DNA from: an uncultured Aeriscardovia sp.
Lineage (GTDB): Bacteria; Actinomycetota; Actinomycetes; Actinomycetales; Bifidobacteriaceae
DNA length: 64,000 nt
NCBI GenBank assembly: GCA_903789535.1
Contig: CAIFES010000004.1
Span: forward strand, 6,255-70,254
Direction of reading: 5' to 3'
This document shows, piece by piece, positions 1-64,000 of this stretch. A program made the position numbers and the translations under genes. The notes under the pieces were generated by a model, which made no database searches, was not told the origin of the DNA, and worked only from the letters and a program-made list of their open reading frames with translations. Positions within the stretch are counted from its first letter, which is position 1. The number at the start of each line of letters is the position of its first letter.

Positions 1-664
1 TCTTGCCGAGTACCCAGACGATGAGCGCGGCACCGATGAGGTTCCAGATCATCTCATACAGGAATGTGGGATGGAACAGGGTGTCCGCGCCGCTCGGGCA
101 GGAAGACCCACCATAACACTGCTCGGAATGGCCGATGGCATCGGCGGAAAGATTGAGTTTGAGGCCCCACGGCAGCGTCGTCGGCTTGCCGTACAGCTCC
201 TGATTGAACCAGTTGCCGAGTCTGCCGACGGCCTGGGCGACGAGCAGGCCCGGCGCCAGGGCGTCAGCAAGGAGCCAGAACGAATAGCCTTTATGATGCG
301 CCCACAGTGCCACACCGATCGCGCCGCCGATCAGCCCGCCGAAGATGGCCATCCCACCCTGCCAGACCTTCCAGATGTTGCTCGGATCGCCTCCGAGCCA
401 GGGGAAGTAGTCGTACGGAACGGTGATCACATGGAAGAGTCTGGCCCCCACGAGCCCGCACGGGATGCCGATCAGGGCGGCATCCAGCACCTGGTCGAAG
501 GTCCCTCCGAGTTTCTTCCAGCGATGCGTGAGGATCCAGACGGCAAGAACCATACCGGTCAGCATGGTGATGGCATACATGTGGATCGTCAGTGAGCCGA
601 TGTGGAATGTCGAGAACGAGGGTGAGGGAATATACGCGAGATGGAGCATGGCGGCGCTGGACAT
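1..664 (-). CDS. lgt: Prolipoprotein diacylglyceryl transferase; 3' end runs off the left edge of the window
   Basis: My own minus-strand translation from ATG at 664 gives MSSAAMLHLAYIPSPSFSTFHIGSLTIHMYAITMLTGMVLAVWILTHRW...GGMAIFGGLIGG...GRLGNWFNQELYGKPT. These are typical Lgt motifs and the protein is multi-TM. It is absent from the ORF track because no stop lies inside the window. The listed ORFs 71..595(+) and 291..752(-) are other frames. Confidence 0.8.
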   Translation of the reverse strand, partial: MSSAAMLHLAYIPSPSFSTFHIGSLTIHMYAITMLTGMVLAVWILTHRWKKLGGTFDQVLDAALIGIPCGLVGARLFHVITVPYDYFPWLGGDPSNIWKVWQGGMAIFGGLIGGAIGVALWAHHKGYSFWLLADALAPGLLVAQAVGRLGNWFNQELYGKPTTLPWGLKLNLSADAIGHSEQCYGGSSCPSGADTLFHPTFLYEMIWNLIGAALIVWVLGK

Positions 665-734
665 CACATTCTCCTTTCGTGCCAGATGAGCGTGGCACGC
701 GGACGACGACGATTGATGGACAAAGAATAGACGT

Positions 735-798
735 AAAAACGCCGGACCGCATTAGAACAACGCCTCAGCCGCGACCAACGTCTGAGCCGGGCGGTCCG
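735..798 (-). terminator. Possible structured terminator after cdsA
   Basis: On the minus strand, CGGACCGC ... GCGGTCCG enclose an inner CTCAG/CTGAG stem and are followed by GGCGTTTTTAC. The long loop makes this tentative. Confidence 0.3.
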
Positions 799-803
799 TG
801 CGC

Positions 804-1847
804 TCAAACGCCAAATGCGGACAGAAGGAAGAAGCAGACCGGCGCTGCGAGGATGATGCTGTCCGCGCGGTCAAGCACACCACCATGGCCGGCGAGGATG
901 TGGCCCATATCCTTCAGCCCGAGATCGCGCTTGATCATTGAGGCAGACAGGTCACCGAGCGTTCCCACAACGGTGACGGCAAGGCCCAGCACCACCGGCT
1001 TCCACCAGCCACCCGAGAGGAAGTCATGGGAGAATCCGATTCCGTAGATGGCCAGCGCGCCGATGACGGCGAACAGCAGGCTGCCACACAATCCCTCATA
1101 TGACTTTTTGGGCGAGATACGTGGCGAGAGCTTGTGCTTGCCGAAAGCAGCGCCGAAGATGAGGCCGCCCGTGTCCGACAGCGCGGGCAGGAAGATGGCG
1201 AGCATGAGCTTCGTCTGATAGTTGTCCTGCGTGAGCAGCAGGACGAGGAAACCGGCGAGGAGCGTCACATACAGCAGCGCGAGTGTCGTGGCCACACTAT
1301 CGGCGAGACGACCGGAGAAGAACGCAGGGCGCATGGCGGAGACGAATACCGTCCGCCCCTTGCCCTCCGACCTGAGCGAGGCCTGTTCGACCTTCTCGAT
1401 GCGTCGGCGCTGCCAGGAGGTGAATTGCTCGAAAGGGCTGACCGCCGCGGTGATCAGGCACACGAGCAGCGAGAGGAGGACGGTCTGCGCCAAGACGGTC
1501 TCGTGGTCGGGCAGGAAATAGGTGCACAGTGTGATGGCGATCCCGCAAATCGTCAGCACGATGAGCGGGATGGAGATTCCGGCTGTGGCGAAGTTGTACC
1601 GCAGCTCGTACAGGGCGAGCGCGACGAACACGGTGATGAGAACGGCGAAGGCGGTCGGTGAGACAAAGAGCAGGATGAGGACGAGCGCCACGAGCGCCAC
1701 ACCGGTGGCGATGGCGACCGGCAGATTACGGCCGGTACGCTTGTTGATCTGTCGGAGCTCCTTTTCCGCCTGTTCGTGTCGTTCTTCGTGCTCCTCACGT
1801 CGACGTTCGGCATCCGGTCTGCGTGACGGTGTGCGTGTGCTCGGCAT
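804..1847 (-). CDS. cdsA: Phosphatidate cytidylyltransferase
   Basis: C-terminal signature SMIKRDLGLKDMGHILAGHGGVLDRADS and a multi-TM body. I prefer the internal ATG at 1847 (MPSTRTP...), which is preceded by AAGAGGAGAG. The ORF-track start at 1946 is the alternative. Confidence 0.85.
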   Translation of the reverse strand: MPSTRTPSRRPDAERRREEHEERHEQAEKELRQINKRTGRNLPVAIATGVALVALVLILLFVSPTAFAVLITVFVALALYELRYNFATAGISIPLIVLTICGIAITLCTYFLPDHETVLAQTVLLSLLVCLITAAVSPFEQFTSWQRRRIEKVEQASLRSEGKGRTVFVSAMRPAFFSGRLADSVATTLALLYVTLLAGFLVLLLTQDNYQTKLMLAIFLPALSDTGGLIFGAAFGKHKLSPRISPKKSYEGLCGSLLFAVIGALAIYGIGFSHDFLSGGWWKPVVLGLAVTVVGTLGDLSASMIKRDLGLKDMGHILAGHGGVLDRADSIILAAPVCFFLLSAFGV

Positions 1848-1960
1848 CCTGCTCTCCTCTTGCCCTGCTTTGCCTGATCCGTACGGATCTTCCAGTCGGC
1901 GGTATGCCGGTGGCGGGGGCTGCTCTCCCCCGCAGTGTGCCGTCATGGCCGCAGTCTGTG

Positions 1961-2515
1961 TCAGACCTCGAGGATTTCCTTCTGCTTGGCGGCAAGGAGA
2001 TCATCGATCGTCGCCGAATATTTCTTCGTCAGATCATCGAGCTGCTTGAACAGCGCGTCACGGTCATCCTCGGTCATCTCATCATTTTTGAGTGCCTTCT
2101 CGGCATCCTCGCGCGCGTTGCGGCGGATGGACCGGAGGGAGACCTTGCCCTTCTCCGCCTCGTCCTTGGCCAGACGTACGTATTCCTTGCGGCGATCTTC
2201 CGTCAGCTCCGGCAGGGTGATGCGTACGACATTGCCGTCGCGGGAGGGATTCACGCCGAGGTCCGAGTCACGGATGGCTTTTTCCACTGCGCCCGCCTGC
2301 GAGGCGTCGTAGGGGGTGACGGAGAGCGTGCGTGGTTCCGGCACCCCGATGGTGGCCATCTGGTGCAGCGGTGTGGGCGCCCCGTAGTAATTGATGACGA
2401 TGCCGTTGAGCAGGTTCGGGTTCGCGCGTCCGGTGCGAATGCCGGCGAAGTTCTCCTTCGTCGCCTCGATGGTCTTGTCCATCTTCTGGTGTGCGCTGTC
2501 AATGAGGGATGCCAT
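1961..2515 (-). CDS. frr: Ribosome recycling factor
   Basis: 184 aa. MASLIDSAHQKMDKTIEATKENFAGIRTGRANPNLL... is typical Frr. AAGGAG lies upstream and the gene follows pyrH in the conserved order. Confidence 0.95.
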   Translation of the reverse strand: MASLIDSAHQKMDKTIEATKENFAGIRTGRANPNLLNGIVINYYGAPTPLHQMATIGVPEPRTLSVTPYDASQAGAVEKAIRDSDLGVNPSRDGNVVRITLPELTEDRRKEYVRLAKDEAEKGKVSLRSIRRNAREDAEKALKNDEMTEDDRDALFKQLDDLTKKYSATIDDLLAAKQKEILEV

Positions 2516-2648
2516 GGTGCTCCTTTGCTCTGGACTCGGTCAGCCCCGCCGATGCATAGAGGGAGGATACCGGGTTCTTCTTTATGGACGCTGTCGTGCG
2601 CTTCTGTATCCCAGCTTATCAGGCCGGTGATGGCGGCTGACCGGCCGG

Positions 2649-3380
2649 TCACTCGCCTTTGTCGGAGACGAGGGTGCCGATCTTCTCGCCGAGCAACGCC
2701 CGGGTGACATTGCCCGGCTCCTCGAGGCCGAACACACGGATGATCTGATGATTGTCGCGTGCCATGGACAGTGCGGAGGCATCCATGACGGCGAGGTTTT
2801 TGACAAGCGCCGTCTGATACGAGAGATTATCGTATTTCCGGGCGTTCGGGTTCTTCCGAGGATCGGAATCATAGACACCGTCGACGCCGTTCTTGCCCAT
2901 GAGCACTTCCTCGCAGCGGATCTCGAGGGATCGCTGGATGGAGACGGTATCAGTGGAGAAATACGGCATTCCCGCGCCCGCGCCGAAGATGACGACGCGG
3001 CCTTTCTCAAGATGACGGATCGCGCGCAGCGGAATGTACGGCTCGGCGACCTGTGCCATGTTGATGGCGGTCTGCACACGGGTGGGCTGGCCGACCTGTT
3101 CAAGGAAGTCCTGCAGCGCCAGGCAGTTCATCACCGTTCCGAGCATGCCCATATAGTCGCCGCGGCGACGGTCCAATCCCGCCTGCTGCAGCTCGGCGCC
3201 GCGGAAGAAGTTGCCTCCGCCGACGACGATGGCCACCTGGACACCCTTGTCGACTGCTGCTTTGATCTCTTTGGCGATGCGACGGATGATGTCGGTGTCG
3301 ATGCCGACTTTTCCTCCGCCGAAAGCCTCACCGGAGAGTTTGAGAAGAACACGCCGCTTGCGGGTGTCGTCGTTGGCCAT
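2649..3380 (-). CDS. pyrH: UMP kinase
   Basis: [13 protein letters not shown] and [13 protein letters not shown] motifs. The start is set at ATG 3380 ([10 protein letters not shown]), preceded by GGAAGG. The ORF track extends to 3428. Confidence 0.95.
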
Positions 3381-3610
3381 GTCAGTCCTTCCGCGTGACG
3401 GGCGGTTGGCCGCCCGTGCGGCCGTCATTGGCCGCCTCTGCGTCTTTCATGGCCAGTCTACGGGCCGCAGCCGACTCGGCGGCTGCCTCGCAGCAAGCTC
3501 GACGACTATCTGAAGGACACGCGATCGGGTGCATGAAGACGCAAAAAGCCGGGTCAGATGACCCGGCTTTTCACTTGGTGAGCCTCATGCCGGAGGCAAT
3601 TGGGTCTGTC

Positions 3611-4492
3611 TCACTCTTCGCTCTCGGCGGCGTCCTGCTCCTGCTCGGCGAGCTTGCCGACCTCGATGCGCAGCATCGCCTCGGCCGTCGCACCGGCCTC
3701 CTTGAAGAGCTGGCCGACGGTCTTGTGAGGATCCTTGACGAACTCCTGGTCAAGGAGCACATGATCCTTGTAGAAGGCCTTGATGGCGCCCTTGACGATG
3801 TTCGGGATGATTTTCTCCGGCTTGCCCTGCTCACGGAACTTGTTGGACTCGACCTCGGTCTCGTGGTCGATGACCTCCTGCGGCACGTCGTCCTCGCTGA
3901 GCCAGGACGGCGACATGGCGGAGATCTGCAGGGTCACGTCGTGGGCGATGTCGGCGCCCTTGGCGTCGGTGGCGATCATGGCGACGGTGGACGGCGGGAA
4001 GTCGGCCGACTTCTTGTGCGCGTACACGTCGATGACCTCACCCTCGATACGGGCGAACGCGCCGAGCTTGACATGCTCCTTGAAGAGCGCGCCGGCAGCG
4101 GTGATGGAATCGGCCACGGTGCCGTCATCGGTCGGGGCGGCGAGGATCTCCTCCTTGGTGGTGGCCTTCGCCTTGACGACGGCATCGATGATCTTGTCAC
4201 CGTACTCGCGGAACTGCGGGGTCTCGGCCACGAAATCGGTCTCGGAGTTGAGCTCGAGGGCATAACCGGCCTTCTTGCCGTTCTCCTCGACGACCCTGTA
4301 GGCCACGAGGCCTTCCTGGGCCTTGCGTCCCTCGCGCTTGCCGGCGGCGGCGACGCCCTTCTCGCGCAGAATGTCCTTGGCCTTCTGCACGTCACCCTCG
4401 GCCTCGGTGAGGGCGGACTTGACGGCCATCATGCCGGCACCGGTGTCGTTGCGGACCTGCTTGATCAGGGCAAGAGTAATCTTCTGAGCCAT
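3611..4492 (-). CDS. tsf: Elongation factor Ts
   Basis: MAQKITLALIKQVRNDTGAGMMAVKSALTEAEGDVQKAKDILREKG is the EF-Ts N-terminal UBA-like domain. The start is at 4492 after AGGAGC, and the gene follows rpsB. Confidence 0.95.
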   Translation of the reverse strand: MAQKITLALIKQVRNDTGAGMMAVKSALTEAEGDVQKAKDILREKGVAAAGKREGRKAQEGLVAYRVVEENGKKAGYALELNSETDFVAETPQFREYGDKIIDAVVKAKATTKEEILAAPTDDGTVADSITAAGALFKEHVKLGAFARIEGEVIDVYAHKKSADFPPSTVAMIATDAKGADIAHDVTLQISAMSPSWLSEDDVPQEVIDHETEVESNKFREQGKPEKIIPNIVKGAIKAFYKDHVLLDQEFVKDPHKTVGQLFKEAGATAEAMLRIEVGKLAEQEQDAAESEE

Positions 4493-4587
4493 TTCTGCTC
4501 CTGGATTGAGATGAATGCTGAAAAGAAATGCGATGAAAAGGCGGACGGCGGAGCGGGCAGAACCCGTGGCCGTCGTCCGCCGCGGGC

Positions 4588-5469
4588 TCACTCGGCCTGG
4601 GCCGGCTTGTCCTCGGACTCGGCCTTCTTCGCGGCCTCGTCGACGCTCTTCTGGGCGGCCTCATCAGCCTGGGACTCACCCTTCTTGAGCAGATCCTTCT
4701 CCCACTCGGCCATCGGCTGGGCGGCGGAGGACTTGTCAGACGACGCGGCGCTGTCGGAAGCGGCGGCCTTGGCGGACTTGTCGCGCTCGAGCAGACCATC
4801 GGCCACGGCATCGGCCATGAGGGTGGTCAGCAGCGTGACGCCGCGGATGGCGTCATCGTTGGCCGGGATCGGGTAGTTGACCAGATCCGGGTCGGTGTTC
4901 GTGTCGACCAGGGCGACGACCGGGATACCCAGCTTGTGGGCCTCGTCGACGGCGAGGGCCTCGCGGTTGATGTCCACGACGAACAGCGCCGAAGGGGTGC
5001 GGTTCATGTCACGGATGCCGCCGAGCTGGCGATCGAGCTTGTCCTTCTCACGATGCAGGAGCAGCAGCTCCTTCTTCGTGTGGCCGGAACCGTGCACATC
5101 GTCGAAGTCCATCTCATCGAGCTGCTTCATACGGGTGACGCGGCTGGAGACGGTGCGGAAGTTGGTGAGCATGCCGCCGAGCCAGCGCTCGGAGACATAC
5201 GGCATACCAACGCGTGTCGCCTGCTCCTTGATGGCCTCCTGCGCCTGCTTCTTCGTGCCGACGAAGAGAATCGTGCCGTTGTGGGCGACGGTCTGCTTGA
5301 TGAAGTCGTAGGCGACGTTGATGCAGTCGAGCGTCTTGAAAAGATCGATGATGTGGATGCCGTTGCGCTCCATGAGGATGAACTGCTTCATCTTCGGGTT
5401 CCAGCGGCTGGTCTGATGACCGAAGTGAACTCCCGCCTTGAGGAGCTCGCTCATGGTGACTTGTGCCAT
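4588..5469 (-). CDS. rpsB: 30S ribosomal protein S2 with an acidic/alanine-rich C-terminal tail
   Basis: [27 protein letters not shown] is canonical S2. The start is set at ATG 5469; the ORF track extends to 5634. Confidence 0.95.
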
Positions 5470-5630
5470 GATTGATACCTTTCTGTCGGTTAAGCCTGGC
5501 CATGGGCACCCGTCTGCAGCTCCCGAGGGAGCCGACCGACACGGGCCATCGCTGTCATGACGCGATTTCGGTGTGGGGATGACAATAAAGCGGCGTGACA
5601 CCCTGCGACCGGGTATCGTGCCAAAACACA

Positions 5631-5663
5631 CCAAAACGAAATAATACGCCGCTCAAGCGACGG
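5631..5663 (-). terminator. Probable intrinsic terminator downstream of def
   Basis: The minus strand reads GCCGTCGC-TTGA-GCGGCG (6-bp stem with one G.U pair), followed by TATTATTTCGTTTTGG. Confidence 0.4.
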
Positions 5664-5799
5664 CAAAACACTTCCCGGGCACGCACAATGCGCTCCGAAG
5701 AACCGGATCACGGCCTGACATCGGCGATCAGATCACAGCACAGGGCCGGCGCACCTCACGGAAAGATCGGACCCGCGCACAGGCGTGTGGAAGATCGGC

Positions 5800-6300
5800 T
5801 CAGAGGCGTGTGGTCTGGAACGGATGCTCGCGCAGATAGATCATGGCCTTGCGGCGCTCGTCCTTTTCCAGACGGTCAATGAAGACATGGCCGTCGAGAT
5901 GGTCGCACTCATGCTGAAGCATACGGCCCATGATGCCCCTTCCCTCAAGGACGATCTCATTGCCGTCGAGATCGATGCCACGGGCCTTGGCATAGTCGGC
6001 GCGGCGTGTCTTGTACCACAGGCCCGGCAGGGACAGGCATCCCTCATCGCCGTACTGTTCTCCGCTGCGTTCGACGATACGCGGGTTGATCATGTAGCCG
6101 ATCTTGCCGTCGACGTTATAGGAGAACACGCGCAGGCCCACCCCGATCTGGTTGGCGGACAGACCCGCACGGCCGGGATCGTCGACCGTATCGAGTAGGT
6201 CGCGCACGAGCTCCCGCACAGCCGGGGTGATGGAGCGCACCTCATCGCACGGGGTGCGCAGCACCGGATCAGGAATGACGCGGATCTGCCGGATTGCCAT
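5800..6300 (-). CDS. def: Peptide deformylase
   Basis: EGCLSLPG and HECDHLDG metal-binding motifs. AGGAGGAGGA lies upstream of ATG 6300. Confidence 0.95.
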
Positions 6301-6364
6301 GGTTGTCGTGTCCTCCTCCTGCCGGCGGTGCCGGCCTGAAAGGTATCAAAGCCTCTGAGATATG

Positions 6365-6393
6365 AAAAAAGGCCAGACGATGAACGCCTGACC
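6365..6393 (-). terminator. Intrinsic terminator downstream of tRNA-Asn
   Basis: The minus strand reads GGTCAGGCG-TTCAT-CGTCTGGCC (9-bp stem with two G.U pairs), followed by TTTTTT. Confidence 0.6.
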
Positions 6394-6401
6394 TTTACCC
6401 G

Positions 6402-6474
6402 CTCCCGCAGCTGGACTCGAACCGGCGACATTTCGATTAACAGTCGAACGCTCTACCAACTGAGCTATGCGGGA
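6402..6474 (-). tRNA. tRNA-Asn (anticodon GTT)
   Basis: Manual cloverleaf on the minus strand: TCCCGCA TA GCTC AGTTGGTA GAGC G TTCGA CTGTTAA TCGAA ATGTC GCCGG TTCGAGT CCAGC TGCGGGA G. It has a 7-bp acceptor stem, anticodon loop CT-GTT-AA and a T-loop TTCGAGT with one C.A mismatch in the T stem. CCA is not encoded. Confidence 0.9.
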
Positions 6475-6992
6475 ATATCGCGAACAAAAGAAAGAATACT
6501 CAGCATTGCGACAAATGCAAGACCTGTCGGCATTTTTTGTCCGCACGCTCAGGATACAGGGTGGACGATCGCTGCAATTTCGCGGATATACGACCTCCGC
6601 CATACGGATGGCATCCTGCTCCCCCGCGGCGTGTCGTGGATTCATTTCGACGTGGTCATTCTGGAACTGGGGTTGTTCGTTCTGGATCAGGCACAGACTG
6701 TATGACCCGTGCCCAGTTCCTGGTTCTTTCGATCAGAGCCGATCGCCAGTTTTCCACATTCGCGGCTGGGCGGCGCGGGAACTCATGTGCCCGGGAACAA
6801 TGAGCAGCAACACCGCAATCTAGGTCGTGCGGTGTTCGGCGGCCGGCCGTGGTCGGTTCATATTTCGGAAAAGAAGCAGAGATGTGGAGACAATCCCCGT
6901 CAAGCGCACGGCACCCAAGCGCGCAGCAACGTCGCTATCGGGACTATCAGTCTGTGAGGAACAGATGCGGGAGGGGGCGTGCCGTGCGTGCC

Positions 6993-7697
6993 ATGATCGT
7001 CGAGTCTGTTCTCTCGGTCGTGGCCGTGGCGGTCATCGGTCTCGAAGCGTCAATGCCGGCTTTGGCCGACGACGCGCCTGTATCGGACGATGCGGCATGC
7101 GCGGTATGGCACTGGCCGGTCAGGACACAGGAAGACAGAGAAGACATGGACGACGCAGGACACGGGTGTGCCCGGCATGTGCTGCGGAAGGCTGACATCC
7201 CTGCGAAGAATTGGCAGAAAGGGCATCGCGGCGTCGATCTTCCTGCCAGGCGGACGGCCACCCTCGTTTCTCCCACGGAGGGGACGGTGATGTTCTCAGG
7301 CCGCGTCGCGGGCAAAGATGTCGTCACGCTCCGCACGGATACGGGACTGACCGTCAGTTTTGAACCGGCCGTTTCCGCCCGCGCGCTCCACGACCATGTG
7401 CGTCGCGGTGAGCAGATCGGTACAGCGGAGGGTGGCTCGGATCATTGCGGGAGCACCTGCGTCCATGTGGGCGTGCGTCGTGGCGACCAGTACCTGGATC
7501 CGCTGATCTTCCTGCTTGGCAGACAGATCCGGCTCAAGCCGGCACATTCATGCCGGCAGGCCGGCTGGCAGGAATCCCCTGACACATCAGGATTCCCGTC
7601 GATCGTGTCTCAGATGCCCGCGTCGGCGGCGCTGATGTACCCGTCATCGACGAGGACGGATTTGAGTGTGGAATCGTCGACGAAGACGGTGGCGTAA
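6993..7697 (+). CDS. M23 family metallopeptidase, secreted
   Basis: HRGVDL and CVHVGVRRGDQYLDP motifs of the LytM/M23 fold, with a signal-like MIVESVLSVVAVAVIGLEASMPALA. The start is ATG 6993 or GTG 6984, after GGGAGGGGG. The C-terminal tail overlaps the convergent lipoprotein gene by 88 nt. Confidence 0.8.
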   Translation: MIVESVLSVVAVAVIGLEASMPALADDAPVSDDAACAVWHWPVRTQEDREDMDDAGHGCARHVLRKADIPAKNWQKGHRGVDLPARRTATLVSPTEGTVMFSGRVAGKDVVTLRTDTGLTVSFEPAVSARALHDHVRRGEQIGTAEGGSDHCGSTCVHVGVRRGDQYLDPLIFLLGRQIRLKPAHSCRQAGWQESPDTSGFPSIVSQMPASAALMYPSSTRTDLSVESSTKTVA

Positions 7698-9502
7698 TCG
7701 GTGACGGGGACCGTCTTCTTTGTGGAGGTGGCCGTCAGCCGTGCCGTCGTCGAGGTGAGCCCGGTCAGAAGACTTTTGCCTCGCGAGCAGTTACGGACGA
7801 TGGTCACCAGAGTGTCGGACAGCCTGTTCTGGTCGACGACGCCGGTCGCCCATTCCTGCCCGTTCGCCACTGAAGGCGCCGTCTGGCTGCTGCCGCCGAA
7901 ACCGACGACGATAGGCCAGGCGGAGGCGGAAGCCGTGCTCATACCGTCCGAGGAGGAGGCGGGATCCGGCACGCGTCCACGGATCAGGTCGGGAGAATGG
8001 CCGATGGTGCCGAGGATGCTGCCCAGCGTCACCTGCGGGTTGATGTCGGAGGCACTGCCCGTATATCCACGGGCTGTCAGCTCGCTGATCGTCAGTTTCG
8101 CCAGCGCGTCGTTGCCGGTCATCACGCCTGCGAGCGGCACGGCATCACCCGTACCGAGGACGACATGAGAGAGACGACCGAGAAGATGATCCTGTCCGAG
8201 CGGTCCTTGGGAGTCGGAGCCGGATTGCGAGGCTGCCAGGATCTGCTTGCGGCATGTGTCGAAGATGTGCTGGATACGGGAGGAGGCGTCATTCGCATCG
8301 GTCGGGACGACAAGATCGGCCCACTTGTGCGAGTCGGCGTCGGTGAGATGGATGTCATAGGCGTTATAGGCCACGCCGGAGGAAAAATACGGGCTAAGCA
8401 CGTCAAGAACGCCACGCAGATAGTCGTATGTGGCCGTCGGCAGCGCCTGGCGTGTCTGCTTCAGGCCGGTAGTGCTGATCTGTGACTGCAGGTCCTCGTC
8501 GGAAGGAAGGAGCAAGAGGATGGCACGTGGATTCTGTTTCGTGGCATCGGACAGACGAATTTTTTGCACGAGGTTGGCGGCCGCCGACTGACCGATCTCA
8601 TAGGCACTTGCCGTGCGTACAGCGGCGTCGGGTGCCGTCGTGCCGATGCCGGTGCCGAGGAAGACCACCCGCACGTGCCTGCTTTTCAATGAGGCGAGCG
8701 CAGTCGAGATCGTCGTGACATCGTTGGTGATCTGCCGGCAGCTGCTGTCATGCGTGGCATTGAGCGCCGCTTTCTGCCGGGCTTTGCGAACCTGTGTGGC
8801 TGTCTCGTCCTTGGCTGTCTCGTCATCGTCGGATGAGTCGGAGGAATCGGCGGAAGCGCTGTCATCGCTGCCCGAATCGGTGGTGCCCGTGTCAGTCGAT
8901 GAATTCGAGGAACCGGATGAGGAGGACGAATCCGAGTCTGCCGAGGAAGACGTTCCGGAGTCGGACGTATCCGAAGAGGACGAGTCCGCCTCCGTGGCGG
9001 ATACCGGGCAGGCGGGCGAGGAGGAGACACTAGTGGTCCCCACCAACGGGGAGAACAATGAGGAGGCAGCCCATCGCACCGCCGGGGAGAAGACGAGCAG
9101 ATCCTTGCTTTTCAGATGCGGGACGGATTGTGGATCGGACGAGCCGTCCGAGGCTGCCTTCTGTGACGTCGCCGACGAGACCGAACGGGCCAGAGAGCGC
9201 ACATACAGCGCCTGTTCGTGCAGCGAGCGTGTCTGGGAGAGTGTGACCTGGACCGCCGTACCGACGGTGCTTTTCTTTCCGGTGAGAGCATCGGTGAGCG
9301 TGGAGGCGAGCGCTGACCAGGAGTTGGAGGAGCCGTTCGTACCGTCCTCGTCGGTGGGCACGGACAGGACGACACGGGTTGACGCCGTCGTCGAGCCCTT
9401 CGTCGTGCTGACGGAGGCACCGCAGCCGCTGGCGGTCAGCAGCATGAAGGCCGTCATCGCCCCGAGCGCTGAGAAGAATCTGGTACGCATCATCAGCTCC
9501 AT
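7610..9502 (-). CDS. Lipoprotein with a periplasmic-binding-protein type I-like body, interrupted by a Ser/Asp-rich linker
   Basis: Lipobox MRTRFFSALGAMTAFMLLTASGC. The C-terminal half resembles sugar-binding PBP1 proteins (GVMTGNDALA..., PIVVGFGGS...). The start could be 9502, 9493 or 9490. Confidence 0.7.
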   Translation of the reverse strand: MELMMRTRFFSALGAMTAFMLLTASGCGASVSTTKGSTTASTRVVLSVPTDEDGTNGSSNSWSALASTLTDALTGKKSTVGTAVQVTLSQTRSLHEQALYVRSLARSVSSATSQKAASDGSSDPQSVPHLKSKDLLVFSPAVRWAASSLFSPLVGTTSVSSSPACPVSATEADSSSSDTSDSGTSSSADSDSSSSSGSSNSSTDTGTTDSGSDDSASADSSDSSDDDETAKDETATQVRKARQKAALNATHDSSCRQITNDVTTISTALASLKSRHVRVVFLGTGIGTTAPDAAVRTASAYEIGQSAAANLVQKIRLSDATKQNPRAILLLLPSDEDLQSQISTTGLKQTRQALPTATYDYLRGVLDVLSPYFSSGVAYNAYDIHLTDADSHKWADLVVPTDANDASSRIQHIFDTCRKQILAASQSGSDSQGPLGQDHLLGRLSHVVLGTGDAVPLAGVMTGNDALAKLTISELTARGYTGSASDINPQVTLGSILGTIGHSPDLIRGRVPDPASSSDGMSTASASAWPIVVGFGGSSQTAPSVANGQEWATGVVDQNRLSDTLVTIVRNCSRGKSLLTGLTSTTARLTATSTKKTVPVTDYATVFVDDSTLKSVLVDDGYISAADAGI

Positions 9503-9554
9503 CGTAACCGGTGGCCTTCGCCGGCACAGGCCTGATGGCAGTAGTGTAGGGAGT

Positions 9555-10679
9555 ATGCCCCAAGAACAGACTATCGGCCGCGGCAAGACCGGCCGTCTTG
9601 CTTACTCTCTTGACGATATTGCCATCATCCCCACGCGCCGCTCGCGTGATCCGCGTGACGTGTCCCTGTCCTGGCAGCTTGACGCCTATTATCTCGATAT
9701 TCCGTGCCTCGGTGCACCGATGGACTCCATCATGAGCCCAGCCACGGTGGTCGAGCTCGACCGGCTCGGCGGGCTCGGAGTGCTGGATCTCGAGGGCCTG
9801 TGGACACGCTATGACGATCCGGAACCGTATCTGCGCCAGATCGCCGAGGCGCCGCAGACGGAGTCGACACGGTTGATGCAGAAGATCTATCAGGCTCCTG
9901 TGCGCGAGGATCTGATCGGCAGGAGGATCGGGCAGATCAAAGAGGCCGGCGTGCCGGCGGCCGTCTCCCTCTCCCCCGGCCGAACAAAGAAGTATTACAA
10001 GCCGGCCCTCGAGGCCGGGGCGGACATCATCGTCATCCGCGGCACGACCGTGTCCGCCGAGCACGTCTCCACCAACGAGGAGCCGCTCAACCTGCGCAAC
10101 TTCATCTACCACCTCGACGTGCCGGTGCTGGTGGGCGGGGTGGCCGACTACGCCTCCGCGCTGCATATCATGCGCACCGGCGCCACGGGCGTGCTCGTCG
10201 GGCTGGGCGGCGGCGCAGCCTCCACCTCCCGCCGCACCCTGGGCCTGCGCGCCCCGATGGCCACCGCCATCGCCGACATCGCCGCGGCACGGCGTGACTA
10301 TATGGACGAATCAGGCGGCAGGTATGTGCAGGTGATCGCCGACGGTGAGCTGGGCACCTCCGGTTCGATCGTCAAGGCTTTCGCCCTCGGTGCTGACGCG
10401 GTGATGCTCGGTACGGCGCTCGCCCGTGCGAACGAGGCACCGGGGCGCGGCATGCATTGGGGCCAGGAGGCGCATCACCAGCTGCTGCCCCGCGGCCAGC
10501 GCGTCAACATCGGCACGGTCGCCCCGATGGAGCAGATCCTGTTCGGCCCGAGCCACAATGCCGACGGCAAGACCAATATCTTCGGGGCACTGCGTCGCAC
10601 GATGGCCTCGACCGGGTATGTGGATCTCAAGAGCTTCCAGAAATGCCCGGTCATCATCTCCAATTCTGAGGAAAGCTGA
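9555..10679 (+). CDS. guaB3: GuaB3-type IMP dehydrogenase-related protein (no CBS insert)
   Basis: MPQEQTIGRGKTGRLAYSLDDIAIIPTRRSRDP...LDIPCLGAPMDSIMSP...GVLVGLGGGAAS. The start at ATG 9555 is in frame with track ORF 8613..10679 and follows GTAGGGAG. The upstream 314 codons of that ORF are an antisense shadow of the lipoprotein gene. Confidence 0.85.
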   Translation: MPQEQTIGRGKTGRLAYSLDDIAIIPTRRSRDPRDVSLSWQLDAYYLDIPCLGAPMDSIMSPATVVELDRLGGLGVLDLEGLWTRYDDPEPYLRQIAEAPQTESTRLMQKIYQAPVREDLIGRRIGQIKEAGVPAAVSLSPGRTKKYYKPALEAGADIIVIRGTTVSAEHVSTNEEPLNLRNFIYHLDVPVLVGGVADYASALHIMRTGATGVLVGLGGGAASTSRRTLGLRAPMATAIADIAAARRDYMDESGGRYVQVIADGELGTSGSIVKAFALGADAVMLGTALARANEAPGRGMHWGQEAHHQLLPRGQRVNIGTVAPMEQILFGPSHNADGKTNIFGALRRTMASTGYVDLKSFQKCPVIISNSEES

Positions 10680-10731
10680 TCCGCCATCCCAGACTTCCTG
10701 GAAAGCTGATCGGCTGGTGCGATGATGTTAG

Positions 10732-10792
10732 TGTGGATAACTTTTCGCTGTGCTGACGGGGTTTTGCCTTCACGTCCGTCCGGTTATCCACA
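10732..10792. promoter_or_regulatory. Convergent pair of perfect TTATCCACA (DnaA-box consensus) 9-mers within a 10-nt inverted repeat
   Basis: TGTGGATAAC lies at 10732..10741 and GTTATCCACA at 10783..10792, with a 41-nt spacer. The site lies between guaB3 and the Rv3235-like gene. Confidence 0.35.
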
Positions 10793-10940
10793 TTCTTCGG
10801 CCAGAGGCACCACGCCGCGTGTCAATGGCTAGGCTTGGTGACCATCGCCCATGAGCGGCATATACAGACACCGGAACAAGCCGGCCGTCCCGATCGCCAT
10901 GACGGCGGTGCAAACGACCGACAACCATGAGGAGGGATCA

Positions 10941-11522
10941 ATGGCACATGTTCTGGCTGCTGCTGCCGCACCGGATGATGATCACGCGGCAGGCGCGCCC
11001 ACTGACGGCTTTGGTGCAAACGGCGCGGATACGGCCGGACCGAGGCCGCGCGTCTACTTTCTCGACCGCAGTGTCACTTACAGCGAGGATTTGCATGTAG
11101 GCGTGTTCCGCTCTGGCAGGCCCATCCCCGTCCACCTCTCTTTTGCCACGGATCTGTCGGCGACGGCACAGGAACGCATCATCATGGCCGTCCGGGCATG
11201 CCGGCTCTGCTACCGCATCTGCGAGGTCGCCCGCGGCAGGATGCCCCGGCAGGTGCTGGACGGCACGCTCGACCCGCAGGACATTCGTCGGCTCGACAAC
11301 TATGCCCGCCTGCTCTGCAACGGACATGTGCTGCTTGCCGGAACGGAGCTGGAGGATCGACTCAGCCCTACCTGGGTGGTACGTCTGAGCGGGATCTTCC
11401 AGGCACGCGGTGTGTGCGTGTTCACTTGCACAGTCCTGATCGGCGGGGTCAAGCACATCGTCGTCTTCACGCTCGGCCACGCCGGCTGCCAGTGGGCCGC
11501 CTCCGAGCTGCTGTTTTCCTGA
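10941..11522 (+). CDS. Rv3235-like (DUF6459-type) actinobacterial conserved protein
   Basis: The segment ICEVARGRMPRQVLDGTLDP...VVRLSGIFQ...VCVFTCTVLIGG..HIVVFTLGH..CQWAASEL fits my memory of the Rv3235 family pattern (Evl.GrRp..QL ... W). ATG 10941 follows GAGGAGGG. The competing minus-strand ORF 10938..11753 is Arg/Gly-rich junk. Confidence 0.5.
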   Translation: MAHVLAAAAAPDDDHAAGAPTDGFGANGADTAGPRPRVYFLDRSVTYSEDLHVGVFRSGRPIPVHLSFATDLSATAQERIIMAVRACRLCYRICEVARGRMPRQVLDGTLDPQDIRRLDNYARLLCNGHVLLAGTELEDRLSPTWVVRLSGIFQARGVCVFTCTVLIGGVKHIVVFTLGHAGCQWAASELLFS

Positions 11523-11691
11523 TGCGCGTTTTCCTGATGCGCCGTCACACGCGGTGACGGCATCCATTGTTGCTCTCTCGACGTTTTCTGCGGGCGTTTC
11601 CCATCGGCCATCCACTTTCTTTCGTCCACCGTACAGCTGTTCCATCTGCCTCCCCCGTCGTATTTGCCGCCGTGTGCCCACCCGGTAAAAT

Positions 11692-13800
11692 ATGGGTATG
11701 CTTCGCGAGTATTCGACTGTCCTGGAAAAGCCCAACTGCTGGGATGATGACACCTTCTACCATCTGCTCGAGCTGCGGGCGAGCGCGCATCCCGACGACA
11801 TCGCCGCCGCGTATCCTGACCCGCACTCGACGGCAAAACGCGAATGGGTCGACGTGCGCGCCGACGAGATGCTGCAGACCGTGCGCCGCGTGGCGAAGGG
11901 GCTTCTCGCCCTCGGTCTGAAGAAAGGCGACAGGGCCATCATCTTCTCGGCGACGAACTACGGCTGGGCGCTCACCGATTTCGCCTGCTCGGCGATCGGC
12001 GTGGTCACCGTGCCGATCTATGAGACGGATTCGGCTGACCAGGCCACTGAGATCGTCAAGGAGACAAGACCGGCTGTCGCTTTCGCCGATACCGTCGAGC
12101 ATTGGCAGATCCTCGACTCCGCGGCAGGCGACGGCGGCTCCCCCGCCCACGTCTACTCGTACCAGCAGGGCGGTCTGCAAGGACTTGTGGAGCTGGGCCG
12201 GTCTGTTGCCGATGACCGTCTGGATGCGGCGATCTCGAAGGTGACGACCGACGATATCGCGACCATCGTCTATACTTCTGGCTCCACCGGCAAGCCCAAG
12301 GGCGTGGAGCTGACCTGCCGCAACTTCATCGTCACCGTGCGCGACGGCTGGCAGGTACTGCCCGACATGCTCTACACACCGCCGAACAGGCTGCTGCTGT
12401 TCCTGCCGCTGGCCCACTGCTTCGCCCGATACATCGAGTATGTGTGCATCGGCGCGCGCGGCACCGTCGCCTACGTGTCTGACGCGCACCACCTGCTCTC
12501 GGACATGCGCACGTTCAAACCGACGTATCTGCTCGGCGTGCCCCGCGTGTTCGAGAAAGTGTTCAATGCGGCCAGCCAGAAGGCCGGCGCCGGCATCAAA
12601 GGCCGGTTCCTGCGCAAGGCGTATGACCATTACGTCGCCTGGTCGAAGGCGGAGCAGGACGGCACGGGCCACACGCTCTCCGAGCGCATGGCGCACGCCA
12701 TGTACGAGCAGACGGTCGGCGACCTGGTGCGCGACGCCCTCGGCGGGCAGATTCGCTGGCTCGCCTGCGGCGGCGCCCCGATGGACGTCGATCTGGCCCA
12801 CTTCTTCAACGGCATCGACGGCCTGACCTTCATCCAGGGCTACGGCATGACGGAGACCGCCGCACCCTGCCTCGTCAACTTCCAGGACCGCAACCGCATC
12901 GGTTCGGTCGGCCTGCCCGGCCCGGGCATCAGTGTGCGCCTGGCCGATGACGATGAGCTGCTCATCAAAGGCCCGTGCGTGTTCAAGGGCTATCTCGACC
13001 GTCCCGAGCAGACGAAGGAGGCGTTCACCTCCGACGGCTGGCTGCACACCGGCGATCTCGCCGCGATCGACGATGACGGCTTCGTCTATATCACCGGCCG
13101 CAAGAAGGATCTCATCATCACCGCCGGCGGCAAGAATGTCTCGCCGGTGCCGATGGAGAAGACGCTCTCGCGCTGCGAGATCATCTCGCACGCCGTGGTG
13201 ATCGGCGACAAGCGCCCGTTCATCTCCGCGCTCATCACACTCGACCCCGGTATGCTGCGGCTGTGGCTCAGGAAGAACCATCTCGATGAGAATCTGTCCG
13301 TGGCGGACGCGGATCACAATCCTGCTGTTCGCGCCTTCGTGCAGACATGGGTCGACCGCGCCAACCGTGGCGTCTCGCGCGCCGAGTCCATCCGCAAGTT
13401 CGTCATCCTGCCCGAGGATTTCTCACAGGAGGATGGCACGATGACCCCGAGCATGAAGGTCGTGCGCCCGGCGGTGATCCGCCGCTACGCCGATGTGATC
13501 GACCACCAGATCTACACCCCGCTGCCGGGCACGCAGCCTGGTCCGAGCGATGCGGCCATCCTGCTCGACAAGGCGGGCGCGATCTATCGTGCCGCGGGAG
13601 AAGGCGTGCGTCGAACGGCAGAATCCTCGAAGGAGCGCCTCGCCTCGCTCACCCATCACGGCGAGGCGGAACAAGCCGAGGAGGATGACGCGACCGCGGA
13701 TGAGGATGCCACGGACACGACGAACGTTGCAACAACGGACGAACCGCACTCGCATGATTCGTCCGACTCGCCTGACAGACCTGCCGACGCACATGACTGA
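11692..13800 (+). CDS. fadD: Long-chain fatty-acid--CoA ligase (AMP-binding family) with an acidic C-terminal tail
   Basis: YTSGSTGKPKGVELT, GYGMTET and TGDLAAIDDDGFVYITGRKKDLIITAGGKNVSP motifs. There is an extra Asp/Glu/Thr-rich tail of about 90 aa. Confidence 0.9.
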   Translation: MGMLREYSTVLEKPNCWDDDTFYHLLELRASAHPDDIAAAYPDPHSTAKREWVDVRADEMLQTVRRVAKGLLALGLKKGDRAIIFSATNYGWALTDFACSAIGVVTVPIYETDSADQATEIVKETRPAVAFADTVEHWQILDSAAGDGGSPAHVYSYQQGGLQGLVELGRSVADDRLDAAISKVTTDDIATIVYTSGSTGKPKGVELTCRNFIVTVRDGWQVLPDMLYTPPNRLLLFLPLAHCFARYIEYVCIGARGTVAYVSDAHHLLSDMRTFKPTYLLGVPRVFEKVFNAASQKAGAGIKGRFLRKAYDHYVAWSKAEQDGTGHTLSERMAHAMYEQTVGDLVRDALGGQIRWLACGGAPMDVDLAHFFNGIDGLTFIQGYGMTETAAPCLVNFQDRNRIGSVGLPGPGISVRLADDDELLIKGPCVFKGYLDRPEQTKEAFTSDGWLHTGDLAAIDDDGFVYITGRKKDLIITAGGKNVSPVPMEKTLSRCEIISHAVVIGDKRPFISALITLDPGMLRLWLRKNHLDENLSVADADHNPAVRAFVQTWVDRANRGVSRAESIRKFVILPEDFSQEDGTMTPSMKVVRPAVIRRYADVIDHQIYTPLPGTQPGPSDAAILLDKAGAIYRAAGEGVRRTAESSKERLASLTHHGEAEQAEEDDATADEDATDTTNVATTDEPHSHDSSDSPDRPADAHD

Positions 13801-14032
13801 GGAGAATGCGGAGGCGGGCCGGTGCCGCGACGCGGGCAGATGAGGTCTGATGACCATGCTCCTGGCCGTCCGCCGGACCATCACACCGCCGTGCGACGGG
13901 AGGATCCCGGTCCGGCTACGAAATACAGGTGCGAGCGGCGGTAGACTGGACACGGTTTTTCATCAGAAACGTACACCTGCCTGCGGCGCCCACCTGCGGA
14001 TGCCGCAGACACAGCACTAAGGAATCAGCATC

Positions 14033-15850
14033 ATGGTGGGAAAAATCTCGTCGACACCGTTATCCTTCACCCCCGACCCGTCCAAAAGCATCTATTGGCT
14101 GCTCACCCAGCGCGTCGACCGCACGCCGCAGGACAGGCTCATCGAGTATCGCGATGCGGACGGCACGTGGACGGGCCAGAGCGCCACGGAGTTCCTCAAC
14201 CTCGTGCGCTCGCTTGCCAAGGGCCTGATGGCCGAGGGCATCAAGAAGGGCGAGTCCGTCGCCATCCTGTCCAATACCCGCTGGGAGTGGACCGCCCTCG
14301 ACTGCGCCATCATGTCCATCGGCGCGGTGACGGTGCCGATCTACCAGACGAACTCTGCCGCGCAGGTCAAGAAGATCCTTCTCGACTCCGACGTCGTCTC
14401 CATCTTCGTCGAGGACGAGCAGCAGCGCGGCAAGGTGGACGAAGTCTCCTCTTCCACCCCGGAGCTGCGCTCGCTCGCCGTCATCAATGAGGACGTGATC
14501 GGCAAACTCGTGCGCGAGGGCATGGCCATCTCTGACGAGGATCTGGACAAGCGCCTCGACGACGTGCACGGCGACGATCTGGCCACCATCGTCTACACTT
14601 CCGGCTCTACCGGCGAGGCGAAGGGCGTGGAGCTGACACACTTCAACTTTGTGACGATCATCATCTCCGGCGAGAAGACCATGCCCAAGATCGGCATGCG
14701 CGAGGGCGGCGGTACCTACCTGTGCTTCCTGCCGCTGGCGCATGTGTTCGCCCGGTACATGCAGTTCTACGCGATGGCCGGCACTCTCACCCTCGCCCTC
14801 AGCTCGTCGATGAAGACCATCCTCGACGACTTCCAGGCCACGCACCCCACGCTCGTGCTCGGCGTGCCGCGCGTGTTCGAGAAGATCTACAACGCTGCCA
14901 CGCAGAAGGCCGGCACCGGCGTCGCGGGCAAGATGTTCGCCCGCGCGGCGCGTGTTGCCCGCCAGTGGTCGAAGGCGCAGCAGGCCGGCGACATTCCCGC
15001 CCGTCTGCGCATCGTGCATGCCTTCTACGACGGTCTCGTCTATAAGCAGATCCGCGACGTGCTCGGCGGCCACGTGGATTACATCGTCTCGGGCGGCGCG
15101 CCGATTGACGACAAGCTCGCCCACTTCTTCAACGGCTGCGGCCTGCCGCTGCTTGCCGGTTACGGCATGACCGAGACGTGCGCCCCGGCCGCCGTCAACC
15201 CGGTCAGCGGCTACAAGATCGGCTCGGTCGGCACCCCGATGGAAGGTATGAGCTTCGCAGTGGCCGATGACGGCGAGATCCTCATCAAGGGTCCTGCCAT
15301 CATGCGCGGCTACCACAAGGCGCCGCAGACCACCGCCCAGGCCATCGACAAGGACGGCTGGCTGCATTCCGGCGATCTTGGCACGATTGATGATGACGGG
15401 TTCATCTATCTGACCGGCCGCAAGAAGGACATCCTCATCACCGCCGGCGGCAAGAACGTCTCCCCTGCCAAGCTCGAGGCGTCCGTGATGACCGATCCGA
15501 TCGTCTCGCAGTGCCTGGTGGTCGGTGACCGCAAGCCGTTCATCGCCGCCCTCATCACGCTTGACCTGTCGGCGACGAACGCCTGGCTGTCCGCCCACGG
15601 CTACTCGAAGGCGAAGAGTCTCAACGAGGCACGGCACATGCCCTCGGTGATCGCCGAGGTGCAGAAGGCCGTCGATACCGCCAACCAGCTCGTCTCGCGC
15701 GCCGAGTCGATCCGCAAGTTCGAGATCCTCGACATCGACTTCACGCAGAAGAACGGTATGCTCACCCCCTCGCTCAAGGCAAAGCGCGGGGTCATCACCC
15801 GTGAGTTTGCCGACCTGATCGACACGAAGATCTACACGCCGCGCAAGTAA
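14033..15850 (+). CDS. fadD: Long-chain fatty-acid--CoA ligase, tandem paralog
   Basis: YTSGSTGEAKGVELT, GYGMTET and SGDLGTIDDDGFIYLTGRKKDILITAGGKNVSP motifs. AAGGAA lies before ATG 14033. Confidence 0.9.
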   Translation: MVGKISSTPLSFTPDPSKSIYWLLTQRVDRTPQDRLIEYRDADGTWTGQSATEFLNLVRSLAKGLMAEGIKKGESVAILSNTRWEWTALDCAIMSIGAVTVPIYQTNSAAQVKKILLDSDVVSIFVEDEQQRGKVDEVSSSTPELRSLAVINEDVIGKLVREGMAISDEDLDKRLDDVHGDDLATIVYTSGSTGEAKGVELTHFNFVTIIISGEKTMPKIGMREGGGTYLCFLPLAHVFARYMQFYAMAGTLTLALSSSMKTILDDFQATHPTLVLGVPRVFEKIYNAATQKAGTGVAGKMFARAARVARQWSKAQQAGDIPARLRIVHAFYDGLVYKQIRDVLGGHVDYIVSGGAPIDDKLAHFFNGCGLPLLAGYGMTETCAPAAVNPVSGYKIGSVGTPMEGMSFAVADDGEILIKGPAIMRGYHKAPQTTAQAIDKDGWLHSGDLGTIDDDGFIYLTGRKKDILITAGGKNVSPAKLEASVMTDPIVSQCLVVGDRKPFIAALITLDLSATNAWLSAHGYSKAKSLNEARHMPSVIAEVQKAVDTANQLVSRAESIRKFEILDIDFTQKNGMLTPSLKAKRGVITREFADLIDTKIYTPRK

Positions 15851-15952
15851 GGCGCAATACGTCGTCTCGCGTGCCGAGCCGATCCGCAAGTTCGAGATCC
15901 TCAATATCGTTTCACGCAGAGCGGCAGAACCCTCACAAGGCGACAAAACCGC
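15851..15952 (+). pseudogene. Relic 3' fragment of a fadD-type gene
   Basis: GTCGTCTCGCGTGCCGAGCCGATCCGCAAGTTCGAGATCCTCAATATCG-TTTCACGCAGA... aligns by eye to 15683..15790 of the upstream gene (CTCGTCTCGCGCGCCGAGTCGATCCGCAAGTTCGAGATCCTCGACATCGACTTCACGCAGAAG...). The alignment has substitutions and frame-breaking indels. Confidence 0.6.
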
Positions 15953-15965
15953 AGAAATGACAAAG

Positions 15966-16006
15966 CGGCCGTGCCCGGAAACAGTGATCCGGGCGCGGCC
16001 GTTTTG
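15966..16006 (+). terminator. Intrinsic terminator of the fadD pair
   Basis: CGGCCGTGCCCGG-aaacagtgat-CCGGGCGCGGCCG forms a 13-bp stem with one G.U pair and is followed by TTTTGT. Confidence 0.7.
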
Positions 16007-16156
16007 TCTGTGCTGTGGACGTCGATGGCACCGAGAGGCACTGGTAATGGTGTCAGTATTCTGCGCTGCCGACGGTCGATGCCGCCGGCATCATAATCAT
16101 CGTCTGTACAACGTTGCCGTGTTGCCTTACATGGCTGCCTGTCTTGCCAAGCTGCC

Positions 16157-16825
16157 TTACTTGCGGTGCGGCAAGACCTCATCGACGATACCGTACTCCT
16201 TGGCCTCCTGGGCGGTGAGGATCTTGTCGATCTCGATGTCCTTGCGGATGGTCTCAGGACTCTGGCCGGTGCAGTCGGCGAGGGTCTGCTCCAGCCAGGT
16301 GCGCAGGCGCAGCAGCTCCTTGGCCTGCACCTCGATCTCCGTTGCCTTGCCAAAGCCCTGCCCCACCGAGGGCTGGTGGATGAGCACGCGGGCGTTCGGC
16401 AGCATAAGGCGCTTGCCCTTGGCGCCGGCGGCGAGGATCACCGAGGCGGCGGAGGCGGCCTGCCCGAGGCAGACGGTCTGCACATCCGGCTTGATGTAGT
16501 TCATCGTGTCGTAAATGGCGGTCATGGCCGTCATCGAGCCGCCCGGCGAGTTGATGTACATCATGATGTCGCGGTTCGGATCCTGGCTCTCCAGCACAAG
16601 CAGCTGGGCCATGATGTCATCGGCGCTCGTGTCGTCCACCTGCACACCCATGAAGATGATGCGGTTCTCGAACAGTCGGGAATACGGGTCAGAGCGCTTG
16701 ACACCGTAGGGGGTGCGCTCGGCGAACTCCGGCAGGACGTAACGCGCCTGCGGGCTGGCGGCAAGACCTCCCGGCCCTGCGAGCCTGTTGGCTCGGGCCA
16801 CAAACTGTGCTTCCTCGGATGCCAT
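16157..16825 (-). CDS. clpP2: ATP-dependent Clp protease proteolytic subunit 2
   Basis: ClpP fold with GQAASAASVIL (Ser) and RVLIHQPS (His). ATG 16825 follows AAGGAG. The track start, GTG 16831, overlaps the clpP1 stop. Confidence 0.9.
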   Translation of the reverse strand: MASEEAQFVARANRLAGPGGLAASPQARYVLPEFAERTPYGVKRSDPYSRLFENRIIFMGVQVDDTSADDIMAQLLVLESQDPNRDIMMYINSPGGSMTAMTAIYDTMNYIKPDVQTVCLGQAASAASVILAAGAKGKRLMLPNARVLIHQPSVGQGFGKATEIEVQAKELLRLRTWLEQTLADCTGQSPETIRKDIEIDKILTAQEAKEYGIVDEVLPHRK

Positions 16826-16827
16826 GC

Positions 16828-17460
16828 TCACTCCTTCGTTTCGGTGCTGCCACCGTCGGCGTTGCCAGGGCGGCGGTTGGTGATCATATGGTCCACGAAA
16901 CCGTAGTCAAGCGCCTGCTGGGCCGTGTACCAGTGGTCATAGGCGTTGTCGCGGTAGATCTCCTCGACCGTGTGGCCGGTCTGCTGGGCGGTGAGCTCGG
17001 ACAGACGCTTCTTCATGTCCATGATGAGCTCGGCGTTGATGCGCACATCGGTCTCGGTTCCGCCGATGCCGCCCGAAGGCTGGTGCATGAGCACGCGGGC
17101 GTTCGAGGTGATGTAGCGCTTGCCCTTCGTGCCCGAGGAGAGCAGGAACTGGCCCATGGAGGCGGCCATGCCCACACCCACGGTGGCCACGTCCGGCTCG
17201 ATGAGCTGCATGGTGTCGTAGATGGCCATACCGGCGGTGATCGAGCCGCCCGGCGAGTTGATATACAGCCAGATGTCCTTGTTCGGGTCCTCGGCGGCGA
17301 GCATCAGCATCTGCGCGCAGATGATGTTCGCATTCTCGTTCTTGACCTCATCGCCGAGCCAGATGATCCTGTCTTTGAGCAGACGGTTGAAGATGGGGTT
17401 GAGACCCATCGGCGCCTGCTCGTCGCCCTCTGCCAGTCGGAAAGCATCGAGTGAGCTCAC
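16828..17460 (-). CDS. clpP1: ATP-dependent Clp protease proteolytic subunit 1
   Basis: [11 protein letters not shown] and [10 protein letters not shown] motifs. GTG start at 17460 after AAAGGAG. The order tig-clpP1-clpP2 is typical of Actinomycetota. Confidence 0.9.
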
Positions 17461-17525
17461 AGTGACTCCTTTGATCGGATACAGTCAACCACTCTAGCGG
17501 CCGTCGGCGCCCGAACCGACCTGCC

Positions 17526-17560
17526 TACGCCGATCGCGCAACGGTGCGCCGAGCGCGAAG
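17526..17560 (-). promoter_or_regulatory. Two tandem ClgR-like operator boxes (CGC-N5-GCG cores) upstream of clpP1
   Basis: The minus strand reads CTTCGCGCTCGGCGCA and GTTGCGCGATCGGCGTA, 19 nt apart and 66-100 nt upstream of the clpP1 start. A TAGAGT -10-like hexamer lies downstream at about 17495. Confidence 0.4.
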
Positions 17561-17772
17561 AGCGGGAATGCGTCACGATCCTCCTGCCGCGTATCTGTCG
17601 AGTATCGGCAGCGTGATGAAAAGTGATGCCGGCATGAAAAGTGATGGCGACGTGAGGAGAAGAAAACGGCATGTCTGTGCCAGAGACAGAGAGATGCTAG
17701 AACGGATAGATGCCGTGACAGGCAAGAGAGCCCATTGCACAAATACAAGTGCAAATACAAATCTAAATACAA

Positions 17773-17804
17773 ACAGGGCCCACCGATTGCTCGGTGGGCC
17801 CTGT
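17773..17804 (-). terminator. Intrinsic terminator of tig
   Basis: ACAGGGCCCACCG-AGCAA-TCGGTGGGCCCTGT perfect hairpin. On the minus strand it is followed by TTGTATTTAGATTTGTATTT. Confidence 0.7.
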
Positions 17805-17878
17805 ATGCCGTGTATCACGACGTTGATGTCATGACTTCTTTTCAGAAGGCCATGACACTGGTTTCATGCATCAGCCTC

Positions 17879-19477
17879 TCATGCCTTGTCGGCAGCGGCC
17901 TTCTTCGAGGTGGTCTTCTTGGCGGCGGTCTTGCGGGTCGTCTTCTTCGCCGTGCTCTTCTTGGCGGCGGAGGACTTGGCGGCCGAAGTGCTCTTGCGAG
18001 TGGTGGTCTTCTTGGCGGCCGTCTTTTTCGCCGCAGGCTTCTTGGCAGCAGTCTTCTTGGCCGGCTTGTCCTCGGCGGTCTCGTTGGAGCCCTCGGTGCC
18101 CGCGGCGGTCATGTTGTCGGCGACCGCGGCAGCAGCGGAGGCGGCCTGGACGGACTCCTCCTCGGCCTGCTTGGCACTCTCATCGGCCGGCAGATACTCG
18201 GACAGATCCACCTTCTTGCCGGACTCGTCAGAGAACTCGACCTGGCGCATACCCTCGATCATCGCCTTGGAACGGGCGACCTCGGTCACGGCGGCACCAA
18301 GCTGGTTCTGCTGGACGATGGAGCTGATGAACTGGTTCGGATCGAAGCCGTACGACTGGGCGATCTGTGCGAGGAAGTTCGTCACATCCTGCTGGGAGAC
18401 CTGCGTGTCGAAGTCCTCGGCGAGCTGGTCGAGGACCATCTGGTCGCGCAGCTCCTTCTCGGCCTCGTCCTTGGCCTTCTTCTTGTCCTCATCGGAGACC
18501 TTGGAGGCGTCGGCATTGATGTTGCGCACATGGTCGGAGACGAGCTGGTCGAGCACGCCGGCCGGGACCGGGATGTCGAGCCCTTCCTCGAGCTTGTCGA
18601 GGAACGCGTCACGCGCCTTCTGTGCCTGCTCGCCGCCGGCATCCTGCTCGGCCTGCTTTTTGACGGAGGCCTTCAGCTCCTTGAGGGTGTCGAACTCGGA
18701 CGCCTCCTTGGCGAAGTCGTCGTCGAGATCCGGCAGCTGCTCCTCCTTGACGGAGTTGACGGTGACCTCGATCGTCGCCTTCTCGCCCTTGTGCGGGCCG
18801 GAGGCGAGAGGGGCCTCGAAGGAGGTCTTCTCACCGGCGGTCAGGGTCTCGAGCGCGTCGTCCATGCCCTCGAGCATGTTGCCCGAACCGATCTGGTAGC
18901 TGACGCCGGACTGCTGGTCGACCTGCTTGCCGTCAATGGTGGCGGTCAGATCGATGTTGACGTAATCACCCTTCTTGGCGGCACGGTCGACGCCCACGAG
19001 GGTGCTGAAACGCTTGCGCAGCTGCTCGAGACGGTCATTGACCTGCTTGGCGGTGACCTTGACGTCCGGGACGGTGACCTTCATGCCCTTGGCAGACGGC
19101 AGCTTGAACTCCGGACGCACCTCGACCTCCGCGGTGAAGGTCAGCTTCTCGTCGTCATTGCGCTTTGTCGGGATCTTCTCGACGTTGAGCTCCGGCTGGT
19201 CCATCGGGTGCAGGTTCTTGGACTGCGCGGCGGTGGCGTACATATCGCCGATCGAATCATTGAGCGCGTAAGCGACCACGTTCGTGAAGCCGAGACGGGC
19301 GTCGATGACCTGGGCCGGCACATGGCCCTTGCGGAAGCCGGGGAACGACTGCTGGCGCGCGATCTGCTTGCGGGCGGCATCAAGATACGGATTGAGCTCA
19401 TCGGGCTCAAGGGTCACGGTCATCTTGACCTTGGTGGGCTCGAGCTTCTTGACTGTGGTTTTCACCGTGTACTCCAC
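17879..19477 (-). CDS. tig: Trigger factor with a Lys/Ala/Thr-rich C-terminal tail
   Basis: N-terminus VKTTVKKLEPTKVKMTVTLEPDEL...FPGFRKGHVP (ribosome-binding signature), with PPIase and C-terminal arm regions. GTG start. The 63-aa tail reads KPAKKTAAKKPAAKKTAAKK... Confidence 0.9.
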   Translation of the reverse strand: MEYTVKTTVKKLEPTKVKMTVTLEPDELNPYLDAARKQIARQQSFPGFRKGHVPAQVIDARLGFTNVVAYALNDSIGDMYATAAQSKNLHPMDQPELNVEKIPTKRNDDEKLTFTAEVEVRPEFKLPSAKGMKVTVPDVKVTAKQVNDRLEQLRKRFSTLVGVDRAAKKGDYVNIDLTATIDGKQVDQQSGVSYQIGSGNMLEGMDDALETLTAGEKTSFEAPLASGPHKGEKATIEVTVNSVKEEQLPDLDDDFAKEASEFDTLKELKASVKKQAEQDAGGEQAQKARDAFLDKLEEGLDIPVPAGVLDQLVSDHVRNINADASKVSDEDKKKAKDEAEKELRDQMVLDQLAEDFDTQVSQQDVTNFLAQIAQSYGFDPNQFISSIVQQNQLGAAVTEVARSKAMIEGMRQVEFSDESGKKVDLSEYLPADESAKQAEEESVQAASAAAAVADNMTAAGTEGSNETAEDKPAKKTAAKKPAAKKTAAKKTTTRKSTSAAKSSAAKKSTAKKTTRKTAAKKTTSKKAAADKA

Positions 19478-19512
19478 TTTCTCGAAAGTACGATAAAGTA
19501 CGCTTCTTGCTC

Positions 19513-20805
19513 TTACAGCAACCCTTGCATGGTAATGCCCGCAAGGGACGAGCCCACAAGGCGGATCTGCCAGTCTCGTGCGCCCTCCTGGCGCAGGAAA
19601 TCGTCGATCCGGTCGGCCGGGACCTCCTCCCAGCAGATCCGGCGGATGAGCCGAGGGCTGACCACCAGCTCGACCGGCACCTGCACATCCTGGGCGATAT
19701 CCGCCAGCGTGCGTCGCATGATCATCAGTCGCGCATAGCGTTCGGGCTGGTGCAGACGCCAGTATTTCATCGACCGTGGGGCTGCCGTGCCCTCGTGCTC
19801 CTGCGGGGCGGACGGCAGAGGCAGGCGCGAGATGGGCAGCCGCAGCGCCTGGATCACCGCACGGCGCCAGAGCCCCGGACGCACACGCTGCTGGAGCGGG
19901 ATATACCGCGCGAACATCTCCTCCTGGCCAGCATCGGTATGGATGTGCACACGCTGGTTGAGGCCGCGGATGGCGGCGAACTGCGCCTTGTTGTGCGGTT
20001 TGAGCCGCGCGGTCTCCACGATATCGGCGTCACGCAGCAGCAGCAGCGGGGAGATGTCGAGCTTCCTTGCCTGCCTGTCACGCACGGTCCACAGGCTGCG
20101 CACGATGGCCAGCGCCCGCCTGTCCGCCCCGAGCGTGGTGATATGCGAGGTGTGCCGCCACGGTTCCGGATCGGGCTCGGGTGTCGCCATGCCGCGGGCG
20201 AGGATGGCGGCGAATTCCTCGCGCGCCCAGTCGAGCTTGCCCTGTTTTTTCAGCTCGGCGACCATCGCGTGGCGCAGCTGGACGAGCAGTTCTACGTCGA
20301 GCGCCGCATAATTGCGCCAGTCGAGCGGAAGAGGCCGGAACGACCAGTCGGCCGCCGCATGCTCCTTGGCGAGGCTGTAGCCCAGAAAGTGCTCTGTGCA
20401 GTGCGACAGACCGGGACGCGGCAGACCGAGCAGACGGGCGGCGAACTCCGTGTCAAACAGCAGCGGCACCTGCAGCCCGAGGTCGCGGAAACTCGGAAGA
20501 TCCTGCGAGCCGTCATGCAGGATCCATTCGACCCCCTCCAACCGGTCGGTCAGATCGGCAAGACGGACCCCCGCCGCCTGCAGCGCGGGCACGTCGAACA
20601 GATAGGTGGCAGAGCCCTGTCGACGCAGCTGGAGCAGGTAATCACCGTGCGAGTAACGGTAGCTGGAGGCGCGCTCCGCATCGGCGGCAAGGGGGCCATC
20701 GGCGGCGCACAGGTCATCAAGCGCCGCGGCGAACCCCTCGGGCGTGTCGGTGACCTCGGGGATGCCGTCGCGCGGCTGGGCGAGAAAAGTGACCGTCCGC
20801 TCCAT
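19513..20805 (-). CDS. rnd: Ribonuclease D-like 3'-5' exonuclease with an HRDC domain
   Basis: DAERASSYRY, ILHDGSQDLP and AADWSFRPLP...YAALDVELL are DEDDy exonuclease motifs, and the C-terminal region is HRDC-like. The start ATG overlaps the upstream TGA in a GTGATG junction. Confidence 0.85.
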   Translation of the reverse strand: MERTVTFLAQPRDGIPEVTDTPEGFAAALDDLCAADGPLAADAERASSYRYSHGDYLLQLRRQGSATYLFDVPALQAAGVRLADLTDRLEGVEWILHDGSQDLPSFRDLGLQVPLLFDTEFAARLLGLPRPGLSHCTEHFLGYSLAKEHAAADWSFRPLPLDWRNYAALDVELLVQLRHAMVAELKKQGKLDWAREEFAAILARGMATPEPDPEPWRHTSHITTLGADRRALAIVRSLWTVRDRQARKLDISPLLLLRDADIVETARLKPHNKAQFAAIRGLNQRVHIHTDAGQEEMFARYIPLQQRVRPGLWRRAVIQALRLPISRLPLPSAPQEHEGTAAPRSMKYWRLHQPERYARLMIMRRTLADIAQDVQVPVELVVSPRLIRRICWEEVPADRIDDFLRQEGARDWQIRLVGSSLAGITMQGLL

Positions 20806-21842
20806 CACATCCGCCTGCCTGCGCCGTCAGCGCTGTCAGCGGTCTTCCTGCCGGCATGACCGGCACCGGACGCACTCCCACGGTTGCCGGAACCGCTGTT
20901 GCCGCTCGTATCCGCGGGTACGTCGCCGGTATCCGCGGATGCACCCGCCGGGGCCGCATCCCACACATGCAGGCTGCGGGCGACCTGGCCCGGAAGCGTC
21001 TGCCTCTGCTCGTCGAGAAGACGCTGCGCCTGCTCCTGGTTCATCCTCAGCGCCCGGCGCGACTGCTCGGCCCCCTCTTCCTGCCGGCGGCGTCGCTCCT
21101 GTTTATCACGGCGCGACTGCTGTTCGAAGTCGTCACGGTCCTTGTTGAAACGGGCGACCCGCTGCTCGAACGTGCCGTTCTCATCGTCGCCGACGACGCC
21201 GATCGCCGAAGTGTCGCCGAAGAACGCCGGTGGCACTCCGGCGCCGGCCCGCTGCTCGCGGTCGAGCTCCGCCTGCGAGGGCTGCTCGAGAAAATCGTTC
21301 CAGCTCGGCCAGTCGTCTGTGTCCTGGGAACGGGTGGACCCGGCGGAGGAGTCGGAGGTATCCGGGGTATCAGGATGTGGTGTGGTACCGCGTGATGTGC
21401 CGCTGCCAGTGCTGTCCGTCTGCGTCAGGGGGTCGCCACTCATGTCTGCCGAATGGGAGCCGCCTGACGGCAGACGCGCAGCACCGCTGCGGTTATCGTC
21501 AGGGGCCAGAGATGCAGACGCTTCATGAGCGGCATCCTGCCGGCTGCTTATCTCACTGCTGCGGGCGTCACGATCATCCCCGCGTTGCTCCGCCTTCTGC
21601 CGGGCCTGCTGGCGTGCCATCGCCTGTTCCTGGCGCAGCCACTGCGCGTTGCGCTCGCGGATGATCGCCGGTGCCTGCTCGGCCTCCTCGCGCGAGCGGT
21701 ACGGTCCCAGCAGCTTCTCGGTGCGCGAGACGCGACCGAACTCCGGCTTGTGGGTCTCGATGTTCCAATACCAGTACTTCTTGCGGAACGGCATCGTATC
21801 CCTGTCTGCCCCCGTTTCCATTCGTATCTGTCTGTCGGTCAT
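20805..21842 (-). CDS. Hypothetical protein: short conserved N-terminal module plus a long disordered, charged region
   Basis: N-terminal MPFRKKYWYWNIETHKPEFGRVSRTEKLLGPYRSREEAEQA, followed by Q/R/E-rich and S/D/G-rich low complexity. High third-position GC supports this frame. The start is ambiguous (21842, 21821 or 21794). Confidence 0.55.
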   Translation of the reverse strand: MTDRQIRMETGADRDTMPFRKKYWYWNIETHKPEFGRVSRTEKLLGPYRSREEAEQAPAIIRERNAQWLRQEQAMARQQARQKAEQRGDDRDARSSEISSRQDAAHEASASLAPDDNRSGAARLPSGGSHSADMSGDPLTQTDSTGSGTSRGTTPHPDTPDTSDSSAGSTRSQDTDDWPSWNDFLEQPSQAELDREQRAGAGVPPAFFGDTSAIGVVGDDENGTFEQRVARFNKDRDDFEQQSRRDKQERRRRQEEGAEQSRRALRMNQEQAQRLLDEQRQTLPGQVARSLHVWDAAPAGASADTGDVPADTSGNSGSGNRGSASGAGHAGRKTADSADGAGRRM

Positions 21843-21961
21843 GTCCGTCGACCGTCCGACCGTGTGCCTGTCGCCATGACGGCAGACAGCCTCTTGCACA
21901 CATGACAGGCGACATGCGCCCGACCTCTGCTGCCGACCTGCGATCGGTCTATGGCCGATTG

Positions 21962-23650
21962 TTACTGCCTGAACCGCGAGGTGACCGGGAGCCTGCGATC
22001 ACGGCCGAACGCGAGCGATGTCACCTTCGGACCGAGCGGGTACTGGCGCCTCTTCCATTCGGCCCGGTCGACAAGGCGCATCACCGTGTCCACCGTCTTT
22101 GCGTCGAACCCGTCGTGCAGCAGCTCCTGCCGGCCCTGGCTGCGCTCGATGTAGGCGGCGAGCACTTTGTCGAGCAGATGATAATCCGGCAGCGAGTCGG
22201 AATCCTTCTGGCCCGGATGCAGCTCGGCAGACGGCGGTTTGACGATCGAATTGACAGGGATCGGCTCTTTCTCGCCCCTCTCGTCCGCTTGGGCGTTGCG
22301 CCAGCGGGCAAGCTGCCACACACGCGTCTTGTACACGTCCTTGATCGGCGCGTAGCCGCCCACGGCATCACCGTAGATGGTGGAATAGCCGCAGGCGAGC
22401 TCCGATTTGTTGCCGGTGGCGAGCGTGAGCAGCCCTTGGGAGTTGGAGGCGGCCATGAGCAGCACGCCGCGGATGCGTGCCTGGATGTTCTCCTGCGCGA
22501 GCCCGGTCAGATGCAGCTGTGACTGGAAGGACTCGAAGAACGGTTCGATGGCCTGCGTGTGATAGTGGCATCCGAGATTCTCCGCCAGCTGCTCCGCATC
22601 CGTCTTGGACCCGTCGGACGAATAGCGAGAGGGCATGGAAATGCCCCACACATTCTGCGCGCCGAGGGCGTCCGCGGCGATCGTGGCGGTCAGCGCCGAG
22701 TCGATGCCGCCGGACAGCCCCAGCACCGCCCCGGTGAAGCCGTTCTTGCGCGCATAGTCGCGAAGACCCAGCACGAGGGCGTGGTAGACCTGCCAGTCCG
22801 ATGTCTGTGAGGGCACGATGGTGGTGATCGACGAGTCGAGCGAGTCGGCCTCAGTATGTGCGGGCAGCGTCCAGTATGACAGGTCCTCGGCAAACTGGGG
22901 GCTCGACTCGAGCAGACGGCCCGAAGGTGAGACGACGAAGCTGCCTCCGTCGAAGACGAGGTCATCCTGACCACCGACGAGATTGACATAGATGACCGGG
23001 GCCCCGACCTGCTGTGCCCGGCGCACGGCGAGCTCGCGGCGCGTGGAGATCTTGCCGTCCTCAAACGGCGAGCCGTTGATGGCCACGAGCACATCAATGT
23101 CCTCTCGGGCGAGCTCGGCCACGGGGCCGCCCTCCTGCCAGATGTCCTCGCAGATGGCCACGCCGAGCTTCTTGCCGCCGACGCTGAAAGTGAGGAAGTC
23201 GTCGCCCGGGCTGAAGATGCGGTATTCGTCGAAGACGCCGTAATTGGGCAGGAAATGCTTGTCGTATGTCTCCTGCACGCCGCCGTGCGAGAGGACGACG
23301 AGCGAGTTGCGCGGGTGGATCATGCCGTCGGTGCCACGATGGCTGTCCTGGCCGACGGTGCCGACGATCACGGTCAGATTCCCCAGACCGGCTTTGTCGA
23401 GGCTGACGGCGAGACGCTCCGCCTCCTCGCGGGCGGCTTTGCGGAACGAGGCACGGTAGGCGAGATCCTCGATCGGATAGCCGGTCAGGCACATCTCGGG
23501 AAAGACGACGACGTCGGCGCCGCCCTGCGCGGCTTTGGTGGCCGTCTCCAGCACCTTCTTGCCGTTGCCGGCGATGTCGCCCACGCACGCGTCGATCTGT
23601 GCGAGCGCGAAGGTGACAGGATGGACATCCTGTGTGTTTTCCTGGCTCAT
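21962..23650 (-). CDS. nadE: Glutamine-dependent NAD+ synthetase
   Basis: N-terminal CN-hydrolase domain (VVFPEMCLTGYP, GVAICEDIW) plus the PP-loop VLGLSGGIDSAL. GGAAGGGGAG lies upstream. Confidence 0.95.
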   Translation of the reverse strand: MSQENTQDVHPVTFALAQIDACVGDIAGNGKKVLETATKAAQGGADVVVFPEMCLTGYPIEDLAYRASFRKAAREEAERLAVSLDKAGLGNLTVIVGTVGQDSHRGTDGMIHPRNSLVVLSHGGVQETYDKHFLPNYGVFDEYRIFSPGDDFLTFSVGGKKLGVAICEDIWQEGGPVAELAREDIDVLVAINGSPFEDGKISTRRELAVRRAQQVGAPVIYVNLVGGQDDLVFDGGSFVVSPSGRLLESSPQFAEDLSYWTLPAHTEADSLDSSITTIVPSQTSDWQVYHALVLGLRDYARKNGFTGAVLGLSGGIDSALTATIAADALGAQNVWGISMPSRYSSDGSKTDAEQLAENLGCHYHTQAIEPFFESFQSQLHLTGLAQENIQARIRGVLLMAASNSQGLLTLATGNKSELACGYSTIYGDAVGGYAPIKDVYKTRVWQLARWRNAQADERGEKEPIPVNSIVKPPSAELHPGQKDSDSLPDYHLLDKVLAAYIERSQGRQELLHDGFDAKTVDTVMRLVDRAEWKRRQYPLGPKVTSLAFGRDRRLPVTSRFRQ

Positions 23651-23705
23651 GGTCTCCCCTTCCGCCGGTTCCGACTGTCTGCCTCAACGATAGCGGGCCG
23701 GCGCG

Positions 23706-24803
23706 TCAGTATTGCCGCGTGGGCAATGCGGCGCGGGCGGCGGCGGCATCGAACACGCGTGAGGAGACGGTCACCTCATCGGGCACGGTCTTTCCCTGCA
23801 GCACACGGGTGAGCGTCTCGGAAACTTTCTGTCCGATGAGCGGGTTGTATTCGACGGATCTGTCGATCGAACCGTTGATGACGGCCTGGAGACCGGCTTT
23901 TGTGCCGTCGATGGAGACGACGTGGATGGTGCCGGACTTGCCGGCATCGGCGATGGCCCGCGCGGCACCGATCGCCATCGCGTCGGACTGCGCGTAGACG
24001 AACCGCAGATCCCTGTCGGCGTATTGTGCGAGCAGTCCGGTCATGGTGGCGTAGGCCGTGTCCTGCGTCCAGTCCCCCGCGACGCTGGTGAGCACATGAA
24101 TATCCGTGTTCTGGCTGATGCGGTCGTCCCAGCCGTCCGTACGGTCCTGGCTCTGGCGCTGGCCGGTGGGGCCGGCGAGGACGACACCGTTGAGCCCGTC
24201 TGCACCGGCATCGGATGATGCGTCGGAGTCGGCGGCCGTGGTGTCATTGCTGCTGCGCAGACCGTTGTCGTAGAGGGAGGCGATATAGGAGGCTGCCTGG
24301 CGCCCGGCCCAGATATCCGAGGGGCCGACGAACGTGGTGACGAGCTTTTCCTCTTTTTTGGAGAGGTGGTGTGCCACGAGGATCACGGGGATGCGTGCCC
24401 GTCGTGCCTTGCGCAGCTCGCCGGCCCAGCCTGTGTTCTGCGTGGGCGCGAGGAGGATGGCGTCCGGCCTGGAGGAAAGCGCCTGCTCGAATTTTTCGAC
24501 CTGGGCGAGATGGTTCTTGCGGTTGACGGACGAGTAAGAGACGGAGTAGCCGACCTGCGCGAGCGTGTCGCGGGTGTCGGACTCGAGGGCGGAGAGGAAA
24601 CCGCCGAACGGGCCGATGCCGATGAACGCGATGGATTTTGATTGGAGGCTCTGCACCTGTTTCTGCGTCTGGGCCAGCCGCGCGTCGGAGGCGGTGGTCT
24701 GCTGTTGGGGCTGGGAGGAGCAGGCGGCGAGGCCGACGAGCAGGCCCAGCGAGGCGATCAGCGCCGATGCTGAACGCAGTATGTGCCGTGTGGGAGAGGT
24801 CAT
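23706..24803 (-). CDS. Sugar-binding lipoprotein (ABC-type periplasmic binding protein type I); no cognate permease or ATPase nearby
   Basis: Lipobox LLVGLAACSS and a ribose/galactose-binding-like body (IAFIGIG..., PVILVAHH..., YAQSDAMAIGAARAI, VVSIDGT). The start ATG overlaps the rarA TGA (GTGATG). Confidence 0.8.
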   Translation of the reverse strand: MTSPTRHILRSASALIASLGLLVGLAACSSQPQQQTTASDARLAQTQKQVQSLQSKSIAFIGIGPFGGFLSALESDTRDTLAQVGYSVSYSSVNRKNHLAQVEKFEQALSSRPDAILLAPTQNTGWAGELRKARRARIPVILVAHHLSKKEEKLVTTFVGPSDIWAGRQAASYIASLYDNGLRSSNDTTAADSDASSDAGADGLNGVVLAGPTGQRQSQDRTDGWDDRISQNTDIHVLTSVAGDWTQDTAYATMTGLLAQYADRDLRFVYAQSDAMAIGAARAIADAGKSGTIHVVSIDGTKAGLQAVINGSIDRSVEYNPLIGQKVSETLTRVLQGKTVPDEVTVSSRVFDAAAARAALPTRQY

Positions 24804-26521
24804 CACCGTGTTCCGCCTTTCGTGGAATGGCCGGCCAGGGGCTTTGTCGCCGACGTGCCGTCATCGTCATGATTTGCGTGTTCGGCCGGATTGCCGGCTT
24901 TGTCGCCATGTCGGTCGTCGGGCGCTGCGTGGGCGGACGACCACCGGCCGAGCCTCGGGTCGTTGGCCGGCGTGGGATCTGCGCCGCCCTTGCCGGGCGC
25001 GGGGTAGGAGCCGTCGGCGGCCGTGTCAGCGTGAAGGACAGTGCGCACGTAGGCGAGCCGGCGGCGGATCTGAGCCTCGTATCCGCGCTCTTTCGGCTCA
25101 TAATAGACCGTGCCGCGCAGACTTTCGGGCAGATATTCCTGCGGTGCCACATCCTCGGGCCAGTCGTGGGCGTAGCGGTAGCCGGCATGGTTGCCCCAGG
25201 AGGCCATGAGCTTTGTGGGGGCGTTTCTCAGATAGCGCGGCACCTGTCCGGATCGGCCGTTGTCCACATCCTCGAGTGCCTTGTTGATGGCGAGGTAGCT
25301 GGCGTTGGATTTTGGTGCGGTGGCGACGGCGATGGCCGCCTGGGAGAGGATGATGCGCGCCTCGGGCATGCCGACCATCGCCACGGCCTGCGCGGCGGCC
25401 ACCGTCAGCTCGAGCACCTCGGGGGAGGCCATGCCCACCTCCTCGCTGGCGGCGATCATGATGCGCCGGGCGATGAAGCGGGGGTCCTCCCCCGCCCGGA
25501 TCATGCGGGCGAGATAGTGCACGGCGGCATCCGGGTCCGATCCGCGCATCGATTTGATGAACGCGGAGGCCACGTCGTAGTGGTCGTCGCCTTTCTTGTC
25601 GTAGCGCAGCGTGGTGGACTGCATCACCTCGGAGACGGCGTCGGCGTCGATCACACGGTGGGCACCGTCATCGGTCTTGTTTTTGCCCCCGACGTTCTTC
25701 CCGCCGGCTTTGCTCTCACTGGTTGTTCGCCTATCGGCTTTGTTTTCGTCAGGGGTTGTCTCGTCGACAGCACCGGCGGCGGATTCGAGGATGGTCAGCG
25801 CCTTGCGGGCGTCTCCCCCGCTCAGGCGCAGTATCTCGTCCCGGGCACCGTCAGTGAGGCTGTAGCGGTCTTTCAGCCCGCGCGGGCTGGTGAGCGCCCG
25901 GGTGACGATGGCGGACAGACTCGCGGCGTCCAGCTCCGACAGGCGCACGACCACCGAGCGTGACAGCAGCGGCGAGATGACCGAGAAACTCGGGTTCTCC
26001 GTCGTGGCGGCGAGGAACGTCACATCACGGTTCTCCACGGCCGGCAGCAGCGCGTCCTGCTGGGATTTGGAGAAGCGATGCACCTCGTCGACGAACAGCA
26101 CCGTCTCGGTGCCGGTGGTGACAAGGCGCCGCCGTGCGCGGGCCAGCACCTCGCGCACCTCCTTGACGCCGGAGGTGACGGCGGAGATCTGCTCGAACGC
26201 GCGTCCCGAGGCGTGCGCGACGATGGTGGCGAGCGTGGTCTTGCCGACGCCGGGAGGGCCGAAGAGGATGACCGAGCTGGGCGAGGCGAGGCTGTCCGTG
26301 CCGACGGGCTGGGCGAGCTGACGCAGCGGCGAGCCGGGGGCGAGCGCCGCGTCCTGGCCGATCACCTCGTCGAGCGTGCGCGGACGCATGCGCACAGCGA
26401 GTGGGCGGGTCAGGCTTCCCGGGTCGCCCTGCGCGTCGAACAGATCCGGGGTGGTGTCCGCACTTGGGACAGAACCGTTTTTGCCGCGCCCCGCGGGCAT
26501 GTCAAACAGCGTGTCGTCCAT
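24803..26521 (-). CDS. rarA: Replication-associated recombination protein A (AAA+ ATPase) with low-complexity insert and tail
   Basis: Walker A GPPGVGKTTLA, LFVDEVHRF and the MgsA C-terminal helical domain (ALHYLARM-like VHYLARMIRAGEDP). The start overlaps the helicase stop. Confidence 0.9.
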   Translation of the reverse strand: MDDTLFDMPAGRGKNGSVPSADTTPDLFDAQGDPGSLTRPLAVRMRPRTLDEVIGQDAALAPGSPLRQLAQPVGTDSLASPSSVILFGPPGVGKTTLATIVAHASGRAFEQISAVTSGVKEVREVLARARRRLVTTGTETVLFVDEVHRFSKSQQDALLPAVENRDVTFLAATTENPSFSVISPLLSRSVVVRLSELDAASLSAIVTRALTSPRGLKDRYSLTDGARDEILRLSGGDARKALTILESAAGAVDETTPDENKADRRTTSESKAGGKNVGGKNKTDDGAHRVIDADAVSEVMQSTTLRYDKKGDDHYDVASAFIKSMRGSDPDAAVHYLARMIRAGEDPRFIARRIMIAASEEVGMASPEVLELTVAAAQAVAMVGMPEARIILSQAAIAVATAPKSNASYLAINKALEDVDNGRSGQVPRYLRNAPTKLMASWGNHAGYRYAHDWPEDVAPQEYLPESLRGTVYYEPKERGYEAQIRRRLAYVRTVLHADTAADGSYPAPGKGGADPTPANDPRLGRWSSAHAAPDDRHGDKAGNPAEHANHDDDGTSATKPLAGHSTKGGTR

Positions 26522-29235
26522 CACCGCCGCCGATCCTGATTGTCGCCATCCGCACCATCGGCATCGCCATCACGATCAACGCCGTCACGGGCATCATCAC
26601 TATCCCTGCTGTCGGCGGCTTCCTCGTCCTCCTGCCCGTCCGCGCCAAGCAGCTCGCTGATCGGCGCGACACGGTAGTGCTCGAACACCACCGAGCCCTC
26701 CTCCTGCGTGGCGTCGAGATCCACGTCCGCGTCGATGGCCCAGTCATGGTCGCCTTCGACGTCGTCGAGTATCTGCCGGGCATGCCATGTATGGCGGTCA
26801 TTCTCATGCGTTCGGTCGAGCAGGAAGAACTTCGTCGAACGCGCGTCCTGGTCGGTCAGGATCTGCTGGTGATCCTCATAAATGTCGTCGAGCGTGTCGT
26901 CCCAGGCATGCACATTCATGCCCCAGTCGCGGTCGAGACTGGCAAGCGCCTGCGCGTCCTCGTGGTCGATGAGCAGCACACGGCGGAAGAGGGCGTTGCG
27001 GATGAGCAGGCCCATACCCTTCGGGTCCTCCACCACGCGCTCTTCCTGCCGCGGCGCGGCGGCCGAGGCGCCGTCCTGCTCGGAATCGGCATTCTCCCAT
27101 TCGTCCACGAGCGAGGAATCGACGGTCCTGACCACAAGACGCAGCCAGTCGATGATCTCGTCGAGCCGGTCGTCGAGCTTCTCGTCAGGGACGGTTCGGC
27201 TGAGCACGCGGTAGGCGTCGGACAGGTAGCGCAGCAGCGTGCCCTCGCTGCGGGCGATGCCGTAGCGGGCGATGTAGCCGTTGAAATCCGAGGCGGTCTC
27301 CACCATGTCGCGCAGAACTGATTTGGGCGAGAGCTCGAAGTCGGCGGCCCACGGCACGTCGTGCTTGTACTCGTCGAACGCCTGGCTCAGCAGCTCCTCG
27401 AGCGGCTTGGGATAGGTGACGTCCTGGAGCTGCTCCATGCGGTCCTCGTATTCGAGTCCGTCCTCTTTCATGCGTGCCAGCGCCGCATCGCGCGCCTGGC
27501 GCTGCTGTGCCTTGAGCACCGGCCACGGGTCCTCGAGCGTTGCCTCGACCATGGAGAGCAGGTCCATGTCGTAGGTGGGAGAATCCGGGTCGAGCAGCTC
27601 GAGCGCGGCGAGCAGGAACGGCGAGAGCGGCTCGTTAAGGGCGAAGTTGTCGGGGATGTCGATGGTCGGCTCGTAGACGACGGTCCCGTCCGCGCGCTCA
27701 TGCCGTTCGACCACATCCGTGTTGATGAGCGTGGCGAAGATCTCATCGGCCCTGTTCTCCAGCTCCTCTTTCTGCTTCGGCGTCTGACGCGAGTCATTGA
27801 TGAGGTCGGACAGACGCATGCGCGCGTCGCCGCCCTGCCACACCTCGTCGAGCACCATCGAATGGGTGATCTGCATGCGCGGGATGAGCGTCTCGGGCTC
27901 CATATTGATCAGCTTGGTGAACGTCTGCTCGTCCCAGCCGACGAAGCCCTCGCGCGGTGACTTCTTGTGGATTTTCTTGAGCTTCTTCGGGTCCCCCTTC
28001 GCCTTGGCGACGGCCCGGGCGTTCTCGATCTCATAGTCGGGCGCCTCGGCCACCACCAGGCCCTGGGAGTCGAATCCCGAGCGGCCGGCGCGGCCGGCGA
28101 TCTGATGGAACTCGCGGGCGCGCAGCCGGCGCTGGCGGTTGCCGTCGAACTTCGTCAGGGCTGTGAGGATCACTGTATGGATGGGCACATTGATGCCCAC
28201 GCCGAGCGTGTCGGTGCCACAGATGACGGGCAGCAGACCCCTCTGGGCGAGCCTCTCGACCAGAAGCCGGTAGCGCGGCAGCATGCCCGCGTGGTGTACG
28301 CCCACGCCGGTGACGAGCAGACGGCGCAGCGTCCTGCCGAAGGCGGTGGTGAAGCGAAAACCGGAAAGCTCGGCTTTGATGGCCTCGCGCTGCTCTTTCG
28401 TGGCGACGCCGTAGCTGGACAGATCCTGCGCGTCGGCGAGCGCCGCCTCCTGGGCGAAGTGGACCACGTAGATGGGCGAGTCGCCTTTTTCCAGCAGCGA
28501 GGAGATGGTCTCGGGCAGCGCGGTCGTCACATACTTGTAGCTCAGCGGAACAGGCCGCGGCGCGTCGGCGATGAGCTCTGTCTGCCGGTCGGTCTGCTTG
28601 TCGAGCAATTTTTCGATATCGGTGGTGTCTCCGAGCGTGGCGCTCATGAGCAGGAATTGTGTATGCGGCAGGGTGAGCAGCGGCACCTGCCAGGCCCAGC
28701 CGCGCTGAGGGTCGCCGTAGAAGTGGAACTCGTCCATCGCCACGCAGCCGATGTCGCGCCCCTCGCCGCGCAGGGCCGCGTTGGCGAGGATCTCGGCGGT
28801 GCAGCAGATGAGCGGGGCGTCGGCGTTGATGCGCGTGTCGCCGGTGATCATGCCCACGTTGTCCTTGCCGAAGATCTCGACGAGGTCGAAGAATTTCTCC
28901 GAGACGAGCGCCTTGATGGGGGCAGTGTACCAGCCGCGCCGGCCGGTGGCGAGGGCGAGGAACATGAGTGCCTGGGCGACCATCGACTTGCCCGAACCGG
29001 TGGGCGTGGACAGGATCACATGCTCGTCGGAGACGAGAGAAAGCACCGCGTCCTGCTGGTGTTGCCAAGGGTTATAACCGCGGCTTTCCACCCAGGCGAA
29101 GAAATCATCGTAAATCTCATCGGCAGGAAGATCGGAGCCGTCCTCGGGCAGGAAGTCGAGCAGATCGAGCGGCGTGCCGGTCTGCTGATCGCCATCCCCG
29201 TCATCGTGACGCTGCTGCACTGTGGGCTCGGCCAT
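26521..29235 (-). CDS. Ski2-like DEAD/DEAH-box helicase with a large C-terminal domain (DUF3516-type, by memory)
   Basis: STPTGSGKS, DEFH, MSATLG, HHAGMLP and QIAGRAGRSG helicase motifs. I prefer ATG 29235 after GGGGAGGA; the track ORF extends to 29358. Confidence 0.85.
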   Translation of the reverse strand: MAEPTVQQRHDDGDGDQQTGTPLDLLDFLPEDGSDLPADEIYDDFFAWVESRGYNPWQHQQDAVLSLVSDEHVILSTPTGSGKSMVAQALMFLALATGRRGWYTAPIKALVSEKFFDLVEIFGKDNVGMITGDTRINADAPLICCTAEILANAALRGEGRDIGCVAMDEFHFYGDPQRGWAWQVPLLTLPHTQFLLMSATLGDTTDIEKLLDKQTDRQTELIADAPRPVPLSYKYVTTALPETISSLLEKGDSPIYVVHFAQEAALADAQDLSSYGVATKEQREAIKAELSGFRFTTAFGRTLRRLLVTGVGVHHAGMLPRYRLLVERLAQRGLLPVICGTDTLGVGINVPIHTVILTALTKFDGNRQRRLRAREFHQIAGRAGRSGFDSQGLVVAEAPDYEIENARAVAKAKGDPKKLKKIHKKSPREGFVGWDEQTFTKLINMEPETLIPRMQITHSMVLDEVWQGGDARMRLSDLINDSRQTPKQKEELENRADEIFATLINTDVVERHERADGTVVYEPTIDIPDNFALNEPLSPFLLAALELLDPDSPTYDMDLLSMVEATLEDPWPVLKAQQRQARDAALARMKEDGLEYEDRMEQLQDVTYPKPLEELLSQAFDEYKHDVPWAADFELSPKSVLRDMVETASDFNGYIARYGIARSEGTLLRYLSDAYRVLSRTVPDEKLDDRLDEIIDWLRLVVRTVDSSLVDEWENADSEQDGASAAAPRQEERVVEDPKGMGLLIRNALFRRVLLIDHEDAQALASLDRDWGMNVHAWDDTLDDIYEDHQQILTDQDARSTKFFLLDRTHENDRHTWHARQILDDVEGDHDWAIDADVDLDATQEEGSVVFEHYRVAPISELLGADGQEDEEAADSRDSDDARDGVDRDGDADGADGDNQDRRR

Positions 29236-29553
29236 GCCGTCCTCCCCTGTCGATTCTTCGTCGTCTGTGGCGTCGTGTGGCTGTCGGTGTCTGTCACGCG
29301 CCTTTTTCGTATCTGTCACAAGCTTATCCGCGACCGATGATGGCTCCGCCGGCAGCAATTCATCGCCGCCATCAATGTGTGATGGCGAAAAGGGGATAGC
29401 GGATCAGAGACATCGCACGGGTGATAGTCGATCAGGAATATCTGATTGCTGACGCCGGCTTGAACGGTCCGCACCAATCGGCAAAGATAGAAACGGCGGC
29501 CAACGATGGCCGGACGCGGTGAGAGACACCGCACAAGTGCTCAGGGAGGTCTG

Positions 29554-30555
29554 ATGGCACGTTTTATCTTTTACGACACGCACGACTATGAGGTCCCGTT
29601 CGTCCACGAGTGGGAGAAGAAGACCGGCAACAGCGTCGAGATGGTCACCGAGGCCCTCAACGACGAGACCGTCTCCAGGGCAAAGGGCTTTGACGGCCTG
29701 ACCTGCATGCAGACCACCTCCCTGGGCAGCGAGAAGGTATACGCCACGCTCGAGGAGTACGGCATCAAGCAGATCACTGTGCGCATGGTCGGCGTCGACA
29801 TGGTCGACCTCAAGGCCGCCGCCGCCCACCACCTCACCGTCACACACGTGCCGGTCTACTCGCCGCGCGCCATCGCCGAGATGGGCGTCACCCAGGCCAT
29901 GTACCTGCTGCGCCACATCGGCGAGTACAACCAGCGCATGGACAAGGCCGACTTCTCCTGGCCGGCCGACCTCATCGCCGACGAGATCTACACCCGCACG
30001 GTCGGTCTGATCGGCACCGGCAACATCGGCGGCGCCACCGCGCAGATCTACAAGGCCCTCGGCGCCCGCGTCATCGCCTTCGATGTGTTCGAGAACCCGG
30101 CGCTCGCCCCGTTCGTCGAGTTCGTCGACAAGGAGACCGTGCTGCGCGAGTCGGACATCATCAGCCTTCACACCCCGCTCATCCCCAGCACCCGCAACAT
30201 GATCGGTGCCAAGGAGTTCGAGATGATGAAGCCGAACGCGATCCTCATCAACCAGGCGCGTGGCGGTCTCGTCGACACGCAGGCGCTCATCGACGCGCTC
30301 GACAAGAAGGAGATCGCCGGCGCCGGCCTCGACACCCTCGCCGACGAGACCACCTACTTCGGCCACGAGGTCTCCCCCGCCGACGTGCCGGAGGACTACA
30401 AGAACCTCGCCGCCCGTCCGAACGTGGTCATCACCCCGCACGTGGCGTTCTTCACCAAGACCGCCGTGCGCAACCAGGTGCACATCGCGCTCAACGACGC
30501 GCTGACCATCGTCAACGGCGGTCGCGTGCGCAACGCCATCCACGGCGAGTTCTGA
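29554..30555 (+). CDS. D-isomer-specific 2-hydroxyacid dehydrogenase (D-lactate dehydrogenase-like)
   Basis: MARFIFYDTHDYE..., NAD-binding LIGTGNIGG, and HTPL...ARG...H catalytic context. ATG 29554 follows GGGAGG. Confidence 0.85.
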   Translation: MARFIFYDTHDYEVPFVHEWEKKTGNSVEMVTEALNDETVSRAKGFDGLTCMQTTSLGSEKVYATLEEYGIKQITVRMVGVDMVDLKAAAAHHLTVTHVPVYSPRAIAEMGVTQAMYLLRHIGEYNQRMDKADFSWPADLIADEIYTRTVGLIGTGNIGGATAQIYKALGARVIAFDVFENPALAPFVEFVDKETVLRESDIISLHTPLIPSTRNMIGAKEFEMMKPNAILINQARGGLVDTQALIDALDKKEIAGAGLDTLADETTYFGHEVSPADVPEDYKNLAARPNVVITPHVAFFTKTAVRNQVHIALNDALTIVNGGRVRNAIHGEF

Positions 30556-30569
30556 TCTCAGACTCGGCT

Positions 30570-30654
30570 GGTTCTCAGAGTCACCGGGTTCTGAGAATCG
30601 ACGAGTTCTGAGTTTCAGATAGTCGAGCTTTGGTGACGGTTCTGACAGCGTCGT
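30570..30654. repeat. Imperfect tandem array with 17-nt period built on the motif GTTCTSA
   Basis: GGTTCTCAGAGTCACCG / GGTTCTGAGAATCGACG / AGTTCTGAGTTTCAGAT / (degenerate unit) / GGTTCTGACAGCGTCGT. A further GTTCTGA at 30549..30555 contains the dehydrogenase stop codon. Confidence 0.6.
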
Positions 30655-30857
30655 CGTGACGCCTGGGAACCCGCCTTCCCCTGTCATCGGCTTGATGCAG
30701 TTCATCTGGATCACCGATGGTGGGGGATTTTTTTATATCGCGATTGATGGTTTCATCGCGAGAAATGTGTTCTCGCTTGCTGAGATCTTTGCTGTCGGAA
30801 TGATGAGTAGTTCTCGACAGTTAAATTCCGATTCTGATCACGGTCTGATCGAAATTC

Positions 30858-31955
30858 ATGAAGACTCCTTTTTGGGAGCAGCGACAGCTTGGGGACGTGG
30901 CACCGGTTGTGATGGGGCAGTCACCTGCCGGGAAAACATATTCGCATGAAGAATCCACGTACATTCTCGTTCAAGGCAACAACGACATTGTCAACGGTTT
31001 TGTCAAGCCGCGTACATGGACTACACAAAAGACTCGAGAGGTCCCAGCAGGAACCATTCTGTTCAGCGTAAGAGCACCTGTCGGCAGTCTCGCACAAACA
31101 CAATATGATGTGGTCCTTGGCCGGGGATTCGCAGGAATTAAGGGCGAAGCTTTCATTGCCTATTATCTTGAGCACCTTGGTGAGAGCGGTTACTGGCAGA
31201 GAATGAGTTCTGGATCAGTTCTGGATGCCATCACGGGGCCAGAACTGCGTACGACTCCAATTGCGCTACCATCCGAGCCAGAACGTCAGAGGCTCACCCA
31301 ATTCTTCGACACCCTCGGGTCACTCATCGCTGCCGCCGAGCGTAAATGCGACCTGCTCAAGCTCAAAAAACAGGCGTATCTCCAGCAGATGTTCCCGCAG
31401 AATGGTGAGGAACAGCCGCGTTTGAGGTTCAAAGGATTTACAGGAGATTGGGAACAGCGACAGCTCGGGGAATTGGCTGAAGTGGGAACTGGATCGCACA
31501 ACACACAAGATGGTAAGCAGGCCGGTTTATATCCTTTCTTCATTCGATCTGAGCAAAAACTATTCATGGATAGTTTCGACTTCGACGAAGAAGCTATTCT
31601 GGTTCCTGGCGACGGAAGAATCGGAGAAGTATTCCATTATCAGAATGGACCTTATGCTCTTCATCAACGGGTCTATCGTCTCCATGATTTCCACGGCATC
31701 TCGGCCCATTTTCTTCTGTACCTATTGGAATCTGGATTCAGAGCACATGCGCTCAAGGTCAATTCCCAAGGAACGGTACCGTCTTTGAGACATGCATCGT
31801 TTACCGATTGGCTTGTCCAGATCCCTTCTCCGCAAGAACAAGAAGCAATAGCCCTTCTCCTAGCACAGCTCGATTCCCTCATCTCAGCCGCCGAGCACAA
31901 GCTCGAAACCCTCAAACAGCTCAAGCAAGGCTACCTGCAGCAGATGTTTGTCTGA
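30858..31955 (+). CDS. hsdS: Type I R-M specificity subunit cassette (hsdS'), probably silent
   Basis: Two TRDs separated by the conserved FFDTLGSLIAAAERK...LKKQAYLQQMF region, with a C-terminal LKQLKQGYLQQMFV. There is no SD before the ATG and a TGA lies 4 codons upstream. It lacks the N-terminal ...QPRLRFKGFTD segment seen in the operon-linked hsdS. Confidence 0.85.
   Translation: MKTPFWEQRQLGDVAPVVMGQSPAGKTYSHEESTYILVQGNNDIVNGFVKPRTWTTQKTREVPAGTILFSVRAPVGSLAQTQYDVVLGRGFAGIKGEAFIAYYLEHLGESGYWQRMSSGSVLDAITGPELRTTPIALPSEPERQRLTQFFDTLGSLIAAAERKCDLLKLKKQAYLQQMFPQNGEEQPRLRFKGFTGDWEQRQLGELAEVGTGSHNTQDGKQAGLYPFFIRSEQKLFMDSFDFDEEAILVPGDGRIGEVFHYQNGPYALHQRVYRLHDFHGISAHFLLYLLESGFRAHALKVNSQGTVPSLRHASFTDWLVQIPSPQEQEAIALLLAQLDSLISAAEHKLETLKQLKQGYLQQMFV
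30872..30901 (+). repeat. IR1-left, 30 bp: TTGGGAGCAGCGACAGCTTGGGGACGTGGC
   Basis: Exact reverse complement of 34145..34174. It encodes WEQRQLGDV at the 5' end of both hsdS genes. Confidence 0.9.
31320..31342 (+). repeat. IR2-left, 23 bp: TCACTCATCGCTGCCGCCGAGCG
   Basis: Reverse complement of 33670..33692 with one mismatch. It encodes SLIAAAER in the central conserved region of both hsdS genes. Confidence 0.85.
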
Positions 31956-31956
31956 G
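31941..31956 (+). repeat. IR3-left, 16 bp: CAGATGTTTGTCTGAG
   Basis: Exact reverse complement of 33020..33035. It spans the last codons and stop of both hsdS genes, and is embedded in roughly 55 nt of about 85 percent identity by eye. Confidence 0.8.
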
Positions 31957-32025
31957 CAGTGTTCGTCCCTGCTGTGCCTACTGTCCTTTCTGCCACTGGC
32001 ACCATGCCGGCGGCGGGAAGGAATC

Positions 32026-32946
32026 ATGTATAAAAATCAGTTGCTGACGAACTATTACTCGGAATGGGTCGAGACGTATAAGCGTGGTGCAGTCTCGGAC
32101 GTCACCTTGCGCAAGTATTTGATGACGGCGAGGCGCCTGCGCGAGCTCGCGCCCGCCTTGACGCTGCACGATCTGTCACGGCTGGCATATCAGCGTCTGC
32201 TCAACACGTATGCCCTGACCCATGAGCGGCAGACCGTGCTGGACTTTCATCATCAGGTGAAGGCGGCGATCGAGGATGCGGTCGATGAGGGGATCATCCG
32301 TCACGACCCGACCCGTAAGGCCGTCATCAAAGGCACAACCCGGCGAGCGCACAAACCGAAGTACCTGAGCAAGTTCGAGCTGACGAAGCTGCTCGAGCAG
32401 ATGGTGCCGGACGATGATCATCCGTACGATTTCCTGTTGCTGCTGATTGCCAAGACCGGGCTGCGCTTTGCCGAGGCGCTGGGGCTCACACCGGCCGATA
32501 TCGATTTTCAGACGCAGCAGCTGAGCGTGACGAAGACGTGGAATTATAAAAGCATCACTGGCGGGTACGCTCCGACGAAGAACGAGTCGTCAAAACGCAA
32601 GGTACGGCTCGACTGGATGCTGTGTATGCAGCTCAAGCAGAAATGCCGTGGTCTCAGGTCTGATCAGCCTCTTTTCGTTGTCCCTGGAAAACGAATTTTC
32701 AACGCGACCGTCAACAAACGACTGGAGGAGCTGTGCCGTATGGCCGGCGTGCCCGTCATCTCTGTCCACGGCCTGCGGCATACGCACGCCTCGCTGCTTC
32801 TGTACGCAGGTGTGTCCGTCGCCTCCGTGGCGAAGAGACTCGGTCACGCCAACATGTCCACTACAGAAACGACATACCTGCATATCATCCGCGAGCTTGA
32901 GGCGAAGGACAACGACAAAGTGATGCAGTTCCTCAGCACGTTGTGA
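32026..32946 (+). CDS. Tyrosine site-specific recombinase (phage-integrase family), shufflon invertase candidate
   Basis: GLRFAEAL (Arg I), HGLRHTHAS (His-x-x-Arg) and TTYLHI (Tyr) catalytic signature. ATG 32026 follows GGAAGGA. The track start at 31948 is a TTG inside the hsdS' stop region. Confidence 0.9.
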   Translation: MYKNQLLTNYYSEWVETYKRGAVSDVTLRKYLMTARRLRELAPALTLHDLSRLAYQRLLNTYALTHERQTVLDFHHQVKAAIEDAVDEGIIRHDPTRKAVIKGTTRRAHKPKYLSKFELTKLLEQMVPDDDHPYDFLLLLIAKTGLRFAEALGLTPADIDFQTQQLSVTKTWNYKSITGGYAPTKNESSKRKVRLDWMLCMQLKQKCRGLRSDQPLFVVPGKRIFNATVNKRLEELCRMAGVPVISVHGLRHTHASLLLYAGVSVASVAKRLGHANMSTTETTYLHIIRELEAKDNDKVMQFLSTL

Positions 32947-32960
32947 GATGCTGCGACTAC

Positions 32961-33017
32961 CAGTAAGCCGTCCTATCGGGCGCATCCCTCGAGAAGCTCA
33001 GATAGGGCGGCTTACTG
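32961..33017. terminator. Long hairpin between the convergent recombinase and hsdS genes
   Basis: CAGTAAGCCGTCCTATC ... GATAGGGCGGCTTACTG form a 17-bp stem (one G.U pair) with a 23-nt loop and no clear U tract. Confidence 0.45.
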
Positions 33018-33019
33018 TT

Positions 33020-33035
33020 CTCAGACAAACATCTG
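33020..33035 (-). repeat. IR3-right
   Basis: CTCAGACAAACATCTG is the exact reverse complement of 31941..31956. Confidence 0.8.
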
Positions 33036-34244
33036 TTGGAGATAACCCTGCTTGAGCTGCTTGAGGGCCTCGAGCTTGCGTTCCGAGACTGAGATCTGAG
33101 AGTCAAGGGCATTAAAGAATGTGCCGATGGCCTGTTGCTCATCCTCAGACGGAATACGTATTTTCTGTTTGAACAGATCCTCCGGTACAAGTTCGTTCAT
33201 GATTGTTCCGCGCTTTGTCGAACGAATAAGTACAGGCCGCATGATCTGTTCATTGCGAAGAAGACATTTCCAGAACGAAAGAACAAGTGGTCTGCGTGGG
33301 CGTATCGCGCGAAAACGCGGAGACATGATTCCGACGCCGATATCGTTGAGAACAAGCTGACCGAACGGATGTGTCCGATGGCGATTCCCCTCGAAGGCAA
33401 TATCACCAGGGCGAAGAACCCTATATGTATTCAGAGAATCTGCAGCAGCAGACTTATCGCTGAATGACATTTTTGCTACTGAGATGAACTGTGATGCAGG
33501 GAATTGCCCATCGTTTCTCTCTTCATCCAGATCGAATAGATCACCAAGCTTCTGCTGCTCCCAGTCACCAGAAAAGCCCTTAAACCTCGTATGCGGCTGC
33601 AGTTCTCCTTTAGCCGTGAATAGACGTCGAAGATACGCAGCCTTCTCTAGGGCCAAAGTGCGAAGATGTCGCTCGGCGGCAGCTATGAGTGAATCGAGAA
33701 TTCGGAAGAATGTACCAATATTTTTCTGCTCTGTGATAGAAGGAATCGCGATAGGCATTTTCTCCATGGTTTTGGCAGAGACTTCGAGGAAAGTCGAACC
33801 CCCGGCCATTCTTTCTGCCCATGTCTTCGCTGTCAGACTCCGGCAATACATGAAGTAGATATCCATGTGGTCGTCGAGCACCCAAGATTGGAATCCCTGG
33901 TTGGTTGTAGCCGTCGTCAGCAAGATCGCCGTATCTCCGATTCCCGCACGCGAAGTAAACAGGATTGTTCTACCAGCCGGGAGTAGCGTTGCAGAACTAT
34001 GTTCCAACCCGCTTTGAGAAATCTTTCGACGGCTTTCTGACGCATATACAGATTGACCGATCTCATTAGGCGAAAACCAGTTGATATCGCCATTCCAATA
34101 ATCGGGGTTTGAGGTGTCGGGCGTTCCGCCTCCTACGATCTGAGCCACGTCCCCAAGCTGTCGCTGCTCCCAAGGGTCTGTGAACCCCTTGAACCGTAGT
34201 CTCGGCTGGAGTTCCTTCTTGGCTGATTTGCCTGTGTTTGTCAT
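33021..34244 (-). CDS. hsdS: Type I R-M specificity subunit (expressed copy, downstream of hsdM)
   Basis: MTNTGKSAKKELQPRLRFKGFTDPWEQRQLGDV..., central FFRILDSLIAAAERH, second PHTRFKGFSGDWEQQKLGDL and C-terminal LKQLKQGYLQQMFV. ATG 34244 follows GGGAGCAG and lies 35 nt after the hsdM stop. Confidence 0.9.
   Translation of the reverse strand: MTNTGKSAKKELQPRLRFKGFTDPWEQRQLGDVAQIVGGGTPDTSNPDYWNGDINWFSPNEIGQSVYASESRRKISQSGLEHSSATLLPAGRTILFTSRAGIGDTAILLTTATTNQGFQSWVLDDHMDIYFMYCRSLTAKTWAERMAGGSTFLEVSAKTMEKMPIAIPSITEQKNIGTFFRILDSLIAAAERHLRTLALEKAAYLRRLFTAKGELQPHTRFKGFSGDWEQQKLGDLFDLDEERNDGQFPASQFISVAKMSFSDKSAAADSLNTYRVLRPGDIAFEGNRHRTHPFGQLVLNDIGVGIMSPRFRAIRPRRPLVLSFWKCLLRNEQIMRPVLIRSTKRGTIMNELVPEDLFKQKIRIPSEDEQQAIGTFFNALDSQISVSERKLEALKQLKQGYLQQMFV
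33670..33692 (-). repeat. IR2-right
   Basis: CGCTCGGCGGCAGCTATGAGTGA is the reverse complement of IR2-left, apart from one base. Confidence 0.85.
34145..34174 (-). repeat. IR1-right
   Basis: GCCACGTCCCCAAGCTGTCGCTGCTCCCAA is the exact reverse complement of 30872..30901. Confidence 0.9.
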
Positions 34245-34278
34245 AATTGCCGCTGCTCCCAAACGAAAATAATCGCGA

Positions 34279-36039
34279 TTAATTTTTGGGCTGGTTATCT
34301 CGTGCATCATCCGTCTGGTTCGGATCGTCGGCTGCAGAATCGTCGCGATCTGCCGTTCCGTCGGACTGATTGTTTGTATCGTCCTCACCCACGCCGGTCG
34401 GCACAAGCTGGGCCGCCATCTGGTTGAATTTCGCCGTCAGATCCGCCATCTGCCTGTCGATATCGGCAAGCTCCTGATTGACCTTTCCCAGATCGATCGG
34501 CTTCTCCTCCTCGAACGTATCCACATACCGCGGGATGTTGAGGTTGTAGTCGTTTTCCTTGATCTCGTCGAGACTCGCCACATGCGCGAGCTTCCTGACA
34601 TCCTGCCGTTTCTCGTATGTAGAGAGGATCAGATCGATGTCCTCGGCGCGCAGATGGTTCTGGTTCTTGCCTTTCTCAAAATGCTTGGAGGCGTCGATGA
34701 AGAGGACGTCCGTATTCACCCTGTTCTTGCGGAACACGAGCACGACAGTGGGAATACCGGTGGAATAGAACAGATTGGCCGGCAGACCGATCACCGCGTC
34801 CAGATAATTCTTCTCGATGAGCGCCTTGCGGATGGCCCCTTCGGCGGCACCGCGGAACAGCACGCCGTGGGGAAGAACGATCGCCATGCGGCCGGTAGGC
34901 TTGAGATGGTAGACGCAGTGCTCCACGAAGGCGTAATCGGCCTTGGATTTCGGGGCGAGACGGCCGTAATCCTTGAAGCGCGGGTCCTTCATCTTCGACT
35001 CGTCGTTGTCCCACTTCTGCGAGTAGGGCGGGTTGGCCACCACCGCGTCGAAGAACAGCGGGTGGTCCACACCGTTGGCATCCATGCCGTCAGGCCAGTC
35101 GGACTCGAGGGTGTCGGCATTGCGCAAGTGCATGTTCGTGTACGGAACCCCGTGCATCATCAGGTTCATGCGCGCCAGGTTGTACGTGGTGCTGTTGAGC
35201 TCCTGGCCATAGAACGTCACGCGCTCGGGGTTGGCCGTGCCGCCTTTGACCTCCTGCTGCACCGTCAGCAGCAGCGAGCCGGAGCCGCACGTGGGGTCGT
35301 ACACCTCGAAGTTCTGGCTCTGGTCGGTGATCGCGGCGTTGTCCTGCGCCGGCACGGACGGATCGGCGTAGGTGACGAGCCGCGCGAGCACGTCCGAGAC
35401 CTCGTGCGGCGTGTAGAACTCACCGGCCTTCTTGCCCGAGTTGCTGGCGAACTGGGCGATGAGATACTCGTAGACGCTTCCCAGAACGTCACGGCCGCTG
35501 TCATCGGTGAAATTGATGCTGTTGACGTCCTCGAGCAGGTCGGAGAGCGCCTTGGCGCGCGAGGAGGTGGAGTTGCCCAGACTCGTGTTGCCGAGGTTGA
35601 TGTTGTCGAAGATGCTCTGGAAATCATGCAGTGACTGCTCGCTCAGCCCCGCGTTCTGGCGGAAGTGGTCGAACATGTTCTGGAAGTCCTCGGGACGGAT
35701 GGTCTTGGACTCGGCTTTGGCCACGAGCGTGGCCCACGTGTCCTCCGGGTCGATGGCGTAGCCGATTCCGCGCACGAGCGTCTCGCGCACGTCAGGCAGG
35801 TCCTCACTGCCCACCTGCTGGCGGTAGGCGGCGTTGAGGCTCTGGCCCTCAGCCGGGATCACGAGCGACTGGTCGGCGAGATACTGCTCCTGCTTCTGTG
35901 AGAGATAGCGATAGAAGATGAACCCAAGGATATAGTCGCGGTATTCGCTCGCATCCATCTTGCCGCGCAGGCTGTTTGCCATGTTCCACAGCTGTGCTGC
36001 AAGGTTCTGCGCCTGTTGTGTGCCCGTGTTTTCTGCCAT
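34279..36039 (-). CDS. hsdM: Type I R-M N6-adenine DNA methyltransferase subunit
   Basis: N-terminal HsdM domain (LWNMANSLRGKMDASEYRDYILGFIFYRYLS), SAM motif DPTCGSGSLL and catalytic VVANPPYS. Confidence 0.95.
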   Translation of the reverse strand: MAENTGTQQAQNLAAQLWNMANSLRGKMDASEYRDYILGFIFYRYLSQKQEQYLADQSLVIPAEGQSLNAAYRQQVGSEDLPDVRETLVRGIGYAIDPEDTWATLVAKAESKTIRPEDFQNMFDHFRQNAGLSEQSLHDFQSIFDNINLGNTSLGNSTSSRAKALSDLLEDVNSINFTDDSGRDVLGSVYEYLIAQFASNSGKKAGEFYTPHEVSDVLARLVTYADPSVPAQDNAAITDQSQNFEVYDPTCGSGSLLLTVQQEVKGGTANPERVTFYGQELNSTTYNLARMNLMMHGVPYTNMHLRNADTLESDWPDGMDANGVDHPLFFDAVVANPPYSQKWDNDESKMKDPRFKDYGRLAPKSKADYAFVEHCVYHLKPTGRMAIVLPHGVLFRGAAEGAIRKALIEKNYLDAVIGLPANLFYSTGIPTVVLVFRKNRVNTDVLFIDASKHFEKGKNQNHLRAEDIDLILSTYEKRQDVRKLAHVASLDEIKENDYNLNIPRYVDTFEEEKPIDLGKVNQELADIDRQMADLTAKFNQMAAQLVPTGVGEDDTNNQSDGTADRDDSAADDPNQTDDARDNQPKN

Positions 36040-36110
36040 TGTGATGTCCTTTTTCTGTTCGTGTCCGTCTGGTGCGTCCGTCTGCTGTGTCTGGTGCGTT
36101 TATCCACCGC

Positions 36111-39100
36111 TCACATGTCCGGCGCCTCGCGCACCACCTCGTCCGCCAGACGTCGCAGGGCCGCGGTCAGCGCGTTCCTGTAGCGGAACACACCCATCGC
36201 GCGGATGTTCTCGTCGGTGGCGTCGTTGCGGTAATAACCCTGTTTCGTCACCTCGGCGAGGAGGGTGTTCATATCCTCGCCGTTGATATCATCCGTTCCC
36301 GGCGTGTGGCGTGAGATGAGCGTATCGATGATCTGTTTGGACCCTTCGATATCGAGCAGGCCCCATTTCGTGCGGAAATCGAGAATCTGGGTGCGGGCGC
36401 GGTTTCGTGCGTTGTCGACGGCGATCTGCGTCACATCCTGCGGTCTGACCGGATAGGTGACGCCGGAGATCTTCCCGTCCGGAGCCGATTGCGCGGCGGC
36501 GGCGAGGTCTTTCAGGCGCTGTGCCTTGCCCTGATCGTCGAGCTGTGCGGCGGCCTGAGCGAAGTTCGCCAGACGTGCCTCCTGGTCATCGCTCTGCGTG
36601 CTGCGCGCGTTGAGATAGATGGCGAGCAGCTTTTCCAGATACGAGTAGTTGACGCGCTCCTCCCCCACATGCTCCACATGGAAATCGAGGTCGATCACCG
36701 GCTGTGGCGGGAACTCGGACGCAGAATCAGTCGTACCGGTCGGCAGTGTGATCGTATGTGGCAGCGCGACGAGTTTCTGTTCCTCGTCGTCACTGATTCC
36801 AAGCTTCTCGCGCAGCCCCTCGGGGTGTGCAGGATCAAAGATCGTCTCATCCTGCTTGAGGGCGGTGACTCCGTTGTTATAGATCTTCAGCTGTTGCAGG
36901 CACTCGCGCTTGTCCTCCATGGCCGGCGGATCCATCTGGGTGAAGTCGTCCGTGATCTTGCGCAGGACGTCGATGGCCCGGCGGGTATCATTGGTGATCT
37001 TGTCCATATCAGCAATGACTCCACCACCGTCAGGATGATCCGTCGTAGGATGCACGGCATTCGGGTCAGGTGCTTTTCCTGTCACCGCCGAATTGCGATC
37101 GGCATACACACGCAGCGCCTCGTTCATCAGCTGCTTGGACGTCTCGGGCCAGCGGAAGTTGACGATGCGGCCGAACGGTTTGTACTGGTTGTCGTCGATG
37201 CGGTTCGTGCGCGAGTATGCCTGAATGAGGCTCGCGCCCGAGAGCGTGCGGTCAACGTAGAGCGTGTTGAGCTTCGGGGCGTCGAAACCAGTGAGCAGCT
37301 GGTCGACCACGATCACCAGATCGAGTTTGCGCGCATTGTCCGCGCCGCTGCCCGGATCGACGCCCGCCAGGCGCGAGGTGACGTCAGCGAAATACTGCGG
37401 CACCGAGTCTTTGTTGAAATTTGTGCCGAACTCATGGTTGTAGTAGTCCATCGCCCGCACGAGATCGGCATTGTTGTCCTTCTCGTCATCGCCGTGATTG
37501 TTGGCGAACGAGAAAGTGACGGCGATCGTCAGCGGCGTGCCGCCATTCTTCTCGATCTGACGGTTCTGCCTGCGGAACTCATCAAAGTACTGCATCGCCA
37601 TCGGCGTGGAGGCACCGCTCTTCACATGCGTGGTCAGAAGCGCGGGATAGCGGCCGTCAACCGAGCGGTTGGACCAGTGGTCGAGAATGTTCTTCACCAC
37701 CGCCTCGACGTGCCTGGCATTGCCGTCGTAGACGCCCGAGTCGATGAGGTTGTCGACCTCCTCCGGCTCGATGCGGGCGATGTACATGTTGACCTGCTGT
37801 GTGCTCCAGCCCGGATGCTTCAACGCGATCAGCTGCGGCAGAAGCTTTTCCTTGACCTCGTCGGAATCAAGCGTGTGCTCGAAGTCAACTTTGAAGCCGA
37901 GCACATTCTTGTCGGCGATGCCCTGCTTGATGGTGTAGGCGTGCAGGCACCGGCCGAAGATGCGCGAGGTGGTGTCGTCGTCGAACAGTGGGGTTCCCGT
38001 GTAGCCCACCCAGGCGGAGAACGGGAACTTTTTGCGGATATCCTGCAGCATCGAGCCGTTGGTGGAGCGATGCGCCTCATCGCAGATGAACACGCAACGC
38101 TTGTCAAACTTTTTGAACGAGTCGCGCTTGCACAGATCCCCCATCTTCTGGATGGAGGTGACGATGATCGAGCTGCCGCTCTGCCGGCTGCGCAGACGCC
38201 GGGCAAGATCCGACACATTGCGCGTGTCGGAGACGACGCCGGACGAATCGACCGTCGAATCAGGATCGTAGGCGCGGTACTTGTCGTATGTCTGCCGCGT
38301 CAGCGCAATACGGTCCACAAGGAAGACCACCTTGTCGACCATCGGCAGCCGTGAGGCGAGCCATGCCGTCTTAAAGCTCGTGATGGTCTTGCCCGAGCCT
38401 GTCGTATGCCACACATAGCCAATGCCCTGTGCCTGGGCGGTATCGAAATCATGATTTTTGATGGCTCTGATCACACGGCGCGTGGCATACACCTGGTAGG
38501 GGCGCATGACGATGAGCCGGTCATGGCCGCGCTCGCCGTCAAGGATCATATAGCTCGTCGCCATCTGGTGCGCCATCGGGATGGAGAGCATCAGGTCGGT
38601 GAACGTCTTCCAGTCGTAGACCGGCTCGCCCTCGGGCGTCTGCCAGCGGAACGAGAAGTCGAGGCTGAAATGGTCCGCATCGGTCATCGCCATGTATTTG
38701 CAGTCGTAGGGCGTCATTCCCACAAGAATCTGCAGTGTGGAGAAAATACCGCCGTACTGGCCCTCCTGCGCATAGCGCTGCTCCTGGCGCAGCGCCTCGT
38801 TCACATCGTGCGCGGCGGATTTCTCCTCGATCTGGATGATCGGCAGACCGTTGATGAGCAGCGTCGTGTCGAAACGGCGTGAAGGAAGACCCGCCCGCAC
38901 CGGTTTGCGCTGTATCTGGTTGACGATCTGGTAGGTCGTGTTGCCCGCGCCCACCTGCTCCTGGTCGAACACGGTCAGCATCACCGTCTGGCCGGCGGGA
39001 TCCGTCGTCGTGTCCGTCGACTGCCGTTCGGAATCACCGTTTTGCGAGCCGTCGCCCGCCTGCGCCGCATCGCGATGGATCTCCACCTGCGTGACGCCGT

Positions 39101-39401
39101 TGAAACCGTACAGCCACTGTCCTGCCTTGTAGGGTGAGGAGCAGTTGGTGAGCAGCTCACGTCTGACCTGATTGAACTCATCGTTCGTCAGCGGTCTGCC
39201 GCCAAGCTTTCCGGTGTTGTTGCGCTCGAGAATATGGCGGAAGTTCGCCCACAGATCGTCCGTCGTCTTGATATCCGGCCTGTACTGCCATTGCTTCGTG
39301 CCGCCGATATGTTGCAGATGGCTGATGAGCTGACGTTCGAAGGCCTCCTCATCGCAAGGCACGGTCTGGTCCATTCCAGCGTTCTGCATCGAATCGCCCA
39401 T
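36111..39401 (-). CDS. hsdR: Type I R-M restriction endonuclease/translocase subunit
   Basis: HTTGSGKT (Walker A), ICDEAHRST (DEAH box), and YTGTP and QAYSRTNR helicase motifs. I prefer ATG 39401 after GAAAGG; the track ORF extends to 39479. Confidence 0.95.
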   Translation of the reverse strand: MGDSMQNAGMDQTVPCDEEAFERQLISHLQHIGGTKQWQYRPDIKTTDDLWANFRHILERNNTGKLGGRPLTNDEFNQVRRELLTNCSSPYKAGQWLYGFNGVTQVEIHRDAAQAGDGSQNGDSERQSTDTTTDPAGQTVMLTVFDQEQVGAGNTTYQIVNQIQRKPVRAGLPSRRFDTTLLINGLPIIQIEEKSAAHDVNEALRQEQRYAQEGQYGGIFSTLQILVGMTPYDCKYMAMTDADHFSLDFSFRWQTPEGEPVYDWKTFTDLMLSIPMAHQMATSYMILDGERGHDRLIVMRPYQVYATRRVIRAIKNHDFDTAQAQGIGYVWHTTGSGKTITSFKTAWLASRLPMVDKVVFLVDRIALTRQTYDKYRAYDPDSTVDSSGVVSDTRNVSDLARRLRSRQSGSSIIVTSIQKMGDLCKRDSFKKFDKRCVFICDEAHRSTNGSMLQDIRKKFPFSAWVGYTGTPLFDDDTTSRIFGRCLHAYTIKQGIADKNVLGFKVDFEHTLDSDEVKEKLLPQLIALKHPGWSTQQVNMYIARIEPEEVDNLIDSGVYDGNARHVEAVVKNILDHWSNRSVDGRYPALLTTHVKSGASTPMAMQYFDEFRRQNRQIEKNGGTPLTIAVTFSFANNHGDDEKDNNADLVRAMDYYNHEFGTNFNKDSVPQYFADVTSRLAGVDPGSGADNARKLDLVIVVDQLLTGFDAPKLNTLYVDRTLSGASLIQAYSRTNRIDDNQYKPFGRIVNFRWPETSKQLMNEALRVYADRNSAVTGKAPDPNAVHPTTDHPDGGGVIADMDKITNDTRRAIDVLRKITDDFTQMDPPAMEDKRECLQQLKIYNNGVTALKQDETIFDPAHPEGLREKLGISDDEEQKLVALPHTITLPTGTTDSASEFPPQPVIDLDFHVEHVGEERVNYSYLEKLLAIYLNARSTQSDDQEARLANFAQAAAQLDDQGKAQRLKDLAAAAQSAPDGKISGVTYPVRPQDVTQIAVDNARNRARTQILDFRTKWGLLDIEGSKQIIDTLISRHTPGTDDINGEDMNTLLAEVTKQGYYRNDATDENIRAMGVFRYRNALTAALRRLADEVVREAPDM

Positions 39402-39410
39402 CAGAAAAAC

Positions 39411-39512
39411 CTTTCGCAACAGCATTGTCGACGATGCCGGATTCATTTCATGACATTGTCGGCATTGTCGCTGTCCCATAGCGACAATTTCTTACTGTAC
39501 CTGTTGCGAAAG
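39411..39512 (-). promoter_or_regulatory. Nested inverted repeats in the hsdR leader; the proximal arm covers the hsdR SD
   Basis: Outer 12-nt perfect inverted repeat: CTTTCGCAACAG (39411..39422) with CTGTTGCGAAAG (39501..39512). Inner 8-nt inverted repeat: ATTGTCGC (39464..39471) with GCGACAAT (39481..39488). There are also extra ATTGTCG copies. Confidence 0.4.
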
Positions 39513-39522
39513 TCCTGATGAC

Positions 39523-39555
39523 ACAAAACGGCGCCCGGGTGCATCCCCGGACGCC
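39523..39555 (-). terminator. Intrinsic terminator of hisS-aspS
   Basis: The minus strand reads GGCGTCCGGG-gatgca-CCCGGGCGCC (10-bp stem, one G.U pair), followed by GTTTTGTGT. Confidence 0.65.
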
Positions 39556-39669
39556 GCTCATGCTGTCAGTCCAGTCTCAGTTTGGAAGACTGATCACGCC
39601 TCGCTCGCAGGCTTTGGACTGCGGACTAAGCATGATTGTCTTTGGCGCGATTCTTCGGCGCGATCGGAC

Positions 39670-41484
39670 TTATTTCTCGGCAGAATCCTGAGCCTGCTCG
39701 TCCTCCGGCTTCTCGTCCACGCCGGTCTCCGCGCGCTGGGCGGCGGAAATGGGCGCCGGGGCACCGGTGAGCAGGTCGGTGCCGGCGTGCGTCTTCGGGA
39801 AGGCGATCACGTCGCGGATGGAGTCCGTGCCCGCCATGATGGCCGAGGCGCGGTCCCAGCCGAAGGCCATGCCGGCGTGCGGCGGGGCTCCGTACTGGAA
39901 GGCGTCGAGCAGGAAGCCGAACTTTTCCTGTGCCTCCTGCTGGCCGATGCCAAGCACATTGAGCACGCGGTTCTGGATGTCGGTGCGGTGGATACGCTCC
40001 GAGCCACCGCCCATCTCCAGGCCGTTGCACACGATGTCGTAGGCGTTGCTCATGGCGTGCTCGGGATCCTTGTCGAAGGTGTCGATCCAGTCCTCGCGCG
40101 GCATGGTGAACGGGTGGTGCATCGGGCTCCACGCGGAGTGGCCCACCTGCACATGGTCGTCGTTCGGGTCGTCGGTGCGCTTGAACAGCGGGAAGTCGAC
40201 CACCCACACGAAGGCAAACTTCTTGGGGTCGAGCAGACCCTGGCGACGGGCGATCTCACGGCGGACCATGCCCAGCAGCAGCTGGCTGGACTCCCGGTCG
40301 CCGGCGGAGAAGAACACGGCGTCGCCGTCATGGGCGCCCACCTTGGCGGCAAGACCCTCGCGCTCGGCGTCGGAGAGGTGCTTTGCCACCGGGCCGGAGA
40401 TTTCCCCGTCCTTGAACACGGCGTAGGCAAGGCCCTTCGCGCCGCGCTGCTTCGCCCAGTCCTGCCACTCGTCGAACTGACGGCGGTGCAGCGCCGCGCC
40501 GCCGCTGTAGAGCACGGCGCCCACATAGTCCTGCTGGAACAGGCGGAACGGGGTGTTCTTGAAGTAGTCGGTCATCTCCACAAGCTGGTTGCCGAAGCGC
40601 AGGTCCGGCTTGTCGGAGCCGTACTTGTCCATCGCATCCTTCCAGCTGATACGCGCGATCGGAGTCTTCACCTCATAACCGCAGGCCTTCCAAACATCGT
40701 GGATGATCTGCTCGCCGACCTTCATCACGTCCTCCTGGCCCACGTAGCTCATCTCGAGATCGAGCTGAGTGAACTCCGGCTGGCGGTCAGCGCGGAAATC
40801 CTCGTCACGGAAGCAGCGGGCGAACTGGTAGTAGCGCTCCACGCCCGAGACCATGAGCAGCTGCTTGAGCAGCTGGGGCGACTGCGGCAGCGCGTACCAC
40901 GAGCCCGGATGCAGGCGGGAGGGGACCACGAAATCGCGCGCGCCCTCGGGGGTGGACTTGATCAGATCGGGGGTCTCGACCTCCTCGAAGTCCATCTTGT
41001 GCAGGCTCTCGCGCGCGGCCCACATCATCTTGGCGCGCAGCGACAGGCGCTTCTGCATGGCCGGGCGGCGCAGGTCGAGGAAGCGGTACTTGAGGCGCAC
41101 GTCCTCGCCGGGCAGGTTGTTCTCCCCCTTGTTCTCCACGATCGAGGAGACCTGGAACGGCAGCTGTTTCGAGGTGGCGAGCACGGTGACCTTCGTGGCG
41201 TCGAGCTCCACGTCGCCGGTGACCATGTTGTCGCTCTTCTGGCTGTCCGGCCTCTCGGCGACGGTGCCGGTGATCTGCACCACGTATTCGGCGCGGATGT
41301 CGCCCACCAGCTTCGGGTCGTCGACCATCACCTGCAGCAGGCCGGAATGGTCGCGCAGATCAAGGAAGGTCATGCCTCCCAGATCACGGCGGCGGTCGAC
41401 CCAGCCGGCGACCGTCACGCTCTGGCCGACGAGCCCCAGGCCGATCTCGGCGATGGAGTGCGTTCTGTATTTGCTCGAGCTCAT
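39670..41484 (-). CDS. aspS: Aspartate--tRNA ligase
   Basis: N-terminal OB fold, class II motif 2 FRDEDFRADRQPEFTQLD, and motif 3 GGSERIHR...PPHAGMAFGWDR. Confidence 0.95.
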   Translation of the reverse strand: MSSSKYRTHSIAEIGLGLVGQSVTVAGWVDRRRDLGGMTFLDLRDHSGLLQVMVDDPKLVGDIRAEYVVQITGTVAERPDSQKSDNMVTGDVELDATKVTVLATSKQLPFQVSSIVENKGENNLPGEDVRLKYRFLDLRRPAMQKRLSLRAKMMWAARESLHKMDFEEVETPDLIKSTPEGARDFVVPSRLHPGSWYALPQSPQLLKQLLMVSGVERYYQFARCFRDEDFRADRQPEFTQLDLEMSYVGQEDVMKVGEQIIHDVWKACGYEVKTPIARISWKDAMDKYGSDKPDLRFGNQLVEMTDYFKNTPFRLFQQDYVGAVLYSGGAALHRRQFDEWQDWAKQRGAKGLAYAVFKDGEISGPVAKHLSDAEREGLAAKVGAHDGDAVFFSAGDRESSQLLLGMVRREIARRQGLLDPKKFAFVWVVDFPLFKRTDDPNDDHVQVGHSAWSPMHHPFTMPREDWIDTFDKDPEHAMSNAYDIVCNGLEMGGGSERIHRTDIQNRVLNVLGIGQQEAQEKFGFLLDAFQYGAPPHAGMAFGWDRASAIMAGTDSIRDVIAFPKTHAGTDLLTGAPAPISAAQRAETGVDEKPEDEQAQDSAEK

Positions 41485-41540
41485 TGTTCCTGTCCTTCTC
41501 TTGCCAAGCTCACACAGTATAGGGCGGGCGGTGATCCCGC

Positions 41541-42950
41541 TCAGTCGGCCTCGCCGGTGACGATTGTGCGCTGTGCCAGCGCCTCATCCGGCTGCCAGGT
41601 CGAGACATCGCCCTGCTGCTGGTCGCCGGAGAGGATGTTGCGCACCTGGTCGGTCGCGTTCTCCGAGCCAGCCTCGGCGTTCGGATCAGCCGGAAGCCAC
41701 ACATACGGGATACCAAGACGCGAGGCATAGCGGATCTGCTTGCCGATCTTCTGGGCCTTCGGTGCCACATCGGCGTCGATGCCACGATTGCGAAGCTCGG
41801 CCGCGATCTCGTCGGAGCGGTCGCGGTCGTCCTCGTTCCACACGCCCACGAGCACGGCGGCAGGGCTCATACGGCTCGCCCGTGCGCCGGCGGTGTGCAG
41901 CAGGTAGGCGAGAAGCCGTGAAAGACCGATCGACATACCCACGCCCGGATACTTGTGGCTGCCCTGGCTGGCGAGGTTGTCGTAGCGCCCGCCCGAGCAG
42001 ATGGAGCCGAGCTGCGGCACGCCGTCCACGAACGTCTCGTAGACGGAGCCCGTGTAATAGTCCAGGCCACGCGCAATGGCGAGATCGGCGATCACCGAGC
42101 CCGGGCGGATCCTGTCCGCTTTGGTGATGATGGTCGACACGGTCGAAAGGCCCTTGATCGCGGCGGCATAGTGCTCACCCTGGGTGTCCACGCCGTACTT
42201 TTCGCACAGCGCGTCAAACTTCGTGCGCAGCTCGCCGGCATCCGTGGTGCGGATCTCAGCCAGGTCAAGGCAGGCGCGTGCCTGTCTCTCGTCGGCACCG
42301 CATGTCTTCTCGAGCTGCCGTGCCACCTCGTCCGGGCTCGTCTTGTCGAGCTTGTCGACCTCGCGCAGCACGCCTTCCACATCCGACAGGCCGATCGCAC
42401 GGTAGAAGCCCTCGGAGAGCCTGCGGTTGTTGACATGCATCGTCACATGCGGCAGGCCGAGGCTCTCCAGGCGTGAGAGCGCCTCAAGCATGACGAGCGG
42501 GACCTCCGTCTCATAATGCTCGGGAAGATCGCCGTTGCCCACCACATCGATATCGGCCTGGACAAACTCGCGGAAACGACCTTCCTGCGGTCGCTCGCCG
42601 CGCCACACCTTCTGGATCTGATAGCGCTTGAACGGGAAGACGATGTCACCCGAATGCTCCACCACATAGCGCGAGAGCGGCACGGTCAGATCAAAATGCA
42701 GACCGAGGCGCTCAGGCAGCGGGGTGTCATCCTCATGACCCACATCCTGCAGACGCGAGAGCAGATAGATCTGCTTGCTCGTCTCGCCTTTTTTGAGCAG
42801 GCTTGCGCCTGTCTCCACCGCGCGGGTCTCAATGCCGAGGAAGCCATTGAGCTCGAAGACCCCGCGGACGATGTCCATCATTTTCTGTTCGACAGCGCGT
42901 TCCTGCGGAAGATACTCCGGGAAGCCTGAAACTGTTGCGCCTTTCGCCAT
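41541..42950 (-). CDS. hisS: Histidine--tRNA ligase
   Basis: MAKGATVSGFPEYLP..., RGERPQEGRFREF and GGRYDNL motifs. ATG 42950 follows GGGGGG; the track ORF extends to 43058. Confidence 0.95.
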   Translation of the reverse strand: MAKGATVSGFPEYLPQERAVEQKMMDIVRGVFELNGFLGIETRAVETGASLLKKGETSKQIYLLSRLQDVGHEDDTPLPERLGLHFDLTVPLSRYVVEHSGDIVFPFKRYQIQKVWRGERPQEGRFREFVQADIDVVGNGDLPEHYETEVPLVMLEALSRLESLGLPHVTMHVNNRRLSEGFYRAIGLSDVEGVLREVDKLDKTSPDEVARQLEKTCGADERQARACLDLAEIRTTDAGELRTKFDALCEKYGVDTQGEHYAAAIKGLSTVSTIITKADRIRPGSVIADLAIARGLDYYTGSVYETFVDGVPQLGSICSGGRYDNLASQGSHKYPGVGMSIGLSRLLAYLLHTAGARASRMSPAAVLVGVWNEDDRDRSDEIAAELRNRGIDADVAPKAQKIGKQIRYASRLGIPYVWLPADPNAEAGSENATDQVRNILSGDQQQGDVSTWQPDEALAQRTIVTGEAD

Positions 42951-43091
42951 GCCCCCCAGCATAGAAAGCGGCGCCGAAGAGCCGGCATGGTGCGTGCCGC
43001 AGAGCATGTGTTCCCGTATAATCAGAGTGTTGACAAGAACGCGGGCGTGTGCCCGCACTCTTCACCGCCCGCGATCACGCAAGGAGAAGGC

Positions 43092-44621
43092 ATGAGCGAT
43101 TCAGAAAACACATCGCTGAGCCAGTCCGTCACCAGCAACGAAACAGCACAGAACGAGCAACAGCCTGTCCAGACGGATGCGCCCACGCAGCCGGCACAGC
43201 AGGCCGCATCGCAGGAAGCATCCGCCCAAGCCGCCCCGGCGGCCGATGCCGCTCCTGCGGGGAAGAAGGCCGAGGCCGAGGCGAAGCCTTCCGCCCCTGC
43301 CGCCGTTCCCTCTCCTGCCGCGCTGGCAAAGAAGAAGCCCGCGGCTGCCGCTCCCTCCCCCGTGACCTACAGCGCCAAGGACATCTCTGATGCCGCCTCG
43401 CATGCCATCCTGCGTGATGGCACCGTGCTCGTCAAGGATGGCGAGACGGAGCGTGAGGTCGGCACCTACGCCCAGGGCGAGTCTGATGCGGCCGTCGATC
43501 TGCTCGTGCGCCGCTATCTCGATCTGCGCGCCCGTGTCGACATGTTCGCCGGTCGCCTGCACTCGCACAACATCCGTACCCGTGAGATCGACGAGACGCT
43601 CGCCTCGCTTGACAAGGATCTCAAGGAGCCCAAGGCTGTGGGCGATCTGCCGGCGCTGCGCGCGCATCTCGAGGAGGTGCGCGGCCAGGCCGAGAAGAAG
43701 AAGGAGCAGATCGAGCAGTGGCATAAGAAGGCCGTGGAGAAGTCCACGCAGGACCGCACCGCCATTGTCGAGAAGGCCGAGGCCATTGTCGCCGGCCTTG
43801 GTGATCAGACGAACTGGCGTGACACGGCCGACAAGTTCCGCGACCTGTTCACCCAGTGGCAGAGCGTGCAGCGCAAGGAGGCGCGTCTTGACCGCAAGAC
43901 CGCCGACGAGCTGTGGAAGCGCTTCTCCCAGGCCCGTTCCACCTTCAACCACCGCCGCCGCGCCTGGGCAAAGCAGCGCGATGCCGAGCGCGCGCAGGCA
44001 AAGGCCGCCAAGGAGCAGATCATCTCCGAGGCCGAGGCCATGAAGGACTCGACCGACTGGGGTGCCACCTCCCGTGCCTACAACGAGCTGATGGACCGCT
44101 GGAAGGCCGCGGGCCGTGCCGGACGCCGCGATGACGACGCGCTGTGGGCACGCTTCCGCGCCGCCTGCGACGTGTTCTTCAACGCCCGTCAGGCCGACCG
44201 TGACAAGACCGACAAGTCCGAGGAGGACAACCTCGCCAAGAAGCGTGAGCTGCTCGACAAGGCCCGCAAGCTTGTCCCGGTCTCCACGCTGGAACAGGCA
44301 CGCCAGGCCCGTCAGGCGCTCGGCGACATCCAGGACCAGTGGGATCAGATCGGTTATGTCCCGCGCCGCAACATCCACGAGCTCGAGCAGGGCATGGCGG
44401 ATGTGGAGCAGCAGATCAAGGCCGTCGAGGATGCTGCCTGGAAGGCCAGCGACCCTGAGGAGGATGAGCGCAAGAACTCGTTCGAGAGCCAGCTGAAGAG
44501 CCGTCTGGCCGAGATTGACACGCTCCTCGCCTCAGAGACCGATCCGAAGAAGAAGGAAGCCCTCGAGCAGGAGAAGGCCACGAAGCAGATGTGGCTCAGC
44601 ACCGTCAAGAAGACGAACTGA
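43092..44621 (+). CDS. DUF349 repeat protein
   Basis: Ala/Pro/Gln-rich N-terminus, then repeated helical units of the DUF349 type (ELWKRFSQARSTFNHRRRAW, ALWARFRAACDVFFNARQ). ATG 43092 follows AGGAGAAGG. Confidence 0.8.
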   Translation: MSDSENTSLSQSVTSNETAQNEQQPVQTDAPTQPAQQAASQEASAQAAPAADAAPAGKKAEAEAKPSAPAAVPSPAALAKKKPAAAAPSPVTYSAKDISDAASHAILRDGTVLVKDGETEREVGTYAQGESDAAVDLLVRRYLDLRARVDMFAGRLHSHNIRTREIDETLASLDKDLKEPKAVGDLPALRAHLEEVRGQAEKKKEQIEQWHKKAVEKSTQDRTAIVEKAEAIVAGLGDQTNWRDTADKFRDLFTQWQSVQRKEARLDRKTADELWKRFSQARSTFNHRRRAWAKQRDAERAQAKAAKEQIISEAEAMKDSTDWGATSRAYNELMDRWKAAGRAGRRDDDALWARFRAACDVFFNARQADRDKTDKSEEDNLAKKRELLDKARKLVPVSTLEQARQARQALGDIQDQWDQIGYVPRRNIHELEQGMADVEQQIKAVEDAAWKASDPEEDERKNSFESQLKSRLAEIDTLLASETDPKKKEALEQEKATKQMWLSTVKKTN

Positions 44622-44689
44622 TCGATGTCAGGCCGTCTGGCTGATGGTCATCGGCTGACGGTCTGATCATCAATCAGGACGATTCATAC

Positions 44690-44726
44690 AAAGGCGCCCA
44701 CCGGCATCACACCGGTGGGCGCCTTT
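44690..44726. terminator. Bidirectional intrinsic terminator between the DUF349 gene and relA
   Basis: AAAGGCGCCCACCGG-catcac-ACCGGTGGGCGCCTTT is a perfect hairpin flanked by A and T runs on either side. Confidence 0.75.
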
Positions 44727-44869
44727 GTATCTGCTCTGTTATCTGCTCTGTCTCAACTCTGACATCGCGCGGATATCAGGCAGATCTCAACATGCAGATG
44801 CACTGACACATACAGATGTACTGACAATGGATAGGCACATCGCTCATGGGTCGGCGCGCTGGCGGATCT

Positions 44870-47395
44870 TCACGCGCGGTAGTGGCGGCCCGAGCCGCCG
44901 GCACTGCGCCGGACGGCACGCTTGTGCGTCATCTCCGACTCGCGCGAGCCTGTCAGACGGAATGCGTCATAGACGCCGTCGATCTGTCGCAGCTCGGAGA
45001 GCAGCACCTGCAGATGCTTCATGTCCGCCAGCTGGAACTCGAACGTGCCCGTGGCCACACGCCCGCCCTGGCTGCCCGCGCGCATATCCGCGCTGATGAG
45101 GTCCACTCCCCCGTCTGAGAGCGTCTTGGTGATGTCGCTGAACAGATGCGGCCTGTCGAGCGCGTCGATCTCCACACGCACGGTGAACGGCGTGTGCTCG
45201 CCCGTCCAGCTGACCTGGACGATGCGCTGTGGCTCGTTCTTCTCCAGGCTGAGGATGTTGACGCAGTCGGCGCGATGGACGGAGACACCCTGCGCCTTGG
45301 TGATGAAGCCGACGATCTTGTCGCCGGGCACCGGGTTGCAGCAGCGGGCAAGTTTGACCCACACGCCCGAGACGCCTTTGACAGTGATCGCCCCGGAGGC
45401 GGTCTGCACCTGACGCGCGGGGGCGGTGGACGGCATGCTCGCCGTCTCGACCTCGTCGCTGACCTCCTGCTCGCCGGCATCCGACACGAGATGGGATATG
45501 ACGGTCTGCGGGGTGAGCTTGCCCTCGCCGAGCGCCGAATAGAGCGCGTTGACGGAGCCGAAACCGATGTCCTGCGCGGCACCGAGCAGCGCGGGCTCTG
45601 TCAACAGGTTCTGCAACGGCAGATTCTTACGGCGCAGTGCGCGGGTCAGCTCGTCTTTGCCGTCATCGATGGCCTGGGAGCGGCTCTCCTTGCTGAACCA
45701 CTGCTTGATCTTGGCGCGGGCGCGCGGGGATTTGACGAAGTTGAGCCAGTCACGCGAGGGGCCGGCATCCTCTGCCTTGGTGGTGAGGATCTCGACCGTA
45801 TCGCCGTTCTTGAGGCGCGTGTCGAGCGGGACAAGCCGCTCGTTGACCCTCGCGCCCATCGTGTGATGACCGACCTCTGTATGCACGGAGTAGGCGAAAT
45901 CGACCGGGGTGGCACCCGCGGGCAGGGAGATGACCTTGCCTTTGGGGGTGAACACATACACCTCGCCGGAGCTCAGATCCTCCTTGAGCGTGCCGAGGAA
46001 CTCGTTGGAGTCGGGCGTCTCGCTCGTCCAGTCGGCAAGTTGCTGGATCCAGCGCAGGTTGTCCTCTTGGGAGATCTCGCCGTTCTCCTCCTTGCGCTCA
46101 CGCGTCTTGTCGGAGGAGTCCGGCGTCGACAGGGCGCGCCCGGCCTCGCCGTTCTCTTTGTACTTCCAGTGTGCGGCGATGCCATATTCGGCCCGGCGGT
46201 GCATCTCCCACGTGCGGATCTGAATCTCGACCGGCTTGCCGCCCGGGCCCACCACGGTGGTGTGCAGGCTCTGGTACATGTTGAGCTTGGGCATGGCGAT
46301 GTAATCTTTGAACCTGCCCGGGATCGGCTTCCACTCGGCGTGCACGATGCCGAGCGCCGCGTAGCAGTCGCGCACGGTGTCGACGATGATGCGCACGCCC
46401 ATCAGGTCATAGATGTTGGCGAAATCGTGCCCGCGCACGACCATCTTCTGATAGATGGAGTAGTAGTCCTTCGGTCTGCCTGTCACATAGGCGTGGATGT
46501 GCTGGGCGGCGAGTTTTGTGCGCAGCTCGTCGAGGATCTGTTTGAGATACTCGTCGCGCGAGCCGGCCCTGTTGGCCACGAGGGTGACGATCTCGTTGTA
46601 GATCTTGGGATACAGCTGCTTGAACGAGAGTTCCTCGAGCTCGGTCTTGATGGCGTTCATACCGAGGCGGTTGGCCAGAGGCGCGTAAATATCCAGCGTC
46701 TCGCGCGCCTTGCGGTCACCATTGTCGGTGGGCACGTAACGCCAGGTGCGCGCGTTATGCACGCGGTCGGCGAGCTTGACGACCAGGGTGCGCACGTCGC
46801 GGCTCATCGCCACCACAAGCTTGCGGATGGTCTCGGCCTGGGCGGAATCGCCGTACTCGATGTTGCTGATCTTGGTGACCCCGTCGACAAGGCCGGCGAC
46901 GGTGTCACCGAACTCGTAGCGGCACTGCTCGAGCGTGTAGTCGGTGTCTTCCACGGTGTCGTGCAGCAGGCCGGCAGCCACCACGCGCGGGGTCATGCCC
47001 AGATCGGCGAGGATCTGTGCCACGCCGAGCGGGTGGATGATGTACGGTTCACCGGAGCGGCGGCGTTCGGCGCGATGCTGCCAGACCGCGCGATTGTAGG
47101 TCTTGCGCAGAATCTTCAGGTCGGCCCCGGGGTGGTGCTCCACGACCGACTGCAGGATGGGCCGCAGCGCGTCGTCGGGGTCGTCGGGGATCTCGCAGCC
47201 GAGCAGACGCGAGCCCATATCCGTCCAATCACGCGGATCGGGACTGGAGGGGTCAATGAGCGACCTGCCCGCCCCGGCACGGCCGGAGGCGCCCGCCACA
47301 TGGGTGCTGCGCGAGTTCTCGGCGGAGAGCGCGGCGAACCCGCCGGTCTCCCGCTTCTCGTCCCCAGTGTGGGTCGTGCCTGTTGTATCGCCCAT
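44870..47395 (-). CDS. relA: Bifunctional (p)ppGpp synthetase/hydrolase, RelA/SpoT family
   Basis: HD hydrolase HPLGVAQILADLG...LLHDTVEDT, synthetase YQSLHTTV, and TGS (VFTPKGKVISLPAGATPVDFAY) and ACT regions. AGAGGAG lies upstream. Confidence 0.95.
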   Translation of the reverse strand: MGDTTGTTHTGDEKRETGGFAALSAENSRSTHVAGASGRAGAGRSLIDPSSPDPRDWTDMGSRLLGCEIPDDPDDALRPILQSVVEHHPGADLKILRKTYNRAVWQHRAERRRSGEPYIIHPLGVAQILADLGMTPRVVAAGLLHDTVEDTDYTLEQCRYEFGDTVAGLVDGVTKISNIEYGDSAQAETIRKLVVAMSRDVRTLVVKLADRVHNARTWRYVPTDNGDRKARETLDIYAPLANRLGMNAIKTELEELSFKQLYPKIYNEIVTLVANRAGSRDEYLKQILDELRTKLAAQHIHAYVTGRPKDYYSIYQKMVVRGHDFANIYDLMGVRIIVDTVRDCYAALGIVHAEWKPIPGRFKDYIAMPKLNMYQSLHTTVVGPGGKPVEIQIRTWEMHRRAEYGIAAHWKYKENGEAGRALSTPDSSDKTRERKEENGEISQEDNLRWIQQLADWTSETPDSNEFLGTLKEDLSSGEVYVFTPKGKVISLPAGATPVDFAYSVHTEVGHHTMGARVNERLVPLDTRLKNGDTVEILTTKAEDAGPSRDWLNFVKSPRARAKIKQWFSKESRSQAIDDGKDELTRALRRKNLPLQNLLTEPALLGAAQDIGFGSVNALYSALGEGKLTPQTVISHLVSDAGEQEVSDEVETASMPSTAPARQVQTASGAITVKGVSGVWVKLARCCNPVPGDKIVGFITKAQGVSVHRADCVNILSLEKNEPQRIVQVSWTGEHTPFTVRVEIDALDRPHLFSDITKTLSDGGVDLISADMRAGSQGGRVATGTFEFQLADMKHLQVLLSELRQIDGVYDAFRLTGSRESEMTHKRAVRRSAGGSGRHYRA

Positions 47396-47470
47396 GTCGG
47401 CTCCTCTCGTTGCTTCCTATGCTACCGGCCGGCGCTGCCGTCGCCACTCCGGTGGTGTGCCGGCATGGTC

Positions 47471-48043
47471 TCAGTCTCGTGCGAGCGCGCGTCCTGTCTG
47501 CAGGCCGGTCGAGCCGAAACCGCCTTCTCCGCGCAAAGACTGCGGAAGTGTCTGCGTCTGCTGGAAATCCCCTCGCCAGTAACGCTGGATGATCATCTGG
47601 GCGATCCGGTCGCCTTTGGCGAAATGCCAGGTATGGGTGGGATCAAGGTTGATGAGCGGGACCTTGTATTCTCCCCGGTAGCCGGAGTCGATGGTGCCCG
47701 GCGCGTTGGGCAGTGTGACGCCCTGACGGATGGCCAGTCCCGAGCGGGGATGTACCAGGATCACATAGCCGTCCGGGATGGCGATGCGGATACCGAGCGG
47801 GATGAGCTTCCTCTCGAACGGTGCGAGATCGAAGTCGATCGCCGAGCGCAGATCAGCCCCCGCGTCACCCTCATGCTCGTAAGAGGGAATGAAGACAGGC
47901 GGCCTGCCGTCGACACCGGTGATGAGCAGCGTGACATGCTCCGGGCCGTGTGCCTCGAAGCGCACCGCACCGGCTGCAGAGTGTCCGTCTGCGCAGTGCC
48001 CGTCCGCAGAGTGGCTACCCGTATTCTTCATCCTGTCCTCCAT
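47471..48043 (-). CDS. dut: dUTP diphosphatase
   Basis: GDAGADLRS, GTIDSGYRGE and RIAQM motifs. ATG 48043 follows AAGGAGGA; the track ORF extends to 48175. Confidence 0.9.
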   Translation of the reverse strand: MEDRMKNTGSHSADGHCADGHSAAGAVRFEAHGPEHVTLLITGVDGRPPVFIPSYEHEGDAGADLRSAIDFDLAPFERKLIPLGIRIAIPDGYVILVHPRSGLAIRQGVTLPNAPGTIDSGYRGEYKVPLINLDPTHTWHFAKGDRIAQMIIQRYWRGDFQQTQTLPQSLRGEGGFGSTGLQTGRALARD

Positions 48044-48155
48044 CTGTTCCTCCTTGTTCCACGTTTCTGGCAATCCGATATGGATTCTGGCATGAACCGA
48101 CGCCGGGATACAAAAAATGCCGGTCATGATGGCCGGCATTTGTCCGCGTGCGCTC

Positions 48156-48473
48156 TCACTCGAGCTCGGCGGCACATTCCTTGCAGATCGGCTGCCCGTC
48201 CTTCATATAGGCGAGCTGGCTGCGATGCTTGACGAGGAAGCAGTTGGAGCAGATGAACTCGTCTTCCTGGGTGGGGATGACCGTCACCGAGGAATCGGCG
48301 TTCTTGATGACCGCGCCGGGAAGCTCGTAGTTCTCGGCAATGGCCTCCTCATCGTCGTCATCGCCGTCATCCGAGCCGTCGTTGTCGTTCTGGGCGCCGG
48401 CAAGAGACTTGACGGCCTCCTCGTCGTCATCCTCTTCGTCTTTGTCTTTCGGCCGATCGTAGTCCTGAGCCAT
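48156..48473 (-). CDS. DUF4193 protein (acidic N-terminus, C-terminal CxxC...CxxC)
   Basis: EFICSNCFLVKHRSQLAYMKDGQPICKECA, in the conserved actinobacterial position next to dut. Confidence 0.85.
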   Translation of the reverse strand: MAQDYDRPKDKDEEDDDEEAVKSLAGAQNDNDGSDDGDDDDEEAIAENYELPGAVIKNADSSVTVIPTQEDEFICSNCFLVKHRSQLAYMKDGQPICKECAAELE

Positions 48474-48749
48474 GTGAAAACCTTCCTTGGCGGTCGTTCA
48501 ACGTCCCGCCACGGCGGATAGTGTGTGCGGCGATAAAAATACATCAGGTCACAGGAAAATGCAAGTATCCATGTTGCAGGGCAAGACTTTCCTCTAACGG
48601 CGAATAAATTAATAACGGTAATAGCACGTAACCCTTTGTCGGGGAACGTTCGGGCGCGGTAGGCCGGCATACGCGTAAAATGTGCCATGGCCGCGTCCCG
48701 CCGTGCCTGTGCGGTATAAGGGCGGGACGACACAAGTGTGGAGGACCTG

Positions 48750-49892
48750 ATGGTGAGGAAAGCAGTATTTGACCACGTCGACGACGCCGGTGTCGTCATT
48801 CTGACCGTCGGCGACGAGCACGTCGAGCTTGACGACTCGGATGCCTTCGAGCAGGGTCTCCTCGCCGCCAAGCAGATCAAGGCCGAGGCCCGCACGGACG
48901 CGCTGCCGCCGGAGACGGAGGGACTGCCCATCTCCCAGATCCAGAACCTCGTGCGTGCGGGCGTGTCGACAGACAAGATCGCCGACAAATACAACATGGA
49001 ACCCGCCCTCATCCGCCGTTTCGCCCAGCCGATCGAGCAGGAGAAGCGGAGCGCGATCGCCCAGTTCCTCACTGTCAACATCCGACAGAATGACGAGGTG
49101 CGCCGTCTGGGCGAGCTGATCAACGGCACCCTTGTCGAGGCCGGTGTCGATACGGCCACCGTGGAGTGGTCGGCAAGCCGCAACAAGCGCGAGCCGTGGA
49201 AGATCAGCGCCTTCTTCCCGCACAACAGCCGGATCTACAAGGCCACCTGGTCATGGAACATGCGTGACAACGCGGTGGTCGCCATCGATCCGACGGCCAA
49301 GAGGCTGCTGGGCCAGTCCGATGCCGCCGCCCGCGACCTGCTCTTCGGCGACGACGACAGCACGTCCATCTCCACCGACGTGCCGCAGTCCGGGCCGAAC
49401 CCGCCCAGCTGGATGATCGAAGAGGACGGCCGACGCCAGAATGGCGGGTCTGCCGATTCAGCCGCCGATGCGCGGACCGATGGTCTCGTGTCACAGGATG
49501 AGGATGACACGCGTCTGTTCGGTCCTGAACCGTCCGCGACGGACACCGATGCGACAACGACGTTCTCCCCTCTCGCCGATGCCGCTGCAGGCACCTCTTC
49601 TGCCGTGGCGGCGCAAGAAAGTGCCGATGGATCAGACCCGCGTCCGCAGGAGCACCGACTGACGGACCGTGACGATGATCTGTCGGATTCCTCCCATTCC
49701 TCCCAGGATCCCACGTCCCCTGCGGAAGATTCCCGGACAGATGTGACGGAACCGGAGGATGGGACGCATGCGGGGGAAAAGAGGAACAGCCTGTCAAAGA
49801 AGACAGCCGCCAGGTCACCCAAGAAATCGTCGGCGCGCTATAGCAGGCGCAACGCCATCCCCTCATGGGATGACATCATCTTTGGCGACTGA
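48750..49892 (+). CDS. sepH: SepH-like septation protein (DUF3071) with a disordered C-terminal half
   Basis: N-terminal domain VRKAVFDHVDDAGVVILTVGDEHVELD...ISQIQNLVRAGVSTDKIADKYNMEPALIRRFAQPIEQEK (HTH-like), in the dut/DUF4193 neighbourhood. The start is ATG 48750, GTG 48738 or GTG 48753. Confidence 0.7.
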   Translation: MVRKAVFDHVDDAGVVILTVGDEHVELDDSDAFEQGLLAAKQIKAEARTDALPPETEGLPISQIQNLVRAGVSTDKIADKYNMEPALIRRFAQPIEQEKRSAIAQFLTVNIRQNDEVRRLGELINGTLVEAGVDTATVEWSASRNKREPWKISAFFPHNSRIYKATWSWNMRDNAVVAIDPTAKRLLGQSDAAARDLLFGDDDSTSISTDVPQSGPNPPSWMIEEDGRRQNGGSADSAADARTDGLVSQDEDDTRLFGPEPSATDTDATTTFSPLADAAAGTSSAVAAQESADGSDPRPQEHRLTDRDDDLSDSSHSSQDPTSPAEDSRTDVTEPEDGTHAGEKRNSLSKKTAARSPKKSSARYSRRNAIPSWDDIIFGD

Positions 49893-49942
49893 CCCTGTCC
49901 TTGTTCGGCCTTCCGTATTCGGCGTTTCTGTCCCTGTTCCTG

Positions 49943-51223
49943 TCACGAGACATCGACGAGAAGCGGAATACGGCTCTCCATCTCCGTCCACGAGCCGTGG
50001 ACGCCCGGCATCGACATCGCCCCGATCGATTCGAAACGCGAGTCGACGATGGTCGTATGGCCGTTTGCCAGGACGACGAGATCCCCGATCATCGGCCGTA
50101 TCCTCTCCTCGACCGGCCCGAACAGCCCGGAGGAAACGGCCTCGTCACGCGTGAATACACGCGCGGCATCGCCCAGCGCCTCACGCCAGCGGGCGGCGAG
50201 CCGGTCCGTGTACTCACCGTCCTCCTTGTAGACCATCACCGCGCGGGGCTCACCGCCGATCAGATGCACGCCCTCGCACAGCTCCGGGTCGCCAGCGATA
50301 TCAATCCGCGCGGAGGACGCGGCGGATACCATGCCGTGATCCGCCACGACGACGAGCAGGGTGCCCGGCGCGGCCTGCTCATGCAGCCGGCGCAGCTGGT
50401 CATCCACATTTTCGAGCGCCTGCGCCCAGTCGTCCGATTCCCAGCCATCGGCGTGGCCGGTGTGGTCCACGTCACGCAGATAAAAGTAGGTCAGACCCGG
50501 CTGGTGCGTCAGCTCGATGGCGAGGTCGAGACGCTCGGTCGATGTCTTACGTTTAAGAAAGCGCGGCCCGGCGAGCGAGGCGCGCGTCATGGGCGATTTC
50601 TTGAATTCCGGCATGCTGATCGAATCGGTCCGCACCTGCTGGCCGACAAGACCGGTGAACACGGTGGGCTGGCGCTGCAGCTCCTCGGGCGGGATGGCCC
50701 CTTTCCACTGGATCATCTGCGTGATGCGGCCGGTGCGCGGGTTGAGCTGCGTGTAGCCGAGCAGTCCCGTCAGGCCCGGGCATGTCCCGGTGCCGAACGT
50801 GGCCATGGCGGCCGTCGTGGTGGTCGGATAGCAGGTGCGGATCCATGTGCCCTCTCCGAGCAACGAGGCCAGATACGGGGCATGGTCGGCGCACAATGCG
50901 AGATTCCAGTAGCCCAGGCCGTCGATGAGCGCAATGACGATCGATGAGGCGTGCGGCAGGCCGAGATCGAGACGGGCTTTCTCAGGATCAGCCACGAGTG
51001 CGGTCGGGACAGGATGTCCCAGACTGGCGGACAGGGCGGGCAGCACCTCAGACAGTCGTCGGGCCGCGTAAATCCCGGGGATGGCGAGCGGGGCATGCAG
51101 CGTCTCATCGTCAGGGATCGCCGGCGATCCGCCATACTGCGACCGGTTGTTTGTCCCTGTACCAGTCCGGGCATCGGCCGTGATCGCCCTGGAACCCGTG
51201 CCGTCACTGTTGCCGTCTGCCAT
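49943..51223 (-). CDS. Alkaline phosphatase-superfamily protein (type I phosphodiesterase/nucleotide pyrophosphatase-like)
   Basis: Metal-site contexts ALIDGLGYWN, DHTGHADGW and VVADHGMV. GGGAGAGGGGA lies upstream. Confidence 0.8.
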   Translation of the reverse strand: MADGNSDGTGSRAITADARTGTGTNNRSQYGGSPAIPDDETLHAPLAIPGIYAARRLSEVLPALSASLGHPVPTALVADPEKARLDLGLPHASSIVIALIDGLGYWNLALCADHAPYLASLLGEGTWIRTCYPTTTTAAMATFGTGTCPGLTGLLGYTQLNPRTGRITQMIQWKGAIPPEELQRQPTVFTGLVGQQVRTDSISMPEFKKSPMTRASLAGPRFLKRKTSTERLDLAIELTHQPGLTYFYLRDVDHTGHADGWESDDWAQALENVDDQLRRLHEQAAPGTLLVVVADHGMVSAASSARIDIAGDPELCEGVHLIGGEPRAVMVYKEDGEYTDRLAARWREALGDAARVFTRDEAVSSGLFGPVEERIRPMIGDLVVLANGHTTIVDSRFESIGAMSMPGVHGSWTEMESRIPLLVDVS

Positions 51224-51385
51224 GTCTGTCCCCTCTCCCGCCGTGTCCTGCCCGGATCGCCCGACCGATCGTCATATCGGCACTCGCCGCCAGCATCCGA
51301 CGTCCGTCCTGCCATCTTTCATTTTATCCGGCCATTTATCCGCCATGATGTGGGATAATAGACCGTCTCGTTGTGAGGGAGGATC

Positions 51386-54121
51386 ATGGCACGTCGGCGT
51401 TCAACGCTTCCGCAGGCACAATACGATCCGAGGACCGTCAAACAACGGATCGTCGATACCCCGCTCAAGACGGAGATGAACACCTCGTTCCTCGCCTACG
51501 CCTATTCTGTCATCTACTCGCGTGCCCTGCCGGACGCGCGCGACGGTCTCAAGCCCGTGCAGCGGCGCATTCTCTACCAGATGGGCGAGATGCGGCTCAC
51601 TCCTGACAAGCCATACATGAAATCGGCCCGCGCGGTCGGTGAGGTGATGGGCAAGCTGCATCCCCATGGTGATTCGTCCATTTATGAGTCGATGGTGCGT
51701 CTTGCCCAGCCGTTCGCCATGCGTCTGCCGCTCGTGGACGGGCACGGCAATTTCGGCTCGCTCGACGACGGACCGGCAGCCTCTCGTTACACGGAGGCGC
51801 GCCTCGCCCCGGCAGCGCTGGCGATGAACGCTGACGTGCATGAGGGCACGGTGCCGTTCTCGCCCAACTACGACAACAAGCTCAAAGAGCCGGACGTGCT
51901 GCCGGCCGCCATCCCCAACCTGCTCGTCAACGGCTCGCAGGGCATCGCCGTGGGCATGGCCACCAACATGATCACCCATAATCTGCGCGAGGTGATCGAT
52001 GCGGCCACATATCTGATCGCCCATCCGGACGCCTCGCTCGACGAGCTGATGCGGCGCATCCCCGGGCCGGACATGCCCGGAGGCGGCATCATCATGGGCC
52101 GTGACGGCATCCGTGAGGCCTACTCCACCGGCCGCGGCACCTTCACCACGCGCGCCCGCGTGCGGGTGGAGAACGTGACGGCACGCAAAAAAGGCATCGT
52201 CATCACCGAGCTGCCGTTCATGGTCGGCCCGGAGCGCGTGCTCGAGCGCATCGGCCAGGCGGTCAAAGAGAAGAAGCTGGACGGCGTCACCTCGGCCGTC
52301 GATCTGTCCGACCGTCTCAACGGGCTCAAGATGGTCATCACCATCAAATCTGGCTTCGACCCCAGGGCGGTGCTGCGCCAGCTGTATCTGACGACCCCGC
52401 TGGAGAGCACGTTCGCCATCAACAACGTGGCGCTCGTCAACGGACGCCCGCACACGATGGGCCTCAAAGAGCTGCTGCAGGTGTGGATCGACCACCGGCG
52501 CACCGTGGTGCACAACCGCTCCGCCTTCCGTAAGAAGAAGGCGCAGGAGCGGCTGCATCTCGTCGAGGGCCTGCTGCTCGCGCTCGTGGACATCGACGAG
52601 GTGATCCAGGTCATCCGTTCCTCCGACGACCAGGCGGCCGCCAAGAGCCGGCTCATGGCCGTCTTTGATCTCGACGACGTGCAGGCGACGTACATTCTCG
52701 ACCTGCAGCTGCGGCGGCTGACGAAGATGAGCCGGATCGAGCTGGAGGGCGAGCGTGACGATCTGAACAAGAAGATCCGCGAGCTTGATCTCATCCTCTC
52801 CTCGGAAGCCGAGCGGGATCGCGTGGTGGTCTCCGAGATGCAGGAGGCGGCCGACAAGTACGGTGACGACCGTCGCACGCAGATTTTCGACGAGGACGGC
52901 ACGTGCGTGGCGATGCCCGGCAATGCGGATATCGAGACAAGGTCGTCCGACCAGGCCGGTAAAGGAGGCGGCCCTGTCTCCCCCGCCGGCGCCCATGACC
53001 TGTCGACGATCTCTCTGTCGGGTTCGGCGAAGGAGAATGCCGAGAGCGGGCTGCGGCTCGAGGACGAGCCATGCGCGGTGGTGCTCGGCGCCTCCGGGCT
53101 GATCGCGCGGGCCGGGGCATCCGTGCTGGATGTGCTTGCCGCCCGCTCGGCCGACACACCGCGCGTGCCTGACGATGCCATCGCCTCGGCGTTCCGCACG
53201 ACCACGCTGAGCGATTACGGTCTGCTCACCTCCGCCGGCCGTCTCGTGCGCGCCCGCGTGGCCGATCTGCCGCACCTGCGCCCGTCGGACAGCGTGAGCG
53301 TGGAAGGCGGCGTGCGAGCCGACGAGCTGCTCGCCGGTGCCCGGGATACGCAGGCGGTACCTGACGAGCATGTGGTGGCCGCCGTCGCCCTGCCAGCGGC
53401 GGCACAGCCGTCTGCCGGTGCGCAGACGAACTCCCCCACAAACACGGAAGAGGGCGACAGTCCGGCTGATGACGTGCAATCCGCCTCCGGCTTTGTACCG
53501 GTGGCGATGGCCACGCGCTCGGGCCTTGTGCGCCGGTGGAACGGTGATATGCCCACCACGCATGACTCGTTCCAGGTGCTCACGCTCAAGACAGCCGACG
53601 ACGGCGAACCGGACAGCATCGTCGGCGCGGCGCCCGCGCACGATGACGACCGTCTCATGCTCATCTCCTCCGATGCGAAGATCCTGACCTTCGAAGCCTC
53701 TTCTGTCAGGCCGCAGGGCCGCTCCTCCACCGGCATGAAGGGCATGCGTCTGTCGGCGGGGGCACGGCTGATCGGCTTCGACGTCGTACGTGCCGGTGAT
53801 TGCGGCTGGACGGATGCCGATGGCGGCATGGGCGCGGTCGTGCTCACCGTCGCCGGTGATGCCAAGGCACTCGCCGGCACGGACAGCGGCAGCGCCAAGC
53901 TCACCCCGCTTGATGTCTATCCCACCAAGGGCCGCGGCACGGGCGGTGTGCGCGTGCAGACGTTCCTCAAAGGCCAGAACGCGCTGCTGCTCGCCGCCGC
54001 CGGGCCGTACCCGCTCCACGCGCTCGACGGCTCGGGCAGACCAGTGGTTCTGCCGAAGGTGGACAAGCGTCGCGACGCCTCCGGCACGCCGCTGTCCTGC
54101 CCGATCGCCGTCGTCGGGTGA
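51386..54121 (+). CDS. parC: Type IIA topoisomerase subunit A (ParC/GyrA paralog)
   Basis: [25 protein letters not shown], and the catalytic Tyr context [10 protein letters not shown]. The C-terminal domain is beta-pinwheel-like. GAGGGAGGA lies upstream. Confidence 0.85.
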
Positions 54122-54217
54122 GCTTCTGTCTCTCTTGACGAAAGCTTCTGTCTCTATCGATGGCAGCCGGTACTGCCTCTTCGCCGGCTGCCGTCAGTGT
54201 GCCGTCAACATCACTTA

Positions 54218-55528
54218 TCAGTTGCCCGGGTGAGCCCGTGTGACCGCCGCATTGAGGACGCGGCGATTGGGCAGATAGACAAAGACGGCGAGCGGCAGCA
54301 CCAGCAGCTGGACGGCGAAGAACGCGTGCACCGGCAGCGTGTCGTCGATCAGTCCTCCCAGCATCGGTCCGAAGCTCATGGCCACATCCAGGCCGAGATA
54401 AAACGTGGCGTTGGCCAGCCCCTGCTCGCTTGCCGGGGCGAGCATCATCGCCGTCGCCTGGTTGATGGAATAAATGACGCCATAGCCCACGGCCATCGAC
54501 GCAGCGGACAGGCCCATCACGAAATTGTTCGGCATCCAGATATCGCACAGCAGATAGACCGTCGTGCCAGCCAGCGAGATCCAGAACCAGCGGCCATAGG
54601 GGACGGTATCAAACTCACGTTTGAAGACGAGACGGATGACGAGGAGGATGACGGCGTAGATGAGGAAATAGGCGCCGACCGCCACCGGCGCGTGCAGCTG
54701 CTCAGTATAGCGGACGATGTCAGCCTGGGTGATGAAGTACGGCAGGGCGAACAGCGTGGTGAGCACACCCACCGGCAGCGCATCCTTCTGGATGAGCGCG
54801 GGCAGATGATGCCTGCGGCGGGGCGCGGAACGAGACGTTCGGTCATCGGTGTCGCTATCGGTGTCAGCGCCGGAGGATTTTCCGGACGGCACAGTGACAT
54901 ACACAGTGGCATGCGCACTGGCACGCACAGGTCGGGCATGGTCGCCGACGAACTGGATGAGCACCACCATGATGGCCGCGCTGATCGGCGGCAGGATCAG
55001 GCTCGGACGATACCCAGCTGCATGGTAGAGATTGATGGAGATCGCCGGACCGAGCGACATCGCCAGCGCGTTCATCAGGCCATACAGGCCCATCGCCTCG
55101 CCCACATGCGTGCGCGGCACAAGAAAGGCGATCCACGTGCTCACGCACACGGTGCACAGCACATAGCCCAGGCCGTTAATCAGCCGGAACACGATCAGCA
55201 GGCCCGGCGTGTGCACGAGCGGGTAGCCAGCCGCCCCGATCACGAGCATCACCCCGCCGATGGTGGAAAGCAGGTACTTGGAATACCTGTCGGCCAGATG
55301 CCCGGTCACCGGTCGCAGGAACATGGCGACAAGGCTCATCATCCCGGCGATCACACCGGCAAGCTCATCGCTCGCCCCCAGACTCTGCGAGTAGCCGTTG
55401 ATGAGCGGGTTGACCGACATGGTGGAGAACATGAAGAAGAACGCCGCCGCCATGACGAGGATGACATCACGCGAGTAGATGCCCGATCCGGCGTTGCGCG
55501 GACGGGAATTGATACTCCCCCGCATCAT
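54218..55528 (-). CDS. MFS transporter
   Basis: About 12 hydrophobic segments, with a DRYSKYLL-type loop after TM2 (GHLADRYSKY). I prefer ATG 55528 after AAGAGG; the track start is GTG 55585. Confidence 0.8.
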   Translation of the reverse strand: MMRGSINSRPRNAGSGIYSRDVILVMAAAFFFMFSTMSVNPLINGYSQSLGASDELAGVIAGMMSLVAMFLRPVTGHLADRYSKYLLSTIGGVMLVIGAAGYPLVHTPGLLIVFRLINGLGYVLCTVCVSTWIAFLVPRTHVGEAMGLYGLMNALAMSLGPAISINLYHAAGYRPSLILPPISAAIMVVLIQFVGDHARPVRASAHATVYVTVPSGKSSGADTDSDTDDRTSRSAPRRRHHLPALIQKDALPVGVLTTLFALPYFITQADIVRYTEQLHAPVAVGAYFLIYAVILLVIRLVFKREFDTVPYGRWFWISLAGTTVYLLCDIWMPNNFVMGLSAASMAVGYGVIYSINQATAMMLAPASEQGLANATFYLGLDVAMSFGPMLGGLIDDTLPVHAFFAVQLLVLPLAVFVYLPNRRVLNAAVTRAHPGN

Positions 55529-55815
55529 TCGCCTCTTGTGCGCCTTCTGCACAGGATGTGCCGTGGTCCTCTGCACGGTCGCCACTGACCCATGCTTGCC
55601 GACGGGTGTGCCCGATAGTGCCCCAGATGCCGTCGCCGGTCATCCCCCTTCGTGTCGTGTGCAGGTCTGGGTGCGTTCCCCAAACGTCGTTCCAGACACA
55701 GAATGATAGGCAGACTCCCGATCTTATGGAGGCTGCGAAGGTCATGGATCGCCTGCGTCCTCAAAAGCCTCCCGAAGCCTGGAGTATCTGAGAGACAGAC
55801 GCGTCTGAAGATGGT

Positions 55816-57285
55816 TCACCGGAAATTATTCTCAGCAGCGCCCCCGCCGCTGGCAGGCATGGCTGCTCCTTGTGCTTCGGATTGGCCGTGTGCAACCGCC
55901 GGTGCCGAACCGGTCAGCCTCTTCATCAACGGACGAATGATATGCTGATCGGTCCACCTGGTCAGTGGCCGGACGATGAGACGCAGAATGAGCATGCTCA
56001 CGGCGAGCAGGACGATATACAGTACGGTGATCTGCAGCAGGGAGATGATCAGTTTCCTCCAGGGACCCTGCGGCTCAGGGGTCACAGCGAACAAAACGGA
56101 CCAGAGCCGCTGCTCCAGCATCGGCGAATTATGCAGGAGGTAGACACCGAACGTCGCTGGTGCGACGGTGAGAACAACATCATGCCATCGCGTCGTGCGT
56201 TGCGGTTTGTGTGACTGTGTGACACAGATGAACAACGAGGCGGCGGCGAGGATCTCAAGAATCTGGGTCGAATGCGGCTGCTCCCGGTTGAACAGCTCGA
56301 TCGACCAGCCCATCGGCCCCGCCACAGGATTAGGATTCCTCAGACCGTGCGTAAAGACGAGGGTCAGCCCTGCCGTGACGACAAATGTGAGGAGCACGCC
56401 CCACCAGCGGATACGCGGCATCGCCTGTGGATAGCGACGGATCAGCGCCCCGATGAGATAGACGCCGATCAGATACAGTGGCTCGGTCCAATACATGGAT
56501 CTGCCATTGAGGATCTGCCAGATGAAGACGACCCAGACCACGAGTCCTGTCAGCACGAATGCCTGATGCCGTGTGAGTGTGTCTAGAAGCCGGTTGATGA
56601 ACGGCACGAACAGCATCAGAACAAAGTAAGCGCTCACGAACCAGTACGCCTGGAAGGTGATCGGGAACACGGCCGTCAATATATCGCGGGGATGAATCTC
56701 GACCGGATGGTGCGTCAGAGCGGCGATCAGAAGAAATACGACATATGTGCCGACCGAATACACAGCGGTCTGCACCCACAGACGGATGAGCCGCGGCAGA
56801 GGATGGGACGTCGAGTAGGCGAGAAAATACGCGGAAATCAGGACGAAGAGAACGACACCGACCTGTCCTGCCCACAGGCCCAGCGCGTTGACGGCGTTTC
56901 CCCAACTGCCGCGCAAGGCAGGATCCGTGCGCACCTGCCAATTGTTGAAACCATAATAATGCGAGGCGAGGATGAGGAACATCGCGACGATGCGGAGAAA
57001 CTCGTATCTCCAGTCGCGCCGGTCCTGACCATGCGCAGGGCGAATGTGCCGTCCCTGCGCGCGTGTCGGCCGCCGATACGCCCCGGCAGCTCGGGGATAT
57101 GTATCTACCGCGCGAACAGGCGCATGGCCGCCTCCTACAGACGGGGAGGAGGCGTTGACGACAACGTTGTCTTTCTCGTGGACGCTGTCGTCTCCCCTAT
57201 CGCAGGATGGCTGGGGGGGGGTGCCTAAATGGGAAGCTTCCTGTGAGACGATCTTCCGCCGTGACTGCCGAAACACATATTCCAT
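55816..57285 (-). CDS. Acyltransferase family 3 membrane protein (O-acyltransferase-like) with a 95-aa N-terminal extension
   Basis: RRDWRYEFLRIVAMFLILASHYY is an acyltransferase_3 opening motif, followed by about 10 TM segments. The only in-frame start codons upstream of that motif are ATG 57285 and GTG 57276. Confidence 0.75.
   Translation of the reverse strand: MEYVFRQSRRKIVSQEASHLGTPPQPSCDRGDDSVHEKDNVVVNASSPSVGGGHAPVRAVDTYPRAAGAYRRPTRAQGRHIRPAHGQDRRDWRYEFLRIVAMFLILASHYYGFNNWQVRTDPALRGSWGNAVNALGLWAGQVGVVLFVLISAYFLAYSTSHPLPRLIRLWVQTAVYSVGTYVVFLLIAALTHHPVEIHPRDILTAVFPITFQAYWFVSAYFVLMLFVPFINRLLDTLTRHQAFVLTGLVVWVVFIWQILNGRSMYWTEPLYLIGVYLIGALIRRYPQAMPRIRWWGVLLTFVVTAGLTLVFTHGLRNPNPVAGPMGWSIELFNREQPHSTQILEILAAASLFICVTQSHKPQRTTRWHDVVLTVAPATFGVYLLHNSPMLEQRLWSVLFAVTPEPQGPWRKLIISLLQITVLYIVLLAVSMLILRLIVRPLTRWTDQHIIRPLMKRLTGSAPAVAHGQSEAQGAAMPASGGGAAENNFR
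57213..57221 (-). repeat. Homopolymeric C9 tract (G9 on the plus strand) inside the acyltransferase 5' coding region
   Basis: Plus strand CTGGGGGGGGGTGCC. On the coding strand GGC ACC CCC CCC CAG encodes GTPPQ at codons 21-25. It is the longest homopolymer I saw in the window. Confidence 0.9.
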
Positions 57286-57366
57286 GAAGGGGACTCGCTC
57301 TGCTGGAAGAATGGATCTGTCGGCATGCCATATTCAGGCAATGCCGATGCGAGTCTCAGGTTATTC

Positions 57367-59853
57367 TCAGGCATCGATCTGCGAGCGGTCGAAGGTGTCC
57401 GCGTTGTCGACGATGAACTCCTTGCGCGGGGGCACCTGGTCGCCCATGAGCAGGCGGAAGATCCCGTCGGCCTGCGCGGCGTCCTGCATGGTGATACGGC
57501 GCAGCAGACGCGTTCGCGGGTCCATCGTGGTGACGGCCAGCTGGTCGGCGTCCATCTCGCCCAGACCCTTGTACCGCTGGATATCCGGGTCATAGGCGAT
57601 GCCCTGACGGTCGAGATCCTTGAGCTTGCCGCCCAGCTCCTCCTCCGAGTAGGTGTAGGCGAACTCGCCCTTGTGCCGGCCGGCCAGCGCGATACGGTGC
57701 AGCGGCGGCACGGCAGCATACACATGGCCCTGTGCGATCATCGGGCGCATATAGCGGTAGAAAAGCGTGAGCAGCAGGATGCGGATGTGCGCGCCGTCCA
57801 CATCGGCATCGGTCATCATGATGATCTTGTCGTAGCGCGCCTGGGAGATGTCGAAATCCTTGCCGCTGCCGGCGCCGACCACCTGGATGATAGCCGAGCA
57901 TTCGGCATTGTTGAGCATCTGGTTGAGCGAGGCCTTCTCCACGTTGAGAATCTTGCCGCGGATAGGCAGCAGCGCCTGAAAGGTGGAGTTGCGGGCGGCT
58001 TTCGCGGTGCCGAGCGCGGAATCGCCCTCGACGATGAACAGCTCGGCAATGTCGTCGTTGCCCGACAGGCAGTCGGAGAGCTTGGCGGGCATGGAGGCGG
58101 ACTCCAGCGCGTTCTTGCGGCGCGTCGCCTCCTTGGCGCGATGCGCCTGCAGACGTGCGCGCATCTCCCCCACCACCTTGTCGAGGATGGCGGCGGCCAC
58201 CTGCTTCGTGCCGCGCTTGCGGCCGTTGATCATGTCGCCGAACTGCTTGGAGGTGATACGGCTGACGATCGGCTTGACCTGCGCGGTACCGAGCACGTCC
58301 TTCGTCTGGCCCTGGAACTGCGGCTCGGCGATGCGCACCGTCACCACGGCCACAAGACCGGTGGTCACATCGTCGCGCTCGATCTTCTGCTTAGGGTCCT
58401 TGAGACTGAATTTGAGCTTGCGGGCGTTCGACTCGACGGCCTTGCGCATCTCACGGGTCAGGGCGTTGAGGAAGCCGTCCACATGCATGCCGCCGCCCGG
58501 CGTCTCCACCACGTTGACATAGGAGCGGATGGTGGTGTCATAGTCGTTCGTCCAGCGCAGGGCGATATCGACATCGCACGTGCGATGCACGACGGTCGCG
58601 CGCAAGTCGCCGTCGGCCTCGACCTGCTGCGTCTCCTCGTCGTAGCCACCCGTGCCGGTGATGTGCCAGATGTCGCTGACCGGCTCGCCGGTGGAGAGGT
58701 AGTCGACGAAATCGACCACACCGCCGTCGTGACGGAACGTCTGTAGGCGCGGTTTTGCCGCGAGTTCGTCCTCCTCGGCTCGCTCGACCTTCTGGCGTGT
58801 GCGCTGCCCGGCGATGCCCGTCTGGGAGAGCATGTCACCGACCGTGTCGAGACCATCCGCGCCAGTGGCATCATCTGCTGATGTATTCGTCTCGTCGGCG
58901 CCTGACATCACGGCAACGACGTTGTCTGCATCACCCTTGCCGGCGTCAGCACCCTCAGCATCGCCCATGGCGGTATCGCCGGCAGTACCGGTGAGATCGG
59001 TGTCATCGGCATCGTCGTGGGAACCAGGCGCGGCTTCTCCACCGATCTTTGAGGAGGGAGTCTCCTGCGCCACGCCGGCGATGAAGGTCGCACCGGAAGG
59101 CCTGCCCGTCGTCTCATCGGCTTTGCCGTATTCGTTGATGACCTCGATGGTCAGTCCCGGCACGAGGAACGACGTCTGGCGCACGCGATCGATGAGCATA
59201 TCATAGTCGAAATGCGCGGTGGCGTTGAAGATCTCCGGATCAAGCCAGTAACGGATGCGCGTGCCGGTCGTCTTCCTGCCCACCTTGCCGACGATGCGCA
59301 GCTGTGTGGGCCGGCCTTTGCGTGTCTTCTTGAATGGTGAGGACGGCGAGGGATGCTTCGGATCCGGGTCGGTGAACACGCCCGGATGGCCCTGACGGAA
59401 CTCCATCCGATGCGTCTTGCCATCGCGGTCGACCTCCACGTCGAGCCGGGAGCTGAGCGCATTGACGACGGAGGATCCCACGCCGTGCAGTCCGCCGGTC
59501 TTGTTGTAGCTGGACTCGCCGAACTTCGCACCGGCATGCAGCTTGGTGAGCACCACCTCCACACCGGAGAGTCCTGTGCGCGGCTCGGTGTCCACAGGGA
59601 TACCGCGACCGTTGTCATCCACCTCCACCGAGCCGTCGGTGTGCAGGGTGACGGTGATATGGTCGCACACGCCTGCCAGCGCCTCATCGACGGAGTTGTC
59701 GATGATCTCCCACAGGCAGTGCATCAACCCGAGCGTGTCGGTCGTCCCGATGTACATGCCGGGCCTCTTGCGCACCGCGTCGAGACCTTCGAGGACGGCG
59801 AGATCACTGGCGGTATAGCCGTCGGACGGGGTGGTGTTCTGTGTGCGGGCCAT
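57367..59853 (-). CDS. parE: Type IIA topoisomerase subunit B (ParE/GyrB paralog) with a large acidic insertion
   Basis: LEGLDAVRKRPGMYIG, GGLHGVG, EGDSA, PIRGKILNVE and DADVDGAHI motifs. ATG 59853 follows GAAAGGGA. Confidence 0.85.
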   Translation of the reverse strand: MARTQNTTPSDGYTASDLAVLEGLDAVRKRPGMYIGTTDTLGLMHCLWEIIDNSVDEALAGVCDHITVTLHTDGSVEVDDNGRGIPVDTEPRTGLSGVEVVLTKLHAGAKFGESSYNKTGGLHGVGSSVVNALSSRLDVEVDRDGKTHRMEFRQGHPGVFTDPDPKHPSPSSPFKKTRKGRPTQLRIVGKVGRKTTGTRIRYWLDPEIFNATAHFDYDMLIDRVRQTSFLVPGLTIEVINEYGKADETTGRPSGATFIAGVAQETPSSKIGGEAAPGSHDDADDTDLTGTAGDTAMGDAEGADAGKGDADNVVAVMSGADETNTSADDATGADGLDTVGDMLSQTGIAGQRTRQKVERAEEDELAAKPRLQTFRHDGGVVDFVDYLSTGEPVSDIWHITGTGGYDEETQQVEADGDLRATVVHRTCDVDIALRWTNDYDTTIRSYVNVVETPGGGMHVDGFLNALTREMRKAVESNARKLKFSLKDPKQKIERDDVTTGLVAVVTVRIAEPQFQGQTKDVLGTAQVKPIVSRITSKQFGDMINGRKRGTKQVAAAILDKVVGEMRARLQAHRAKEATRRKNALESASMPAKLSDCLSGNDDIAELFIVEGDSALGTAKAARNSTFQALLPIRGKILNVEKASLNQMLNNAECSAIIQVVGAGSGKDFDISQARYDKIIMMTDADVDGAHIRILLLTLFYRYMRPMIAQGHVYAAVPPLHRIALAGRHKGEFAYTYSEEELGGKLKDLDRQGIAYDPDIQRYKGLGEMDADQLAVTTMDPRTRLLRRITMQDAAQADGIFRLLMGDQVPPRKEFIVDNADTFDRSQIDA

Positions 59854-59989
59854 ATGTCCCTTTCTGCTGGCAAAGGTGATCAAAGCATCGGCCTACCGAC
59901 GTCACAGCCGACGCCGCACAGCAAAACGGCCCTCTCCTACAAGGAGGGAGGGCCGAAGCCGACAGGTCGGTTGGATGCGCCGGGGTGTC

Positions 59990-61462
59990 TCAGTCGTCGA
60001 GGAAGTCCTTCAGCGACGTGGCACGCGACGGGTTGCGCAGCTTGGCCATGGTCTTGGACTCGATCTGACGGATGCGCTCACGGGTGACGCCGTAGACACG
60101 GCCGATGTCATCGAGGGTCTTCGGCTGGCCGTCCTCAAGACCGTAGCGCATCTTGATGACCCCGGCCTCGCGCGGCGAGAGGGTCTCGAGCACTTGGCGC
60201 AGCTGCTGCTGCAGCAGCGAGAAGCTGACGGCATCCTGCGGGGCGATCGCGTCGGTGTCCTCGATGAGGTCGCCGAACTCCGAATCACCGTCCTCGCCGA
60301 GCGGGGTGTGCAGACTGATCGGTTCACGACCGTATTTCTGCACCTCCTCGACCTTCTCCACCGGCATGTCGAGCTCACGGGCGAGCTCCTCGGGTGTGGG
60401 GTCGCGGCCGAGATCCTGCAGCAGCTGGCGCTGGACGCGCGAGAGCTTGTTGATGACCTCCACCATGTGCACAGGCACACGGATGGTGCGCGCCTGATCC
60501 GCCATGGCACGGGTGATCGCCTGACGGATCCACCAGGTGGCATACGTCGAGAACTTGAAGCCCTTCTTCCAGTCGAACTTCTCGACGGCACGGATGAGGC
60601 CGAGGTTGCCCTCCTGGATCAGGTCGAGGAAGAGCATGCCACGGCCGGTGTAGCGCTTGGCGAGCGAGACGACGAGACGCAGGTTCGCCTCGAGCAGGTG
60701 ATCCTTCGCCTTGCGCCCATCGGCGGCAGCCCACTTGAGCTGGCGGCGACGATGGAAGCTCATGCCTTCCGACTCGTTGTCCAGCAGGTACTGCGCGTAC
60801 AGGCCCGCCTCGATGCGCTCGGAGAGGTCGACCTCCTGCTGGGCGTTGAGCAGCGGCACACGACCGATCTGCTTGAGATAGTCCTTGACCGGATCAGTGG
60901 TGGCGCCGGTGGCGATCACACGCCTCTTCGGGTTGCCCGAAGGCGTCAGGTCATCGTTGTCATCGCTGTCCTGCAGCGTGAAGACGCCCTGCAGCTCCTC
61001 AGAGGCCTTCTTCGCCTCACGGCGCTTGCGGAACGCTTCCTGGGTGAAATGCTCGGCGATGGTGTGCCCCTGCACGGTGCTCTCGCTGCTCGCGCTCGTC
61101 AGCGGCGACTGAGCGTGCACGGACTCATGGATGGTGACGTCCGGAGCGATCGGCTGCGAGATGCCCGACATCTTCTTCGCCTCGAGCGTGAGTCGCGAAG
61201 AAGACTGCGAGGAATCCGTTTTGGCGGTCTTGACTGTGGTCTTAGCAGAGGCTGTCTTTTTCGAGGGCTTCTTGGCGGTCGCAGCCGCGGTTGTTGTCTT
61301 TTTCGCGGTCTTTGCCGAGGCGGCCTTCTTTGCGGCCTGTGCGGGCACGGTCTTCTTTCCCGTGGTCTTCACCTCTGTCGTCTTCGTTGTACGCGTTTTC
61401 TTGACTTTGCCGGCCTGTTCCGTTTTGTCGGTCCGTGTCTGAGCAGCCGCTTTCGTCGTCAC
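59990..61462 (-). CDS. sigA: Principal RNA polymerase sigma factor
   Basis: [27 protein letters not shown] (region 2.4/3.0) and [19 protein letters not shown] (region 4.2). The N-terminus is Lys/Thr/Ala-rich. I prefer GTG 61462 after GGGAGGA. Confidence 0.9.
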
Positions 61463-61553
61463 GTGTCCTCCCTGAAAACCACAAACGGGTGATGAGCATA
61501 CTTCGGCCAAAGGCAAGTGTCTGACCACTTTCCTCAACAAGCAGGAGAATATT

Positions 61554-62249
61554 TTATTCCGCAGCCTCCACCTTTTGAAGCGAAGAATGCGTCAGATCGT
61601 TCTCCTGCTGCGGATAGACGTCCGCGTCGACCGCCGTCGCCACCAGCCGTGCAAGCCCGTTGTCCGGTCTGTCGGCCAGACACAGCGCACAGGCGCCAAG
61701 CGCCTGGTCGGGCAGATGTCTCCACCACAGCAGCATGGCAAGCATGGCAAGCGGCTGTGCACGGGCCTGCGTCGGCAGAAGACCCTGCAGACGGATGAGC
61801 GCGTCACATGCGGGTATCAGATGACGGGGCGGGCGATAATCGGCGTCGCGCAGACCGCGGCCGAACGTGTCGCAGACATCCGTGCGAGCCTGATCGCCCA
61901 GCGGGTCGACCGCGAGACGCAACAGGCGCCACGGCGGCAGATCCGTCACAGCGGTGAGCAGGAAAGCGTCCCGGACCGCAAGATCCCTGTCGAGCACCAC
62001 AGCCGTCCTCGCGACCAGCCGACGTTGTGACAGCGGCCGGTCTGGATGCTGATGTTCTGCCGGTTGCTGCCGACCTCCTCCACGCATCTGATCGATGACC
62101 GTCTGCTCCTTTTCGCCACGAACGGCGGAGATCCATCCGGCAAGAATCGGGACGCAGATACGCTCCGGTGCGGTGCGCGGATCCTTGCCACGCAGCTTGT
62201 CGATCCTCTCCGCCTCTGCGGCCAGTTCCTCCGTCGTGAGCTGTTCCAT
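61554..62249 (-). CDS. DUF4192-like protein, apparently only the C-terminal part of the family
   Basis: [40 protein letters not shown] resembles the DUF4192 C-terminal region as I remember it. It sits in the typical position next to sigA. Confidence 0.45.
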
Positions 62250-62572
62250 CGCCTTTCCCCTTTCCGATCACTGTCCTTCTTGTCCGTCCGTGCTGCCGTT
62301 GTTCTCACCGCCGCTCATCCGGCGACGGCCTGTTTATATGGCCTTGCTTGTCGTGAGGTGCCGGTCCTGTTCTTCCCAGCCCTGTCGGACGGACACCAGT
62401 CCGCCTGTGCGGGCCGGATAGTTCAAGCCTGTTACCGCGTGAGGCATGCGGACAGCCTTCTGCCGGATTGTGGAAAACTGGCAGAGTGCCGGGATATCGA
62501 TTCCCACGCGTGCGGTCTGATTTTGTTTCTTTCCGTAGGTGATTGGTGGATGGTCAACGTAGGCTCGCATGT

Positions 62573-63817
62573 ATGAACGACGCGAATGCGGGACAAAACA
62601 CACTGACTGGCAGACGATCTGACGAAGGCCGGCTCCCCGGTCGTCAGGGCCATGGTCCCGGAGATGGCGTTGCCGGCAACAGGCATCTGGAACAGGACAG
62701 GGCGCTGGTCGAGAACCGGCTTGACGCACTGCTGCGCGACCTGTCCTATCCTGATCCACCGAAGGTGTCCAGCGCTCCGCTGATGGACGATGTCGCCGCC
62801 CAGGCACGTATCAGCGATCATGGTGGAAAGCGTCTGCGCGCATTGCTGCTGCTTGCCTGCTGGCGTGTGGCGGCAGGACGGGCGGGAACACCGGCCGCCC
62901 GCGAAGAGGCCGTGCGGGACCTTGCCTGCAGCATCGAGATTTTCCAAACGGGCGCACTCGTGCATGACGACATCATGGATGATGCCGACGAGCGTCGCGG
63001 ACGGCCTTCCGCGCATCGCGCTCTGGCGGACGCCGTCCGCCGCTTCGGCCCTGACGAGCTGGATAGAAAGGCGTGGCAGCAGAGCGGCATCGGGTTGGGC
63101 ATCATGCTCGGCGACCTGTTTGCCACCGTCAGTCTGCGTGTCGCCGTGCGCGCACTGCGCGGTGACGGGACGGAGAACCTGCTCGATCCCGTGCTCTCGC
63201 GGCTGCTAACCATGCAGCAGGATGTGGAGATCGGACAGGTGCTCGACGAGGCGGACTCGCTCATCCGTCTGGATGATCCGGACTCGCTGGTGCGCAACTG
63301 TGAGGCAGTCTATTTGCGCAAGACGGCAAGCTACACATCCGTGGCACCCATCGCCATCGGGCTGATCTGCGCGGGGATGGATCCGGCACAGGCCGATGAC
63401 TGGTCCCGTCGTATCGGCGAGCCGCTCGGCCTCGGTTTCCAGATCAGCGACGACCTCAAGGATGTGGTGCCCTCGGCGGTGCCGACCGGCAAACCGCTGT
63501 ACGGCGACCTGCGCGAGGGCAAGCGCACGATGCTGTTCGCCGACGCGCTGCGTCTGCTCGACGGCGATGACCGCGACAGGCTCATCCGGCTTTACCGCCG
63601 CCCCGCGCGCGACGAGAAGGATGTGGGGACGATCCGTCGTCTGCTCGTAGGCAGTGGCGCGGTCGACGCCTCGTTCCGCCGGCTCGATGATCTGCGCGGA
63701 CGTGTGGGCCGGGAATCTTCGCTTTTACTTAACAGGCTCGGGCGCCCGGATGCCACAGAATTGCCTGCCCTGCTGGACGAATTTTTCGTCCGCGGGACGG
63801 CGACGCGCCTGGACTGA
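62573..63817 (+). CDS. Polyprenyl diphosphate synthase (trans-isoprenyl, GGPP synthase-like)
   Basis: FARM LVHDDIMDDADERRG and SARM FQISDDLKD motifs. The start is uncertain (ATG 62573, or TTG 62543 / GTG 62546). Confidence 0.85.
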   Translation: MNDANAGQNTLTGRRSDEGRLPGRQGHGPGDGVAGNRHLEQDRALVENRLDALLRDLSYPDPPKVSSAPLMDDVAAQARISDHGGKRLRALLLLACWRVAAGRAGTPAAREEAVRDLACSIEIFQTGALVHDDIMDDADERRGRPSAHRALADAVRRFGPDELDRKAWQQSGIGLGIMLGDLFATVSLRVAVRALRGDGTENLLDPVLSRLLTMQQDVEIGQVLDEADSLIRLDDPDSLVRNCEAVYLRKTASYTSVAPIAIGLICAGMDPAQADDWSRRIGEPLGLGFQISDDLKDVVPSAVPTGKPLYGDLREGKRTMLFADALRLLDGDDRDRLIRLYRRPARDEKDVGTIRRLLVGSGAVDASFRRLDDLRGRVGRESSLLLNRLGRPDATELPALLDEFFVRGTATRLD

Positions 63818-63889
63818 GGGCTCGTGCCCAACGACCGGGTTTCTCCTCCGACGGAAGGCTATTTAGGACGAGCGCTTTAGTATACGGGT

Positions 63890-64000
63890 ATGACCGATTT
63901 GCACGATCCGCGTCTTGGACAGACGGTCGAGGGGCGCTACCACATCGACTCCCTCGTCGCCGACGGTGGCATGGCGACCGTCTATCTTGCCACGGATACG
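63890..64000 (+). CDS. Ser/Thr protein kinase, N-terminal fragment running off the right edge
   Basis: My translation gives MTDLHDPRLGQTVEGRYHIDSLVADGGMATVYLATDT, matching the Hanks kinase subdomain I pattern (RY.I..L.A.GGMA.VY.A.D). It is not in the ORF track because no stop lies in the window. Confidence 0.75.
   Translation, partial: MTDLHDPRLGQTVEGRYHIDSLVADGGMATVYLATDT

What the first reader, a model, noticed from the sequence alone, without database searches (positions are those of the whole stretch)
30858..39401. Type I restriction-modification operon wired as a recombinase-driven hsdS shufflon
hsdR (36111..39401), hsdM (34279..36039) and hsdS (33021..34244) form one minus-strand operon. 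A second complete two-TRD hsdS cassette (30858..31955) faces it on the plus strand. A tyrosine recombinase gene (32026..32946, R / H-x-x-R / Y signature) lies between the two hsdS copies. This convergent hsdS - recombinase - hsdS layout matches the invertible Type I systems described in Mycoplasma pulmonis, Streptococcus pneumoniae (ivr/SpnD39III) and Bacteroides, and noted in some bifidobacterial genomes. In those systems, site-specific inversion reshuffles target recognition domains and switches the methylome, giving phase-variable defence and epigenetic regulation. It is the only clearly accessory, defence-type multi-gene system in the window.
Basis: partly seen in the sequence, partly recalled or inferred. 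Interest (0 to 1): 0.75.

Follow-up and report, generated by a model that had tools for sequence, protein, structure and literature searches.

The report
Invertible Type I restriction specificity switch
This is an ordinary member of a well-described class: a Type I restriction-modification operon whose DNA-recognition gene can be swapped with a silent copy by a built-in recombinase, here in a bifidobacterium-like genome.

Summary
The window holds an intact hsdR-hsdM-hsdS operon on the minus strand, a second two-domain hsdS on the plus strand, and an intact tyrosine recombinase between them. The recombinase belongs to the EfiA clade (clade 4 of Huang et al. 2020, Enterococcus faecalis Efa4125I). 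It was not tested against the pneumococcal PsrA/CreX, Mycoplasma HvsR or Bacteroides BfiA enzymes.

A perfect 30-bp inverted repeat (30872-30901 / 34144-34173) lies at the start of the first recognition domain of each hsdS. It contains the family's conserved site, TGGGAGCAGCGACAG. Inversion there would swap the whole hsdS body and give an open 384-aa alternative subunit.

The central and 3' repeats are degenerate, with 14 and 16 exact bases. The central pair differs in the hexamer I infer to be the crossover core. A two-state switch is therefore more likely than four states.

Inversion is not shown for this strain. One public assembly breaks exactly at both repeat copies while a sister sample reads through. 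Relatives with 70-78% identical recombinases do show reciprocal inversions between samples.

Verdict: a new member of a known kind, of low to moderate interest.

The parts
36111..39479 (-). hsdR, the restriction/translocase subunit. The start codon is uncertain (39401, 39425 or 39479).
   Evidence: Pfam HSDR_N, SWI2_SNF2, ResIII and T1R_D3-like; TIGR00348 at 301 bits (cut-off 285); GSGKT and DEAH present. The Logan gene call gives 1104 aa.
34279..36039 (-). hsdM, the N6-adenine methyltransferase subunit.
   Evidence: Pfam N6_Mtase at 383 bits and HsdM_N; TIGR00497 at 391 bits; NPPY motif.
33021..34244 (-). hsdS in the expression site, 407 aa: a 24-aa leader, TRD1, the central conserved region, TRD2 and the C-terminal conserved region.
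   Evidence: Two Methylase_S stretches. It lies 34 nt downstream of the hsdM stop codon and has a GGGAG box upstream of its ATG.
34144..34173 (-). Right arm of the perfect 30-bp inverted repeat (type-1 site, TTGGGAGCAGCGACAGCTTGGGGACGTGGC). It encodes WEQRQLGDVA at the start of TRD1.
   Evidence: Logan contig ERR4183111_941 ends at 34144.
30872..30901 (+). Left arm of the perfect 30-bp inverted repeat, at codons 6-15 of hsdS'.
   Evidence: Logan contig ERR4183111_3462 ends at 30901, and contig _25970 spans exactly 30872..34173.
30858..31955 (+). hsdS', the second two-TRD specificity gene (365 aa). It lacks the 24-aa leader and is presumed silent.
   Evidence: Two Methylase_S stretches. It is only 33% identical to hsdS, and that identity is confined to the conserved regions. 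No consensus promoter was found upstream.
32026..32946 (+). Tyrosine recombinase (invertase) of the EfiA clade, 306 aa.
   Evidence: PF00589. Catalytic residues R147, K170, H248, R251, H274 and Y284. It is 57% identical to the recombinase next to the published Efa4125I repeat. Solved-structure matches are XerA, XerD and Int.
31448..31477 (+). Internal type-1 site at the start of TRD2 of hsdS' (TTGGGAACAGCGACAGCTCGGGGAATTGGC). It shares 11 exact bases, including GCGACA, with the site at 34144-34173.
   Evidence: (D2, I2). Recombination here would give an open 192-aa half-HsdS.
33541..33563 (-). Degenerate type-1 site at the start of TRD2 of hsdS (TGGGAGCAGCAGAAG).
   Evidence: (I7).
31301..31342 (+). 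Central conserved-region repeat (type-2 site) of hsdS'. It reads ...ATCGCTGCCGCCGAGCGTAAA.
   Evidence: I4, 81% over 42 nt; 14 exact bases; core GCGTAA.
33670..33711 (-). Central conserved-region repeat (type-2 site) of hsdS. It reads ...ATAGCTGCCGCCGAGCGACAT.
   Evidence: Its core, GCGACA, differs from that of its partner.
31869..31956 (+). 3'-terminal repeat arm of hsdS' (C-terminal conserved helix and stop codon).
   Evidence: I1, 88 nt, 80%; 16 exact bases, 31941-31956 / 33020-33035.
33020..33107 (-). 3'-terminal repeat arm of hsdS.
32961..33017 (.). A 17-bp stem with a 23-nt loop, between the convergent recombinase and hsdS genes. It is a likely two-way transcription stop inside the invertible segment.
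   Evidence: I9, 94% complementary. Its function is inferred.
34247..34263 (-). A third, imperfect type-1-like site (TTTGGGAGCAGCGGCAA) in the hsdM-hsdS spacer. It overlaps the hsdS ribosome-binding region.
   Evidence: (I10, D6). Its significance is unknown.
30711..30733 (+). Terminator-like hairpin with a T-run upstream of hsdS'. It would insulate hsdS' from the upstream dehydrogenase gene.
   Evidence: This is a consensus match only.

Best explanation

**Arrangement as sequenced.** hsdR, hsdM and hsdS are transcribed as one minus-strand operon. A second, promoter-less hsdS' and the recombinase gene lie on the other strand.

**The switch (inferred).** The recombinase pairs the two perfect 30-bp sites at the start of TRD1 of each hsdS (30872-30901 and 34144-34173). 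It exchanges strands within a short core, which I infer to be GCGACA. This inverts the 3.3-kb segment between the sites.

**The result (inferred).** The 24-codon hsdS leader and the hsdM-linked translation start stay fixed. The TRD1'-TRD2' body replaces TRD1-TRD2. The cell then makes a different 384-aa HsdS and so changes both its methylation motif and its restriction target. The reaction is reversible.

**Number of states.**
- The central repeats differ in the inferred core (GCGTAA against GCGACA). A separate swap of TRD2 is therefore doubtful.
- The main switch is most likely two-state.
- A third state is possible through the internal site at 31448-31477. It would express a 192-aa half-HsdS.

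**Shown:** the genes, motifs, repeats, open recombinant frames and family membership.

**Inferred:** silence of hsdS', the crossover core, the number of states, and activity in this strain.
For: **Anatomy.** All genes are intact. There is a perfect 30-bp inverted repeat in frame in both hsdS genes. Every simulated inversion keeps the reading frames open.

**Family context.**
- Among 80 genomes with 54-70% identical recombinases, the gene lies between or beside hsdS genes in most. The usual order is R-M-S-INT-S(inverted).
- Their exact inverted repeats fall into two site types: TGGGARCAGCGTAAG and ATCACCCTTCATCAGCGTAAG.
- These are the repeats shown experimentally to mediate inversion in E. faecalis Efa4125I and EfaH25I. 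One of them is only 15 bp long (PMC7672463).
- Contigs carrying the published Efa4125I repeat encode a recombinase 57% identical to this one over 302 aa.

**Constraint at the DNA level.** Synonymous positions of the type-1 site are fixed across phyla: CAG 138 against CAA 6, CGT 104 among the Arg codons, and AAG 119 against AAA 6.

**Inversion documented in relatives.**
- The species with the 78% identical recombinase carries the system at the same chromosomal place (2-hydroxyacid dehydrogenase ... aspS). Across four samples it has both orientations at 99.6-99.9% identity. The reciprocal crossover maps inside a 26-bp block, TGATCGCTGCCGCGCAGCGACAAAAG.
- For a 70% identical relative, one contig carries the inverted junction across a 14-bp repeat. 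Other contigs end exactly at 14-19-bp repeats.

**This species.**
- In sample ERR4183111 the assembly is cut into three contigs exactly at both copies of the 30-bp repeat.
- In sample ERR4183112 one contig runs through both copies.
- Logan unitigs come from Cuttlefish 2, which draws an edge only for an observed 32-mer. The cut therefore suggests that both junctions are present in the ERR4183111 reads.
Against: - No sequence with the alternative orientation of this locus was found. The window and ERR4183112 have the same orientation.
- None of five predicted recombinant HsdS proteins is in the 15-billion-protein collection.
- The assembly-break argument depends on how the Logan pipeline handles a repeat of exactly k-1 bases. 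I could not inspect the reads.
- The central, 3' and hsdS TRD2-start sites are degenerate. This could mean the system is decaying.
- Silence of hsdS' rests only on the absence of a consensus promoter and a terminator-like hairpin upstream.
- hsdS' has its own ATG. If it is expressed, a whole-gene swap would change little.
- The crossover hexamer is inferred from the overlap of repeats used in different strains, not measured.
Confidence: 0.72

Rival explanations
1. The locus is a locked or decaying inverton. It descends from an active shufflon but no longer inverts at a meaningful rate in this strain. The operon works as a fixed-specificity Type I system with a leftover silent hsdS'.
For: Only one of four or five repeat pairs is perfect. 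The central pair has 14 exact bases and a mismatched core, and the hsdS TRD2-start site is degenerate. The nearest named relatives keep four hsdS copies with perfect central sites, whereas this locus has two copies. Both resolved assemblies share one orientation. No recombinant protein is on record.
Against: The recombinase is intact at every catalytic position. Thirty perfect bases against a 76-81% background imply recent exchange or selection on the site. The ERR4183111 assembly breaks exactly at both arms. Repeats of 14-15 bp are enough in E. faecalis and in a 70% identical relative.
Confidence: 0.17
2. Inversion occurs, but through general (RecA-type) homologous recombination between the hsdS paralogues. 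The adjacent recombinase is dispensable. This was reported for the long repeats of the pneumococcal spnIII locus.
For: The title and abstract of PMC6620402 report spnIII recombination that is independent of known site-specific recombinases. For the tvr locus, long repeats recombine without TvrR.
Against: The longest exact identity here is 30 bp, and the longer repeats are only 76-81% identical. These are poor substrates for homologous recombination. In the pneumococcal systems the short repeats are the ones that need the recombinase. In relatives, crossovers fall in 14-26-bp blocks that always contain the conserved site. Synonymous-site conservation of that site across phyla indicates a protein-recognised sequence.
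Confidence: 0.05
3. Both hsdS genes are expressed at once and give two specificities in every cell. Inversion then only exchanges which gene sits behind the operon promoter, so there is no real phase variation of the methylome.
For: hsdS' has its own in-frame ATG at 30858 and a 300-nt AT-richer spacer upstream. Both positions hold complete open frames in every predicted state.
Against: No consensus promoter lies upstream of hsdS', and a terminator-like hairpin sits at 30711-30733. There is no recognisable Shine-Dalgarno sequence before 30858. hsdS' lacks the leader that the expression site supplies. In E. faecalis, single variants show one Type I motif each.
Confidence: 0.05
4. The recombinase is the integrase of a mobile island that delivered the restriction-modification genes. 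On this view it has nothing to do with hsdS rearrangement.
For: G+C falls to 0.50-0.60 across 30.5-39.5 kb, against about 0.65 in the flanks. The genes are more diverged from the syntenic relative (67-72% nt) than the flanking genes are (80-82%).
Against: The recombinase sits between the two hsdS genes, not at an island edge. No tRNA or att-like direct repeats were seen. In most of 80 homologous loci from several phyla, the gene has the same position between or beside hsdS genes. The only repeats it is bracketed by are inverted and lie inside hsdS.
Confidence: 0.01

Closest known systems
Efa4125I / EfaH25I of Enterococcus faecalis with invertase EfiA (clade 4 epigenetic invertons; Huang et al. 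2020, PMC7672463)
   Same: The gene order is the same: hsdR-hsdM-hsdSA-invertase-hsdSB, with two full-length convergent hsdS genes. The recombinase is about 306-309 aa and 57% identical. Repeats lie at the same two places in hsdS, with related sequences: TGGGAACAGTGTAAG there and TGGGAGCAGCGACAG here. Short repeats are sufficient.
   Different: The host is a high-G+C member of the Bifidobacteriaceae. The core reads GCGACA instead of GYGTAA. The central repeat is degenerate (14 exact bases, core mismatch), whereas E. faecalis has a 30-60-bp perfect central repeat and four proven alleles. Fewer states are therefore expected. Inversion and methylation motifs have not been shown here.
Loci of Pseudoscardovia radai DSM 24742 and Bifidobacterium apri DSM 100238 (L003, L004), and the uncultured syntenic relative (L087-L090)
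   Same: These have the closest recombinases (69-78% identical). The two named genomes share the GCGACAG core at both site types. L087 has the same chromosomal position between the 2-hydroxyacid dehydrogenase gene and aspS.
   Different: P. radai and B. apri carry four hsdS copies with perfect central sites. The syntenic relative inverts at its central 26-bp block, and one orientation gives a garbled 312-aa hsdS. The window has two copies, and its perfect repeat is at the TRD1 start.
SpnD39III (ivr/cod locus) of Streptococcus pneumoniae with PsrA/CreX (clade 1)
   Same: The principle is the same: one expressed hsdS, silent hsdS sequences in inverted orientation, a locus-encoded tyrosine recombinase, and methylome switching.
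   Different: Pneumococcus has one complete and two partial hsdS genes, three repeat pairs and six alleles. Huang et al. report that PsrA shares no significant homology with the representative invertases of the other clades. I did not test PsrA directly.
SpnIV (tvr locus) with TvrR, and the clade-2 loci such as Bifidobacterium longum F8
   Same: These are also recombinase-linked hsdS rearrangements, and they occur in bifidobacteria.
   Different: The tvr locus works by excision and reintegration at direct repeats and carries a toxin-antitoxin pair. Here the repeats are inverted and there is no such pair. Huang et al. place B. longum F8 in a different invertase clade.
Mycoplasma pulmonis hsd loci with HvsR (clade 6)
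   Same: Inversions between paired hsdS genes at short sites produce chimeric specificity genes.
   Different: HvsR is encoded elsewhere in the genome, and that clade is confined to Mycoplasma. Here the recombinase lies inside the invertible segment.

Membership tests
Type I restriction-modification system | HsdR with a nuclease domain and SF2 translocase motifs | tested here: met
   HSDR_N, SWI2_SNF2, ResIII and T1R_D3-like; TIGR00348 at 301.5 bits (cut-off 284.55); GSGKT and DEAH.
Type I restriction-modification system | HsdM N6-adenine methyltransferase with the NPPY/F/W catalytic motif | tested here: met
   N6_Mtase at 383 bits; TIGR00497 at 391 bits (cut-off 243); NPPY at residue 336.
Type I restriction-modification system | HsdS with two target recognition domains separated by conserved regions | tested here: met
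   Each hsdS has two Methylase_S stretches. The conserved N-terminal, central and C-terminal segments align between the copies.
Type I restriction-modification system | Bipartite m6A methylation and restriction activity | not testable with these tools
   This needs SMRT or ONT methylome data, or restriction assays.
Epigenetic inverton / hsdS shufflon (definition of Huang et al. 2020) | At least two hsdS genes in one Type I locus, in opposite orientation | tested here: met
   hsdS is on the minus strand and hsdS' on the plus strand, and they converge.
Epigenetic inverton / hsdS shufflon (definition of Huang et al. 2020) | Inverted repeats inside the hsdS coding sequences, placed so that inversion gives in-frame chimeras | tested here: met
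   There is a perfect 30-bp repeat, plus 14- and 16-bp exact blocks. Simulated products are open frames of 384, 395 and 192 aa.
Epigenetic inverton / hsdS shufflon (definition of Huang et al. 2020) | Locus-encoded site-specific recombinase with intact catalytic residues | tested here: met
   PF00589; R147, K170, H248, R251, H274 and Y284.
Epigenetic inverton / hsdS shufflon (definition of Huang et al. 2020) | Inversion actually observed within a population | tested here: inconclusive
   For this species there is only an assembly cut exactly at both repeat arms in ERR4183111, against read-through in ERR4183112. No alternative junction sequence or recombinant protein was found. Inversion was observed in relatives with 70-78% identical recombinases.
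EfiA clade (clade 4) invertons | Recombinase homologous to EfiA of E. faecalis | tested here: met
   It is 57% identical over 302 aa (E 1e-118 to 1e-123) to the recombinase beside the published Efa4125I IR1 sequence in contigs L100-L108. The reference EfiA accession itself was not available.
EfiA clade (clade 4) invertons | Gene order hsdR-hsdM-hsdSA-invertase-hsdSB | tested here: met
   compared with the description.
EfiA clade (clade 4) invertons | Repeats homologous to IR2 (TGGGAACAGTGTAAG, TRD start) and IR1 (ATCACTCTTCATCAGCGTAAG..., conserved helix) | tested here: met
   The type-1 site TGGGAGCAGCGACAG is present three times and nowhere else in the window at two or fewer mismatches, apart from the spacer copy. 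The type-2 position is occupied by ATCGCTGCCGCCGAGCG(TAAA/ACAT), but this pair is imperfect.
PsrA/CreX clade (SpnD39III-like) | Recombinase homologous to PsrA, and a locus with one complete and two partial hsdS genes | not tested
The architecture differs, with two complete hsdS genes. Huang et al. report that PsrA shares no significant homology with the representative invertases of the other clades.
TvrR type (excision-reintegration) | Direct repeats flanking the TRD cassettes, and a tvrAT toxin-antitoxin pair next to the recombinase | tested here: not met
   The functional-looking repeats are inverted. No extra genes lie between hsdS' and hsdS other than the recombinase.

The most novel reading that the evidence does not exclude
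Both recombination site types of this family share one short crossover core. One site type lies at the start of each recognition domain and the other at the start of each conserved helix. The core is a hexamer, G(C/T)GTAA in most hosts and GCGACA in the window and in the named Pseudoscardovia/B. apri relatives. On this reading, the need to keep this DNA site explains why the peptide Q/E-R-K/Q-L recurs at two structurally unrelated places in HsdS. Matching of that hexamer between sites would then predict, from sequence alone, which rearrangements a given inverton can make. Here it predicts a whole-gene swap and a half-HsdS state, but no separate TRD2 swap.
Probability: 0.35. Interest if true: 0.45.

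Novelty: new member of a known kind. Interest (0 to 1): 0.25.

Why it matters
For the organism, a working switch would give a clonal population two alternative methylation and restriction specificities. That hedges against phage and may alter gene expression, as described for pneumococcus, E. faecalis and others.

For the field it adds little. Surveys already list hundreds of such loci, including 54 actinobacterial loci in this recombinase clade.

It has two modest uses. First, it warns annotators and assemblers that this 3.3-kb segment may be heterogeneous. Second, together with the relatives, it is a small natural data set for defining the recombinase's core site.

Tried and rejected
1. **Alternative orientation in public data.**
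   - Exact look-ups of the recombinase, hsdM and the upstream dehydrogenase found only two Logan samples and one NCBI genome.
   - No contig with the inverted junction was found.
   - Five predicted recombinant HsdS proteins are absent from the protein collection.

2. **Naming the organism.** The cluster look-up returned no names. The source genome is not among the species representatives scanned. The nearest named genomes are Pseudoscardovia radai and Bifidobacterium apri, with 69-70% recombinase identity.

3. **Published clade lists.** The supplementary tables of Huang et al. are not held. Atack et al. 2020 and the programmed-inversion survey do not mention bifidobacteria.

4. **Covariation of the core.** I tested whether the 8-mer core is always shared between the two site types. 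It is shared in only 17 of 56 loci under my rough motif extraction. Covariation is therefore clear only for the window's own subclade.

5. **Intersecting all exact repeats across loci to pin the crossover.** Repeats of unknown activity reduce the intersection to 5 bases or fewer (my reading of the list). I therefore used only repeats with evidence of use.

6. **Mobile-island integrase reading.** I rejected it on position and on the census.

7. **The 436-aa minus-strand ORF at 29404..30714.** I treat it as spurious. It has no Pfam match, and the real gene there is the plus-strand 2-hydroxyacid dehydrogenase.
Full report
**1. What is in the sequence**

- hsdR: 36111 to 39401-39479, minus strand.
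- hsdM: 34279-36039, minus strand.
- hsdS: 33021-34244, minus strand, 407 aa, two Methylase_S stretches.
- A tyrosine recombinase: 32026-32946, plus strand, 306 aa.
- A second two-domain hsdS, here called hsdS': 30858-31955, plus strand, 365 aa.

The enzymes look intact.
- HsdM has NPPY.
- HsdR has GSGKT and DEAH.
- The recombinase has R147, K170, H248, R251, H274 and Y284, all invariant among 16 relatives.

The two HsdS proteins are only 33% identical. That identity is confined to the N-terminal, central and C-terminal conserved regions, so the four recognition domains are all different.

G+C falls from about 0.65 in the flanks to 0.50-0.60 across the locus. The flanking genes are a 2-hydroxyacid dehydrogenase and aspS/hisS.

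**2. The repeats**

They are what makes the layout meaningful.
- The longest exact inverted repeat is 30 bp, TTGGGAGCAGCGACAGCTTGGGGACGTGGC, at 30872-30901 and 34144-34173.
- It is in frame in both genes and encodes WEQRQLGDVA at the start of the first recognition domain.
- In hsdS it follows a 24-codon leader. In hsdS' it follows five codons.
- The other conserved segments are much less alike:
  - 42 nt at 81% in the central region, with 14 exact bases.
  - 88 nt at 80% at the 3' ends, with 16 exact bases.
- A third copy of the site is at the start of TRD2 of hsdS' (31448-31477). It shares 11 exact bases with the hsdS site.
- The matching position in hsdS is degenerate.
- A two-mismatch copy sits in the hsdM-hsdS spacer, over the hsdS ribosome-binding region.

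Simulated inversions at the 30-bp, 14-bp and 11-bp pairs all leave open frames. The expressed products would be 384, 395 and 192 aa respectively.

**3. Which family**

The recombinase has thousands of relatives. I fetched 80 genome loci with 54-70% identical homologues.
- They come from Bifidobacteriaceae, Lactobacillales, Listeria, Clostridia, Coriobacteriia and others.
- In most, the recombinase lies between or beside hsdS genes. The commonest order is R-M-S-INT-S(inverted).
- Their exact inverted repeats fall into two types:
  - Type 1: TGGGA(A/G)CAGCGTAAG, at the start of a recognition domain.
  - Type 2: ATCACCCTTCATCAGCGTAAG, at the start of the conserved helix.

Huang et al. 2020 (PMC7672463) showed inversion by PCR, sequencing and SMRT methylomes in E. 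faecalis Efa4125I and EfaH25I.
- The gene order there is hsdR-hsdM-hsdSA-efiA-hsdSB.
- Inversion occurs at just these sequences.
- One of the repeats used, TGGGAACAGTGTAAG, is only 15 bp long.

I searched metagenome contigs for the published 39-nt start of Efa4125I IR1. The recombinase next to it is 57% identical to the window's over 302 residues.

The locus therefore belongs to their clade 4 (EfiA). That clade already includes 54 actinobacterial loci in their survey. Comparison with the other recombinase types:
- Huang et al. place the B. longum F8 example in another clade (clade 2).
I could not test homology to those enzymes directly.
- The TvrR type (clade 2) works by excision and reintegration at direct repeats. 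It does not fit, because the repeats here are inverted and there is no toxin-antitoxin pair.

**4. Evidence that the site is read as DNA**

I collected 170 in-frame type-1 sites from about 80 genomes whose G+C ranges widely. Their synonymous positions are nearly fixed.
- Gln: CAG 138, CAA 6.
- Arg: CGT 104, CGA 23, CGG 14, CGC 1.
- Lys: AAG 119, AAA 6.

This is not expected from protein constraint alone. It fits a recombinase-recognised sequence.

In the window and its nearest named relatives (P. radai, B. apri) the core reads AGCGACAG in type-1 sites. In the two relatives it reads the same in the central type-2 sites. Other bifidobacteria have AGCGTAAG at both site types. Across all loci this sharing is not general: 17 of 56 by a rough extraction.

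**5. Evidence of inversion in relatives**

*The 78% identical relative.*
- Its recombinase (P0004) sits in a locus at the same chromosomal position, between the dehydrogenase gene and aspS.
- One sample (L087) has the window's orientation.
- Three other samples (L088-L090) carry the same DNA at 99.6-99.9% identity, but with the 2.4-kb TRD2'-recombinase-TRD2 segment inverted.
- The two junctions are exact reciprocal recombinants.
- The crossover is confined to a 26-bp identity block, TGATCGCTGCCGCGCAGCGACAAAAG.
- The assemblies involved used k-mers longer than that exact repeat, so this is not an assembly ambiguity.

*The 70% identical relatives.*
- For P0006, one contig is bounded exactly by a 14-bp type-2 repeat (GCCGAGCAGCGTAA).
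- Another P0006 contig carries 16 nt of the inverted junction beyond that repeat.
- For P0009, contigs end exactly at 15- and 19-bp repeats.
- Repeats this short cannot break a k=31 graph by themselves. The breaks therefore reflect mixed orientations in the reads.

**6. Evidence for this species**

Only three assemblies carry this exact locus.
- The window and the Logan contig of ERR4183112 have the same orientation, with one mismatch in 11 kb.
- In ERR4183111 the region is split into three contigs:
  - one ends at 30901;
  - one spans exactly 30872-34173;
  - one ends at 34144.

Logan unitigs are built with Cuttlefish 2 at k=31. Cuttlefish 2 defines edges by observed 32-mers. A 30-bp repeat therefore need not break a contig, and ERR4183112 shows that it does not. 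The break in ERR4183111 is what mixed orientations would produce.

This is circumstantial, because I could not read the raw data. The same contig is unbroken at the central and 3' repeats. None of five predicted recombinant proteins is on record.

**7. Mechanism and number of states**

*Most likely mechanism.*
- The operon expresses the leader-TRD1-TRD2 subunit.
- The recombinase pairs the two 30-bp sites and inverts 30902-34143.
- The leader then reads into TRD1'-TRD2', giving a 384-aa HsdS with a new bipartite specificity.

*The inferred crossover core.* Every repeat with evidence of use contains a hexamer at one position: GTGTAA, GCGTAA or GCGACA. The repeats concerned are:
- E. faecalis TH4125 IR2;
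- E. faecalis H25 IR1;
- the P0004 block;
- the P0006 repeat;
- the P0009 repeats.

The two 15-bp E. faecalis repeats overlap only in GTGTAAG. Tyrosine recombinases generally need identity in their 6-8-bp overlap region; this is established knowledge from Cre, Flp, lambda Int and XerCD. I therefore infer that this hexamer is the crossover core.

*What that predicts here.*
- All three good type-1 sites in the window have GCGACA.
- The central sites have GCGTAA (hsdS') and GCGACA (hsdS).
- A separate TRD2 swap is therefore doubtful, and a two-state switch is the best guess.
- A half-HsdS third state is possible through 31448-31477.
- The 14-bp central identity does not exclude four states.

*Other inferences.*
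- hsdS' is probably silent. No consensus promoter lies upstream, a terminator-like hairpin is at 30711-30733, and there is no clear ribosome-binding site.
- A 17-bp stem at 32961-33017 separates the convergent recombinase and hsdS genes.
- After inversion the recombinase would lie downstream of, and co-directional with, the operon, with no such stem in between. Its expression may therefore depend on orientation. This is speculation.

**8. Verdict**

Three refinements apply: the system is of the EfiA type, it probably has two states, and activity in this strain is not yet shown.

This is a new member of a well-surveyed kind. The only mildly new element is the inferred shared crossover core and its change to GCGACA in this subclade.

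Noticed in passing
window 34247-34263: A third, two-mismatch copy of the type-1 recombination site (TTTGGGAGCAGCGGCAA) lies in the hsdM-hsdS spacer, 6 nt before the hsdS start codon. It is a direct repeat of the site at 34144-34173, 89 nt away, and brackets the 24-codon leader. It may be a relic of an earlier rearrangement, a further site, or only the ribosome-binding region.
   Followed up: partly
window 32961-33017: A strong 17-bp stem with a 23-nt loop and no T-run lies between the convergent recombinase and hsdS genes, inside the invertible segment. After inversion at the 30-bp repeat it would no longer separate the operon from the recombinase gene.
   Followed up: no
window 29404-30714 (-) and 29554-30555 (+): A 436-aa minus-strand ORF has no family match. 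It overlaps the real plus-strand 2-hydroxyacid dehydrogenase gene. It looks like a high-G+C shadow ORF.
   Followed up: partly
window 30500-39500: G+C is 0.50-0.60 across the locus, against about 0.65 in the flanks. hsdM, hsdR and the recombinase gene are 67-72% identical in nucleotides to the syntenic relative L087, while the flanking genes are 80-82% identical. The system therefore evolves faster than its surroundings, or has been replaced in situ.
   Followed up: partly
L087 5601-6554 and 9246-10184: The syntenic relative has two Abi_2 (abortive infection) genes and other inserted genes beside its hsdS'. In the L087 orientation its expressed hsdS is a 312-aa product with a garbled second half. 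In the inverted orientation (L088-L090) it is an intact 411-aa HsdS. This suggests an on/off-like switch there.
   Followed up: partly
L007, L014, L024, L033, L041, L073 and others (genome loci); L093-L099 (Logan): Many isolate and metagenome assemblies hold the recombinase on a 1.2-3.4-kb contig that ends inside hsdS genes. In several (L014, L024, L033, L094) the contig ends fall at or within a few bases of the repeats. The pattern looks like a general assembly signature of this family.
   Followed up: partly
L100-L108 (contigs with the E. faecalis Efa4125I repeat): In L104 the recombinase is co-directional with hsdM-hsdS. In L101, L102 and L108 it is convergent with them. Both orientations of the enterococcal inverton are therefore present in public metagenome contigs.
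   Followed up: no
L001/L085 and L086, position 1: The Logan contigs of both samples (ERR4183112 and ERR4183111) start at the same base about 2.3 kb upstream of the dehydrogenase gene, inside a 675-aa minus-strand gene. This points to a shared repeat or branch point there.
   Followed up: no

Follow-up and report, generated by a model that had tools for sequence, protein, structure and literature searches.

The window analysed here, a 64,000-nucleotide stretch of DNA from an uncultured Aeriscardovia sp., contains a Type I restriction-modification (R-M) locus with two hsdS genes, and Pfam matches were obtained for all five of its genes. The gene order is hsdR-hsdM-hsdS-recombinase-hsdS', in which hsdS and hsdS' are convergent with an intact recombinase gene between them (Table 1). 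The whole island spans ∼8.9 kb, with borders at ∼30734 and ∼39676 as mapped against the empty site of a relative (L064), and the closest relative lacks the entire island between aspS and a dehydrogenase gene. The 24-residue N-terminal leader of hsdS is missing from hsdS', and simple consensus scans found no promoter-like site 5' of hsdS', which on that basis is probably silent. The terminator-like hairpin outside the left border, the sequence of which is kept in the island-free L064, would be predicted to shield hsdS' against read-through. The hairpin between hsdS' and the recombinase gene pairs with the ribosome-binding site of the latter (GGGAAGG), and in its place three relatives (L003, L004 and L009) have perfect palindromes of 20–25 nt. 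The stronger hairpin, at the other end of the recombinase gene, is probably a bidirectional terminator.

Table 1. Features of the R-M locus, in order of position in the window.
Feature	Positions	Strand	Remarks
Terminator-like hairpin with T-run	30711..30733	+	After 2-hydroxyacid dehydrogenase gene, just outside the left border of the island
hsdS', second specificity gene, probably silent	30858..31955	+	TRD1' and TRD2'; 365 aa; Pfam Methylase_S, two stretches
IR1 left arm	30872..30901	+	Exact 30-mer, TTGGGAGCAGCGACAGCTTGGGGACGTGGC; codes for WEQRQLGDV(A)
IR2 left arm	31320..31342	+	23 nt; SLIAAAER; central conserved region
Degenerate IR1-like copy before TRD2'	31448..31477	+	26/30 to IR1; WEQRQLGEL
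IR3 left arm	31941..31956	+	Exact 16-mer: QMFV, stop and 1 further nt
Hairpin between hsdS' stop and recombinase start	31984..32022	+	-32.9 kcal/mol, z -3.3
Tyrosine recombinase, EfiA-type invertase homologue	32026..32946	+	306 aa; Pfam Phage_integrase
Strong hairpin, 17-bp stem	32961..33017		Between convergent stops of recombinase gene and hsdS; -40.9 kcal/mol, z -6.1 (+ strand)
IR3 right arm	33020..33035	-	Exact 16-mer
hsdS, predicted expressed specificity gene	33021..34244	-	TRD1 and TRD2; 407 aa; 34 nt 3' of hsdM
Degenerate IR1-like copy before TRD2 of hsdS	33544..33563	-	3 mismatches in 20; WEQQKLG
IR2 right arm	33670..33692	-	22/23 match to left arm
IR1 right arm (corrected)	34144..34173	-	Exact 30-mer; pairs with left arm
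Fifth, partial copy of IR1 core	34248..34263	-	TTTGGGAGCAGCG, 13 nt exact; hsdM-hsdS spacer
hsdM, methyltransferase subunit	34279..36039	-	Pfam N6_Mtase and HsdM_N
hsdR, restriction/translocase subunit	36111..39479	-	Open frame of 1122 aa; 1104 aa by gene callers

The catalytic residues of the tyrosine recombinase are intact, with R147, H248, R251, H274 and Y284 (R, H-x-x-R, H, Y) invariant in eight homologues. NCBIfam returned weak Xer-like matches only, all under their cut-offs. The protein is 57% identical over residues 5–306 (302 residues) to the recombinase of contigs in which both of the published Efa4125I/EfaH25I repeats are present and, judged by full-length similarity and gene order, it groups with EfiA in clade 4 of the invertases classified by Huang et al. 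The recombinase is likewise flanked by hsdS genes in inverted orientation at 16 further loci in Bifidobacteriaceae and Lactobacillaceae, where exact repeats occupy the equivalent positions. Homologues with ∼52% identity also occur outside any R-M locus, on plasmids of Lactobacillus salivarius. Six L. salivarius plasmids from badgers were considered as clonal snapshots and proved uninformative on inversion: in four of them the locus is decayed and retains one half-hsdS, and in the other two the recombinase homologue lies beside repA and R-M genes are absent.

The three inverted-repeat pairs lie in the conserved N-terminal (IR1), central (IR2) and C-terminal (IR3) segments of both hsdS genes. 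An earlier, sequence-only reading of this DNA had reported IR1 as a perfect 30-mer, which is correct, although its right arm had been placed one base off at 34145–34174, a register in which the arms do not match. IR2 was confirmed as a 23-mer with one mismatch; its exact core is 14 nt, the mismatch is synonymous (ATC/ATA, Ile) and similarity reaches 42 nt at 81%. The perfect 16-mer reported over the last codons and the stop (IR3) is likewise exact, and similarity here reaches 88 nt at 80%. The four TRDs have no DNA similarity to one another, in agreement with the description of the two genes as carrying unrelated TRDs. Of the two degenerate IR1 copies reported, the one in hsdS' is present with 2 mismatches in 20 nt (31449–31468), while that in hsdS lies slightly away from the coordinates first given and is the more diverged. 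The additional copy, between hsdM and hsdS, coincides in part with the probable ribosome-binding site of hsdS. Read in a different frame it spells WEQRQL-stop, and neither the sister species nor strain L026 has it. A core motif, TGGGAGCAG, is kept across low- and high-G+C taxa and was dropped as evidence, because the codons for W-E-Q explain it.

When the codons of hsdS' were shuffled (60 trials), the longest shared substring was 9–15 nt. The length of IR1 is far beyond chance and that of IR3 is borderline, while the exact core of IR2 is inside the chance range, yet at a homologous position. At positions with the same amino acid in both proteins, the codon is also shared in 34 of 104 cases outside the repeats (33%), compared with 17 of 19 inside them. 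IR1 comprises eight consecutive identical degenerate codons against this 33% background, and protein conservation is therefore no explanation for it. The possibility that the repeats are mere conserved coding sequence, which the sequence-only reading had also named, does not account for the codons of IR1. For IR3 it could be right: protein conservation could be the cause of its three identical codons, and most likely this repeat is no working site but simply the conserved 3' end that the two genes share.

Crossovers at positions equivalent to IR1 or IR2 were found in three related systems with homologous recombinases. In a sister species, with a recombinase 78% identical to that of the window, contigs whose recombinases are 100% identical to each other differ in the orientation of the central 2.3 kb, and the crossover falls within a 26-nt exact repeat that codes for IAAAQRQK and aligns with IR2. 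In two Enterococcus raffinosus megaplasmids (L035 and L036; recombinase 58% identical) the two TRD1s are swapped, with crossovers in ACGATTGGGAAC (the WEQ site, WEQRKL) and CCTTCATCAGCGTAAACTTGACTTATTAAA (the central site, LHQRKLDLL). Two contigs of E. faecalis, L058 and L063, match at 100% identity apart from an inversion bounded by the published 15-nt repeat TGGGAACAGTGTAAG, which is the homologue of IR1. At E. faecalis EfiA loci four alleles with distinct methylation motifs have been documented by PCR and methylome sequencing (Huang 2020, PMC7672463). The crossovers of the relatives sit in exact cores of 12–29 nt. Every pair of relatives with the recombinase block and an adjacent TRD2 in common was examined for a flip at IR3 only, and none had one; the proposal of an IR3 inversion turning the recombinase gene is unsupported by all comparisons made. 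A TRD found at position 1 in some relatives lies at position 2 in others, and the suggestion that the degenerate IR1 copies allow additional rearrangements is supported on an evolutionary scale only.

For the window itself, all eight in silico alleles, including B, C, D and their silent partners, are open and in frame. An exact look-up among ∼15 billion proteins returned none of the seven predicted recombinant proteins, and a homology search with HsdS for chimeras found no protein elsewhere that shares an hsdS TRD at >62% identity. The TRDs of this strain are on record in the present arrangement only; since only ∼3 assemblies exist, the missing alternative arrangements say little. The assembly of Logan run ERR4183111 breaks exactly at IR1; this was rejected as evidence, since any 30-nt repeat causes branching in a k=31 graph, whether or not inversion occurs. 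An ENA contig of L026, 98% identical over hsdR-hsdM, ends within IR1, which is suggestive of a branch point, and was left unused at a coverage of ∼10x. The earlier prediction that IR1 would swap both TRDs and IR2 only TRD2, giving four combinations, fits both the in-frame recombinants and the crossovers of the relatives at homologous sites. By homology to these related systems the four-allele model is well supported as a prediction for this strain. IR2, with 14 exact bases, is short for a crossover site.

We propose, with good confidence, that this is a Type I R-M system in which recombinase-driven inversion between hsdS and hsdS' at IR1 and IR2 generates four alleles. The hsdR-hsdM-hsdS operon would be expressed, with a promoterless hsdS' in the opposite orientation and the recombinase gene between them, and short identical stretches within the conserved segments of both hsdS genes would serve the recombinase as exchange sites. 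An exchange at IR1, which immediately precedes TRD1, would invert 3.2 kb and place TRD1' and TRD2' behind the hsdS start; one at IR2, within the central conserved region, would invert 2.3 kb and swap the second TRDs alone. Together these events would yield four in-frame HsdS proteins (TRD1/2, TRD1'/2', TRD1/2' and TRD1'/2) and hence four methylation and restriction specificities in one clone. Every single inversion would also turn the recombinase gene, leaving it convergent with the operon (as in the window) or co-directional with it, and the hairpins on both sides probably restrain its expression. It is improbable that the locus has more than four states through the joint action of an IR3 flip of the recombinase gene alone and recombination of the copy at 34248–34263 with the left IR1 arm. 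The former would uncouple the orientation of the recombinase gene, and hence its read-through expression, from the hsdS allele, and the latter would remove the hsdS start codon to give an OFF state. If true, this would make the locus a self-regulating switch with at least eight configurations, undescribed for EfiA-type systems.

The locus might instead be static, with repeats that are conserved coding sequence of paralogous hsdS genes, no meaningful inversion, and hsdS' as a dead reservoir or a separately expressed gene. The single arrangement on record is in keeping with this, as are IR3 and the exact core of IR2, the lengths of which can be accounted for by conserved coding or by chance. The run of identical degenerate codons in IR1, the intact recombinase and the recombination of homologous sites in three related systems argue against a static locus, which we regard as unlikely.

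That the recombinase, rather than general recombination, is the agent of inversion is what we infer. Inversion by general (RecA-type) homologous recombination, with the adjoining recombinase dispensable or otherwise employed, has a lower probability still. The extended repeats of 42–88 nt at ∼80% would suit such a route, but the stretches of exact identity, at just 30, 14 and 16 nt, are short by the standards of RecA-dependent exchange. The relatives' crossovers lie in similarly short exact cores, and in two phyla the recombinase gene keeps its synteny with inverted hsdS pairs. On the other side, the rearrangement of spnIII in Streptococcus pneumoniae is reported to persist without all known site-specific recombinases (PMC6620402). 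The recombinase could also be the integrase of the island, serving integration and excision and not hsdS inversion, in line with the absence of the whole island from the closest relative and with the L. salivarius homologues away from R-M loci. Its gene lies mid-island, flanked by the two hsdS genes and away from either edge, and the same placement recurs in many chromosomal and plasmid settings that are unrelated to one another; a role as island integrase is very improbable.

The preferred reading, recombinase-driven inversion with four alleles, has its closest counterpart in the Efa4125I/EfaH25I inverton (EfiA) of E. faecalis (PMC7672463), which shares the order hsdR, hsdM, hsdSA, recombinase, hsdSB. 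The gene sizes are 1218, 930 and 1077 bp in E. faecalis and 1224, 921 and 1098 bp in the window. In both there is a repeat at a WEQ-x-K/Q-L site before TRD1 and another in the central conserved region, and in E. faecalis the two repeat pairs give four alleles (PMC7672463). The repeat sequences differ and their lengths are reversed, being 15 nt and 30–60 nt in E. faecalis and 30 nt and 23 nt here. Unlike the E. faecalis system, the window has an extra perfect 16-mer at the stops and a fifth, partial repeat copy in the hsdM-hsdS spacer, its host is a high-G+C actinobacterium, and the system is known here from sequence alone. SpnD39III of S. pneumoniae (ivr or cod, CreX/PsrA) is described as similar in that nested repeats and an embedded tyrosine recombinase shuffle TRDs to give several methylation specificities (PMC4190663, PMC4948785). 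With three hsdS genes and six alleles it differs from the locus of the window, which has two hsdS genes and is hence not of the ivr type (clade 1), and the two recombinases belong to different published clades, between which Huang et al. found no significant similarity (PMC7672463). Within the same family, Bifidobacterium longum NCIMB 8809, CCUG 30698 and F8 have Type I systems in which the recombinase gene is surrounded by two or three hsdS genes; recombination between the hsdS genes was suggested and inversion was not demonstrated (PMC4618763). The invertase of B. longum F8 was assigned by Huang et al. to clade 2, in contrast to the clade 4 grouping of the window's recombinase. In the hsd loci of Mycoplasma pulmonis the tyrosine recombinase HvsR likewise inverts hsdS at short conserved sites, as cited in PMC7672463; unlike the recombinase described here, it is said to be encoded elsewhere in the genome and to act also on unrelated surface-protein loci.

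By sequence, the locus is a clade-4 'epigenetic inverton', a kind already known, of which the bifidobacterial example is new. The conceptual addition is small: the architecture, the positions of the sites and the four-allele outcome are already documented in the homologous E. faecalis system, and actinobacterial members have been counted in surveys. If the system is active, one clone of this uncultured Bifidobacteriaceae lineage would have four restriction specificities and four methylomes, with effects on phage resistance, on the uptake of foreign DNA and possibly on gene expression. Assemblies and methylome calls at the locus may then mix states, and attempts to transform such strains may meet a moving restriction barrier.

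A complete Type I restriction-modification locus occupies 30.7-39.7 kb of the window (see table), with the recombinase gene at the point where hsdS, behind hsdM, and its second copy hsdS′ converge. The start of hsdS′ is MKTPFWEQRQLG, and the 24-residue leader MTNTGKSAKKELQPRLRFKGFTDP, present in hsdS directly behind hsdM, is missing from it. A terminator-like site, and the lack of any promoter-like site upstream of hsdS′ in simple consensus scans, fit a silent hsdS′, as weak evidence. The catalytic residues of the recombinase (R147, H248, R251, H274 and Y284) are all kept.

Features of the restriction-modification locus, in window coordinates
Feature	Coordinates	Strand	Remarks
Island	~30734-39676		~8.9 kb, hsdR-hsdM-hsdS-recombinase-hsdS′
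Terminator-like site	30711-30733		
hsdS′	30858-31955	+	365 aa, two Methylase_S stretches
Tyrosine recombinase	32026-32946	+	306 aa, Phage_integrase
hsdS	33021-34244	-	407 aa, two Methylase_S stretches
hsdM	34279-36039	-	
hsdR	36111-39479	-	
IR1	30872-30901 / 34144-34173		perfect 30-mer
IR2	31320-31342 / 33670-33692		22/23 match; single mismatch synonymous
IR3	31941-31956 / 33020-33035		perfect 16-mer; last four codons, stop codon, one further base
IR1-like copy	31449-31468		2 mismatches in 20
IR1-like copy	33544-33563		3 mismatches in 20
Fifth IR1-core copy	34248-34263		TTTGGGAGCAGCG, 13 nt exact
Hairpin	31984-32022		-32.9 kcal/mol
Hairpin	32961-33017		-40.9 kcal/mol, z -6.1

The sequence-only reading had proposed that inversions at the repeat pairs IR1 (upstream of TRD1) and IR2 (central conserved region) yield four HsdS alleles, and that IR3, at the 3′ ends of both genes, would flip only the recombinase gene and the central hairpin. 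All three pairs were recovered at the lengths it described, IR2 with its one mismatch, and only the right arm of IR1 had been placed one base off. Such repeats could be mere conserved coding sequence. For IR1, eight consecutive codons are identical between hsdS and hsdS′, whereas outside the repeats the same codon is used at only 34 of the 104 positions with the same degenerate amino acid in both proteins; given this background, IR1 is a feature of the DNA level and not of protein conservation only. When the codons of hsdS′ were shuffled, the longest substring common to both genes was 9-15 nt. IR2 is persuasive mainly through its location. IR3 lies within 14 consecutive identical residues (LKQLKQGYLQQMFV) where synonymous differences are frequent until the last four codons, and so does not clearly stand out from conserved coding sequence.

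Recombinase homologues 58-78% identical occur in Bifidobacteriaceae, Lactobacillaceae and Enterococcus, and at 16 further loci its gene is flanked by hsdS genes in inverted orientation that share exact inverted repeats at the matching conserved sites. Rearrangement itself was caught in three comparisons. A sister species (AspRS 92% identical) has the same aspS/2-hydroxyacid-dehydrogenase neighbourhood as the window and a recombinase 78% identical to that of the window and 100% identical between contigs of different samples; seen from hsdM, the central 2.3 kb faces one way in some of these contigs and the other way in others. Compared base by base, they place the crossover within TGATCGCTGCCGCGCAGCGACAAAAG (IAAAQRQK), an exact repeat of 26 nt that aligns with IR2, ATCGCTGCCGCCGAGCG. 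Two E. raffinosus megaplasmids with the same gene order (recombinase 58% identical to the window's) are collinear apart from the exchanged positions of two TRD1s. One breakpoint falls in the WEQ site ACGATTGGGAAC, the homologue of IR1, and the other in the LHQRKLDLL-coding stretch, the homologue of IR2; the exchange is the product of two inversions. E. faecalis loci, retrieved by the repeat published for the Efa4125I/EfaH25I systems, encode a recombinase 57% identical over 302 residues, and one contig pair is 100% identical save for one inversion that has copies of the published 15-nt repeat TGGGAACAGTGTAAG at its ends. In that species PCR, sequencing and SMRT methylomes revealed four configurations, arising from two repeat pairs at the WEQ site and the central region, and each hsdSA allele has its own motif (Huang et al., PMC7672463).

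Conservative site-specific inversion, carried out by the embedded recombinase, is the likeliest mechanism; crossovers in IR1 and IR2 would generate four HsdS alleles. All products built in silico, namely the three other expressed alleles, the silent partner of each and one cross-site product, kept the reading frame. Any single inversion also turns the recombinase gene round with respect to the operon. As the window stands, the recombinase gene is convergent with hsdS and the stronger hairpin lies between them; a single inversion would place it 70 nt behind the expressed hsdS, with the other hairpin in between. This second hairpin sits just ahead of the recombinase start, pairs with the gene's ribosome-binding site and may exert translational or termination control. 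Perfect 20-25 nt palindromes occupy the same spot in relatives (contigs L003 5951-6005, L004 5953-6003 and L009 529-575). Both hairpins probably hold down recombinase expression.

IR3 is doubtful as a working site. A recombinase block inverted between unchanged TRD2s was found in none of the comparisons among relatives. Compared by eye, each of the three related systems has CAG-C/T-G and then TAA or ACA in its crossover core; IR1 shares this motif, the end of IR2 is the related GAGCG and IR3 has neither, which is a lead only. In Lactobacillaceae, the conserved block around the recombinase gene extends ~110 bp into the 3′ end of each hsdS, and the stop codons lie within exact repeats of 15-30 nt; IR3-type repeats therefore recur, perhaps just as markers of where the conserved block ends.

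Degenerate IR1-like copies before each TRD2, suggested as sites that could allow additional rearrangements, do exist, where chance predicts zero matches in the window, although the copy in hsdS is slightly worse than the two mismatches ascribed to it. Their use is upheld on an evolutionary scale. The TRD2 family of the window hsdS (33021-33560) occupies position 1 in the sister species (56% identical) and B. criceti (52%), at L037 6567-7139 and L003 7495-8040, and two genomes carry one Ligilactobacillus TRD at different places, position 2 and position 1; evolution has therefore made use of the WEQ-type sites ahead of both TRDs. The 34-nt hsdM-hsdS spacer holds a fifth IR1-core copy, which in another frame reads WEQRQL and then a stop codon that overlaps the ATG of hsdS. 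Neither the sister species nor strain L026 has this copy, and it may be a scar of an older rearrangement or a possible OFF-switch site. In L026 (ENA ERZ24911188, 5646-6800), hsdR-hsdM is 98% identical, a Mrr_cat nuclease gene is inserted between hsdM and hsdS, and the hsdS leader differs; its metaSPAdes contig breaks off inside IR1, with the first 24 nt or more still present.

The records of this strain, one NCBI assembly and two Logan runs, hold no direct evidence of inversion. None of the predicted recombinant proteins was matched among ~15 billion proteins, where both reference proteins are present, and an HsdS homology search returned no protein with either TRD at >62% identity. An assembly break exactly at both IR1 arms in ERR4183111 was dropped as evidence because a 30-nt repeat breaks a k=31 graph, inversion or not. 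Of contigs L002 and L025 of that run, one is exactly the IR1-to-IR1 segment (3302 bp, 30872-34173) and the other, with hsdM, ends at the inner end of IR1, unlike sister run ERR4183112, which assembles straight through.

The host belongs to the Bifidobacteriaceae; beyond its own lineage no other recorded protein exceeds 73% identity to its AspRS, with a ceiling of ~71% for named species. The closest relative (GCA_040769945.1, AspRS 95% identical) lacks the island, and there the 2-hydroxyacid dehydrogenase gene comes directly after aspS. The island is lower in G+C (50% for the hsdS genes, 57-60% elsewhere) than the window (63%). The sister species carries extra Abi_2 and other genes at this position, which suggests a defence-gene hotspot.

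With the predicted alleles in frame and homologous sites inverting in three relatives, the four-allele model appears right in its main points, and inversion is predicted for this strain. The locus has every sequence-level feature of an invertase-positive epigenetic inverton, and its recombinase groups with EfiA, the E. faecalis invertase of clade 4, in which 9 actinobacterial loci were already counted (Huang et al., PMC7672463). Several hsdS genes together with a recombinase had also been noted in B. longum systems (PMC4618763). Pneumococcal SpnD39III shares the working principle, although the window locus lies outside its clade. Homologues ~52% identical are found on L. salivarius plasmids (L033 and L034, NZ_CP114511 and NZ_CP114518; L029-L032), some adjoining a replication initiator gene without restriction-modification genes and others a single half-size hsdS; the recombinase family therefore extends beyond intact invertons. 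Loci in Pseudoscardovia radai, P. suis and Bifidobacterium apri (L005, L006, L007) contain four hsdS copies each, with many exact 20-58 nt repeats at the WEQRQL and central sites, which would permit far more than four alleles.
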